64,000 bases of DNA, taken from assembly GCA_964016885.1 (NCBI GenBank), contig OZ024747.1, positions 87,854,001 to 87,918,000 on the forward strand, in the 5' to 3' direction. This stretch comes from Eledone cirrhosa. Lineage: Eukaryota. The notes beneath the pieces are model-generated. The model was not told the DNA's origin. It saw only the letters and a list, made by a program, of their open reading frames with translations, and ran no database searches. This document shows, one piece after another, positions 1 through 64,000 of the stretch. The first letter of the stretch is position 1, and each line of letters opens with the position of its first letter. Both the position numbers and the translations under genes were made by a program.

Positions 1-864
1 TTCATGATAGAACCCTTATTGAAACACTCAAGAGACTCCTATGAAATGCTTCATAAGAAACCGGCTAAACCTGCATGCATGTGAGCTGTAAATTCCATTC
101 CATTCTATTCCATTCCAATGGAAACTGTGAGCCAATCAAACAAACTATTCTTGAGCCTGAAACTGATCCCAGTTCTATAAAACACCCTTTATTTAAAGTG
201 TTCGTATTTATATTTAAACTTCCCATTAGAGTTTCATGTAAGAAAATTTAAGTTATGCTCTAACACCAGCTTAATAATGAAAGCTATATAACTAAATCCC
301 TCTGAATCATTGATTGCTAATAATTTTCAAATAATTTTGAAAATCTTTCATTAAAGATATGATTATGAAAATATATGAACTGGTAAGTCAAGGGTAAATG
401 TGTATTTGTGTATATACCTTGCAACGTTATATATCTTACACATAGACCAGCATCCGAACATTTGTTACAATTGTGTACAAGTATATACATATAAACACAA
501 ATTATACATACGCACACATACACTCGTACTCACACAAGTGTAGCTAACCTTGGAACGCTCATTGCTATGTTTCTCTATCCGCTTCGTTACATAGATGTAG
601 GTAATAATTTTTTATAATGCCTGTTTACGAATGTGTGTAGATGTGTGTGTTTGTACTTCTATTGTTTGTGTATTTATATGTAGATCTGTGTATGTATCTA
701 AAGCATATACACATGAATGAATGGATGAAACACCTAAAAAATTATAATATATTCTCCTATACTATATAATAAATTTTCCATTTTGTATAATACGCAATAT
801 TTCTACAAGGTATCGCTATTTCATAGAAATACTAAGAATTTTCATCACAATTTTCTATTTCCAG

Positions 865-963
865 GATTTCGCACTTGGGATGTGGAAGCCGCTGGTGTTG
901 ACATAAATGAGGAAGTCTCTCAAATTGCCAATAAAGGCGCTTTGGGTGAAGAAGGTCCCTATG
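865..963 (+). CDS. futsch: MAP1/futsch-family gene, internal coding exon (upstream exons lie outside the window)
   Basis: Acceptor ttccag|GA at 863-864 and donor TATG|gttagt at 964; phase 1-1. Encodes (G)FRTWDVEAAGVDINEEVSQIANKGALGEEGPYG, resembling the MAP1/Futsch N-terminal segment, and joins in frame to GT-GAA-AGA at 9098. Confidence 0.85.
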
Positions 964-2704
964 GTTAGTATTAAAAAATTTCTTATGTCTAAAATCTTCT
1001 GTCTCGTGAGGAATTCCATTTCCACTTGAACTTTTGAATTGTTATTGCTTTCTTTTTCTTTTCTTTGCTTTTCAACTAAATTTAGTTGAAAATTTCAATT
1101 GATTGTTGTAAACTCATTTTAGAATATATTAACTTTGTATAACTGAAAACTAGTTGGGCTTTCATTGTGTACCACTAAGAAATGTTTTAACTTTATTAAC
1201 AATTAGAAACCAGACATTTTGATAAGAAATCTAATCAGTTCTTAGCTTATATATTTCTTATATATATATATATTTTTTATTTTCTAAACATTTCTAAATT
1301 ATAACCAAAAGCTTTTTGATTGCCATTACTTATACCTTGCTTGATTAACTGAACTATCTACTTATTATTAGCATGTATATGACTAAGTATTCTACAAACA
1401 TAATCTTCAGCATGACACATTGTATGGCAAGGGCAGCTTTTCAATTACAAGTACAATCTGACAGGCTTCTGCATCTCAGTTTCGTACATAAGGCTTGGCA
1501 CAACCTGAAGCTATGGTAAATCAAATTGATTTAAACTTGTGTTATTTGTAACATTGTAGACTGCTTTGAGGATAGTTTTCAATGTAGACAGAAAGTATAA
1601 TATTGGAATTAGTCTGTTGGAGTCAGTCATGATGACATGGGTTCAATTCCTGGACTGGAGACGTTATGTTCTTGAGCAAGACGCTTCATTTCACATTGAA
1701 AAAAAAGCAGCTGGGGTTTAAACCTTAAAACAGACTGGCATCTCATCTAAGGAGCAGTCTTTTCATGATAGGACTGAGAACTTTATTAAAACACTTGAGA
1801 AATTTCCTATTAGCTATATCCTTGTAGGAGGCCTGCTAAACTTAGTGAGCTATAACAAATTTAGTGTAGTTTACCTAAATATAATGGAACAAAATTTTCA
1901 AGTCTCTTCATAAAAATGCTCAGTTTAATACTCATGCTTTTAAATTAAACCCTTATTGACTTAATACTTACTGACATGGTACCTTTCTCAGATTGGTTGA
2001 TATTTTCAAATGTAATCCAACTTAAGAAAAAAACAAGTAGAATACTTTTTTATTTTCCTTCCTTGACAGTCAACTCTTTTGGACCCCCTAATGCAGGTAA
2101 GCTTAGCTGGATATTATATTATTGTATATTGCATGCTGCCAGTAGGTCTGTTTTTTTCTTTATTTTTAACTTTTCACTCTCTTGTCATATCTTTCACTTT
2201 TCTCTCTCCCTATTCTGTAGCTGATTTAGATATCTTCCTCTTTGTATTCCCACCAGTTCATGTCAGTATTGCAAGTGATTCTTGCATACTGACAGGTAAA
2301 ATAAACACAAGGCTGTTGAAATGTTAATTTCACTTCATTCTTTCATTCCTTAGACTGAAGACATCCAAAATGGTGTCTTTCAGTTTTAGACTTTACCATT
2401 GGTTACTACACTGCCTATGATATTCAAATCATTTTGAAAAATAATCAAGAATTTCGACAAATTTAGGAATGTAACTAACTTTCTCATTAAGTTGTTTGGA
2501 ACATTCTATTCACAATTACTTTGTTTTGGCAGCAAAATAAAATTCGCTAGAGCAAATTGTTATTGCCTGGAATTTGTTATGGGTGAATTGAAAGACCCAG
2601 TTTTTACTGGTACTACAATAATAATTGTTTCTACTTTTGGCACAGTGTATTACTGGTACTTTATTTTATCGACCCCATAAGGATGAAAGGCAAAGTTAAC
2701 CTAC

Positions 2705-2900
2705 AATAATAATAATAATAATTGTTTCTACTTTAGGCACAAGGCTAGCAATTACCCAGTGCATTACTGGTACTTTATTTTATCGACCCCGTAAGGATGA
2801 AAGGCAAAGTCAACTTCGGCGGGATTTGAACTCAGATCGTAAAGGGATGTAACTATGCTGGAAAGCATGGCGTCCGACCCTCTACCGATACTGCCAATCC
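2705..2900 (-). mobile_element. tRNA-derived SINE family 2, (ATT)n tail; partial tandem copy at 2595-2702
   Basis: A box TGGCAGTATCGG, B box GAGTTCAAATCC, conserved body gcctttcatccttacggggtcgataaaataaagtaccag. Confidence 0.85.
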
Positions 2901-3909
2901 ACATAATGGTTTTAATTTAGGCAACAAGACCAGCATTTTTAAGTGGGTTAAGTCGGTTATATCAATCCTGGTACTTAACTGAATAATTATTTGGAATTTT
3001 ATTAGACACATGTATCAGCATGTTCAAATTGTTTAAATCTTCCCATTTAAAATATTCCAAATCCACAAACCTACTATATAATATCGAGAACCATGGGTTA
3101 TATTCAAAGCTTCAGTCATTAATATATTTGCCATACTTTAAAATTGACCATCAATATTAAAGTGTTAAATCTAAATCTAGCAGCACAAAATCCTTGTGAA
3201 TGTTTATAGAAAAGATTGTCTGAGTTATGTTTGTAACACATTTATCATTGTTGATAACTAGGAATTATGAGACCCTTCTAAATGTTCTATAGTATTCCAA
3301 GCTTTCTTTGTAAAACATCAGTCAATGGGATTATAGATGGAACCAGCAACACACTCACACTCTCACTCTCTCTCTCTCTCTCGTTCTCTCTCTCTCTCTC
3401 TCGTTCTTTATGAAGTGATGTGAATAAATGATTGACAGCTGAGAACTTGCTAGAATTAAGTTTAGTTACATACTGCCATTAGTACTGACGAAAGAAAAAC
3501 TAAGAACATTGATTCCACCTGTCATCAAGATGTAAGGTCCATCTACCACTATGTATTTAATATAACAAAAGTAAAAGATGTTTTTGTGCATTGCTCAACC
3601 TCTTTCAAGCTCCCAAATTTACTACCAGGCTTTCTTAACTGTTGCTAAAGGATCTTGATGTAATTCAAATATCCACCATTTTTCACCTCAGATAGCTTTC
3701 TATGTAGTGTTCCTGTCAATAAAGCCATCACATTTACTGCTTTTCCTCTATTTTCAATTTGTGTGCTACACAAACAATGAAAACACCTTCCAAATTCACT
3801 TCACTTCTAGAACCTACCTTAGTTTCCAACTGTGGAAATATCTCAAACATCTCTCTAGTATTACTTCATTTTCACTTATGAACCAGTACCTATTCTCACT
3901 AAACACTTT

Positions 3910-4158
3910 AATCTCTCTTTCCTTTCTCTTTCTCTCTCTCTTTCCTCCTTTTTTCTCTTTCCTCCTTTTCTCTTTCCTCCTTTTCTCTCTCCTCCTTTTC
4001 TCGCTTTCCTCCTTTTCTCTCTTTCCTCCTTTTCTCTCTTTCCTCCTTTTCTCTCTTTCCTCCTTTTCTCTTTCCTTCTTTTCTCTTTCCTTCTTTTTTC
4101 TCTCTCTTTGTTTCTCTTTCTTTCTTTCTCCCTCCCCGTCTCTCTCCCCTCTCTTTCA
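3910..4158. repeat. ~250-bp polypyrimidine/polypurine tract in the futsch intron
   Basis: Almost exclusively C/T, with recurrent tttcctccttttctctc units. Confidence 0.92.
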
Positions 4159-6283
4159 TATATATGAGCAACCTATTATACTCCAATGCAGTGTCTTAAT
4201 CATATAAGCTCCTAAGTAAACATTGCTTTAATTATTGTGTATTCTGCTGAGCCAAATATACTGGAGATCAGCTTCCATGTATTACACACTAATGACCTCT
4301 TGAGTACTTGGGCAAAAGCAATTCTGTGGCTCTTGACATCAACAGAGCTATTGTCTATATCTAGCACAAGAACCTACTAGCAAAATTCCCTGCCTTTGGA
4401 CTCTACTTATTGCTTCCTTCCTGATGGAAATTTCCATTTAACTTACATTCCGTCAACTCTTGTGCTCTGTTGTTTCTGTTATTTTCTTCAGTCATCTTTC
4501 TCTACATCAAATATGTTCTAAACTAGCTGTTAATTTCAACCAGATGTATTCCTATGCAGATGTTATCTATTCACTTCAGATTTGTATTTACTTTCCTGAA
4601 TATCTTGCAATAGGGATATATCAAATTGATCTCCTTCAACAGTATAAAAACAGTCACTACTTACATCAAGGAAAGTATCTCTCAATGTTACACCCTTCCT
4701 ACTTATGAACATACAATTGCTACCAATGCATATCTCTTGTGGTGGCCACATACCTAATGACAATGTTAAAATTGCTCTGAACATCTGACCATATACAAAA
4801 CACTGTAAAGTGACTTTGTAGGAGTCACGACAAAAAGCACCCAGCACACACTGTAAATGTAGTTGGTATTAGGAAGGGCATCCAGCCATAGAAACCTAGC
4901 CAGAAACAGTTCTATATGAATAATACATGGTCACCTGACCCAACTTGCCTCAAATGGGACAACCCGTCTAACACATGCTAGCATGGAAAGTGGACATTAA
5001 ATGATGTCTATCACATATTAGAATACTGCTTACATATCTGGGAGGGGGCAACTTCTACACTCAAAACTCCTAAATTTCTAGGTTGCATCTAAAAGATGTC
5101 ATTCAACTACTTGCCCCCACTCAGGAATTTCAACAGTAACAGTGAAATTGTCAAACTTGCTAACATGCCTGCGATATTTAGTTACAGCTATTTGCATTCT
5201 AAGTTCAAATCATGCTAGGGTCAACTTTTCATTCTTCTATGGGCAATAAAATAAGATACCAGTCTAATACTGAGATTGATTTTATCAATTATACTCACCC
5301 CTTTAATTTGTGTATCTTGTCTAGAATAGATATGCAAAGAAAATGGGCAACAAAAAGGGTTGGCACCAAGAAGGGTACTTGTCTATAAAACCTCTAAAAA
5401 AGGACTTCATGATATATATGATGTCTTTCATGATAAAATTGCTTTAACTCTTTTATTACCATATTTCTAATAAAATAGCTGTTTTTGAATTACTGAAGAA
5501 TTTGGAGAGATTTACGAAAATTAGCAGTCAAATTTTACCCCAACCAACAAGGGAAACTGGTTACTTGTCATACTAGAATTAGCAGTCAAATCTCTCTCAA
5601 ATCATACTCTAGTCTTTTCTTTTTTTAATTAATGGGCATGTTAATAATGTGACCTTACATATACAAAGAGGATGGATATGGTTACAGCTAGAATTCCTTT
5701 CATCTTAAGTTTGCTCACAACTATACAACTTCTAAAGCATTGTTGATGATTTCTACTCAAGCCTAGCAGAATAAATTTCAAAGGAAGTTTAATCTGTTCA
5801 ATGATGATTTTTATCAGATGTCTACTTGATAGGTTCATGACTTTATCTAATCGTTTATTTATAAAAGTGAGCAATCACCTGAATAGAAAAGGCATTTGAG
5901 TGTAAATAATTATCTAATTAGGAATTGAAAGTGCCTAAAGTAATGATTTCCTATATTTTACAAGGCTTGCAAAAAAAATAAAGAGAAAATCATTACTTGT
6001 ATATATTTTTCTTTTCATCTGTCTGGGGTGAATAAATTGGATATGAGCCAATAAAATATGTACTGAGTGGGAGCAACTATACCTCTTTAAAGTGGTAACC
6101 CAGCATGACCAGAGTCTAATAACTTTGGACAGCAATAGAAAATAAAAAAAACACACACTTCAAGATTAACCTAGAACATATGAGAATATAAAAAATGGCT
6201 AAAAATGTAAGTGGGGTAAACACTCTAGTTGACATAGAACCAAATGTGAAAGAAATCTGCATTAATCATTCACAATTTCCTTA

Positions 6284-6713
6284 TTAATGCTTTAGCATTT
6301 ACATTGCTCTATATATACTATTGTATTTATTGTTTTCACAGTAAAGGTTTTACCTCACATAATATTGAATTTATGAGATTTTGATATTATTTTGAGAACA
6401 ATACCTTAACCCTTTAGCATTTAAACCGGTCATATCTGGCCAGAATTCTCTCACAGCGAGTTTGAACAGAAAGAGGTATCTGGCTGCTCATACTGATAAG
6501 GTATTGTACTCAAAATAAATAACATCAAAATCTCAGATTCGATATTATGAGAGATAAGTATGTAAGGTAAAGCTTTTACCATGAAAATATAATAGTAAAT
6601 ATAGAGTAATGTAAATGCTAAAGGGGTTAAAGTTGGTATGAGCGGCTGGTTTGAACAGAAAGAGGTGACAGAATTCTGGCTGGATATGGCCAGTTTGAAT
6701 GCTAATGGGTTAA
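6284..6713. mobile_element. piggyBac-like MITE (family 1) with an inverted copy of itself nested at 6406-6630
   Basis: TIR TTAA-CCCTTTAGCATTTA...TAAATGCTAAAGGG-TTAA; the inner copy is flanked by a duplicated TTAA. Confidence 0.88.
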
Positions 6714-6953
6714 GTCTAGTAGTGGATTAACATTGCAGTTCAAATATATTCAAATACTCTCAGCTATTGATAAAAATATTATTCCAGTTGACTAACCGAT
6801 TTATTCCCATGGTTCTTCATAAGACTCTACCTTTTAAGAGTACGATATTGACAAGACTTTTGAAGCCATTTTCTCTCCTGAAGCAGGAGTTACTCTTGAA
6901 GAGTATCACATCATCAAAAATTTGATATTCATAACCTGAAATTATTTTAAAGT

Positions 6954-7179
6954 TTAACCCTTTAGCATTTACATTACTTTATATTTACTATTATACTTTC
7001 AAAGTAAAGGCTTTACCTCACATTATTATCTTGGATAATATCGAATTTATGAGGTTTTAATATTTATTTTGAGAACAATACCGTAACATCAGTATGAGAG
7101 GCCGGTTACAGCCAGTTTGAACAGTAAGAGGTGAGAGAATTCTGGCCAAATACAGCCAGTTTAAATGCTAAAGGGTTAA
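6954..7179. mobile_element. piggyBac-like MITE family 1 (orientation A)
   Basis: Complete TIRs and TTAA on both sides. Confidence 0.9.
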
Positions 7180-9097
7180 TTCTTTTTTGTAAATATATTT
7201 CTGTATTCAAAAGCCTGAAACCTTTTTTTCGGTTATTTCAACATTTTAAGTAAACCAGAAATGCTTTCTAATTTAATTTTGCTTCTTTTATTTTCATCCC
7301 CATTATTTTTCCTCCTTTAAAAAGAAAAATAACAAATTTCTACAGCCATGTATATTTTGGTGCGTTTCGTGTAAATGTTGTCTTTCAAATAATTATGGAA
7401 ATATTTCTAAGATTTAAAAAAAAAAAAAAAAGAGCAAAAAAATAAAACCTGATATTGTTAAAACCTATCTGTTTACGTTATAAAATTGAACTTTGACATG
7501 TTGGGTATATTAACATCTTTAAAAGTATATAAGTTTTTTGTTGTTGAACTCGGCTATAAATTTGTTCTTAATTGCATTCTCCATAGGAAAATTGTAAGTG
7601 AATCAATTAGGTATAACTCTTAATATCCTGTAATGACTAAGCAGAAAATATCTAGAAATGGGTTTGTTCATTTTTACTAATGAACCTATCTTGGAAAATT
7701 TGCAGTAAACTTTAATTTTCGATGTGATGTAGCCATAGTGCAGTTATATACTTTTCATCAATGCTATTGTGGTTTTATGTGGTACAGGATGTTAAGAGTT
7801 GAAAAAAAGAAATGGCAATATATGGTTTTTGTGATTAGTTATTGTGGTTTATTATTATATTGGCAGTGTTGTTGAAATGACAGGTTATTATCATTGATGA
7901 TGAGAAAATTACAATTGTAAGCTATTGAGCAACTTCTCAGTCATGAAATTTACACCTCTAACATCATTACATACACTTGCAGAAGAACCACCCTCTTGGC
8001 AGTTTTCTGCTGGTATATGTAGTGTGCATATTGATATTATATGCAAATATATATGTATACGTAAATTGAAAACTAAATTGACAATATGCACATAAATTGA
8101 ACAAAGACTGATTCGCTTTATTCTGTAATCAGTAAAGTAATCCATGATATATTTAAAAAAAAAATTAAGATGGAACACTAACGGAAGTTGACATTTGAAA
8201 GTTTTAATAGAAGTAAATCTTGAAATAAGCAATACATATGTTTAATCAAGAGTTAAGAAATTTAGTAGATAAATTACATAATATTCATTCATGATTTATT
8301 CAAAGTAATCCAACTTATTTTAATAACGTGATGTAAAATAATAAACTGGACACAGTCTAGCAGTTCTCCAATCATGACATATAAGATTACCATGTCATAA
8401 TCCTTCAAAGTAGTTTTTGAAGTCTAATAGAACCTTATTGTTTGGTTTGTTATCCCTACCTAATTATTGCAGCTTTCTTTTGCTCTCGGTGGGTGGGAAC
8501 AGAATTTGTATACTCTCGGGTCCTAAATAATTAATTTTTCAGGGTTTTTTCCAGTCCTCCCTCCCTGCTTATTAAATTCTGCTAATCTATTTCTAGTAAA
8601 AATTTATTTTAAGTGGTAGCATCCCTGCAATTTTCTTTTAGACATTAAACAAACATATATGTCCCATATATAATACCAAATATTTCATTTAACTGTTTTG
8701 TTACCATACTTTCTCATGAAAGTCACTACTTATTATTTTAGAATTTTGCAAATAATGAAGAATTTGAAGGAATTTAATAATATAACTAACTTTTCGATTA
8801 TAAAGTTGGTGTTTGGAACTTAATTTTACAAAGGTTTTCACATAGAATTGTGATTGACAGTTTTTAAACACTTTTAAAACTAGCAGTTCAGTTTAGTATC
8901 AAAGGAGTTAAAAAAACGGGGGAAATGTATAAAATCATTATTTGTATTTTGTTAGATATATTGATCTTGAGTATGTTATGTTCATTTGTTTATAATTTTG
9001 TTCATGTAATGTGATTTTATTTGTAAATTTTTTTTTTTTTTTTTTAAATCTTTTATTTACTTAACTGTAATTTAAAAAAAATTTTTTTTTTTTGCAG

Positions 9098-12000
9098 GTG
9101 AAAGAGTGCTGCGCTATAGTTCTGCCACTTTGTCAGTAGAAGCTCTGATAGCACCTCAAACAACCACTGTGAAAAGGTCTTTGAAGAACTTCCTTGGAGC
9201 ACCTGTTAAGTACCATCACTTAATATATGCAGGCCATGTCTTGCATGGCTCTGGAGAATGGATTTTGCAAGATGCCCCCTTTTCCTTCAGCAACTTTGCC
9301 ACAACCCTGAAAGACCCTGATGTTGAGAATGCTTTGAAGCAGCAAGAAGAAGGAATATTAAACATTCATTGTTTTGCAACTGGAGAATGGAACAATGCAA
9401 ACCTGTCAAAGATTGGAAGCAAAGTACTTCAAATTAACTTGAACCCTGAGGATAAACTTTCTGACTTGACTGGTGTTTTGCAATTTAGCACTTACCTGTG
9501 CAACTATGTGAAATGTAGGTCACTAAAAGAAATGCTTCGGTCTTCTGATGTAGTTGGTAATATCAGATTCAGCAAACCAACCCTCTATGTATTCCCTGGT
9601 TGTCAAGGAGACTCTGCCTTGTTTGGAATTAGTGGCTTTAATCTATTAGTAAATGGTGGCTATAACAAAAAAGCCTGTTTCTGGGATTTTACTCGCCATC
9701 TTGACCGCATCGATGCACTCTTGCTCACGCATCTGGGTATTGACAACCTTTTTGGCATTAATTCAGTTTTACATCGTAAAAGCATTGAAAATGTACACCC
9801 AGAAATTGGTCATGTTTATTTCAATGCCCCCAAGGGTAACCGGAATTCTCAAGATGAATCAGAATTGGATGGAAAACCATCAGTGGACAGTTTACTGATA
9901 AATCTCTCTAATGAAGGAGATAAAATTACTGACTATGTGCGACAATTAGGACAAGTTGTCAATTCTTGTTCTCGGCCTGCAACTGCCCCTCAACTTGATC
10001 CAGTGAACCTTTACCACAAAGTAGGTCATGGATCTCTGGATATGTACATCATGAATCCTGTCCAAGACAGCAAGGAATTAAAGGAATTTTATCAGCAGTG
10101 GAGTAAACAATCAATCCAAGTGAATGCTTCGCAATTTCCACTCCCGAACATGTTGTCCATATGTGCACTTATTATTTGGCGACCAGCTGACCCATTAGAA
10201 AAAATTACTCGCATATTTTTCCCAGGGAATGCTCCTCAACACAAAATCATTGAAGGTCTTGAAAAAATGAAGACACTGAATGTGTTAAAGTTTCCGAAGT
10301 GCTGTGATAAAGATCTGAATGCTCCAAAAACTACTGTCAAGAAGTCTGCACCATTGAAAGCTACCAGGACTACTTCAAAACCATTGGCTAGCAAGAGTGA
10401 GCCTATTAAACGAGAATCTAGAGTAGAAGTGAAATCAAGGTCATCACTTACCAAAACTGCCACCAATAAGGGATTGAAAGATGACAACAATAAAAAAGCT
10501 AGCAAAGCAAAAGAAAAAGGTGATAAACCAAAATCAAGCAATGCTACTTCACCCAAAATATCGCCTCCTACTGAAGTGGCGCCTTCAGCTCAATCTCCTT
10601 TGGATGGTGTTCCTGCAATTCCTGAACCAGTTGCTCCTGTTGTCAAAGAATCCCCTCCTGATCTAGTGCAGAAAGATTCTAATCTACTCGTAGACTTTGG
10701 CAGTACACCTTCGGAACCACCTGTGCCCAGCCCAGCATCAGATCCCTTACTGGATCTAATTGGCCACCCTTCTATGAAAGCTGAATCTGAACAGTCAATG
10801 AATTTGAGCTCACCTTCTTTCATGAGCAACCAATCTCCTGAGCCTTTGCCAGACCCAAGTCATGTTGAGAGAGATACTACAGCAGAGCCAGAAGATGATC
10901 AACTTAGCAATAGATTAAATCTGAAACAAATGGAAGATATGGGTATTTATGATGATGTGTTAAGTCATACTCAACGTTCTGATGATGCAATTGAGGCTGA
11001 CAAGCTTGTATCTTCCAGTTCTGAAGACAAAGGATTTGATGAAATGGAGGAAGTTCAACCAGAGTCACTACCAGAACCAGATTTGGTTCTTGAAAGCCAG
11101 CCTATTCAATATGATGATTCAAGGCTTGGGTTTTCTGGAAGTGAATCAAAAACTCCATTCGAAAGTGAGATTACACCAGAAACAGCTGCCCTAGTTGAAA
11201 TGAGTCCTGAGAGGGAACCTTCTCCGCCATTGCCCATGGATTCTTGTATGTCAACATCTATGTATGGTAGTTTGTTGGAGCCATCCATGCCATCACAGGC
11301 TGAAGTTTTGCAGAATCTCCAAGATGACATTTCAGAAGAAAAAACTAAAGATGATTCCATCTCAGAAGATTGTTCTGAAATCAAAGAAAATCAGTTAATG
11401 CCTGAATGTGAAGAATTACCTGAGAAACCGCAAGATAATTTTGCATCTGATCAGCCAAGTTCTGATGCCTTCTCTCAAGGTTTTGAAAGTGAACATGTTG
11501 GACATGAAACTGCAGATTGTGAGGAAAAGCAACTTGATGGTGAATTGGATAGTCAATGCAGAGATACCAAGTCTCCTTCATTTGAGGGTCAACGTGCTGG
11601 TACCGAATCTCCTTCATTTGAGGGTCAACGTGCTGGTACCGAATCTCCTTCATTTGAGGGTCAGCATACAGGTACCGAGTCTCCTTCATTTGAGGGTCAA
11701 CGTGCTGGTACCGAATCTCCTTCATTTGAGGGCCAACGTGCTGGTACCGAGTCTCCTTCATTTGAGGGTCAACGTGCTGGTACCGAGTCTCCTTCATTTG
11801 AGGGTCAACGTGCTGGTACCGAGTCTCCTTCATTTGAGGGTCAACGTGCTGGTACCGAGTCTCCTTCATTTGAGGGTCAACGTGCTGGTACCGAGTCTCC
11901 TTCACTTGAGGGTCAACGTGCAGGTACCGAGTCTCCTTCACTTGAGGGTCAACGTGCTGGTACCGAGTCTCCTTCACTTGAGGGTCAACGTGCTGGTACC

Positions 12001-14073
12001 GAGTCTCCTTCACTTGAGGGTCAACGTGCTGGTACCGAATCTCCTTCACTTGAGGGTCAACGTGCTGGTACCGAATCGCCTTCATTTGAGGGTCAACGTG
12101 CTGGTACTGAATCGCCTTCCTTTGAGGGCCAGCACTCGGGTACTGAGTCCCCAGAGTACAAAAGGCAATACTCTGACACAGAATCTCCAGAGTACGAAAG
12201 AGAACACTCTGGTACTGAATCTCCAGATTACGAAAGGCAACATGCTGAGTCACCAGAATATGAAGATGAGCATGCCACTGGTAAGACCCCAGAAAGAGAG
12301 CAGGCAAATGAGGAAGCCTGCCAACAGGAACAGCATGAGCTGGAGGATAGTCCTGAACCTGAAGAACAAGAAAGCTCATCTGATGACCATCTGTCGGATC
12401 GAATCAGTCCAGAAAGTAATCAAGACACTGAAGAACTTAATCAGCGTTACAGTCCTGAAGGTTATGAGGCTGAGCAAGATTTGGGTGCTGGCTCACATAT
12501 GGAATTTCATGAAAAAGATGAAGACAAAGAGAATCATGGTCCAGAAGGTGATATGCATCAATCTGATAGTGGTACTGCCTTTGACCAATGTGATGAAGTA
12601 GACAAACAATCACATGAAGACCAAATTGATGATGAGGAAGATGATTCTTCTGAAGTGGCTTCTCAACCTGAAACTAATGAAGTAGCAATGGACTGGGACG
12701 AAAAAGAAAGGAGTCCTGAAGGCGACCACTTTGATAAACAAGATCATGCAGCAGCAGAACAAATGACTGGTGCTAGAGATGATGTATCTTCAATACCAGC
12801 AGCTTTTGAAAAGGATGAAACTCCTCAACGTGATGAATCTGTGAATGTACATCAATCCCCCAGTGATGAGTTCTCTAGTGAAGAGGGGGTGACTGCTGAT
12901 AAAGAAGCTGAAGATAGAGATGATACTGACTCTATTGATGGTGGTACACCTGATGATGAAAAGGATATTGATGAATCTTTTAGTTCTTCGAAACAGTCCT
13001 GTGAGCAATCAGCTGCTACAGCTGGTTGGAATTCCAATACCAGCAACTTGTCACCACTTGCACCACCATTTTCTCCAAGTAATCAACAGTCTTTTGATCC
13101 TTTTGGTCAACAAGGGGACATTCCTTGTATGGAAGGTCATGCTGCTCCTAATCCTGCTCCTAATCTTGATGGGTTTAATGCAGATGCTAAACCATTTGAA
13201 CCGGCTGATGAATGGGGAAAACCCATGAATCTTCCCAGTCCACCACCACCACTTGAATCTAGAAAGCCAAATGGTGTCACTGCTGCAAAGAGTCCCATGA
13301 GAGCTAGGCCAACAAATTCCAAATTTGATCCTAAAGCCACTGATAAAAAGTCAACTGACAACAAGAAAACTGAAACTAAGAAACCACCAACATCTTTAGG
13401 AAAACCTAGACCTTTAACAGAAAGAAAGAGTGCAGCCAGCAGCAAACCTGAGAAAAGGTTGGCCAATGGTGATGCTGATATGAAGAGTAAACCAAAGGCT
13501 CCTACCAGTAGCTTGGATAAAAGGTCAACTTCAGCAACTGCTGACAAGAAACCATTAACAAAATCACGTCCTTTATCTTCCACATTAAGTAAACCAGAGA
13601 ACAAAACAAACAGCGCTTCAAAAATGGATTCCAAGACCAAACTGTCAGCAACCAAACGTCCGACTACCACCAGTGGAAGCCGTACCTCTCCAGCCTCCAA
13701 GCCTGCTCCTCCTTTACCCCCTCACACTACTTTCTATGTAGACTTGACATATATTCCTAACCACGGTGATCCAACATCAAGTGATATTGAATACTTTAAG
13801 AGGGTACGAGCCCGTTACTATGTACTAAGTGCCCTCTCACCAAACCCTCAAATATTAAATGCTCTCTTGGAAGCGAAACAAACCTGGGAAGACAAGGACC
13901 TGGAAGTTACAGTTATTCCAACATATGATAATGAAACATTAAGACATTGGATGGGTTTAAACTGTGACCAATTGACTGAACTGAAGATTGATGTTGCCCC
14001 TTCTGCCAGTCGTTGCACAATCCAATTACAGGATCACGAAACAAGTTGCTCAGCTTATAGACTAGAGTTCTAG
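9098..14073 (+). CDS. futsch: MAP1A/1B/futsch-family microtubule-associated protein, ~5-kb terminal coding exon
   Basis: Acceptor ttttgcag|GT at 9096-9097; 1655-codon ORF ending TAG at 14073. N-terminal MAP1 motifs (KPTLYVFPGCQGDSALFGISGFNLLVNGG, WDFTRHLDRIDALLLTHLGIDNLFG, LYHKVGHGSLDMY, RIFFPGNAPQHKIIEGLEKMK), Lys-rich segment, acidic middle, and C-terminal light-chain domain (FYVDLTYIP...YFKRVRARYYV...LLEAKQTW...VIPTYD...SRCTIQLQDHETSCSAYRLEF). Confidence 0.95.
11563..12246 (+). repeat. Coding minisatellite: 16 near-identical 36-bp units (GTESPS[F/L]EGQRA) plus 3 degenerate units
   Basis: Unit ggtaccgagtctccttcatttgagggtcaacgtgct; 16 units span exactly 11563-12138, followed by GTESPEYKRQYS/DTESPEYEREHS/GTESPDYERQHA. 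Confidence 0.97.
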
Positions 14074-17000
14074 ATCAAGGAACTGCCTTTTCACCTGAAT
14101 GACCTTTGTCCTCACTTGCCTTAAACATGGCTGTTGGACACAATTTTTCTACATGAAGTTTCTCCCACTTGTTTTCATCTACCCCCACCTCTTTGTGAAC
14201 AAGTGAGACAATTAAATATTATCAATATTATTATTATTATTATAAAGGCTTTTTTTAAATTTCCAACACCTTTCCACTCCTCCCACCCTAACCTGTTTTA
14301 ATCAGAAGGGTCTGAGAATTTTTCTTGGGGAGTGCAGACAAGATACAGTTTTCTTTTGAAATGCTGTACCATTTCGGAAAATGTTTGTTTCTTTCCACTG
14401 TTATCAGTGAGAAAGATTGAAAAGTACTCAGGCTGTAACTAAGTGCAGGGCCCTGCAATAAGGCCTACATAATATTAATAATAAAATAATAAGTCTTGAA
14501 GTCAAACTACTATGTTGTCATGTCTATTGCTGATCAATAAGCCTCCTGCTATTTTCCTTGCAACCAAATATTCCCCCCTCTCCTCCACATATGTTCTGCA
14601 TTGGTGTCACATTGGCTTTTTTTAGTGTTTAAATCCACTGACTGGAAAATTTAATAAATGCATTAACTTAAAATGATGGAAAGAAAAAAAATATGACAAG
14701 AAAATCCAGAAAATATATTATTACTGAACTGTAATAATTAAAAAAATATATATATATGTAAAGAAATAATAAATGTATAACTAAATTTGATTTTGGACAA
14801 AGTGGTTTTGGATGCCATTTAAAATATATGATGATGATGATGATAATAATAATTAATAATAATAAAACCAAAAAAAAAGGCTTTCAAATGTATCATGGAA
14901 ATCACAATGCCATGTCTTTCTGATACAACCAGCTGTTATTTATTTATTTTGTTCCTTTTTTTAATTTATTTCTTCTATTTTTTCCCTTGTAATATTTTAC
15001 TTGTTTTTCTTCTTTGCAAAATGTCCTTTGCTGCCACCTTACACTTGGTCACAATCCAAATCCATGCCTGACCCCCTTCCCTTTCTCTCCTTTCGTTCTC
15101 TGTCCATCTCCTCCTCATCACTGCTGTTATTATTACACATGCATTTGTTTTAAAAAAAAAACTGTCTGCTTCATAGTGTAGAATATCTCTTCTGCTAAAC
15201 CAACTTCATTCTTTGCTTCATTTTCGAAAATTTTCTCTTTGCTTTCTCAATCTTTTTAATTTTATCCTTTCTTTCTCTCTCACTATCTCCCATACACTCC
15301 CTCCCTCTCTGATGGCAATCATTACTGTTGGGCTTTCGTGTCATGTCTCTTTCTACACAGTTAAGGTAGAAATACAACGCTGTCTCTGAATATTTTTTTA
15401 CAATACAATCCAGAAATTCAATAAATTGTGATATAATTTCTTGTGTTGCTTATCTAGGTTTGTTCTTGTAAATTTTTTTTTTTTTTTTTTTTTTTTTTAT
15501 TACAATTTTGAACAAATTACCACTAAAGAAATTTGAAATTCTTTTAGTTTTTTTTTTTTTTTTTTTTTTTTTTTGCACACCTTATAAGGATGGGGAAAAA
15601 TGATCCGACTGTTTCAAGATCAAAGCATTAACTCTTTCATTGCTGTGATTTTTTTTTTTATTAATATATAAAATAATTATTTGGATGGATTTAATAAAAT
15701 TAATTTCTTATTTTATGTTTAGATAAAATTATAACAAAAGTTTATATTTTAATGATATGAATACTTTAAAATAAAGTTCATCGTTGAACCAAGCATGATT
15801 TCAGAGGTGGGTGGGTATAAAAAGGGGTTAATAATTAAGTGGGTGGAGGGAAAATTCAAAAACTCAGCTTATTAGTTAACCATAGTTTATTTAATTTTAT
15901 TGTTAGTGATTCATTGAAACAATCTAACATTTGTTTCAGAGTTTGACTTTATTTATTTATTTTATTCCTCTGCTTTCTTGCCAAATCTTTGCTGTTTATT
16001 GGACAGAATTTTGTTTTTTGGCTTTTTTATTTTTTTTTATTATTTTATATTTTGTATTAACAAATAAAAAATAATGCTCCGATAAAATAATTACATGTAT
16101 GTATGCTGGTAAGTAATACGTGCATCATGCACATGCAATCTGCTGGTTAATTTCTCTTTTCTACTTTGCATTCAAGCAAGGATAGCTACAGGATGTCTGT
16201 CTGCTCTCTCTCATCTATGTATATGCATGATCATGTGTGGCCTAGCTCATGTGTTGTTTTGCCTAGTAAAGAGCAGTGCCTTGGTCAAGTTGTGTTCACA
16301 CTGCTTGTTACAGAGCAGTTATATATATACATATATATATATACCAAACACATATGTGGCTCATGTAATCCAACCTTTTCAGCTCACCAATAAAGGATTT
16401 TGCTCTCCTATTTTTTTTTTTTTATTTTTATCACTGAAGTTTTCTTTTTCTTAGACTGGCTTTCACTGCTTTCCACTTTACATTTTGTATACAGGGATGA
16501 ACATCTAGTTAAACATAGGTATGATAGAGTAGATTCAATGCCAGTCTAAACTGAATAAAATGACCGGCTGTTTCCTAAATGACTATTCTGAGTAGCAAGT
16601 AGGAGCCTGTTGGATTTGTTGCTCATCTTTAGTACTACAAACATTCTGTGCAAGAAAATTTAATTCAAGGCTATTATACTTTATTCAAACAATTCATTTG
16701 TGACTGATCATTACACTTGACTCAAACTAAATTCAAGTTTTTTGTTTATCAAATTAGCCATCAAAATAAGGGATGAGGTGACTTGTTAAGCATCATATAC
16801 CAGTGCTGGTCTATTTAATCCATTAAATTAATGGATATAGAATCTTAGTTACTGATTTTTGTGCCAAGTGGATTCGCAAAATGAAATTTTTTTTTTAATA
16901 GTACCTGCTTATGTTAGCAAGAAAATAAAACCCATATCACTCCCTAACTAGAATTAATGTGTGGTGAATTTGATGCTATAATCTTTTGTATCAAGATTTA

Positions 17001-17292
17001 ACATAGAAATATGATAATGAACGGGTTAAACTGAAATTGTTTCTATTTGGCAAATCTCTTTTATTAACAGTAAATATATTTCAACTCTAATTTCATTAAT
17101 TTGATGGAGTATTGTAGCAAATGAGTATTGAAACACTTTGGGCAAGTAATTAGGTTAAGTTCAAAATCAGTCATGGGTTCAAGTACTTAACTGAGAAAAA
17201 CCCTTCATTACTCAAGTACTGTCACATGAAAAAAAAATGAGTACTAGCAGTTAAACTTGCAACAAAATTACATTGATCATTGCAGTGTTGCA

Positions 17293-17483
17293 TTAACCCT
17301 TTAGCATTTACATTACTCTATATTTACTATTGTATTTTTGTGGTAAAAGCTTTATAATTATCTCACATAATATTGAATCTACAAAATTTTAATTTATTTT
17401 GAGAACAATACATTGTCATGAGTGGCCAGTTACAACCAGTTTGAACAGAAAGAGGTGAGAGAATTCTGGCTGGGTTAAATGCT
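17293..17483. mobile_element. MITE family 1 (orientation A, right end damaged)
   Basis: Left TIR and internal sequence conserved. Confidence 0.82.
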
Positions 17484-18682
17484 TTGGTATTTGTTCCAGT
17501 GTTCTGAATTCAACTCAAAAGTACTAGTCCAGAGGTGGATTGGTGGAATTGTTAGTCAGATAAGATACTTTGTGATAGTTGTTCTAACTCTGAATTCAAA
17601 TCCTTCCAACTATGGCAGGTAGATCTCATCACCAATGGAAACATAGTTTCCTTGGTTCAATTATGCCATATACACTTGTATATAAGCAGAGAAATATGAG
17701 AAAAAAAAATTGAAACGGGTGGGGGGTCAACTTATATTCAAGGTCAATATTTGCTGATTTTTCACCAACTTCACATTCTACATAAATAAGGTACTAAAAT
17801 ATCGAGTGATTATTTTACAATGAAAATATTTTTCTACATTTACTACGTCATTAGTGACAATTTTTTTTATACTTAATACATAAATATCCTATACATGTGC
17901 ATCTACTGTTTTTATCTAACTTAATACTTTTTATTTCAATCTTATTTCTGACTTATATTTTATTGCTCTATCTCCTCTCTCTCGCTTGCTGTTTCTCCTT
18001 CCTTATACAAAGTTCCCTCATTCAATTTCTTGCTTTCAAAATACTCCTAGCATGTCATAACCAGAAGCTAACAAAAAATTGTGAAACTATAGAATGGATG
18101 TAATGGTGAAAAAGCATTACATGATGAAGCTGTGAAACAAAAACTATATTCTAAACGCTTAAAACATTTCTGCCTTGAAAAAAAAATCTCTTCCAAATTA
18201 TGCCAGCATGGAAAGAGATGTAAAATTGATGAGAAAATAACATTTTGTTATACTTTCGGAGGGTCATGCTGCAAATAAAAACGCGCACCAGTTGAGTTTC
18301 ACTTCAATTTATTATTATAGTTCCTCTGTTAGTTAGTTTTAATAACTTGGTTGTCAAAGCTCTTTCATCACACATTCTGTGACTACTTTTACTTTGTCTA
18401 ATATATCTAATCTGTGGGAGCTGAACTTGGCCAGTATAAAATGTTAGTAGTTCACTCTTGAAGAGCAATTGTTATTCTTTATTTGGTACTCGAAGAAAAA
18501 TGAGCATTATTTCCTTTATTCAATTTACACTGTCTCATGCTATATGTATTTCCAGGATATCACATTTAAAATCTCAAGTAGGTTCATATTTCCTGCATGA
18601 TGATGCTTTGAAAAAAATTTTTCTTTTATAAATATTTAAAATATATTCTCTCTCTCAATACATCACTTCACATCCGTTTTCC

Positions 18683-18713
<31 letters not shown>

Positions 18714-20379
18714 GACCAGAATCATTTCATTGTTAATCCACTTACACTACACAAGTCATGTGTATTTCCGAAAGATTACTTCTAGTACTGCTGCTGGCAG
18801 TCTGGTATAGGATAAAGCCAATTGTGTATTTGACATCATAAGTAAAGTCTTCTTTTGGCATATCCTGTTTCAGTTGACAAAATGACACAAAGCTGTGTTT
18901 TGTTGGTTGCAATAATAAACATTTTTGCACTTCAAACTGGGATTTATAGATAACAGTAACTTTACTCTTGCTTGTCTTTTGAAACATCAGACTATGTAGC
19001 AGCTAGATCTCTGTTGCCATCTTCCAGTTTACAGTCTTGCCATTGATTCATTCATTCATTCATTCACGGAACTTAGTCACTTCCACTGAATGCATGCTTT
19101 AATCTTCTATTTCCTTTTTACAGTGAAAAAGTAGCTTCAACAGATAAAGAAAGATATGGGTTGGTCTCTAACAATAAATATATGCAGAAAGTGTGGATGT
19201 TGTGAAGTTTATTTTCCATAGGTGTGGCGAAGTGAAAAAGTAATGTTAAGTCTTTCCAATGATATATATATATTATAATAATAATAATAGACTAATCTCC
19301 TGGTAGTTATTTGAGTAAAACCTTTATCACGCAACTAAAATGATTAGTTTTGTTGAGGGTCATTATTGTCCCATTTCAAAATTCCTGACCTAACTTCATT
19401 CTCACTACTCTCTGACCTAAATGTTTTTTTTTTTAAAATTGCCAGCATGCCAACTTATCTCAACTTTCAACATTGTTTCACCCTCCCCCCATCCACACTA
19501 GAGTTGATAGCGCTGAAAGTAGGAAAAGTAGCTTTTGGCTTTCTAGGTTATGTTATAGATATATTTCTAGGTAGGGGCTTAGTTACTAACATTGAACTTT
19601 TTTTTTTTAATGTGATGATCATGGCTGGAATGTCTTTCAGCAGAGTTGATAGCAATAAAACTAAGATGAGTGCTGAAAATAGTCTTGCTTTTATATATAA
19701 TATAAAAGTGATGACCATGACTAATTGATTACACAAGGTTAAATAATATAATATAAATCTACTATTACTATAGTTTTTTTTTATCTACAATACAATTTCT
19801 CATGCTCGTATTTATTGAAAAGTAGCTAAAAGTTGAAATTTGCTGGCTGGCTAACTAGTATCACCCTTAGAGGGTTAATAAAATAAAGGATCAGTAACGT
19901 CATACTGGGGTCAATTTACTCGACATTCCCTTTCCCAAAAAATTGTTGGCCTTGTGCCTAAATCAGAAACCATTATTGTAAGAATATCCAAATAACGTTG
20001 GATATTTATTACTGCCTATAATTTGCAAATTAATTTCTTGTTATTAAGCTTGTGTTTAGAACAAATGTTCTTAATTAAATTCTTACAAATAATTATGATG
20101 GAAGCATTTTGGATAATTATAAACACTTTATAATAAATAGTTTTCTATCATAGAAATAGGTGGTACTCTCAGTTTTGAATACCCCTCCCCCCCTCTGCTT
20201 ATTAATTTTTCAGATTTATTTTAACTCTACAACTAACTGACAGGATGAAACTAATTCTCGAAGCCAGCTTTTGCAGAGCTGCCTACCAACTCAAATGGCT
20301 CAGTAATAAACAATGCTACTGACAACGCCACTACTACTGCGATGAATAATACTAAATTTCATATATACCACTTAGACCA

Positions 20380-21180
20380 CCGACTCTCTCCACCCTGTCA
20401 ACCGAGAGCTTGACCTGAAACTCTCCAGACTTAAGCAGTCTACTATTAGCATATTACATAAACATAAGATACTCCCTAACCTCTCTAGGAAACATCTCAC
20501 TCTAAACAATGTGTGAGAAGGACCTCGTGTACTTCCCTTCCAATGAAGGGAAACAATTTTACATCATCTCTAAGGACACGTACAACAAACAGCTTAGCAT
20601 ATGAAAACCTTAACAACGGTGAACTATACTCAAGTGACATAGCTGCGTCACAGATTAAAGATCACATCAACACCACTTGGATGGATATCTGCAGATGGCG
20701 ACAACTTCCCAACAAATATAAAAACAATCTCACCACCAGAAACAGCAGACTGCCAACATTCTACCACCTCATTAAAACCCACAAACCCAGTGTAAATCTA
20801 CAGATTAGACCAATTGTCTCTACTATAGAAGGACCCCCTCTATAAAATCTGGTTCCTCAAGCCTATGCTTGCTACTTTTCCTATATATGTCAGCAGCTTC
20901 AACGAAGTCATACAAAGACTACATCAACTGCAACTTAAACTCAACAGATATGCTTTTAGCTTCAACATTGTCTCCCTCTACACAACAGTACCCGCTCATC
21001 CAGCAGTCAACCCAGTGACTGACTGCATCATTTCATACAACATACTGCTTCAGCCTGACCCCACAAGACATACATCGGCTTCTATCCGTCATCATAGAAA
21101 ATACATACTTCACTTTCCATCACCACACATACAAAAAAAAACAGGCCTACCCATGGGATTCAGTCTCATCTATATGAACT
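20380..21180 (+). mobile_element. Penelope-like element reverse transcriptase relic
   Basis: LPTFYHLIKTHK..IRPIVSTIEGPP, FSFNIVSLYTTVP and GLPMG are PLE-type RT motifs; frameshifted. Confidence 0.8.
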
Positions 21181-21489
21181 GTGGAGTGGTCAACACCTGC
21201 TGTTTCAGTAGTGACTTCGTCTGCCGACACAAATGTTCTCAATTCTTCTATTATACTAATTTTTTTAAAAACTTAACTATCTAAATCTTTACCAGTCTTT
21301 AAATGGTAACGTATCTAAAAAAAACTAAAAGTAATAATACCCAAAATTATACGAATTAAAATTAACAAAAGAAATCTTTACACTCATCTATTAATAGTTA
21401 AACAGTGTAAATCTCTATATGTATGAGTATATATACATATTTATGTTGTTTTTTACACATGGGTATATATATGTATGAATGGACCTTTC

Positions 21490-22860
21490 ACACCTTTTAG
21501 GCTGGGTAGAGGTACTACTGATAGCCTCTTTCTGGTGAGACAACTACAGGAGAAGTATTTAGCAAAGAGTAAGCCACTATACCTAGTATTTGAAGATCTA
21601 GAGAAAGCCTTTGACAGCCCATGCTCTATAATCTTGTGGGCTAGGTGTAGACGAATGGTTTGTGAGGGCCGTGTATAGAGGAGAGACCAGCAGAGTGAGA
21701 ATTGGAATTGACTAGTGATGAATTTGAAGTGCAGGTGGGAGTTCACCAGTGGTCAGTCCTCATAGGCAAAGTGGTTGTGGAGGTGCCACGGCAAAAAAGC
21801 ACCCAGCCCACACTGTTAAGTGGACGTGTAGGCACCACAGAAAAAAAGCACACAGCACTCACTGTAAATGAGGTTGGTGTTAGGAAGGGCATCCAGCTGT
21901 AAAAATCAAGCCAAAATCAGTTCCTGTATGAGCAAGACAAGGTCAGCCGACTGGACACTGCCCACAACAGGACAACCTGTCTAACCCGTGCTAGCGTGGA
22001 AGAACGGACGTAAAACAGTGATGATGATGATAGGAGAGTTTGAAGCAAAATTTCAAGCATGGAAGAACCTAGAGCTGATAGACCTGAAAGTAAATATAGT
22101 GAAGACGAAAGTTTTAATAACTAGGAAAGTGGCCGTACTCGATGTGTCAGAAAGGGATGGGTAGAAATTCCCTAAGGTGCACACGAGATGTAGTGGGATT
22201 GCAGCTAAGCTAACAAAAAAGATAGAATTTATATGTGGCAGATGCACGGAGGAGGTGAGCACAAAGAATACACGTGAAATAGATTCACTCAACTGTAAGG
22301 GGAGCTCTCTAGAAGTTGTGAACAGCTTTTGCTATCTCAGCAATAAAATTAGTGGGGAGGATGCTTGGAAAGTGTGATAGCTAGAATAAGAACAGGCTAG
22401 AAGAAGTTTAGAGATCTATTACTACTGCTAACAACAAAATGCTTTTCTCTCAGTGAAGGGTAGACTGTAGGATTCCTGCGTGCAAACTGCAATGTTACAT
22501 AGCAGTGAAACATGAGCCTTGACTGCTGAAGACCTGCAGAGGCTAGAAAGAAATGAGTCGGGTATTCTCCAATGGATGTGCAATGTTAGTGTACATGAGC
22601 AACATAACATAAGCAAACTGAGGGAAAAATTTGGAGTAAGAGGAATTGGTTGTAAAATGCAAGAGAGAAGACTGTTGGAATGGCTGCTGCATAATGAAAT
22701 GCAGAGAAAAATTCAAGTGGATGGGACCTGTGTAAGGGGGAGTCCCAAGAAGACATAAGATGATGTAAGAACTGACCTTAGAAAGCTAAATCTTACAACA
22801 GAAATGACTAAAGACAGCAAGGGATGGCACTATGCTATGCTGAAGAAGACCCAACCTGCA
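21490..22860 (+). mobile_element. Degenerate RTE LINE relic interrupted by a SINE fragment (21765-22030)
   Basis: Fragmented ORFs TTDSLFLVRQLQEKYLAKSKPLYL, VGVHQ, HTRCSG..ICGRC, RLERNE, homologous to the 39-40 kb and 54-56 kb copies. Confidence 0.88.
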
Positions 22861-24934
22861 GCTTACAGTGACTTGACCTACCCTCTCCCTAACAGTTATT
22901 CTCAATTTCATTACTTCAACCTCCTCACACAGATATTCCTGGCAGCTGATATATTAATAATGAATAAATTTTAATAAATCCTAAATTTTCATTAATTCAT
23001 TCTAGCCAAAGATAACAACAAAGATTTAAAAGATACAACAGCTTTTAATATATTACATAATGTGAACTAAATTACAGGTCCAATATTCCTGGCAAAAATA
23101 AAACTTTAGACAAGAGATATTATTGAATTTTAATGTCTTCCATCCAGAAAAGAAAATGTGAGAATAACTCTTTATTATTTACAAGAACCTCAACCCTCAT
23201 GGATTAAGTCATTGATGACAAACTACAGTTGAGAACAATTTCACAAATTCTATTTTTAAAAAAATTAAATAAATAAAAACACAATCTTATAAAGGCTTCT
23301 ATTGATTTTTGTTGGCTTATTTACTGATTTTCTAAAAAAATATTTTAATTTCCAGATTCAATATGTAAAAATGATTGGTTGATTGGTACATTGGTTGATC
23401 GCAGTTCTCTTTTCTTAAAAAATAAGTGTTGATGGTTGTTTATTCATACTTTTTAAAAATAAAACTAAAGTGAGCAAATATTGGCTAATGTTGACTAAAA
23501 GTAACAAATGTTCAAATACATGGGAAAATGATGACATTTCTTGGATCATGGCTCAAAATTTGCCCTATATTGTCAAAACTGACATATTTAAAACTAGTTA
23601 TTTTGTTTTAATACTGATTTTCCACTACAATGTTCATGATTAATATATATATATATGTATATATACACACACATATATATATATATATTGCAATGGTTCC
23701 TTAGCTGCCTGTCACATTGTCTTACCTTTGTAAAGAGTGGAGTTAAAGGAAAGTAATGTTTCAGAAAAAAAAAAAAAATCTTGATCATGATAGAACGAGG
23801 TTCTCTGGTTTAGCTACACAATATTTAATTCTTTTGATAAACAATCTACCCACTGTTCTATAATATAGAGCTGTTTATTTTAAAGTTTATATATATCTAA
23901 AATCCTGTTTGATAACAAAGTTAGATATATAACTAAATCCATTCAAATTGATTATTTTTAGAATGATTTCATTAAATTATAGGCAGAGAGGCTTTTAGAA
24001 ATATGGTAATGAAAGGGTTGACACAAAAATTACATACAAAAGACCATGACTATGCTTTAACAGTATCATAAGGTTGTAGATTTGATTCTTGGACTGGACA
24101 GTACATTGTGTCATTAAGACACTTCATTTCACGTTGCTCTAGTTCACCTACCTAAGTTAACTCAAGCAATTGACTGGCATCTGGTTCAGATGAAGAGTCT
24201 TTAGATAAGAATAAGGACCTCATAATTAACACTTGAGAAATGCAGCAGGCCAGCTAAAGCTGCATATGTGTGAGATATAAGGACCAGTGACCAATAGGTG
24301 AAAACATCTGTAAATATAGGTGTTTTACTTGTCCTATTTCTCTCTATGAAATGAAACATTGGACAAGTGTTTCATTTCATCTATATGTGTGTGTGTGTAT
24401 CTGTACTAGACATAGCTGAAATATATAAAGATATATATATGTATGTGTACACAAAGCTGCCTCAAATCACCAATCAATAAAATAGCTTTAAGTATTAGAA
24501 TTTTCATATCAATTATATGGGAGTTATGATGGCTTTGAGTAAAGGTGTTTATAGACATGTTGCAATCTCTGCTAGGAATTATCATGAAATACATACTTTC
24601 CTATTTATTCTATTTCATGTCTTTTGTTTCATAAGTTCAGCTAAGAAGCTAGTCAGGCACATCACTCTTTCTCCCCCACATAACACCTCATAGACCAATC
24701 AAACCACAACAATACAAATATATCTTCACTCATTATCTGCTATTATCTTTCTTATTCTCCTTGGAGGTTTTTGTTTGTTACGGATGGTCTGCAATGATGG
24801 AGCAACCCTAAATATGAATATGAATCCATGCATTCCCAGGTGACCATGTGAGCCTTCTTTATTTCAGATACAGAAAGCAAACATCCACCACCACATATAT
24901 CCACCTTCATCTTCCTCCTGTGACCCTGACAGCA

Positions 24935-25510
24935 AACTCTCAAACTTCTGTATTGGCACCATCAACGTGAGCACAATGAAAAGAAGAACAGGAGAGATTT
25001 TAGAAATGCTAGAGCGAAAGAAATTGATGTATGATGTATGCAAGAGACTAGAGAGGAAAGTCAGCTAGACTCCTTGTTGGCAAAAAACAGTGCTACAAAT
25101 TTTTGTGGATGAGCAATGACAACGGGCTGGGTAAAGTAATCTCAGTAATTCGAGGGAATGAGAAAATCATTAAGCTCAGACTAGTCATAAACAGAACAAT
25201 GACCACAATTATATCTGCATACGCACCCCAATCTGGGTTGTCAGACGAACTAAAAGATAGGTTTTTATGAATCCATAATGCACACTACTACCCTAACAAA
25301 TGATAATGACTTCCTAATCTTTGCAGGGGACTTTAATGGACACATTGGACAACACTGTGATGGCTGGTACAAGAAATGAAGGTTTCAGGCTTCTAGAATT
25401 CTGCGACACCAATGATCTATTGATATGCAACACTAACTTCAAAAAACCCAACAACCACCAGATCCCCTATAGATCTGATGAGCAATCTTGTCAGATTGAT
25501 TATTTTATTA
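24935..25510 (+). mobile_element. RTE LINE endonuclease (APE) relic
   Basis: Translates as IGTINVSTM...ISAYAPQSGL...GDFNGHIG...EGFRLLEFCDTNDLLICNTNFKK...QIDY, with indels. Confidence 0.85.
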
Positions 25511-26493
25511 AATCTCTCAAAATTCTTGATTATTTTCAAAATTAATTGAAAATCATGGGTAATGTTTTACATAAGAAATTGGTTACAGGAAACAGGAATA
25601 ATTCACTCAGTACCAGAGCTATTTACATTGTCGGGGAATTCCATTTCTGTAAGCTGTTTTCTCAAATTTTCTTTCAGTATAATTCATGTAATTTTATTTT
25701 TTCTCATACATTGTGGTTTATGATTAACTATCTTACAACCTTTTACTGCTGTTCGTCATTTACAGCCACGCTGGGGCAGTTTTGAAAGGATTGATTTATT
25801 CAAACATATCAATCCCCAGTGCTTAATTTTTCAAGCCTGGTACTTATTTCATTGATTACTTTTTGTCTGTTCCTATATAACAAAACTGTTTATTTCAAAG
25901 TATTTATATTCATCTAAAACCTTCCACCATAATTTTATGTTATGCTCCAAACATGAGCTTAATAATGAAAAAGTTAGTTATATTCTTAACTCCCACTAAA
26001 TTTGTGATTAATTTGAAAATTATCTGTTAAAGAAAAGTAGGGTCTATCATTAGAAATATGGTAACAAAAGAATTTATTATACATCCTTTTTTTTTTATCT
26101 AGAAAAGTGAGGTGACTAGATATTGTCTTTATACTGCAAAAAATCTATTTCCTATTGATTACTTCTTCGACAGTAGCATCAGATATGACCATTTATCAGA
26201 ATTGTCTTTCATGCGAAGTGTAAATATGTTCGCAAATAAAATCCTTTTAACTAAAATCTAACACTTGGAAATCAGGGTTTATATGATACATGGAAGAATT
26301 CCACACTCACACACACACACACACATGGCTGATCTAAGTCTTTTGGAACAATTTAAGATAATGCAGTGGGAGTGGACCTTGGAGAGAGAGCAATGAATAT
26401 GTTTCCATTTTATTAGATCTCCTCAGGCCACTTATTAGACTATAATATTCAAATATATGTAGGTGTATATATGTATATATATATACACACATA

Positions 26494-26591
26494 CAGGGTG
26501 TACCCCAAAAATGTATATACACTGTGATAACCTGTACAGCCAATATTTATTAGAATGCTGATGTGTGTATACATTTTTTGGGGACACCCTG
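26494..26591. mobile_element. Tc1/mariner-type MITE (related copy at 38486-38573)
   Basis: TIRs CAGGGTGTACCCCAAAAATGTATA / TATACATTTTTGGGGACACCCTG in a TA-repeat context. Confidence 0.75.
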
Positions 26592-28030
26592 TGTATATAT
26601 ATATATATATATATATGAAAGAGAGAGAAGGAGAGAGAGAGAGAGAGAGAGATTAAGGAAAATGTCAATGAGTTTTGTTACTAAGATTCAGTTATGAATA
26701 TAACATAATCCATGCCTAGGTCTTGAATTAACAACTATCTTAAATAAACTTTACAACAAATCTATAGTTAAGACAAGGAAAGAAAATGAGTTCTCGTTCC
26801 TTATAACATTTTTTATATGTAAAAAGAGAAAAAAATTGAGCTTGAGTGATGAAACATGGAAGTAACAATTAAATAACAAGAACAAACACAAGGGAATGTA
26901 GTATTTATAAATCTTTGCTCAAATAGTGTTTTTAAATATATTAAAAGAAGGGTGGTGTGCAATCAAATCGAACCAAGGAAATGATATTTCCATTGGTCTT
27001 TGGCCACAACTCCTGGATCAGATATTGTAAAGTATCTTGTCTAATTGTTTAAGAATTCTGTCAATCCATCACTCCTGGACTGATACTTTATTTATAAAAC
27101 CCCACAAATTGACGACAGGTAATACTAACTTCGGTGGGATTTGAAATCAGAGCACACTGAGGAAAAACAAATACCAAAGCCTTTAACCCTACACCCTAAA
27201 AACTCTGCTAATTTACCACCTTAATATGCCACAGATATATCAACAATGGAATTAGATTGAAAAATGTTTTTGTTTTTTTAATGAAGTCAAAATGAGTTGA
27301 GTTGGATACAAAGTATAAATTAGATTCAATTTACAAGAAATAGGGTTTTATAAAAAAAAAATTACGAAGATGATAGAAAACTGTTCTTTTTTACCTTTCT
27401 CAATAAAGGTATTTTGTTGATGCTTTTTGAATGGCTATAAATAGACAAGAGCTTTTTACCAATGTCCAAATGACATCCGCTAAAGCTAAATAAATAAACA
27501 AATGATGATATCTGAGAAAAGTCTTTTCAATTTGAGTTTGTGTGAAGGGAGGGTGGGAGACTGTGATCTGTACAGGGAGGTGACAGTGGAGGTGTTCATT
27601 AGTTGCTATACATGATTATTGAAGTAATCGATTGTACGAGATGTACTAGTTTACTAGACCATATGAACGTTAGATTAATAATTGTTTCTACGTTAGGCAC
27701 AAGGCCAGCAATCACCCAGTGCATTACTGGTACTTTATTTTATCGACCCCGTAAGGATGAAAGGCAAAGTCAACCTCGGCAGATTAATAATGTTAAGCAA
27801 TCATACCAAACCAACCAGTTAACACTATACAAAACTAAGCAGGGTTTCTGTATAAGATAAACGAGTTAATCAATTACTATATAAAATGTAGGAGTTTACA
27901 AAAAAAGCCCCTTTTTGGTCATGACTGACCATGAGTTTTGCACCTGGAAAGTTCCTAAGGAGCAAGCCTGGGCAAAGTGTTTTTGTGGAAGGCCAATAGT
28001 TGCCCATGCATGCCAAACTTCTCTCTCCAC

Positions 28031-28135
28031 ACCACCGAAGTCTAAGGGAAAGGTATAGGCTTTCCCCACCACCGATGTCTAAGGGAAAGGTATAGACTTT
28101 CCTCACCACCGATGTCTAAGGGAAAGGTATAGGCT
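28031..28135. repeat. 37-bp tandem triplication inside a SINE-like element
   Basis: caccgatgtctaagggaaaggtataggctttccc(cac) repeated about three times. Confidence 0.85.
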
Positions 28136-28400
28136 GATATAGCTTGGCATCAGTGTTGTTGCAATTCATTTTTTATCAGCTGGGTGAACTGAAGCAATGT
28201 GAGAAAGTCTTTGTTCATGCCACTATAACTGGAAAAGGAATGAAGCCATACGCTTTCACGTGAGATAATCAGTTGCTGTGTAAAAGTGAACAGTTTAATC
28301 AGTGAATTAGTCAATGAACTAAAGTAAATAAATTAACCAGTTAACTATTGTCAGGACAATATTAACCAGTATCTGTACAATGTAAACACATCTGATTGCT

Positions 28401-28757
28401 ATACAGTGAACAAGTAGCTGATGTACAGTGAACAAGAGACTGATGTACAATGAACAAGTGGCTGATGTAGAGTGAACAATAGACTGATGTAGAGTGAACA
28501 AGTGGCTGATGTACAATGAACAAGTGGCTGATGTACAATGAACAAATGGCTGATGTACAATAAACAAATGGCTGATGTACAGTGAACAAATGGCTGATGT
28601 ACAGTGAACAAGTGGCTGATGTACAGTGAACAAATGGCTGATGTACAGTGAACAAGTGGTTGATGTAGTGAACAAATGGCTGATGTACAGTGAACAAGTG
28701 GCTGATGTACAGTGAACAAGTGGTTGATGTACAGTGAACAAGTAGCTGATGTACAAT
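28401..28757. repeat. 22-bp minisatellite, ~16 units
   Basis: Unit tgtacagtgaacaagtggctga with point variants. Confidence 0.95.
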
Positions 28758-29903
28758 ACAAACTGTACAGGCAGATGGGAGAGACATTTGTCACTGAGTT
28801 AGTGAAGGACAAATAGGTGCCCATATAGATTTAAACCTCAGTTTTGTCATGCATTGAGTAACCACAGCACTCCAGCAAGGATAAGCTACTGAATTCAGCA
28901 TTTCGCAGTTGTAATAACACATGTACATAAGCAAATGTGTGAGTGTATACACAGTATGTATGTTGGCTTATGTGTTTCCTTTTGATGAAAATATACAGAA
29001 AAACTGCTTACATTTTTGTGGTAGATGTGTGTAGAATCAGTTTAATATACCTGCATGTGGAGATTAGGATATCAGATATCAATTTCATACCACTAGTTTC
29101 ATAGTGAGATAACTATGGAAATGGCACTCAGAACATTATGTCAGTTAAATAACTGGCAGAGTGGAACTGATCACCTGATGTGATTTCTATCTGCCAACAT
29201 GCAGAAACTCTATACAATAAATACTCGCACAAAGGACAGCCCTTTGAAGAGAGCAGTAACTCCATAGAAAAAAACTGCATAGAGGAGATAAGGACTGTGT
29301 AAGTTGTAGGGAAGGAAACACATCTAACTCTGAATAAAAGCATAAAATAGTTGTGTGAGGACACTTCAGACTTGGCAGACTGTGCTAGTGACACAATAAA
29401 TGCACTCAGTCCAGTTAGTAAAACCATGCCAAACTTATGTCACTTACATAGTATGATACACACACAAACATTTAGATACACTATACTGATTTCTTACAAA
29501 GGCACAAGGCCTCAATGTATGTGTATGAAGTGGGTAGAAAATTAGATCCACCCTCAGTACTGAAATGGTAATTATTTTATCAATTATGGAAGGATGAAAG
29601 GTGAAGTCAACCTTGGTGGAATTTCAAGAATTCACACCATAAAAGAATGACAACAAAACACTGCAAGGTATTTTGTTTATCATCACTCTACTGATACCAC
29701 CCTCCACCGCCTGCCCTTTTTAATAGTCGCTGTATTGATGATGTCCACAATAACAAATTCATATACACTACATTGGCAATGTATATAAGCACACTACCAT
29801 AGATACCGTGTGTGTATATGTATACGTGTACAAGTTATACAGACTGTTATTGCCATTTTTGATGGTGAAGAAGTATTGTTTCCAGGAAGTCAGTTGATAT
29901 ACT

Positions 29904-29957
29904 TTACTGTTTCATTTGTTTCAGAAGCTGTAACAACTCTGAATATCTGTCTTTAAT
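29904..29957 (-). CDS. GON4L: GON4L exon 27 (last coding exon)
   Basis: tgtag|ATT; IKDRYSELLQLLKQMKQ then TAA at 29906-29904. Confidence 0.85.
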   Translation of the reverse strand: MKDRYSELLQLLKQMKQ

Positions 29958-32900
29958 CTACAATAAAACAAAAAATAAAATTATGTTAACCCTTTGATAC
30001 CACTTATGGTTCTATGATACAAATCTGCCCGTTTTTATGTGTTCATACTTGTATTAAAACTATTTGACACCATTTTTATGTAAGAACAGTTTTTAAAGTA
30101 ATACTTCAAAGATCAGCTTAACCCTTTAGCATTTACATTACTCTATATTTACTATTGTCTCACATATTATCGAGATTTTGATATTATTTATTTTGAGAAC
30201 AATACTTTAACATAAGTATGAGTGGCCAGTTATGGCTGGTTTGAACAGAAAGAGATGAAGGAATTCTAGCTGAGTATGGCTGGTTTAAATGCTAAAGGGT
30301 TAATAATGACAAAGTAATTCAACTAAATTCCTTCATATAGTTTTAAACATCATCAACAATAATATAAAATATATATAAATACTCACTTGCTTAGGTGTTC
30401 GGCCATTTATTTTACAAGAAAGTGTTTCAAATACTTGTGCAGTGACTCCATCTTTCCTTACACTATCAAGAATAGTCTTGTCCATCCATCTGAAGCAAGA
30501 GGAAACAATAGTTTTTTTACATCAACTGCTTAACTCCAGCAGGTCTTGTCAGAAGCAACCATCTCCAATTAATCTGGCTGGATCCCCAAGCGAGACATCC
30601 CGAGCTCATAGATGTTATCCAATCATCTTGCTTGAAGTCTACCCCTGGGTCTCCTGCCTGTTGGTTTTGCCTGTAAAATCTGTCCAGCTATTCTTTCCTG
30701 AGACATTCTAACCACATGCCCACAGTATCGGAGCTGTGATTTCTCAATTTGGAGATGTAGCAGCTCTACATGGAGCAACTCTCTGATCTCCAAGCTATGC
30801 ACTCTATTGAGTAACATTATTCCAAAGACCCTTCGGTGTTACTTCATTTCGGCTGCTTATATTCATGATTGTATACTTTTCGTCATTACCCAAAATTCAA
30901 AACCACAGGTAAGAGTTGGGAAGAAAACCAAATTGAAGATAGCAAGTTTGGCTTTTACACCTATCTCCTTTTTTTTTTTATTCAGAACCCACAGAGCTGG
31001 ATCAGATAACACAAAGCATCTTAACAACCTTGGACTGGTATTTTTATTTATCAATGTAAAGATGTAAAGATGAAAGACAAATTTGATCTCAATGAGATTC
31101 AAACTCAGAGCACATCATCATCATCGTTTAACGTCTATCTTCCACGCTTGCACAGAGAGCTGGAACAAAAACCAAGACATTTAATGCAATATTTTATTGC
31201 TATTTCAACACCTAGAATCAAACAATGAGGTGAGGCTGAAAAGTTCATATGCTGACTATGAAGGAGTGATGCTAGAGATGGAAAATATTGCATGCATCAA
31301 TTTCAACTCTTCTTAAAAATAACTGCATTGTTTCTTTCCAGAGATTATGCTGAAAAATAAACCTCATTTGGTCATTCCATAAGAATATCTTAGTCAGCCG
31401 ACCCTCATAACTACAAAATAAAACCTGTTTCCACTTCACAATTAAATGGTTACTGCTAAAAATGATATCCAGCTTACAGATGAAAAATGTTCTAATATAG
31501 CAAACTCAAAAGTCCATAACACCATATAAAAATGGAAATGCTAACTTCAATGTTTTAAGGTTTGCTAAAGTAGGGCTTAGCCTTGCAGGCCCCATGATGG
31601 ATTTCATATTGATGATGAGATTCTTTTTGAAGCAATGTTTTACAGCTAGATGCCCACCTTTTTAGTCACCTCTTATGGCACACAAGGATATGGTGTACTT
31701 ATAATAAACTGGATACACACAGAGTGAATATTTGAAAGCAGGAAAAGGGTACTCACTTAGTCCATCTGGTAGCAATGCTGGTACCTTCTGAAAACAATTG
31801 GTTGGAGATAGCTTGTTGGTTAGTGTAATTATTAGCGTTTGGTGTTATTATCCGCAGGTGTTTTTTACTAAGAACAGCTGAGTTGAGCAAATTGTCAATG
31901 GCACCACGCTTCTCAACTTTAGATAACTTGCTCTTAGAAAATAGAGTTCCGTTGCGGTGATTGAAGTTAGGTATGAGATGACTGAATGTTGGCAGTGTTA
32001 TATGGTTGACATGTGGCTGAACATTGACAGTGGACAAAGGAATCATAGTGAGATTAGACACAGGTAACTGGCGTGTCATTGATGTCGAATTAATCACAGT
32101 CGGTATTGCTGAAAGATTTGGTTGGGAAGGAAGGAGAAAATCTGTAGGCATACTGGGACCCACTCCAGATACAACACTCTGAAACAAAAATAATGAGGAA
32201 AATTTATAACAACAAAAAGCATTTGAAAAAAAAAAAAAAAAATTAAATTTGCAGCTCACACTTAAGCAGATTTAGCTGGTAATTGAAAGGAGACAATGTA
32301 GAGTTTGAGAGTACTCTTTAGGTTGGTCTAGTAGCTGACAACCTTTCTAGTGCTGGTGTCACGATAAGATTTCTCAAGTGTTTTAATGATAGGAACTCGT
32401 CATCATCATCATCGTTTTTACATCCATTTTGCTACACTTCCATGGGTTGGACGGGTATCATCACAGCATCTCTCCACTCATCATCTCCTATGTGAGTCTC
32501 AGCGAATTGAGATCAGCTCTCCCCACTCCAACCCAGGTCTTTCCTTGTCCTACCTCTGCTGTGGCTCCCTACCACTGAGATTTCCTGTCACTTCTTCACC
32601 TAGCGATCATCATCCATGCACATTACATGTCAGTACCAACACAGTCTTTTCTCTTGCACACCATTTTGGATTCTTCTTAAACCCAATTTCTCCCTCAGTT
32701 CATCCAGACTCTGCCTTTTTCTCACATTTACATTGCACATCCAACAAAGCATGGTTGCGTCATTTCTCTCCAGTCAACGCATGTCTTTTGTAACTACTGC
32801 CCATGTTTTGCTATCATGCAGCATCACATTTTGGACATAGGTGTCATACAGCCATCCTTTCGTATGTAGGGAGAAATATTTTGTTGTCAACAGTTGGAGA

Positions 32901-35752
32901 AGCTTGCTAAACTTCTTCCATCCTATCCTTTGCTGTTAATTAGCAGAAGCTATCAACCACTTTATGTGTTCCATAAGTCAGGTGAAGCCAGCTAGGATAG
33001 GAGGCCAGTGACTTAAATAAAATAAATCAGCATGGGGAAGATGTGAGCTCAGTAAGCCATACAGAAGGCAGCCCTTCAAGGAGGGCAGTGTCTCAGGATA
33101 AAATAAGACTGCACAGTGTAGACGTGGGCTCCATAACCATGGAGAAGGCAGCCTGTCTAGGAGGGCAATGGCTTCAAATAAAATATGACTGCACGAGGTA
33201 GCTATGGGTTCTGTAAGCTGAAATGTAAGCAACCCATCAAAAGATTAGGAAATGTTAAAGAATGGCTCACCTTTGGTTGGTTTTGATTGACAGGAATATG
33301 AAGTAAATCTTGTAAACTATCATCTGGTTCTATATTCTCTGTTGGACTCCTGCAAGCTTGTTCCCAAGCTTTAGCTAGAATATCATTGCTGGCTGTATTT
33401 GAAATTTTAGTAACCGTTTCACCAGAGTTTGGAAATTCTACATATTTATTCACAGATACAGAATTGCCACCAGACTTTGCTGGTTTATTTGGTGAATTAG
33501 CAGCATTATTATTTTCGTTAGAGTTCAATTTATTATTTTGAGCTTCAGACATATGGACAGCAACAGAGGAATCATTGGTGCTTGAAGAAATCTCCTGCAA
33601 TATAATGTTTTGGGAGTTAATAAGAATATCTGACTGAAATTATAACACACACTAACTTTGATACTTTACACAATGTACCTTAAAAGAAACACCCATTTAA
33701 ACATACACTTGCACTCACACATAATATCGACACTAATACACACATACATGTAAAAGGGTGCAGAGTACTCAAAGTTGATGGTAGCCATGGAGTGGGAAGA
33801 CCCAGAAAGACTTGGGATTATGTGATAAAAACTGACTTTGTGCAATTACACCTCTCAAAGGCGATGACACATGACCGAGAACTCTGGCGTTATGTAGTAA
33901 TACAGAAGCTTCGCCTCATAGTATGCATCATCCCACCAACCTCTTCCATACACATCTCATGAGCACAGGCTGAAGCATACATCTAGGGTGTACCACCTTC
34001 ACCCCCACCCACCCTTCCATTTACTTCCCATGCCCTAACACTCTGCCCCTCATCTAAAACTTTCCACTACAATGTTATGTAAGATTTGTACCAAACACCA
34101 GCTTAATAATGAGAAAGTTAGTCATTTTACTAAATCCCTCCAGATACTTGATGCACATTCATTAGAAATAAAGTAAGAAAAGGGTTAAACATTTTATAAA
34201 AAGGTGGCTTACTTTGTTTAGAGAAGTGTCCTTTATTAAGAAATTTGGTGAAGCTAGTGATCTGACTGACAGATTATTTCCATCTTTGCAGGCATCTACA
34301 GAATGATCTTCTTCAAAGTCCAGCTTTGTATCTCCTAATAGAATTATAGGTTCTTCAGTTTTAAATTCTTGGTCAGGGGTAGTTAGATCAAATGGCTCTG
34401 AGATTTTGGCACGCACATGTTTCAATTTTCCAGTTGTCTTAAAGTACAACTTACCATCTTTGACCTGGAAAAGAAATTGGTATATAGATATATATTTACA
34501 ACACACGTATTTCACCCTTTAAAATTCAAACTGGCCATATCCGACCAGAATTCTCTCACCTCTTTCTGTTCAAACTGGTTGTAACTGGCCACTCATACCG
34601 ATGCTAAGGCCTCTAGCACTCACTGTAAATGAGGTTGGTGTTAGGGAAGGCATCAAGCTGTAGAAATCAAGCCAAAATCAGTTCCCGTATGAGCAAGGCA
34701 TGGTCAGCCGACTGGACACTACCCACAACAGGACAACCCGTCTAACCCATGCTAGTGTGGAAGAACGGACGATGATGATGATGATGATGAATATAATGAC
34801 ATTTTTAGCAATATCCTTTAGAAAATTCAGTTTGGAATCTTCATTGAAAATGTTGTCCTTTTATCTTAATAATTTATAAACTTGGAGCAATTTTGGTATG
34901 GTCACGTTAAAAAGCTATTGATTCTCATTATTTGACTTCAGGAGATAGTGTCAAATACTGAGGGAAATAATCACATATAACCACAAGGGAAAAATGAGTT
35001 AAGTACTGACTTAGGCTGTAACATCCTCTCCAACCTAAGTGAGCATGGAAAAACAAATGTTAAATCATCATCACCATTTTATGTTCATTCTTCCAAGCTA
35101 GCATGGATTAGACAGGTTGTCCTGTTGTGGGCAATGCCAGGTCAGGTGACCATGTCTTGCACATACAGAACTGATTTTGGCTTGATTTCTACAGCTGGAT
35201 GCCCTTCCTAACACCAACCTCATTTACAGTGAGTACTGGGTGCTTTTTTTACCATGGCACCTACACAACCAATTTACAGTGTGGGCTGGGTGCTTTTTGT
35301 CATGACACCTACATGACCGCTTTACAGTGGGAAGGGGTGGGGACATATTGTCTATATGCTTCAGCTTCGGCTGCTACCCGTGGAAAGTCGGGTCTAAATG
35401 ATAATGATAATATAAAAGTGCTGGAAGAAGTAATGAACCAAAAATGAACAGTTCGGATATGAAATGAAATATAAACTTACTGTCAAGCCACACATAGAAC
35501 AATGGGACACTCGTTTACTTTTTGTTTTCTTTTTATTGAGTCCATCGGTGATTAACTTATCTTTGTCTTTGTGACATTGACATGGGCAACCTGGCATTCC
35601 ATACTGGTTAGCAGCATCAGGTAACTCAACATCTTCATAACCCATCAACTTATTTTTCATCTCAGACTCTCCACCTTCAAGAGTGACTTCTTCAAAGTCT
35701 TCAGGTTGACTGAAAAAGAAAAAAGGATGATCAACATCATTTAACATCTATT

Positions 35753-35794
<42 letters not shown>

Positions 35795-38700
35795 ATTGTT
35801 TCTACTTTTGACACAAGGCCAGCAATTACCCAGTGTATTACTGGTACTTTATTTTATCGACCCCGTAATGATGAAAGCCAAAGTTGACCTCGGTGGGATT
35901 TGAACTCATAATAAAAAGGGCCGTAACTCTATGAGTCAAAGCATGACGTCCGGCCCTCTACCGATACTGCCAATCCACTGACTCATGGGTGGTGGAACTG
36001 GGTGGGGAACATGCCCCCTCCAATAATTATATTTTTCTCCCCAAACTACTAAAGCACACATCTTTTTCTATATGAACTATAATTCATGTACATGTTATGT
36101 TTATCACATATCAAAGTTTTTTATATCAGACAAAACAAGACAAACGAGTTGGATGTTTCTTACAAGAATCATCTAGTTTCTAGAAACCTTCGGTAATGAA
36201 ATAATTATATTGTGTTTTTTATTAATTTTTAAGTAAATAGCTCTGTACAATACATAGGGCACTCTTTTTTCCTTTACCTTTTCTATGGAAATACTTAACA
36301 TATCATCATTTCATTTTACGTCCGGCTTTTCCTTGCTTGCAAGGGTGGGACGGGAACTGATTCTGGCTTGATTTCTACAGCTGGATGCCCTTCCTAACAC
36401 CAACCTCATTTACAGTGAGTGCTGGGTGCTTTTTTTCCGTGGCACCTCCACGACCACTTTGCAGTGGAATGATAGGGACCCCAGTCGCTATCATCTCATT
36501 TTTACAGCTGAGTAAACTGGAGCAATGTGAAATAAAGTGTCTTGCCCAAGGAAACAACACATCACCCGGTCTGAGAATTGAACTCACAACCTTTCGATTG
36601 CAAGGCCAATGCTCTAACCACTAAGCCATGTGTGCTTATATATATATATAGTTGCTCCTTTCTAGAACATCAAATTTGCCCTTATAGCAACTTATGATTG
36701 TACTCTGCGTCAGTTATTGGGTATGACTCTGTCCTGTATTACCTGACCGACTATGCAGGTTATTAGTTTGACTCCTACTCCTCTCGATTCTTTTAGCATC
36801 TCATCAACTATCTCAGATGGTCCTGCAGCTTAACCATTCTTCATATGTCCCTTAAACATTGGGTATTAATATTGTTTCCTCAGAAACCAAGCAACAATCA
36901 GCTCCAATAGAATGAACAGTATTGTTGCTTTGAAAAGCAATAAAAAGAAATTATAGAAACCTTTCTGGAGGAGGTTGAAATCCAAATAACCCTGAAAATT
37001 CAGCCAAAAGCTCATCTTGTCCCTTAAACATTGGAAGCAACATTTCATGAAGTTCTTCTTCCTTGTGAGTCATTTTACGTTGCCATTCCGCAAAAATTCT
37101 CAAAACCTTTTGGTACTGACTGGGATGTTTCTCAAAGATAATCTGTGGAAAAAATAAGACAATATTAGTCAACAATCTCAAGTTGGAAAGTGTTTTTAGA
37201 TCTTTAGTTATAGTTTTATTAACTTCTTTGTGAACATATTTCTAACAAGTAAACTACCTAAGTGTTTTAACTGCTTTCTTAACATATTTCCAATGAAATA
37301 TACAACCTATGTTGTTATATTTGGGGAGGGTCATGTTATATTTGGGGAGGATCATGTTGTTCTAATATTGCCAGAAAGATATGAGATGTGGGAGACATGA
37401 AAAAATGAGAAATGTAAGGCTGGGAAACAAAACAGTAAAAAAAAAAAATTTAGAGAAAGATGGCCAGTGGGAGAGAGAATTACCTCAATTTTACGCAAGA
37501 AGTTGCGAGCCCTAAGAAAGTCTACTGTAGTTTTGTAACAGCCACAGAGGAGAGCATGTTCTGGAGAGAGGAATGCTGCAAAGTCACGTACAAGTTCAGG
37601 ATAGCCCTTCAGTAAATATGACAGGCTCTTATACAGCTGCAATGAGGAGAAAAATTTGGTAAGTTCCAACAAGATATCATAGGGCATTATATATATGAGT
37701 CCCGGGTTCAATCGGGAGTAACCACAGTTAGTAAGGTATTAAATACATTAGTAGAATATAAACATCAATTTTACTATAGAAATAACTTCTACAGGTCTAG
37801 AACTGTTTCATTCAAAAGAATATATGTAATATATATGCATATATATAATCTCAGGAATTTTACCTGCCTTAGATATATATATATATATATATATATATGT
37901 AAAACGTAAACACAAATAACAACACAATCGGTACAGTATATGGAAGGAATATATTAGATTAACGCTTGAAATAGCAGGAAGAAGGTCTTAACGTTTCGGA
38001 TGCTAGTCCTTCATCAGAAGAAAGAATGAGAAATAAGATAGATTGAAGGGACGGGCGGGTTGGAATTGGAAAAAATGTCTTTAGGTATATGCATATTCAT
38101 TTATGTTTTGTGGTTCATACTTATATAGACAAACCATGCCCCTGACCCCTGATGATATAGCCAGTCAACTATGAGGCCTTCCTGATAACAGTCTGAAACT
38201 AGTTGTTGAAATGGCAAGAGCTCAGCCATCAGGCCACAACTCTTTATATATGTATGTAAAAGGTAAACAGAAATAACAACACAATCGGTACAGTATATGG
38301 AAGGGATATATTAGGTTAACGCCTGATATAGCAGGAAGAGGGTCTTAATGTTTCGACACTAGTCCTTCATCAGAAGAAAGAATAAGAAATAAGATAGATT
38401 GAGGGGACGGGCGGGGTGGAATTGGAAAAAATTTCTTTAGATAAAAATAACAGGTCCATTCATGTTGACATCTCTTGCAAAACTGATGTCCCCCAAAAAT
38501 GTACACATACTTCAACAGCAAATATTGCCTGTACAGGTAATCAAAGTGTGTATACATTTTTTTGGTACACCCTATATATATATATATTTATTTATATATA
38601 TATATATATAGTGTCTGGAAGACAAAATAGAAATATATATGGAGGGGTGGGGGGCACTAATTATCAGGCATAGTTAATACTTATATGGGGATGATCACTT

Positions 38701-41700
38701 GGGAAACTTAGGTGTCATCATCATCATCATCATCGTTTAACGTCCACATTCCACGCTTGCATGGGTTTGGACTTTGTACTTAAGTAAGGCGGGTCTTCTC
38801 TATTACTGTGTAGCGCCAAAGGTCTCGGTCCAGTGACATTGTCTTGGAGAGGTGTAAGTGTGTGAGGTCGGAATTTATCAAGTCGTCCCAGGTTTTTCTG
38901 GGTCTGCCTACTCCGTGGCTACCGTCTATTTTTATTGCCCTGCACTTTTTTATACAGCTGTCGTCTTTCATGCGCATCACGTGACCATACCAACGTAGCC
39001 TTCTCTCGAGTAAACAACATCTGATCCCTCTTATTTCTAATTTTTCCCTTAGTTCGTTTATGCTTTGCCGTTCACGTATATTACTATTACACATCCAGCG
39101 GAGCATGCAAGCTTCGTTCTTCTCCAGTCTGTGTATATCCTCTGCACACAATGCCCAGGTCTCACTGCCATGTAACATTGCTGTTCATATGCAGGCATCA
39201 TACAGCCTGCCTTTCATTTTTAGAGAGAACCTTTTAGCGGCTAATAATGGTATAAGCTCTCTGAACTTTTTCCATCCAGTTCTGACTCTAGCTACTGTAC
39301 TTTCAGAACACCCTCCCCCACTGCTGATTTTGTCACCCAGGTAATGGAAGCTGTCCACTATTTCTATAGAACCATCTGTGCAATGGAGTGAGCTAGTTCT
39401 GTGGGCACTTGCTGCTACTTATTGCACCAGAGCAGTGGCCACATATAAAATAATGTTCTTAGTTAGCTTACCTGTGATCCCACTACATCTTTTATGCACC
39501 CATACTTTGCATTTGGGACATAAAATGGAGTTTCTACCTACTCCATTCCTACACACTGAGCATGGCCATTTCTCGGATGGGACCGGCGCCTTATTTTCTT
39601 TCCTACAAACTAGAACTTTAGTCTTAGACAGGTTAATTTTAAGGCCTTTTGATTCTAGGCCATGCTTCCATGTTTGGAGTTTCTTCTCTAGTTCGGCCAT
39701 TGATTCAGCTATGAGCGTTAGATCATCTGCGTATAGGAGTTCCCATGGGCAGCTGGTCTTGAACTCCTCTGTTATAGCCTGAAGGGCAATAATAAATAGT
39801 AGGGGGCTAAGAACGGAGCCCTGATGAACACCAACTTTTACGCTAAACTCTTCACTATATTCGTTGTTAATTCTAACCTTGCTGACTGTTTCTTTATACA
39901 TGGCTTGTATAGCTCTCACAAGCCATTCATCAACACCTAGTTTTCTAAGAGCCCACCATATAATGGAACGGGGGACTCTGTCGAAGGCTTTCTCCAAGTT
40001 GACAAAAGCTAAGTATAGAGGTTTACTTTTAGCTAGGTACTTCTCCTGCAGTTGTCGTACAATGAAAAGAGCGTCTGTGGTACTTTTACCTGACACAAAC
40101 CCGAACTGCATTTCATCTAGATCAATTCTCTCTCTGACTAGTTGCGCTATTACTTTTTCTGTGACCTTCATGACCTGGTCGATTAATTTAATGCCTCTAT
40201 AGTTACTCCTATCTAGAGCTTCTCCTTTACCCTTGTAGCAGTTAATGATGATGCTGCTACGCCAGTCCTTTGGAACAACCCCATTCTGTATGACTTGGTT
40301 TACTATCCGGGTGACCATGGTGTGTCCCACGGTTCCAGAAGCTTTCAGCATTTCAGCAACTATTTCCGAAGGCCCAGCCGCCTTACCCGTCTTCATATGT
40401 TTGATTGCCTTACTTATTATACTACCTTCGACTAACACTGCTGGTCCCTCTATTGGGTCGATGTGGGGGAGACTGTCTTTCTCCCATTTATTCTCCTCAT
40501 TTAGTAGCCTTTCGTAGTGACACTTCCAAGCTACTAGGTGTATTTTCTTTTTATAGCCACAGGTATGATCGTTCAGTTAAGGACTTCATTTTGCAACTAT
40601 ATCGTTTCAGGAAAGTGTCCCCTATCATAGTCTTAGATTGACCAATGCCTTGTTAATTAAACTTGGTAAACAGAAGACCGTTGTATGCATGTGGGTGTGT
40701 GTATCCCCCCCTACATGTCTGTTTACATTTACTGTTTACGTACCAATTCAGCAACTGATACAAAATAAAATATGTATCAGACCTGAAAAAAAGGTACTAG
40801 TGTCGATATGATTGATTAAGTCACTTCAAGATGGTCACAGTCTAATGATTCGAACAAGTAAAAGAATAAAAGAAATTCACATATATATTTCTGAGTTGAT
40901 CAAGACAAGTTTCTAGGTTTTCAATGAGAGTAGACAAGAAGAGACAAGTGAATATTATTATGACTTAAGACTTACTACAACAGGTGAATGATCACTCTTG
41001 CCAAACTCAAACAGAATCCTGAGGAATTGTTCATAGCGTTCTATATCAGTTTTCAACGTTTCTTTGACTTTATTTAGATAAGCCAGAGCAAAAATAGTGT
41101 CTCGATGATCTCTCTGAAACAAAAGTAACAAGGTAAGTAAACTTAAGAAGCCGCTAAGGATCCTAAACACATTTCAAAATATATAAACTACAAACTACAT
41201 GATAGACTACACAAGGAAGGAAAGCTTCAAATTCAGACAATGTTGTTAGCACTGCCAACATAATTTTGTTAGACCATTTGTAAAGTTATGCTCCAAACAC
41301 CAGCTTAATAATGGGAAAGTTAGTTATATGACTAAATTCTTCCAAATTCTTGATTATTTTCAAAATTATTTGAAAGGTCTTTCATTAAAAGTATAGTAAC
41401 GAAAGGGTTAAAGACATTCCAGCCACCATCCATCATTTTATATATATTAAGAACGCCATCATTCAATGAATCCTTCTTTTCTTAATACAGTAAAATGTAA
41501 GATGGTTGAAGGAGACTTAACTTCTATTTCTAGCAGGTTGAGCAACCACACAGGAGTTGCTTTCTTGTTGGCTCACAGAGAGTGCAGATTTAGAATGCAA
41601 TTCCCTTTATATATGTATACTGCATGTATCCAGTTTAGAATAGATACATCATATCTGAGTGTATTGTGTCAACTAAAAGGGTTTAGTGCTAGAAACATCA

Positions 41701-44700
41701 TCTGGACATAAAACATTGTTCCCAAAATGATCGTTTGACAAACATAAAGTTTTTTATTGGAGGTCACAAGGCTAACCTCAGCTTCAGCAGGCCTTAAAAC
41801 ATTTGTTGTTGCTGTTACTGTTTACATCTGAATATTTTACCTACAGTTAGCACCAATCAATTGTCATTAGCATTTAAACCGGCTGTATCCGACCAGAATT
41901 CTCTCACCTCTTTCTGTTTAAACCAGCTGTAACTGGTCGCTCATACTGATGTTAAAGTATTGTTCTCAAAATAAATAATATCAAAAGCTCATAGATTCGA
42001 TATTATGTGAGATAAAGCCTTTACCATGAAAATATAATGGTATATATAGAGTAATGTAAATGCTAAAGGGTTAAGGTGATTTTTCCCAGCTAAAGCAGGT
42101 GTTTCACATTATAAGTGGCTATTTTTGTTATAAATGAAAGGGATATAGTACAGGTCAAAGTCTGGCAATGAAATGTGTAAAGTTATCCTCCAAACACCAG
42201 CTAAATAATGAAAAAGTTAGTTATTTGACTAAATCCCTTCATGGAGAACCATGATCCTGATGTCTGGAACAGATCTGGTACTTGATGAATGAAGTTTAAT
42301 GATTTGTGTAGCCAAATACTTTAATAAAGGTTATGTTAATAACTACTTACTCGAGGGTCTTTTTCAATTAAATTTGGGGCTAACATAGCCAGTTTTATAT
42401 CATTCCGTTTTTGGGCTTTAGTCCGCGTGTCTTTACTCCTTTTCTGATGACAGCTGAAATATTGATAATGAAACAGTAAACTACTAAGGGAGAACAGGGA
42501 CTGAAAAGTTAAATCATTTTACTATATACTCATTCCTTATTTTGGAAGAGAGTGAAACAGACAAAATCAATTATTTGTCTGTGATACCCCTTACACTATG
42601 TATATTTATGGATGTTTTTATGTTGGAAGAAGGTGTTCATAATAGAGAGCCCATAACTGGAACAGATCTAATAAGGCCTCTCCATTCGTATTTAGATTGG
42701 GATTGTCATTCCTTCCAATAACTCCTTTCCATGTCAGATGGTCAGCACCAACATGTGCATTGAAGTCTCTCATTAGGATATATGATTCAGTCTTAACTGC
42801 ATCTAACACTGCAGTGACTTCATCAAGAATCTGATGTATTGGAACAAATATAATTTCAAAAGAAATTAAGCATTTCACGTTTTCTATAAACTTCCAACAA
42901 TCTTAACATTTTTTATAGCATGAACCCAAAAGCTGAGAGTCTAAAGTTCTTACCCGATTGTGCTGCTAGCCGCCATCAAATCTGCAATATGGCTATCACC
43001 ATTCTCCAAGAGATAGTTTTCCTTCTCTGACTGGCAACAACTCCCGCTGGTTATCCCACTGCTAGCAGTACTGGCTGTATCAGTTTCTTCCGTTTGATTG
43101 GTGGGCACAGCAGGAAAAGATTTTTCTACTGTCTTTGGACCCGACCAGTCGTCTTTCTTAACAACATTGCTGCTGGAATCATTCATATTTTTGGTTAGAG
43201 TATTTGACGAATGTCTGAGAGAAACTGGAGACATTTGGTTCTGTGGTAACACTTCTTTTAACCGTTTTGTACTGAGGTTACAACAAGCATTTTCAAGACC
43301 TGCAGATTGGGTAACATTTTTAGGCAGAATGGTTTGTGGTTCAGCACTCCTTGTGGTCATTCGTGGTGACCTTTTTGCTCGCTTCCGGAGTCCATAAGCT
43401 GCCATACTGGTGGGTGAGAAGTGAGGCTTTATCACAACCCCTTTTGGACAAATAAGACGTGCCTTTTGTTGCAACTTCTGCCTGCGAGGGCTGTTGCGCT
43501 TTTTCTCCAAGCCCAAAGATACTTGCCGGCAACCAGGTGGAGAAATTTGTTGGGGTTTGGGTGCAAGGTGCTTAAAAACAGCAGATTTATTGCTTGAAGT
43601 GTGTGCTTTACTCTGTACAGTCTCATAGGCAGGAAGTAAGTTTTTCGTTGGGGTTTTCTGAAGTTCTTTCTGTTTGGCTAAGGCTTCAGATATGAAAGTA
43701 GGGTTTCTGGCACTGACAATAGGGTTACTGTTTGACAACAACTGGCTAGCCACTGTAGCTATAACATCTATAGAACTACTGGCAACAGAATCTGTAGAAT
43801 CTATAGACAAAAAACAAACAATAAGAGTAGAATATATATATATAATGGCAATTATCACATCCATGATGCCATATGAAACTACATTAGCAAAACATTCTTG
43901 ATAAATACAAAACATCAATATGAGTGCATCATATTAAAAATTCAAGTCTTTACTCTAATACTGCAAACTTTCACAACAATCTATCAAGTACTAAAGATAC
44001 TATAAATACTTGAATCAACAAACTTATTTTTAGGTATTTTCTGCTAAATCCTTATGGGATATTAAGAGTTAAGAAGTTTACTTTGCAATCATGCAGTCAT
44101 GGGTTTGATCCCACTATGTGACATCTTGGGCAAGTGTTTTTACCATATAGCCTTAGGTCGAACCAAGGCTTGTGAGTGAAGAATAGACATAATAGAAACA
44201 AATAGAGAATCCATCAGTGGTAATATTAAGAACAAAGCAAATATAAGAAATATGTATGTGATAACAAACTAACTGTAGCGACCTAAATTGAAATGGTCAA
44301 ATCTGACCACTACACATTAACAAAAGTTGTTGTGGTTTACAATAGGCCAAAATTGATGAATAGGCTTTTAATCAAAGGTGTTCCAGCCATAACCATCACA
44401 TCTTTTGTATTATAGGCATAGTAAACCTTGGACTAAATTATATAAAGTGTCCTTCTTTAACCACTAGGCCACACATCTTCACCTCTTCATTGTTTTTTTT
44501 TTCTTTGTAAAAAAAGTTGAGGTGATTCACTAATTGTTGATGCATGTATTTTCACTGTTAGATGATTATTTTATCTTTAACCTCATCCGTTGGGATCAAG
44601 CTGAATGGAGGATGTCTGTTGGGATCAAGCTAAGCTTGGCCTGGTCCAAGTGAGACCGGAGGGCAGAAACACATGGAGCTGGATGCTAAGGAGTGCCGTT

Positions 44701-47700
44701 AGGCAGGACCCATCCCTACTTAGGGATTAATTGAGTCCTGCATAATCAAAAACTGGATGATGATGATGATGATGATGATTCAACAGTGAGTCTGTGAGTC
44801 TAATTAATATCAACATGGAAAGAGGACATGAAATTAAGATGACGATGATGATGATGATGTAAAAAAAAAACAATCAATTAATCACCTGATTTGTCTTTAT
44901 TTGGTGAAGAATCGTTTGGTTCACAGCTGGTAAATGGTGATGTTATCTTTGATGGTGAAGTGGTGCTACAACATAGTTGACCTGGACGGAAAACATCTTT
45001 ACTAAAAATGGACCAAAATAAAAGATAATTCCATTAATGTTTTGGAAAAGTGGAGTATTACTCCGAGAATGGAGAACAAAAAATGAATTGCAGAGGATGG
45101 TAGGAATAGAACCAGCGATGAATTTTGTGAAGAGAAAAAGAATGATATGACTAGGACATGTTTTGAGGAAGGGTGATAATGACTGGGTGTGAGGATGATG
45201 GGAATAAAGCCATTCATCACTAGCTCTTCCCAGTATCCTCTGTAATTCAGTATTATATTGTAATAATCATACTGACATAATTTATTGTTATATTAATAAC
45301 ATGTAATAAACTCTTCTTACTTGGAGATATTAGCAGCTGTAAGCTTGATAAAAGAATTCACTGTTAGAATATTAGACATACCAGTTGTGTATTTCAAAGA
45401 GTTATAAGACATAAACACTGCAATGGATTAGGAAGGGCATTCAGCCGTAGAAAATCAGTTGTGTGTGAGAAAAACAGTCCTCCGACTTGATCTCTCACAT
45501 AGGGACAGCCCCTCCTACTCATGCTAATGTGGAAAATGGATGTAAAAACGCTGATGATGATGATAAAGAAAATGTCCAATGACTAGGGATACTCACCCAT
45601 CAGTTGGCACCAAGTTAACACTAGTTATTGCAAGAGTAGGAGGTGATGGTAGGACCAATTTCTGCTTTGATGTCTTTAGTTTATTTCTAGCTAATACTTC
45701 ATTATCAACTTGCTTTCGACTACTGTTGGGTTTAGGTGTTTTCCGGGTTGGCGGTGAGGTCTTTTTGGACGGAGGATCAATTCTTGACTACATAATAAAT
45801 AGTAAACAATTATAAATTAAATACTAGCTGTCTTACCACAAACTTTCTATCACACTCAAACATAAATTAAAAAGAACTAAAATTTAATCTAGCTGTACAG
45901 AAACATAGGGAGTTGAGTTGGATTAATGACATAAAAAGAAAGAAGCTGACCATTAGATTGGACCAAGGAAACTGCATTACCACTGGTAATACTATTAGTA
46001 GGTCAAAAAATTGAATCGACCTTGGATATTCCCATTAAACCTTACTGGTTGATATCAACAACTCTAGAGACCCTTGCATTACACTGACATGATATCTGTA
46101 CCTGATAATTAAGATAAAACATCAAAGAAAGTATTTAACCCTTTAGTATTTACATTACTCTATATATACTATTATATTTTCATGGTAAAGGCTTTATCTC
46201 ACATAATATTAATTCTACGAGATTTTGATATTTATTTTGAGAACAATACCTTAACATCAGTATGAGCAGTGACCGGTTTGAACAGAAAGAGTTGAGAGAA
46301 ATCTGGCCAGATACGGCCAGTTTAAATGCTAAAGGGTTAATCAATTTAATTTACCTTGAACCAGCATGGTGCATCTGGGTGAGGTGTATTTCCTTCAGGA
46401 GCTAACAAACTTTGAGTTTGACTGAGGGTAGCAGTAAGGAAGTCCTCAGGTAACTTGTTTGTTTGAGCAACAGACTGTAAATTACAAAATTTAAAATTAA
46501 ATACACTTGAAGCATTACAATATATAATACTTTTAAAAGCTAAGAGATTTCAAATGGAAATTAATATATACACAGCCACCATGTTCTCACTCTGGCTACA
46601 ACACTTTCAGTAGATCCAGCACCAGCTAATGAGGTGATGTAGATAGCAACAAACTTCTAATTCTTGTGGGATTTTTTAACACACACACACACACATACGT
46701 ACATGTATATACGACAACCTCCTGCAGTTTCCACTCATTTAGCAATCCAAGGCTATAGTAGAAGACACTTGGTCAACCCAAGGCTATAGTAGAAGACACT
46801 TGGTCAACCCAAGACCATAGTAGAAGACACTTGGTCAACTCAAGGCTATAATAGAAGACACTTGGTCAACCCAAGGCTATAGTAGAAGACACTTGGTCAA
46901 CCCAAGGCTATAATAGAAGACACTTGGTCAACCCAAGGCTATAGTAGAAGACACTTGGTCAACTCAAGGCTATAGTAGAAGACACTTGGTCAACCCAAGG
47001 CTATAGTAGAAGACACTTGGTCAACTCAAGGCTAGAGACACTTGGTCAACCCAAGGCTATAGTAGAGACACTTGGTCAACCCAAGACCATAGTAGAAGAC
47101 ACTTGGTCAACCCAAGGCTATAGTAGAAGACATTTGGTCAACCCAAGACCATAGTAGAAGACACTTGGTCAACCCAAGGCTATAGTAGAAGACACTTGGT
47201 CAAGGTGCCACACCCTGGGACTGAGCCCAGAACCATATGGTTGTGATGTAGACTCTTTAAACTTCACAGCCATGCCTGCATACATACATATACATATACA
47301 CACACTTGCATCTGTTATCATAGCACTTACCTTAACAGGGTTATCACTAGCTCTTTTGGAACGAAGGTTTTTTAACCGTGCTCGGATTTGCTTTTCAGTT
47401 TTGCAGGGTAACAATAATTGTCTGATACACATACATGTTGTAAATGATTTGAAATGACGGAACTGTTGGAAACCCAACGCCAAAAGACTACAATAATAAA
47501 CAATGAGGAAAAAAATAAGAAGCATATATGTGTGAAAATGATGTCTGGTATTAAGACATAAACAAACAATAACAACAGCAAATATTCAAACCCTTTTGAT
47601 ACCAACCCAACCAAAATCAGTTCTGGTTCTATGAAACAAAATGCCTATTTTACCCTTTCAATACCAACACACCAGAGGCTGCTTATAATTCCATCACATA

Positions 47701-50700
47701 AAATCTCCTATTTTACATTGCCAATATTTAAATTAAAACCTTTCCCACATAATTCTATGTAAGAAAATTTTGTTATGTTATATTTGAAACACAAGTTTAA
47801 TAATGAGAAAGTTAACTATTTTATAAAAAAAAACATTTAAATTCTTGGTTACTTTCAAAATTACTTGAAACAGTTTTTCCTTAGAAATATACAAACAAAA
47901 TGGCTGAAAGTTTCCTATTTAAATTAAAATCATCCAACAATATTATATAAGAACCATATGTTAAGTTACTATCTTAGAAATTAACTAATAATTTTAGTAA
48001 AGCCCTCAAAATTCTTAATCAATTGAAATATGGTTGTGAAAGAGTTAAGGCCATTTTACCTGCTGAAGCAGGAGTTAACCTTGCAGACTCAATGAAAAGC
48101 TTCATACTCATCATGAGGTCCTTTTTAAGGCAATGTTTTATTGTCAGATGCCCTTCTTGGTGCCAACCCTTTTAGTTACTTCTAATGACATGAAACAATA
48201 TGGTATACCTATTCTAAACTAGATACACACAGTATATAACCATTAATAAAAAAATACAGCAAAATCAAATAGCTCAACATGAAATCAAAACTGTAACACA
48301 GGCTTGGCTTACTGGAGGTTTACCACCATTCTATGGCATTCACACAAGTGATTAACCTTTTAGCATTTAAACCAGCTGTATCCGGCCAGAATTCTCTCAC
48401 CTCCTTCTGTTCAAACCAGCTGTAACCCGGCCGCTCATACTGATGTTAAGGTATTGTTCTCAAAATAAATAATATCAAAATCTCATAGATTCGATAATAT
48501 GTGAGATGAAGTGTTTACCGTGAAAATACAATAGTAAATATAGAACAATATAAATGCTAAAGGGTTAGAGACCATTCAAGTATATAAAATATCACATTAG
48601 GACAACTCCTCTAAAGCAGTTGGCACAACGGAATTCAATCAGTAACTCTTGTAATATGGCTGATGAATGAACGGAGATAACATAAGATAGAGAGGACTCT
48701 TTGGTCTTGTTGAGGACTTGGCAGCCTTTGTAGTGCTGGTACCATAAAATGCATCCAGCTCACTCTGTAAAGTGGCTGGAGATTGAATCGAGAACAATAT
48801 AGGGCAGAAAGGACTCTTCAGTTTTGTTGAGCACATAATATCGCTGGTGCCAAAATAAAATGCACCCAGTACACTCTGTAAAATGCTAGTGCTGGTGATA
48901 TGATAAAATGTACCTAGTACACTTTGTAAAGTGCTTGGTGCTAGGAAGAGTATCTAACCATAGTAAATATGCCAAATATAGGCATGTATAGGCAAGACAT
49001 ATTTCTCTGACCAGTCAAGTCTCAGACCATGACAACCAATCCAACCCAAACCAACATGGAAAACAGAGGTATGATGATGATGATGATGACAAAATAAATA
49101 TCACTGCTACTCACTTGTCTTGAGCAGGAGTAAAGGTAAATCTGTATTTCCTGAGGATATTTTTCGGGATTGAATCACGTACTGGCAACAATGGTGGAAA
49201 TGGGAAAGTTTCTGGCTTTTCCATAAATAACTTTTTCAGATCTTCAGATAAACCTGTTCACAGAAATGGAAAGAAGATGAGGATTTTTTTTTTAATAATA
49301 ATAATAATGAAATTATTGTGTACAGTGCTCAGGTGCACTACAACTCATCAAAGGTGCATGTATAGTACATAGAATAATGTACAAATGTCAGGAAAATGAA
49401 CAGTGTACGAGTCATGAAATACATGTGTGCGTGTGTATGGAGGGGGTACATCAGGTGTAGCGTTGGCGAATCTCAGGAAGCATAGAGGTTTTAAAGGATG
49501 CAGTGTCTCGACAGCTAACAACTGACGCAGGTAGTTTGATCCATGCTTCAGCAACTCTGAGCATGAAAAAATGTTTGACAAGGTCTCATTGAATGAACAT
49601 CAAGTTAAAATTTGAGCAAGTGAGAGCATTGAATGAGCATTGAATGAACATCAAGTTAAAATTTGATATTAAGTGAGAGGAAACAACTCAGTCTACATTA
49701 ACATTTCGATATTAACTCACCAGAAACTGCACCTGGTTTATGATACAAGTGTTTATATTTATCTAAAAAACCTTCTATCATAATTTTATGTAAGAACCTT
49801 TGTTAAGTTATACTCTAAACACTAGCTTAATAATGAGAAAGTTAAATTACTAAATTCCTCTCACATTCTTGATTATTTTCAAAATGATTTGAAAATGATA
49901 AGCAGTCTCTTTCATTATAAATATGGTAATTAAAGGGTTAAGGAATATGGTAACAAGTGCTGAAGAGGAACAGTCACATAAAATACACTCAAAACAGCAT
50001 ATTCTATACATTTGAATTTACAAACCAGTGTTCATACACCACATTGTTTCAACTTATATATTTAACACAGTACATATTCCACATAAAAATAATTTTCAAC
50101 CAGACAACTCCATAACAGATAAACTAATAAAACAAGTGCATCTCCATACAAATATCTACAACCAATACTTTACACATACCACACATACATACACACCTCC
50201 ATAAACATCCCTAAATTTGTAATTAAATTTACTTTTGCCACAATTTCTCTTGGTGGTACTTGGTTGAAATTCCTCAATGGCTTTTAAGGATCCTTCCAAA
50301 TTGCTAGCAAGGAACACTGACTTCTTCCTTGAAGTACACCGATTACCAAACATTTGTAGTTCTTGCTGAAATAAGTAAATATAAATGTTTATTTATAAAG
50401 TCGAAAAAAAAATAGTGGGTTAATATTTTATTCAATCTTCACTCTGCTCTAAAAGTTATTTATTTGTTGTGTAAAAGTTGTTTAGACTAAATTAAATCAA
50501 GAAGACTTAATCAAAGGTGTTCCAACTGTGACCATCCTGTTTATAGAAGGTTCCACTGACTACAAGAGGCACACTTGTTAGCTCAGTTATTGTCTAAAAA
50601 CATATACACATATATCAGTTACCAAGTTAAGCGCGGTACCTATTTTTTTAATGATGACTTACTAAAAAAGTTGAAATCAAACAAAAAATAAACTTACTAA

Positions 50701-53700
50701 AAATTTTATGCATTGGTTGCTTTCATTGATGTAATCTTCCTGACCATGGATTAGTAACGCCAACTGACAAAGAAGTTGAGTGTGCTGGGAAAATAAATTT
50801 AAAAAAAAATGAAAATTATCATTACTATCATAATTGTCGACTAATAAACAAATGACAAAAACAAACAAATTTTGCAGAATTATATATAAATACTTAAATA
50901 ACTGAAAACAGAAAAATATTAGTCTTAAAGTGTAAGTAATATGAATAAGGTGATAAACTAAAACATTAAAGTGTCAGACTATGATGTGTTGTAAAAAGTT
51001 AGATTCTATATATTCAGGGCTTAGACAAAATAATTGTTTTTACTTCTGGCACAAGGCCAGCAATTACCCAGTGCATTACTGGTGCTTTTATTTTTATCGA
51101 CCCCCGTAAGGATGAAAGGCAAAGCTGACCTCTGACCTCGGCTAGATTTGAACTCAGAACGTAAAGGGCCATAACTCTATGCTGCAAAGTATGGTGTACG
51201 ACGCCAATCAACCGAGACAAAATAATATGAACACCTGACATAAACACAATATTTATTTAGTACTAAAGTGTTGGGCCACCATTTGCTTTTAAAACAGATT
51301 CCATTTTACATGAAATTGATTCGTAAAGTATCTGAATAGTTTAATGGAATATTGTCCTATTCTTCTACTAAAACATCAGCCAATTGCTTCAGTAATGATG
51401 GAAGTGGAAATCTAGAGGAGAAGAATATGGAAGCTGAAGGGGTTCCCAGCTCATAACAAATTCAGGAGGCTATATATATATTTAGTTGTAGAAACCAAGC
51501 CAAAATCGGTTCTGCATGAGCAAGACTTGGTCACCTGACCCATCATTTCTCACAACAGGACAACTCATCTACCCCATGCTATCGTTGAAAAATGGACATT
51601 AAACAGTGATGATGATGATGATGATGATGATGATAATACAGTGGAGCCTCAGTTCACAAACGCTTCTCATCGTGAACAATTTTTCCAAACATAAAACGTT
51701 TCGGTTCACGATTGGTGTCTCGAGTAATGAACACACAAGCCAGCAACAACAGTTGGCAACAAGTTTGCAGTATCGGTGGGAAAGCATCACTTGCTGTGTA
51801 GTTAGTTACTATGGGGATATTTATCTGTTTTTCACACACAGTCTCTCTCTTAACATTTTGTATGGAGGAAAAGGTTTGTGACAAATGGCTTTCAGGAACA
51901 AATTAAGTTCATGAATTGAGGTTCCACTCTATATATATATAAGAACTTATCACAATAATATAAAATATATGTTAGACATATACCTGTTTCACTTGTTCTG
52001 CAATAATCAAGGTCTGCTCATGTGTGACAGTAATATCTACACTTGCAGGTTGACCATATTTACATATATCAACACTAGAAGAAAATCAAACAGATAAAGA
52101 TCATGCTTCTTAGATATATCTCAAAGTTAGAATATTACAAAACCATTTATAACTTGGATAGGTCCTTCTCTCTCCCCACTAATGATCATATCTCCCTAGA
52201 ACAAAGTGGTCCACACTTGCTTCAGAGAAAGACCTCTCTGTAAAGAAAAAAAAAACAAAAGTGACACTCAAATGGAAGCAACATAGAGTAGAGAGGATAT
52301 TTTTGGTCATCCCAAAGATGTGACAAGCTCTCTAGTGGTGGTGTCAAGATAAAATACACCTAGTACACTCTGTAAAGTGATATTTTCTTTTATTTCTTCT
52401 TCAATTTGAATGTCATCATGTGTAAAGCCTTCAAAGTCGGTATTGCTACTTTCACAAGCCATGTTGATAGACACAAAAAATCTGTTGGACTTCCAACATT
52501 AAAAAAAACATGTCTTGTTTCAAGTTTCACTATATGAAGTGTTGTATTTTGTAGTAAAGGCCTTATCTCGCAGTAATCTTGAATCAATGAGATTTTGATG
52601 ACGTTATTGTTTGTTTTTAGAACGATATCTTAGTGCAGGTGTCTGCAGCCAGATTTGGCTGGTTTGAACAAATAAAGGGTTAAACATTTAACACACCTGA
52701 AATTCTGGCTGTTCTGTCTGGCCAGCTTTGATCCAGTTTTTTAAAAATCTATTTCACATGTGCTATAAGTGCTAACTTCCCCCTTGCATCTACTGCACAC
52801 AAAGTTTACCTTCTCACCAATGTAATAGATACCAACGAATTATAAAGGTATTAGTACAACTAACCCAGTCACTATACTTGGTTGTAACACTGTTTCTTCT
52901 TCTTCATTTACATCCCCATTAAACAATTCATCCAGAAGACCATGCAACTCTTTCTCTGTAAAAAAGAAAAAATAACAAAAATTGTCAGATAACAATAAAC
53001 AGAAATAGAATTTAGTAAAACCAGAACATAATTTACTCTTCAGATATTTTCATGGTGTCAACCTGCTTAGTTACCCCATACAAAAGACAGGGATACACTG
53101 CACCATATATTTTGAATCAAGATTTTCCAATAGATACATCAAGTGTGGGTTTTACAATTGCATCAAGTGAAATACAACTTGCTACATTGAGGAAACAACC
53201 ATGGTAGTGGGTACTAGTGGTTGCAGCATTTTGGAAGTAGATTTCATAAGTCATAGCAAAGGCAACCCATTTAGGAGAACAGTCACTCTGAATAAAAACT
53301 GATACAAGGTAGAAAAGACTCTTGAGTCCTGACAAACAAGCTTTCTAGTGTTGGTAACATGATAAAGTCCATGTTGTAAAGAGGTTGGTAATAGGAAGGG
53401 CAATCAGCCAGAAAACTCATGAGATAAGCAGAAATTGCGCATACAGGACTTATACTTCTCACAGAGGGTATGGTGAAAGAAGGCAACTCGTTCAACACAT
53501 GCATGCATGAAAAAACAGACATAATATATTGATGATGTGAGGTATGCTAATTTAAGGTATCTGAAAGTTTATGGATTACAGAACCACAACTAAAACATGA
53601 CACATGACTGCTTCTTGAAAATTATAATTCTCAAATTAGACAAAATTAAAACAAAGCAATACCCAAGTTCAGAGGTGAAAGGAAGTGAAACAAGATATAT

Positions 53701-56700
53701 TAACGTCACTAATAACTTACTTGTAATTTGTACCATTCGATCATTTCTAAAGTCTTCATCATCTGGGAGTTCATTCTCAGCTTCAGCTAGGTAGTTATAC
53801 TCTGGGTCATTGGCATCGTCATCAAGGGCTTCACTTGGGTCTTCTACATCTGTAAAGATGAACAAATGTCAGAGAAAGAATAACAAGAAAGTGAGAGGAT
53901 GGAGGAAAGAATAAGAGAACAAAAAGCAAGAATCAAGACAAAGAGACAGAAAGTAAAATAGAAAGAAATCTGATATAGAAAGAAGAGCCCCTCCCACCAA
54001 AAAAGAGATCATCATCATCATCATCATCATTTTACGTCCGCTTTTCTCTGCTTGCAAGGGTGGGACGGGTCTTATTCAGCACAGCATCTCTCCACTCGTC
54101 ACGGTCCTTCGTCATCTCCACCATGAGCTTCAATGATCTGAGGTCTGTTCTCACCACCTCCGCCCATGTTTTTCGTGGTCTACCTCTACCACGTCTTCCT
54201 TCAACTGGCATTTTCTGGCACTTCTTCACCCATCGGTCATCCTCCATGCGCATCACATGTCCATACCACCTCAGTCTCCTCTCCCGTACACTACATTCTA
54301 TCCCTCTCAGACACAGTTTCTCTCTCAACACATTTATGCTGGGTCGTTCACGCACATTTACACTGCACATCCAACGGAGCATGCTTGCCTCATTTCTCTC
54401 CAGCCGTCGCATATCCTCTGCAGTTGCTTCCCATGTCTCACTACCATGCAGCATCGCGCTCCTCACACAGGCATCATACAACCGGCCTTTCGTACGCAGG
54501 GAGAAACCCTTCTTCGTCAACAGAGGAAGCAGCTTCCTAAACTTCTTCCAACCCGTCCTTATTCTAGATACTATGGCCTCGGAACACCCTCCTCCCATGC
54601 TAATCTGATCTCCTAGGTACCGGAAGCTATCCACCACTTCTATAGCGCCCGTCTGCATTTGAAAAATGTGTCTATCAATGCGACTTCTACTGTCTAATTT
54701 CCCTGTACATCTACTGCATACATATTTCTCCCTACCTGTTAGTTTGCCTGCTATCCCGCTACATCTCTTGTGTACCCAGGATCTGCATTGTGTGCATTTT
54801 ATAGAATTTATGCCAGTTCCTTTTCTGCATATCGAACATGGCCATTTCCCTGACGGAATCAGGGTTTTGTCCTCTTTTCTACTCAACACTTTTGTCTTAG
54901 CTAGGTTCACTCTCAGTCCTCTTGCTTCCAACTGCTGTCTCCGTAGCCAGAATTTATTCTCTAGCTCCTCTACTGATTCTGCTATAAGAACCAGATGGTC
55001 AGCATAGAGAAGTTACCATGGACAGCCAGTCTTAAACTCCTCTGTTATGGCTTGGAGGACTATAATGAACAAGAGCGGGCTGAGGACCGAACCCTGATGT
55101 ACTCCTACTTGTATCTGGAATTCCTCACTAAACTCCATTCCTACCCTGACTTTACTGAGAGTACCTCTGTACAAAGTTTGCACTGTCCTCACAAGCCATT
55201 CCTCAACACCTAGCTTCCTTAGGGACCACTAGATGACAGATCGGGGTACCCTATCAAAGGCCTTCTCTAGGTCAACAAAGGCTAAGTATAGTGGCTTATT
55301 TTTCTCTAAGAACCTCTCTTGCAATTGTCTCACCAAGAAGAGGGCATCTGTTGTACTCTTCCCAGGCACAAAACCAAACTGCATCTCATCTAGTTTGATC
55401 CTTTCTCTAATTAGTTGTGCTAATATCCTTTCTGCCACTTTCATAACCTGATCTATCAGTTTTATACCCCTATAATTGCTCCTCTCCAGAGCATCCCCTT
55501 TACCTTTGTAGCAATTTATGAGAATACTGCTGCACCAGTCTTTGGGTATGACACCACCATATATAGCCTGATTGATGATGCGTGCAATCAGTTTAGTGCC
55601 TACGTCCCCTGATGCCTTCAGCATCTCAGCAACTATTCCCGATGGTCCAGCAGCCTTACCATTTTTCATTTCCCTAATCGCCTCTTGGACCCTATATTCG
55701 TCAATCTCAATAGCTGGTCCCTCTGTCGGATCTACTAAGGGTAATTTCTCTCTCTCCCATTCGTTCTCCACATTCATCAGTCTCTCATAATGACATTTCC
55801 AGGCCTCCTTTTTCTGATCATTCATGACACTAAGTACACCGGCATCATCCCGGACACATTTATCTCCAACATCCTGATTTGCATTGACACACTGCCTTGC
55901 AATGTGGAACACCGCACACCTCTGATCTTCCCGTCGCAGAACATTGGCAAACCTCCTACTCTCTGCCTCCCTGCGTGCTAAGTACACCTGACGTCTAGCT
56001 TCTCTCTTAGTGGCTGTATATTCTTCCCTACTCCCACCCTTTTTCCAAGCCTTCCATGCTAGTCTTTTGTCTCTAATGGCCTTATCTACTGTGCTGTTCC
56101 ACCACCAGGTCACTCTCTGTCTGGTTGGAGCTCTGCTCCAGCCACAAATTTCATCAGTAGCCTGCAGCAAGTTGTCACGTAAGAAATTCCAGTTATTATC
56201 TATGTCATACATCTCTAAATCGTCTTCTTTTTCGTCATATACATCTTGAAGGGCTTTCCTAAATTTGTATTTTAGTGAAAGGTCTTTTAGCTTCCAGACA
56301 TTTCTTCTCCACACCTTCCTATATGTCTCATTCCATCTCTTGCTTACTGAGCTATCACTAACAACTAACCTATGCTGTGGGGTACATTCTTCCCCAGGGT
56401 ATGCCTTGGTATTAGACACTATCTGCCTGTCCCACTGCCTAACTAGCAGGAAGTCAATCTGGCTTATGTGCTCACCAGATTTGTAGGTTATTACGTGATT
56501 GGCAGGTTTCTGGAAGTTTGTGTTGCAAATAGTCAATGTACCTGCATCACAAAATTCAAGAAGTCTCACTCCTTCTTCATTTCTTGAGCCGTAACCGTGC
56601 CCACCATGTACCCCTGTGTAACCATCCTGGAGCTGTCCAACATGACCATTGAAGTCTCCTGCTAGCATAACGATGTCTCCGTCCTCTGTCATTGCGGTTG

Positions 56701-57776
56701 TTTGTAAAAGTTGCTCGTAAAAGCAGTCTTTCTCATCTTTGCCTAGGCCTGCTTGGGGAGCATAGGCCAAGATGATTGTCAGATGAGAGAATAAATTAAC
56801 TCTTAACATCTATTAATGATTTAGCAGGTTAATTCAAATATTTACATATCTTTAACCCTTTAGCATTTACATTCCTCAATATTTACTAGAGTATTTTCAT
56901 GGCAAACACTTTACCTCATAATTGTCTCATATAATATAGAGATTTGGATATTATTTATTTTGAGAACAATACCTTAATGTAAGTATGAGCAGCCGATTAA
57001 AGCCGGTTTGAACAGAGAGAGGTGAGAGAATTCTGGCCAGATACAACCAGTTTAAATGCTAAAGGGTTAATTGAAATATTTACAGTATCTTTAATGCTTC
57101 ATAAATCATTGTTAAAATTTGCAGTATTAGAGTAAATACTCTAATTTTTAATGTGATGCAGACATAGTGCTGTTTTGTATATTTTTCAAAAGTGATTTAC
57201 TAATTTAGTTCCATGCAGTACAGGATGTTAAGAGTTAAAAAGAAAATAAATGGGAGCAAAAAAAACAAACAACTGAACTGACCTTCGCTTTTGGTAAGTG
57301 ATTTTAAAAAGTCTTGCCAATCCTTATCATTGCACTCTGTATCATACATGTCTTGAGTAATGTCAGGAGCTACAAAACTAGCCTCTATCTCAGTAAGAGA
57401 TGTGTCATGCAAAGGTAGCTTCGAACGGGTTCGACGGGCAATTGTCTCCTCAGTTACGTCCTCCTATAGAAATAATATTCCAAATGAAAGAGTACAGCAG
57501 AAGAGTACATTAGTTGTTGGGAGGGGGGGGGGAGGGGGGGTGCATCCAATAATTTCTTATTGTTTTGTTACTCTCATAAGTTCCTGAATTCAATTCCTGA
57601 ATCAGGTGGCTTGTTGTGTTCTTGAGGTAGTGGTTGCAGTTAAGGTTGCTTTACATGACAGGACTGGGGTCCCTATCTATATTTAAATTTGAGCAGCTTC
57701 TGTCTGTCACACAATGTTTGTTTGTGTGAATGTATGTCTGTCAGTGTGTATTTTCTTAAGTGTGTCTGTGTTTGCC

Positions 57777-57810
<34 letters not shown>

Positions 57811-60800
57811 TTTACGTCCACTTTTCCCTGCTTGCAAGGGTGGGACGGGAACTGATTCTGGCTTGATTTCTACAGCTGGATGCCCTTCCTAACACCAACC
57901 TCATTTACAGTGAGTGCTGGGTGCTTTTTTTCCGTGGCACCTCCACGACCACTTTGCAGTGGAATGATAGGGACCTCAGTCCCTATCATCTCATTTCTAC
58001 AGCTGAGTAAACTGGAGCAATGTGAAATAAAGTGTCTTGCTCAAGGAAACAACACATCACCCGGTCTGAGAATTGAACTCACAACCTTTCGATTGCAAGC
58101 CCAATGCTCTAACCACTAAGCCATGTGCCTCCATTGCATGTTTATATTTATATACTCACGCATATAAATGTATGCATATGCACACACACACACATGCATA
58201 TACACATTCGCGTCAGCATGTTGAAAAAAATTCTAGTTATTAAAACATACAAAGAAACCTCCTGTAAGATGCAGCCTTGTAGGAGGCAAGCTAAAACTAC
58301 ATAAGTGTGAGCTGTAATATTTTTCAAGACAGGAGCTGCAGGTTAAGCAAATGAATGTGTATGTATGATGGATTGTTACATTGACAATGAATGTGTGCCA
58401 ACTGTTTGATCAATGGATCTACCTATCACATTAGACACATGTAGCCATAACATAATCCTGCATCAGGATTATGTTATGGCTACAAGACAATGTTAATGAA
58501 GGAAGAAATCAATAAAATCAGCTATCTTCTTAAAAGAAGATATCTGGGATCACTACTAACCTTCTTGTCCTCCTCACCTGTCTCAGCTATGGACTGATTG
58601 CGATTTTCGGTCATTGATGTCATGGATGATTTCACAATATGCAAGTTCGGAGACGAAGTTAATGTGGAATTTAAACTTTCGGTGTCATCATCACTTTCAA
58701 TCTACAAAAGAAAAATGTCAATGCAGTTTCATGTGGTATATGATGTTAAAAGTTAACAAAGGCTCAATAATAATGGAAGGTTTTTAGATATATATATATA
58801 AACACTTTTGTATAATAGGATAAAGGCAATTTCAGGTGGTTTGGTATCAAAAGGGTTAAGATATAAATTAACCAGCAAAAATATTTTCCATAAGCTATAA
58901 AGTTCTCACCTCTGCAGTGGTATCTTTTTCTGGGTTGTAATCATCATCTTCTTCATCTTCATTGAAAGGGATGTCCAATATACTAACTTTACTTTCTGAC
59001 ATCTTATTAGAAGGCAAGGGCCAAGGGGTCATTCCCTGAAAATAGATATTGAGTAGATAGGTTGTAAATGGAAATACAAAATAAACAGAGAAAAAAAAAT
59101 TGTTTCACAGTTCAAATAAAATATATAAAATATATGAATGATTAATTTTTTTTTTTTTGCAAATATGGTTGTGTGGTTAAGGAGTTCACTTTGCCCACCA
59201 TATTTCAGGTTCCATTGTGTGGTACTTGGGGCAAGTGTCTTCTATTATAGCCTCAGGTTGACCAATGCCTTGTGTGAAATTGGGTAGACAGAAACTGTTT
59301 GGAAGCCCATTAAATCTTCATCATAGCCCCATGTGAGTTCTGTATGTTCCCAAAGCTGAAGGAGAAGCTCAGGGGTATGTACTTCAAGGAGATGAAGAAG
59401 GCTATGACAAGTGCCCTGAACACCTTCACTGTGGAAGACTACAAGGGAACCTTCCTGAAGTGGCTGGAGCACTACAAGTGCATTGAAGTTGGAAGGAGAC
59501 TAGAGTTTTGTGTCGATCTGTGTTGAATAAAAGTCTCCTAGATAAAACCTCTTGAGTGTGCAGCTGTATTTAAATTTGTGTCTGTATCAATAAAATAAAT
59601 ACCAGACTTGAGAAAAAATAAAAGTACTGGGATAAATATGGTCAACTAAATCCCTTCAAGGTGGTGCCTCAGAATGGCTTCAGTCTAATGACTGAAATGA
59701 GTAAAAGAGTATTAATACTTACATCAGATTTTTCGAGTGCTTCTCTGATTTTTGAACGAGTCATTTTAGGCTCATAGACAGCTTCAATAAATTCTCCTTC
59801 GACCTCTCCAGCTGATTTCAAAGTATTGTTCATCATAGCTACAACATGTTCATTAGTGATCACAGTCTGTAATTAGAAAACATCAAAATAGAGATGGCAA
59901 TGGTAATTACATCACAAACAGAAATACATAAATTGCTGAAAATATGAACTACAAAGAGAGAGAGAGAAGTTGTATACATGAAATTATATAAACAGAAACT
60001 GAAGATGTTGATTATATATAGAATCATCATTATCATATTTATATTCACTTTTCTAAGTTGGCATGGGTTTGGACAGGATGGATTGAGACAATATTCTTTA
60101 GCTAGATTTCCTTCCTGATGCTAGCGCTTTTAATAATTTCTTACAAAATGCAGAGATACATAGTGTATCTATTCTAAACCGAATACATATACATAACCAA
60201 TAACTGTTTATCTCCTTAGCATTTAAACCAGCCAGAATTCTCTCACTTCTTTCAGTTCAAACCGACCATAACTGGCTGCTTATACTTATGTTAAGGTATT
60301 GTTCTCAAAATAAATAATATCAAAATCTCATAGAGTTGATATTATGTGAGGTAAAGCCTTTACCATGAAAATATAATAGTAAATATAGAGTAATGTAAAT
60401 ACTAAAGGGTTAATACATTGATGATAACTATCCAGAAACAATTTTAATCCTTTCATTACCATATTTCTAATAAAAAACACTCCCTATGATTTTCAAATTT
60501 TGAAAATAATCAAGAATTTGAAGGGATTTAGTAATATAGTTAACTTTCTCATTATTTAGTTGATGATTAGAACATAACAAAGGTTCATGCATGAAATCAT
60601 GATGGAAGACTTTTAGATAACTACAAATATTTAAAATATATGCCCTTATATCATAAAAACATAAATAGGTAGCTTAATATCAAAAGTGTAAATAGCTAGC
60701 AGGAAAAATGAACATGAAATGATGATATATATATACCCCTATAGGGTAGAAAGGGCTCCTCGGCTGAGTCAATGACCAACAACCTCATCGAGGGATTCAA

Positions 60801-63509
60801 CTGGATCAATTGCAGATGGTTGATTCTGACATCACTTGCTGGAAGGAGTGTTTGAGGACTCTGCCCCCATGACCATCTCAGGAATAAGTGGGCGAAGATG
60901 TGTCTACTCTCCTAGACAGGTAGCCTTCACTACAACTTACAGAGTCTATGTCTGCCCTGTACGTGTGACAAAAGAGCCTTGATGAAATCAACAACTAAAC
61001 AATCATCTGGTTATTAAACCAATTATAAATAAATTATAATAATAAATTGAAGTGAAACCCAACAGATGTATGTGTCCCATATTGGCAGCATGACCCTTCC
61101 CGAGTGTAACAATATCTGTTTCAACGTTTTCAGGTAAAAAAATTTGCAAAACAAATACAAAAACTAAGTATATATATACTAAAAGACAGATAATTATCTC
61201 TCTCTCTCTATTTATATATATAGAGAGAGATAGATAGATAGATAGATAAATAAGATATATAGATGTATATGTCAATATCTGTGTTTACGTTTACTGCTTG
61301 CTTAAGTCCTGTAACATAGCGCAGTTTGACAAAATAAGTACCATAATAAATATTGGGGTCGATATGGTCAACTAATACTTTGAAGATGGTGCCCCAGCAT
61401 GACTACAGACTAATGAATAAAACCAATAAAAGACTATCACAGTAGTCAGCACAAAGCTTCTGAGATTACACTTACATGAAGAATGCTTTTTACATTCATC
61501 ACGCTGAGGTTGTTCTTGCGAGCATTCTCTTCTAACCTCCGATCCATCTCAAACTCAAAGTCAGAACTTGAGTCAATTTCCAAATCTAATTCAGAAGAAT
61601 CTGTATCTGATTTCTCAGGGAGTGGGTTTGTTGTTCTTTCAGACTTTTTACTTCTCTTGGCACTAAAATTAAAAAACAAAAAAAGTGTTAAACCATAAAT
61701 TATGCAGCTCCAAGTCTGTTTTAGCTAAAAATAACTCCTCTAATTGAAATAGTTTCTAGTTTTCAGGCAATGTTTTATAGATGGATGCCATTCCTGAGCC
61801 AACCCTTTTAGTTGCCTCTTATCACCAGAGTACACACAGCATATATATATACAAATGATTAAATGAAAGAAAAGATGGGATCTTAACTACTAAATTAAAT
61901 TTATTGTGTAATATGTAAGATAAAAATCAAGAACAAGAAACACAGATGAGTTCAGAGAAAAATCTAGATTTAAGAGGAATCATAGGTAGTGTACAGAGGA
62001 GCTGCACTGGAGAAGACTTATCTAACCCATGCAAGCATGGAAAAAAAAAAAAAAAAAAAAAAAAAAAACTTACCCTAAATTTTTCTTCAAAATGCTACGA
62101 ATGAAAGATCCTTTCCTCTTTCTTTCTAGCCTCTTCTGTTTGTCTGATTTATGAAGCTGAGTGGCTAACTTTCCACTTTCTGAATTTAGAAAGTTAAGTT
62201 CGTCACTGATGAACTGAAAATCTGGCTGGCTTTGTACACTGTCCAAATGACCAGATTTACTATTAGCAAAATGTTTGCCTGACACTCCAGTAGAATCTGG
62301 TAATGTTGGCTTTTTTATCACAGAATAGCTAGGTTTTGATAAAATTGAGTCTTTTAATTTAATAATTTTCCTTTGAGACTGTAAATGCTTAGTTCTGCTC
62401 CTCAAAGGTCTGGATATAGATTTAGAAGGAAATGTCTTTGGAGGAATAACAATGGTACTTCTTGGAGAAAGACAAACATCATTTCCACTTTCAGAGTTCC
62501 CTGCAACAGTATCAGTTTTAGTTGAAGAGTCTTGATTATTTGCATATTTAGTCACTGCCTTAATCAGTGTTTGCTGCCTTTGTTGATTGAAGTTACCAAA
62601 ATCAGATTTTTTGTTTGCTTTCTTAAAAGTTCTACAAGAAGAACCAGACTTTGATTTTTCTTTATCTACAACAGTAATGCCATGATTTGTTGGAGGAGAA
62701 TGATTTTTAGATGAAAAATTGTTTATTTGATTAAGTTGGTTTTTATTTTTACTGTCTACTGGAAGCGCCTCTAAACCATTCCTTTTCTGGTTTTCAGGTG
62801 TGTGAGAAACTACATTCACTCCTGTCATACCAGGAACATCAACATCATCTGAGTCTCTCTGATTCAAAGATACCTCATTGATTTTACCATCTTCTTCAAG
62901 ATTAATGGGAAGATTAGACTGATTATTAAGATTAGTCTTGATTATTTTCTTCTCTGCTTCAGATGAAATCGCCTCTTTCTTCTCAGCTTCATTTAACAAT
63001 TCAACTGGTTCATCATCAATAGCTGCACTAAGATCTTTCACAGTTGACTGCACATCACTCACTGCTGTCTTATTCCCTCCTTCTGCATCAATGTCAACAA
63101 CTGCCGTTTGTACCAGACAATCACTCTCTTTATTCTTTATATTATTAGCAGGGGTTGAATCTGTTACCGTTGTATTTTCAGTTCCCAATAAGGTTTCAAA
63201 TTTGCCTGTTTGCTGTGCTGTAGTAGTAACAGGTAATTTGTCAGTACCACCACCACCACCACCACCATCATCTCTTTTATAATCATCTTCTGGAGGAGAA
63301 CAGACAACAAACTTCTCATTACCACTATGATCTTTACAAGATTCAACCACGATGAAATCAACTTCTTTATCATCCATACTGTTGGGTAATGTTCCACGTT
63401 CTTTGGAATGGGTTTTGGTAGGGAGAAATTTCTTCAGTCTCAATTCTGACTTAGTCTTAATCATATGAGGAGATTTATGAAATGTTGAAGTATTTTTATG
63501 AGCTTTCAT
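29904..63509 (-). CDS. GON4L: GON-4-like protein (GON4L/YY1AP1/mute family): 27 coding exons, ~2091 aa, PAH domains and C-terminal SANT/Myb
   Basis: Hand-assembled GT-AG exons total 6276 nt with consistent phases. Motifs match GON4L as I recall it: NNLSVMNVKSILHTVITNEHVVAMM, EPKMTRSK, IARRTRSKLPL..APDITQDMYD, DPEYNYL..EDFRNDR.V.ITKKE, FTPAQDNLLALG, PAH ([30 protein letters not shown]), CPCQCH, WTKWMDKTIL..RTPKQIKDRYSELLQL. The start codon is uncertain (63509 or 63602, or an upstream exon). Confidence 0.9.
30118..30303. mobile_element. MITE family 1 (A) inserted into a family-2 MITE
   Basis: cagcTTAA|element|TTAAtaatgac; the uninterrupted site cagcttaataatg is seen at 41301, 34099 and 267. 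Confidence 0.9.
30387..30489 (-). CDS. GON4L: GON4L exon 26 (SANT/Myb)
   Basis: ttcag|A TGG ... CAA|gtgagt; WMDKTILDSVRKDG...GRTPKQ. Confidence 0.88.
30525..31015 (-). mobile_element. RTE-like LINE C-terminal relic (a different lineage)
   Basis: QLRYCGHVVRMSQERIAGQILQAKPTGRRPRGR; FFPTLTCGFEFW. Confidence 0.75.
31757..32178 (-). CDS. GON4L: GON4L exon 25
   Basis: ttcag|AGT ... ACT AA|gtgagt; ends ATRWTK, the start of the SANT domain. Confidence 0.85.
32400..32930 (-). mobile_element. RTE LINE 3' relic with (ATG)n tail
   Basis: Nucleotide similarity to the 3' region of the 54 kb copy; catcatcatcg tail at 32401. Confidence 0.75.
33271..33594 (-). CDS. GON4L: GON4L exon 24
   Basis: tgcag|GAG ... 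AAG|gtgagc; 324 nt, phase 0-0. Confidence 0.82.
34213..34464 (-). CDS. GON4L: GON4L exon 23
   Basis: ccag|GTC ... AAA|gtaagc; VKDGKLYF...; 252 nt. Confidence 0.85.
34515..34608. mobile_element. MITE family 1 partial copy (orientation B)
   Basis: Contains ccagaattctctcacctctttctgttcaaac. Confidence 0.75.
34615..34790 (+). mobile_element. SINE 3' module with the long-type RTE tail (relatives near 4790-5005, 21765-22030, 35065-35330, 48860-49090, 51485-51635)
   Basis: gcactcactgtaaatgaggttggtgttagg...aatcagttcccgtatgagcaag...tctaacccatgctag...ggac(gat)n. Confidence 0.78.
35481..35709 (-). CDS. GON4L: GON4L exon 22
   Basis: ttcag|T ... ACA|gtaagt; DFEEV...CPCQCH...HCSMCG. Confidence 0.9.
35793..35976 (-). 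mobile_element. SINE family 2 copy (others at 27678-27783, 51030-51212; degenerate copies at 29490-29710 and 19880-19975)
   Basis: Same head, body and tail as 2705-2900. Confidence 0.85.
36303..36632 (-). mobile_element. Second copy of the same SINE
   Basis: Near-identical to 57777-58132 (compare spurious ORFs 36385..36624 and 57880..58119). Confidence 0.88.
36675..36850 (-). mobile_element. RTE RT fragment
   Basis: Minus strand reads HMKNG*AAGPSEIVDEMLKES..GVKLITCIV.QVIQ. Confidence 0.75.
36961..37142 (-). CDS. GON4L: GON4L exon 21 (PAH2)
   Basis: cacag|ATT ... GAA AG|gtttct; FEKHPSQYQKVL...KGQDELLAEFS. Confidence 0.9.
37484..37636 (-). CDS. GON4L: GON4L exon 20 (PAH)
   Basis: gcag|CTG ... 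GAG|gtaatt; [32 protein letters not shown]. Confidence 0.93.
37898..38440 (-). repeat. Two ~187-bp direct repeats (37898-38084, 38255-38440), each with a minimal hammerhead-like motif; Penelope pLTR-like
   Basis: Highly similar repeats about 357 nt apart; minus strand contains CTGATGA-A-stem II-GAAAC-(G/A)TT-AAGA. Confidence 0.8.
37986..38021 (-). ncRNA. Candidate minimal type I hammerhead ribozyme
   Basis: UCUU-CUGAUGA-A-GGA(CUAGCA)UCC-GAAAC-GUU-AAGA: core boxes, 3-bp stem II, palindromic AACGUU at stem III, and UCUU/AAGA stem I. Confidence 0.6.
38716..40545 (-). mobile_element. RTE-clade LINE, 5'-truncated RT/C-terminal fragment with frameshifts, (ATG)n tail
   Basis: ORF 39419..40438 has intact YADD; ORF 38780..39178 has RRLRWYGHV and GRPRKTW; frameshifts near 39380-39450. 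Confidence 0.95.
40976..41113 (-). CDS. GON4L: GON4L exon 19 (start of PAH1)
   Basis: ttcag|AGA ... GTA|gtaagt; [13 protein letters not shown]...YEQFLRILFEF. Confidence 0.92.
41866..42074. mobile_element. MITE family 1 (orientation B)
   Basis: Internal consensus and right TIR with TTAA. Confidence 0.88.
42351..42453 (-). CDS. GON4L: GON4L exon 18
   Basis: ttcag|C ... CGA|gtaagt; LAMLAPNLIEKDPR. Confidence 0.85.
42560..42830 (-). mobile_element. LINE APE endonuclease relic
   Basis: DFNAHVGADHLTWKGVIGRN..NLNTNGEALLDLF. Confidence 0.7.
42954..43800 (-). CDS. GON4L: GON4L exon 17
   Basis: tctatag|AT ... ATC GG|gtaaga; most of ORF 42950..43918. A second in-frame acceptor lies 9 nt downstream. 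Confidence 0.85.
44886..45001 (-). CDS. GON4L: GON4L exon 16
   Basis: ttttag|T AAA ... TCA G|gtgatt; phase 2-1, bridging exons 15 and 17. Confidence 0.7.
45597..45787 (-). CDS. GON4L: GON4L exon 15
   Basis: tgtag|TCA ... GAT GG|gtgagt; open reading frame, phase 0-2. Confidence 0.75.
46135..46340. mobile_element. MITE family 1 (orientation A)
   Basis: Both TIRs with TTAA; lies 14 nt from the GON4L exon 14 donor. Confidence 0.9.
46355..46474 (-). CDS. GON4L: GON4L exon 14
   Basis: tacag|TCT ... AAG|gtaaat; 120 nt, ends APCWFK. Confidence 0.8.
46747..47203. repeat. 31-bp minisatellite, 15 units, amplified inside a SINE in GON4L intron 13
   Basis: Unit ccaaggctatagtagaagacacttggtcaac; one 25-nt and one 30-nt variant unit; runs into SINE sequence caaggtgccac...gggactgagcccagaaccat. 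Confidence 0.95.
47331..47487 (-). CDS. GON4L: GON4L exon 13
   Basis: tgtag|T CTT ... AAG|gtaagt; LLALGFQQF...PCKTEKQIRARLKNL...DNPVK. Confidence 0.92.
48352..48568. mobile_element. MITE family 1 (orientation B)
   Basis: Both TIRs present. Confidence 0.88.
49115..49253 (-). CDS. GON4L: GON4L exon 12
   Basis: aacag|GT ... GAC AA|gtgagt; FPFPPLLP...FTPAQDN. Confidence 0.88.
49293..49580 (-). mobile_element. CR1/L2-type LINE 3' end relic
   Basis: Minus strand reads KHFFMLRVAEAWIKLPASVVSCRDTASFK (FF..RV...W..LP..VV...FK motif), followed by a UTR and (ATT)n tail. Confidence 0.75.
49710..49941. mobile_element. Older TTAA-type MITE family 2, representative copy (others near 170-400, 8688-8911, 23825-24020, 25880-26075, 29987-30340, 34050-34190, 41270-41411, 47585-48048, 60445-60690)
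   Basis: Shared core aacaccagcttaataatgagaaagttag..actaaattc; ends resemble ttaaccctt(t)gatacc / atatggtaatgaaagggttaa. Boundaries are approximate. Confidence 0.65.
50233..50365 (-). CDS. GON4L: GON4L exon 11
   Basis: ttcag|CAA ... AAA A|gtaaat; SVFLASNLEGSLKAIEEF. Confidence 0.8.
50698..50784 (-). CDS. GON4L: GON4L exon 10
   Basis: cccag|CAC ... TTA|gtaagt; HTQLLCQLALL. Confidence 0.88.
51225..51415 (-). pseudogene. Tc1-type transposase C-terminal relic
   Basis: Minus strand reads LKQLADVLVEE*DNIP, then a frameshifted KGGPT-like end. Confidence 0.5.
51984..52074 (-). CDS. GON4L: GON4L exon 9
   Basis: ttctag|T ... CAG|gtatat; ends EQTLIIAEQVKQ. Confidence 0.8.
52865..52955 (-). CDS. GON4L: GON4L exon 8
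   Basis: tacag|AG AAA ... ACT GG|gttagt; KKELHGLLDELF. Confidence 0.82.
53721..53849 (-). CDS. GON4L: GON4L exon 7
   Basis: acag|AT ... ACA A|gtaagt; DPEYNYLAE...EDFRNDRMVQIT. Confidence 0.92.
54008..56785 (-). mobile_element. RTE-clade LINE, 5'-truncated, inactivated (APE + RT + PHD-like finger), (ATG)n tail
   Basis: ORFs 55229..56809 and 54032..54931 share one frame, broken by TAG (55229) and TAA (55013). APE motifs (AYAPQ, GDFNGHVG, SQIDF, PQHRLV) and RT motifs (KAAGPSG, NYRGI, QFGF, DLEKAFDRV, GVHQGSVLSP); the catalytic YADD reads YADH. Confidence 0.95.
56852..57070. mobile_element. MITE family 1 (orientation A)
   Basis: Both TIRs with TTAA. Confidence 0.9.
57283..57463 (-). CDS. GON4L: GON4L exon 6
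   Basis: tatag|GAG ... GAA G|gtcagt; IARRTRSKLPLHD...APDITQDMYD. Confidence 0.92.
57777..58132 (-). mobile_element. Full-length tRNA-derived SINE with CORE-like body and RTE-derived tail
   Basis: A box TGGCTTAGTGG, B box GAGTTCAATTC, tccttgagcaagacactt CORE-like segment, internal 11-bp hairpin (57964-57989), tail matching the RTE 3' end, (ATG)n. Confidence 0.88.
58440..58484. repeat. Perfect 21-bp inverted repeat with a 3-nt loop
   Basis: tgtagccataacataatcctg-cat-caggattatgttatggctaca. Confidence 0.95.
58561..58701 (-). CDS. GON4L: GON4L exon 5
   Basis: gtag|ATT ... AAG|gttagt; IESDDDTES...GEEDKK; 141 nt, phase 0-0. Confidence 0.75.
58910..59035 (-). CDS. GON4L: GON4L exon 4
   Basis: ttcag|GGA ... 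GAG|gtgaga; GMTPWPL...LDIPFNEDEEDDDYNPE; 126 nt, phase 0-0. Confidence 0.85.
59320..59495 (+). pseudogene. mariner transposase C-terminal relic
   Basis: FPKLKEKLRG..F..MKKA...W...KCIEVG resembles the segment after the YSPDLAP motif of mariner transposases. Confidence 0.65.
59723..59866 (-). CDS. GON4L: GON4L exon 3
   Basis: acag|ACT ... GAT|gtaagt; TVITNEHVVAMM...EPKMTRSKIRE. Confidence 0.92.
60212..60413. mobile_element. MITE family 1 (orientation B)
   Basis: Internal consensus and right TIR with TTAA. Confidence 0.85.
61476..61662 (-). CDS. GON4L: GON4L exon 2
   Basis: ttttag|T GCC ... CAT|gtaagt; ends LEENARKNNLSVMNVKSILH. Confidence 0.9.
62074..63509 (-). CDS. GON4L: GON4L exon 1 (large low-complexity N-terminal exon)
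   Basis: Within the 510-aa ORF 62070..63602; possible acceptor tatgtag|AA ATG (ATG at 63509); donor GG|gtaagt at 62073, phase 2. Confidence 0.75.
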
Positions 63510-64000
63510 TTCTACATAAGGCCAACAGATATGGTTTCTTTGAGAAAATGATTGAATTCTCCGTTTAATTTTATATTCAATTTGATAAAAAAATTCTAGC
63601 ATTTCATTAAATATTTCTTCAGAATCATTGCAGGAATTTAAAGCAAAATCTCATTTTAAAAATTGTGAAAATTTCCCTTAAGAGCAAATGTTCTCTCATC
63701 CAATTGCTATACATGTTCTCTCTCTTTTAATAATTCAAAACATGAAATAAACCAGGGTTAATAGTTGAGATCTTTTGTGATTGAAACTGTAACGAAAAAA
63801 TAAATAAAAAAGATCAGATTGCAAACATTTAAAAAGTTATAAATGATAATGAATTCCATTTTGATACCATATTTCTAAAGTAATACACTACCAATATATT
63901 TCAATTAATTTTGCAGAAATCTAATCAAATAATTAATTTTTTCATTAATAAACATGTTTTGAACATTGCTTAACAAAATGTTCTTGCATAGCTTTTAGTC

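What the first reader, a model, noticed from the sequence alone, without database searches (positions are those of the whole stretch)
37898..38440. Tandem minimal hammerhead-ribozyme motifs on the sense strand of GON4L intron 19
Seen: two ~187-bp direct repeats ~357 nt apart. On the minus (GON4L pre-mRNA) strand, the 37986-38021 copy reads UCUU-CUGAUGA-A-GGA-cuagca-UCC-GAAAC-GUU-AAGA and the ~38343-38376 copy reads UCUU-CUGAUGA-AG-GAC-uagu-GUC-GAAAC-AUU-AAGA. Stem II differs in sequence but can pair in both. Stem III has no loop (palindrome AACGUU in the first copy). Established: Penelope-like elements carry minimal type I hammerheads with a palindromic helix III that are thought to cleave as dimers. 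Inference: the two copies could form a double hammerhead within the host intron, cutting the pre-mRNA or releasing a ~357-nt retrozyme-like RNA. The second copy has G16.2->A, so the pair may be partly decayed.
Basis: partly seen in the sequence, partly recalled or inferred. Interest (0 to 1): 0.72.

Follow-up and report, generated by a model that had tools for sequence, protein, structure and literature searches.

The report
Decayed Penelope retroelement hammerhead pair
The two hammerhead-type RNA motifs in this octopus gene intron are separately inserted, mutation-damaged tail ends of a jumping gene that has thousands of copies in the genome, and they are likely inert passengers rather than a working RNA-cutting pair.

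Summary
The motifs are real, 357 nt apart, on the sense strand of a 3,339-nt intron of a GON-4-like gene that is seen spliced out. Both are 5'-truncated 3' ends of a Neptune-like Penelope-like retroelement (RT plus C-terminal GIY-YIG); its 34-nt hammerhead has 2,812 exact genomic matches. The copies share no derived change, so they inserted independently. Their different stem II is not covariation: both come from one family stem by CpG decay and a deletion; G16.2>A is also CpG decay. Same-orientation neighbours occur at 7 of 85 loci. Core positions decay at the flank's rate. A double hammerhead would carry an A·C mismatch in helix III, so at most one site could cut. Cleavage is untested. The scan reported the same kind of object in other genomes. 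Ordinary.

The parts
37898..38087 (-). Family A copy A: 5'-truncated 3' end (pLTR piece) of a Neptune-like Penelope-like element, 9 differences in 186 nt from the family majority
37986..38021 (-). Minimal type I hammerhead motif of copy A: core and palindromic helix III half intact; one stem II pair lost by CpG decay (G>A); predicted cut 37990/37989
38255..38485 (-). Family A copy C: independent, longer 5'-truncated end of the same element, 6 differences in 186 nt
   Evidence: loose ends of other copies at 38485
38343..38377 (-). Minimal hammerhead motif of copy C: G16.2>A and a loop C>U at CpG sites, one C deleted from stem II
38116..38245 (+). Family B end (the 'spacer'): older dispersed repeat, tail to tail with copy C, antisense to the host gene; start approximate
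38146..38233 (+). Predicted type I hammerhead fold of family B: CUGAUGA 38149-38155, long stem II, GAAA 38208-38211, 5-bp helix III, site AUC at 38228-38230; first pair of stem I broken (C·A) in this copy
   Evidence: inference from core and pairing, no covariation above shuffles
38245..38254 (.). Short TA-rich microsatellite shared by the 3' ends of B and C
37870..37897 (.). (TA)n tract at the 3' end of copy A
37696..37820 (-). Family D end: third repeat family; this copy is cut inside its hammerhead and lacks CUGAUGA, keeping only GAAA..GUA/GAAG
37637..40975 (-). Host intron (19th by coding-exon count) of the GON-4-like gene, GT..AG, spliced out in one contig

Best explanation
The two motifs are independently inserted, 5'-truncated 3' ends of an abundant Neptune-like Penelope-like retroelement, stacked with other repeat ends at TA microsatellites in the intron, and they are likely catalytically silent passengers that leave the intron with normal splicing. 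Shown: family membership, link to RT and GIY-YIG coding, (TA)n/(CA)n 3' flanks, independent origin, lesions, uniqueness of the 357-nt unit, splicing of the intron in one contig. Inferred: the element's endonuclease cut at TA tracts and reverse transcription stopped early, leaving about 190 and 230 nt; the hammerhead served the parent element (likely as a dimer or with protein help) and has decayed since insertion, mostly at CpG sites. Inferred, not tested: no meaningful cleavage of the host pre-mRNA.
For: 2,896 first-look candidates, best 40 at 95-100%. 2,812 exact matches to the 34-nt motif, 1,406 per strand, 0 for the reversed control. Among the 100 listed matches the helix III CpG reads CG 86, TG 7, CA 7 (counted by hand), the symmetry expected of CpG deamination. 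Longer copies run into GIY-YIG and RT coding (RVT_1 E=9.6e-9). L130 has the hammerhead end upstream of RT-EN and L129 is a partial tandem. The window copies share 0 derived changes and were one clade in 0% of 200 bootstrap trees. Private non-CpG changes: core 9/372 vs 5' flank 63/2966, p=0.70, in 39 copies not picked by the motif. A second same-orientation piece lies within 1.5 kb at 7 of 85 loci. The constrained double fold costs about 8 kcal/mol more than with undecayed motifs (27.8 vs 19.9). Literature: min-HHR monomers showed no detectable cleavage and dimers low cleavage (PMC4209133); the Anolis PLE hammerhead did not cleave without its protein and no reads ended at its site (PMC11167929).
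Against: No cleavage assay and no raw RNA reads. Copy A keeps all core bases and passes the descriptor. A hybrid of copy C's core with copy A's site has all nine modelled pairs Watson-Crick. Counting all non-CpG differences, the motif varies less than the 5' flank (37/742 vs 186/1837, p=1e-5); for private changes over the whole 36-nt motif p=0.04 in one set and 0.12 in the larger, so mild constraint is not excluded. The energy model also disfavours the undecayed control, so its absolute values say little. The tree is weakly resolved (no starred branch). One spliced contig does not exclude partial cleavage.
Confidence: 0.88

Rival explanations
1. A single-site hybrid hammerhead forms by chance: the core and stem II of the upstream copy pair with the intact cut site of the downstream copy and cut the intron slowly at 37990/37989, perhaps helped by the element's own protein, with little effect on the gene.
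For: All nine modelled pairs of the hybrid are Watson-Crick. Both copies are on the transcribed strand. Protein-assisted cleavage is reported for an Anolis PLE hammerhead (PMC11167929).
Against: Helix III has only two pairs; the upstream stem II is 3 bp with two extra bases before it. The hybrid lies 15.4 kcal/mol above the ensemble and trans stem I has pair probability under 0.001. All family ORFs translated here are broken.
Confidence: 0.07
2. One reading: a working double hammerhead cuts at both sites and releases a 357-nt retrozyme-like RNA that can circularise.
For: Same orientation, 357-nt spacing within the size range of animal retrozymes (PMC7229834 passages); earlier scan notes report tandem hammerhead arrays elsewhere in this genome (not checked here).
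Against: A·C mismatch at the second site. The unit is a chimera of two families in opposite orientation and is unique. As a circle it folds no better than shuffles (z=+1.1). The copies are independent insertions.
Confidence: 0.02
3. The host has domesticated the pair as a regulator of GON-4-like splicing, like the conserved intronic hammerheads of amniotes.
For: Sense orientation, 350-740 nt upstream of the 3' splice site; precedent in RECK and other introns (PMC6155905 passages).
Against: Four of the 15 changes in the two copies fall inside the motifs, three of them in pairing positions. The family inserts at about one intact motif per megabase, so a sense intronic pair needs no selection.
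Confidence: 0.02

Closest known systems
Minimal type I hammerheads (min-HHR) in pLTRs of metazoan Penelope-like elements (Cervera and de la Pena 2014, PMC4209133; parts 1-2 of 4 read)
   Same: CUGANGA/GAAA core, extra base between positions 9 and 10.1, G10.1-C11.1 pair, 4-bp helix I, palindromic 15.2-16.2 with no loop, most copies dispersed as single truncated ends.
   Different: Helix II is 4 bp, shorter than the 7-8 bp of the Schistosoma motifs. Host is an octopus, which the parts read do not mention. Both window copies are damaged.
Neptune-type C-terminal EN+ Penelope-like elements (Craig et al. 2021, PMC8557442; passages, section 11, supplement rows)
   Same: RT followed by a CX4CX2C linker and a GIY-YIG nuclease with two internal cysteines and downstream histidines; hammerhead-bearing end upstream and downstream of the ORF; microsatellite targets.
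   Different: Clade placement rests on motifs, not on a tree with references, so Nematis is not formally excluded. The window holds only non-coding ends.
Animal non-LTR retrozymes (Cervera and de la Pena 2020, PMC7229834, passages; Li, Clavereau and Pollet 2026, bioRxiv 10.64898/2026.07.22.740005, part 1 of 5 and passages)
   Same: Two type I hammerheads a few hundred bases apart in one orientation; Penelope origin.
   Different: No repeated unit: the spacer is another family, antisense, and the unit is unique. One motif is incomplete. No sign of a self-paired circle.
Conserved intronic hammerheads of amniotes, e.g. RECK (PMC6155905, passages)
   Same: Type I hammerhead on the sense strand of an intron.
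   Different: Those are single, conserved across species and canonical; these are young high-copy insertions with lesions.

Membership tests
PLE minimal hammerhead (min-HHR) | Core CUGANGA and GAAA, NUH site | tested here: met
   Both copies have CUGAUGA, GAAA and U16.1-U17
PLE minimal hammerhead (min-HHR) | Unpaired base between 9 and 10.1 and G10.1-C11.1 pair | tested here: met
   Family motif and copy A meet it; copy C has two extra bases after its deletion
PLE minimal hammerhead (min-HHR) | Palindromic 15.2-16.2 pair allowing a dimer helix III, copy A and family | tested here: met
   C-G in copy A and in 86 of 100 listed matches
PLE minimal hammerhead (min-HHR) | Palindromic 15.2-16.2 pair, copy C | tested here: not met
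   C·A; fails the descriptor
PLE minimal hammerhead (min-HHR) | Self-cleavage as a dimer | not testable with these tools
   Needs an in vitro assay
EN+ Penelope-like element, Neptune type | RT with C-terminal GIY-YIG nuclease joined to the hammerhead end | tested here: met
   L016, L023, L028, L081-L086, L129-L133; RVT_1 E=9.6e-9; GIY-YIG Pfam only weak, E=0.028-0.074, below cut-off
EN+ Penelope-like element, Neptune type | CX2-5CxxC linker and CCHH motif | tested here: met
   Read by eye in translations of L083, L086, L095 against the description in PMC8557442
EN+ Penelope-like element, Neptune type | pLTR: same end upstream of the ORF, partial tandems and inverted ends | tested here: met
   L130, L129; inverted ends in L087, L089, L134
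EN+ Penelope-like element, Neptune type | Fixed 3' end at microsatellites, variable 5' truncation | tested here: met
EN+ Penelope-like element, Neptune type | Placement in the Neptune group on an RT tree | not tested
   No reference RT set was fetched
Non-LTR retrozyme | Tandem repeats of one unit, found repeatedly in the genome | tested here: not met
   Unit only at its own place among 164 loci held; junction query gave 2 candidates, itself and a partial hit
Non-LTR retrozyme | Complete hammerhead in at least two consecutive units | tested here: not met
   Copy C incomplete
Non-LTR retrozyme | Expressed circular RNA | not testable with these tools
   Only contigs were available; no raw RNA reads
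Domesticated intronic hammerhead | Conservation in orthologous introns across species | not testable with these tools
   No related genome is held for this window
Type I hammerhead (family B, spacer) | Core plus three helices | tested here: inconclusive
   Core words and 83.6% paired cells against 16-43% in slid controls, but no covariation above shuffles, and U·U/U·C at 10.1-11.1 instead of G-C

The most novel reading that the evidence does not exclude
Thousands of intact Penelope minimal hammerheads lie scattered through the octopus genome, hundreds of them in same-orientation pairs; chance pairs such as this one assemble hybrid hammerheads from two independent insertions, and the retroelement's own protein switches them on, so that retroelement activity cuts host pre-mRNAs such as GON-4-like inside their introns.
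Probability: 0.04. Interest if true: 0.62.

Novelty: new member of a known kind. Interest (0 to 1): 0.14.

Why it matters
As found, it matters little: it adds an octopus Neptune-like family to a class described in 2014 and shows how TA-targeting retroelement ends pile up in introns and mimic a designed ribozyme pair. It is a useful caution, since CpG decay of one ancestral stem can look like covariation. If the hybrid reading were true, retroelement debris would be a conditional source of pre-mRNA cleavage across a genome with roughly one intact motif per megabase.

Tried and rejected
Rfam scan of 36500-40000 to E=10: no hammerhead family hit. Run search: no RNA holder listed; laying contigs cannot show RNA ends, and repeat coverage comes from other copies, so nothing is concluded on expression or cleavage ends. 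Local tandem duplication: rejected, no shared derived change. G16.2>A as a subfamily trait: suggested by 13 of 29 top hits lacking the C-G pair, rejected as query bias once the position-ordered list gave TG 7, CA 7. Apparent perfect conservation of the core (0 of 290 cells): from copies picked by likeness to a query containing the motif; it vanished for private changes in copies picked by the tail or met by the way. Monomer folds of both copies and of an undecayed copy: no better than shuffles. Covariation in family B: not above shuffles. An undecayed family B copy by degenerate pattern: no match. An ORF for family B or D: none found by tblastn of three probes against the loci held; the Hydra-type nuclease in L036 lies downstream of B's 3' end and has its own motif, so it was not assigned to B. 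PDB sequence search with the RT: no hit. Lunse et al. (PMC5785218) is not held; it is cited only through a review. Earlier-findings look-ups by sequence and nearby place were empty.

Full report
Observation. Both motifs are in the sequence as described, on the minus strand at 38021-37986 (copy A) and 38377-38343 (copy C), with predicted cut sites 357 nt apart, inside repeats 91.5% identical over 200 nt. A minimal-hammerhead descriptor finds copy A as the only hit in the window and no minimal-type hit in 30 shuffled windows; copy C fails it. Rfam has no hit to a hammerhead family here. The host gene runs on the minus strand: P0001 gives 27 ordered tblastn hits and the motifs fall between the 19th and 20th; its cluster members are named GON-4 or GON-4-like in Octopus species, with PAH and Myb-like domains. 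One contig of run X4 joins 37636 to 40976, removing a 3,339-nt GT..AG intron. That run is not on record as RNA, but the contig skips two introns exactly.

What the repeat is. The 191-nt query has 2,896 first-look candidates in the 3.0-Gb genome; the 40 scored are 95-100% identical. The 34-nt motif, with only the helix III CpG left free, has 2,812 exact matches, 1,406 on each strand, and the reversed control has none. Copies end at one fixed 3' point followed mostly by (TA)n or (CA)n and start at variable 5' points. Longer copies run upstream into a GIY-YIG nuclease and a reverse transcriptase. An RT piece from L023 has 12,428 candidates, 150 scored. L083 gives RVT_1 at E=9.6e-9; the nuclease gives only weak Pfam GIY-YIG scores, below cut-off, but shows a CX4CX2C linker, two cysteines between the GIY and YIG words and downstream histidines, the features that Craig et al. 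give for Neptune and Nematis elements (PMC8557442 passages). L130 has the hammerhead end upstream of RT-EN in the same orientation and L129 is a partial tandem, the pLTR layout. I call the family Neptune-like on motifs; no tree with references was built. All ORFs I translated (5 loci, 6) are broken; some unfetched hits have open frames of 600-950 codons, so an intact copy is not excluded.

The two copies are independent and damaged. Against the majority of 29 other copies, C has 6 differences and A has 9 in 186 nt, none shared; the two were one clade in 0% of 200 bootstrap trees, though the tree has no well-supported branch. They also differ in 5' truncation, 38087 and about 38485. The family stem II is GGAC/GUCC with a four-base loop. 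Copy A has a CpG G>A that breaks one pair; copy C has a CpG C>U in the loop, a deleted C, and G16.2>A. So the different stems are not covariation. In the 100 listed matches the helix III CpG reads CG 86, TG 7, CA 7 (hand count), as expected of deamination on either strand.

The spacer. It is not part of family A. It matches another dispersed family (B; 903 and 736 candidates, 74-86% identity for the longer hits) whose 3' end points the other way and shares a TA tract with copy C. Family B reads as a type I hammerhead on the plus strand, antisense to the gene: CUGAUGA at 38149, a long stem II, GAAA at 38208, a 5-bp helix III and a GUC/AUC site. In 24 aligned copies 83.6% of cells pair, against 16-43% for slid controls, but covariation does not exceed shuffles; two truncated copies, one without the 3' part and three without an anchor were left out of that alignment. 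The window copy has a C·A mismatch next to the cut site. A third family end (D; 4,431 candidates) lies at 37820-37696; complete copies pass the descriptor (L009, L073) but this one lacks CUGAUGA. The 357-nt unit was found only at its own place among 164 loci held, and its A/B junction has two genomic candidates, itself and a partial match. As a circle it folds no better than 60 shuffles (z=+1.1). A second piece of family A lies within 1.5 kb in the same orientation at 7 of 85 loci, five of them overlapping the motif, and in the opposite orientation at 6. Such pairs are a by-product of shared microsatellite targets (inference); a review notes that these elements insert next to earlier copies (PMC6765202 passages).

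Selection. In 26 copies picked by the 3' tail (three segmental duplicates dropped from 29), all non-CpG differences are fewer in the motif than in the 5' flank (37/742 vs 186/1837, p=1e-5). That count mixes inherited subfamily differences with decay. For private changes only, with 13 incidental copies added, the core has 9/372 and the flank 63/2966 (p=0.70); the whole motif gives p=0.12, and p=0.04 in the tail-picked set alone. Only 6 of 37 copies have the full 36-nt motif intact, and 18 of 37 keep the core and the C-G pair. I read this as constraint in the parent lineages and near-neutral decay after insertion, with a small sample.

Mechanism. In a double hammerhead each core uses the other copy's site. 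Here helix III would be A-U, C-G, A·C, U-A, so the site of copy C is mismatched and a 357-nt product, which needs both cuts, is unlikely. The constrained double fold lies 27.8 kcal/mol above the ensemble, against 19.9 for a control with an undecayed motif in both places; the model disfavours even the control, so only the difference is informative. The one-site hybrid (C core, A site) has nine Watson-Crick pairs but lies 15.4 kcal/mol above the ensemble. Published min-HHRs showed no monomer cleavage and low dimer cleavage (PMC4209133, parts 1-2 read). The Anolis Poseidon hammerhead cleaved only with the element's protein, was not needed for insertion in vitro, and left no read ends at its site (PMC11167929, part 1 and passages). 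The most likely state is silent passengers removed with the intron (0.88). Slow one-site cutting is the best rival (0.07).

Comparison and novelty. It works like, and the family is a member of, the PLE minimal hammerheads; copy C fails the helix III test. It is not a non-LTR retrozyme by the unit and completeness tests (definitions from PMC7229834 passages, and bioRxiv 10.64898/2026.07.22.740005). Searches for octopus with Penelope and hammerhead and for octopus genome with Penelope listed no paper on this family by title or abstract start; an Octopus vulgaris repeat annotation counts Penelope-like elements and has no occurrence of 'ribozyme' (PMC13282606 passages). Repbase and the bioRxiv supplements could not be seen and may hold the family. 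Earlier notes of this scan describe the same kind of object in other genomes and many hammerhead repeats in this one; they are unchecked and not used as support. Verdict: real, explained, ordinary; interest 0.14.

Noticed in passing
window 38146-38233 (+); loci L050-L077: Family B predicted hammerhead has a long stem II, a 5-bp helix III whose loop holds the palindrome GAGCUC, and U·U/U·C instead of G-C at 10.1-11.1. No coding partner found; copies show two alternative 3' ends and inverted pairs (L033, L036).
   Followed up: partly
window 37696-37820 (-); L009, L040-L048, L073, L132: Family D, and a further family seen three times in L132, also have a U·pyrimidine pair at 10.1-11.1 and a real helix III. 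Several D copies are truncated or inverted right at the hammerhead's 5' edge (L041, L042, L047).
   Followed up: partly
L036:1643-2320 (+): GIY-YIG nuclease with DKT, CxCX5C, CxxC and CxH motifs, as described for Hydra-clade Penelope-like elements, followed by its own hammerhead-like core; weaker relatives in L062 and L110.
   Followed up: partly
window 38486-38571 and 26498-26584: Short inverted-repeat element (MITE-like hairpin), two copies in the window at 79% identity; abuts the 5' end of copy C.
   Followed up: no
window 38736-40576 (-): Decayed LINE with RVT_1 (E=1e-31) and a PHD-like finger, ending in (CAT)n, fills most of the same intron; a similar one lies at about 54035-56809.
   Followed up: partly
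window 36571-36628 (-): tRNA-like sequence (28.1 bits, just under the Rfam cut-off), probably a SINE head; the same head follows repeat ends in L048 and L099.
   Followed up: no
window 9076-14070 (+): 1,665-codon open frame with MAP1B N-terminal and MBL-like domains (E=3e-29, 7e-88), a MAP1/futsch-like gene convergent with the GON-4-like gene.
   Followed up: no
window 20489-21281 (+): Broken frames that resemble a Penelope-type RT by eye; no Pfam hit and no tblastn hit with the family A RT.
   Followed up: partly
L141-L144 (G000:C2, about 43-45 kb apart): Four family A copies with the same score at regular spacing, suggesting a tandem segmental duplication.
   Followed up: no
L139:522-701 and 1500-1580: Another same-orientation pair of young family A copies about 1 kb apart; a candidate for a less decayed natural pair.
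   Followed up: no
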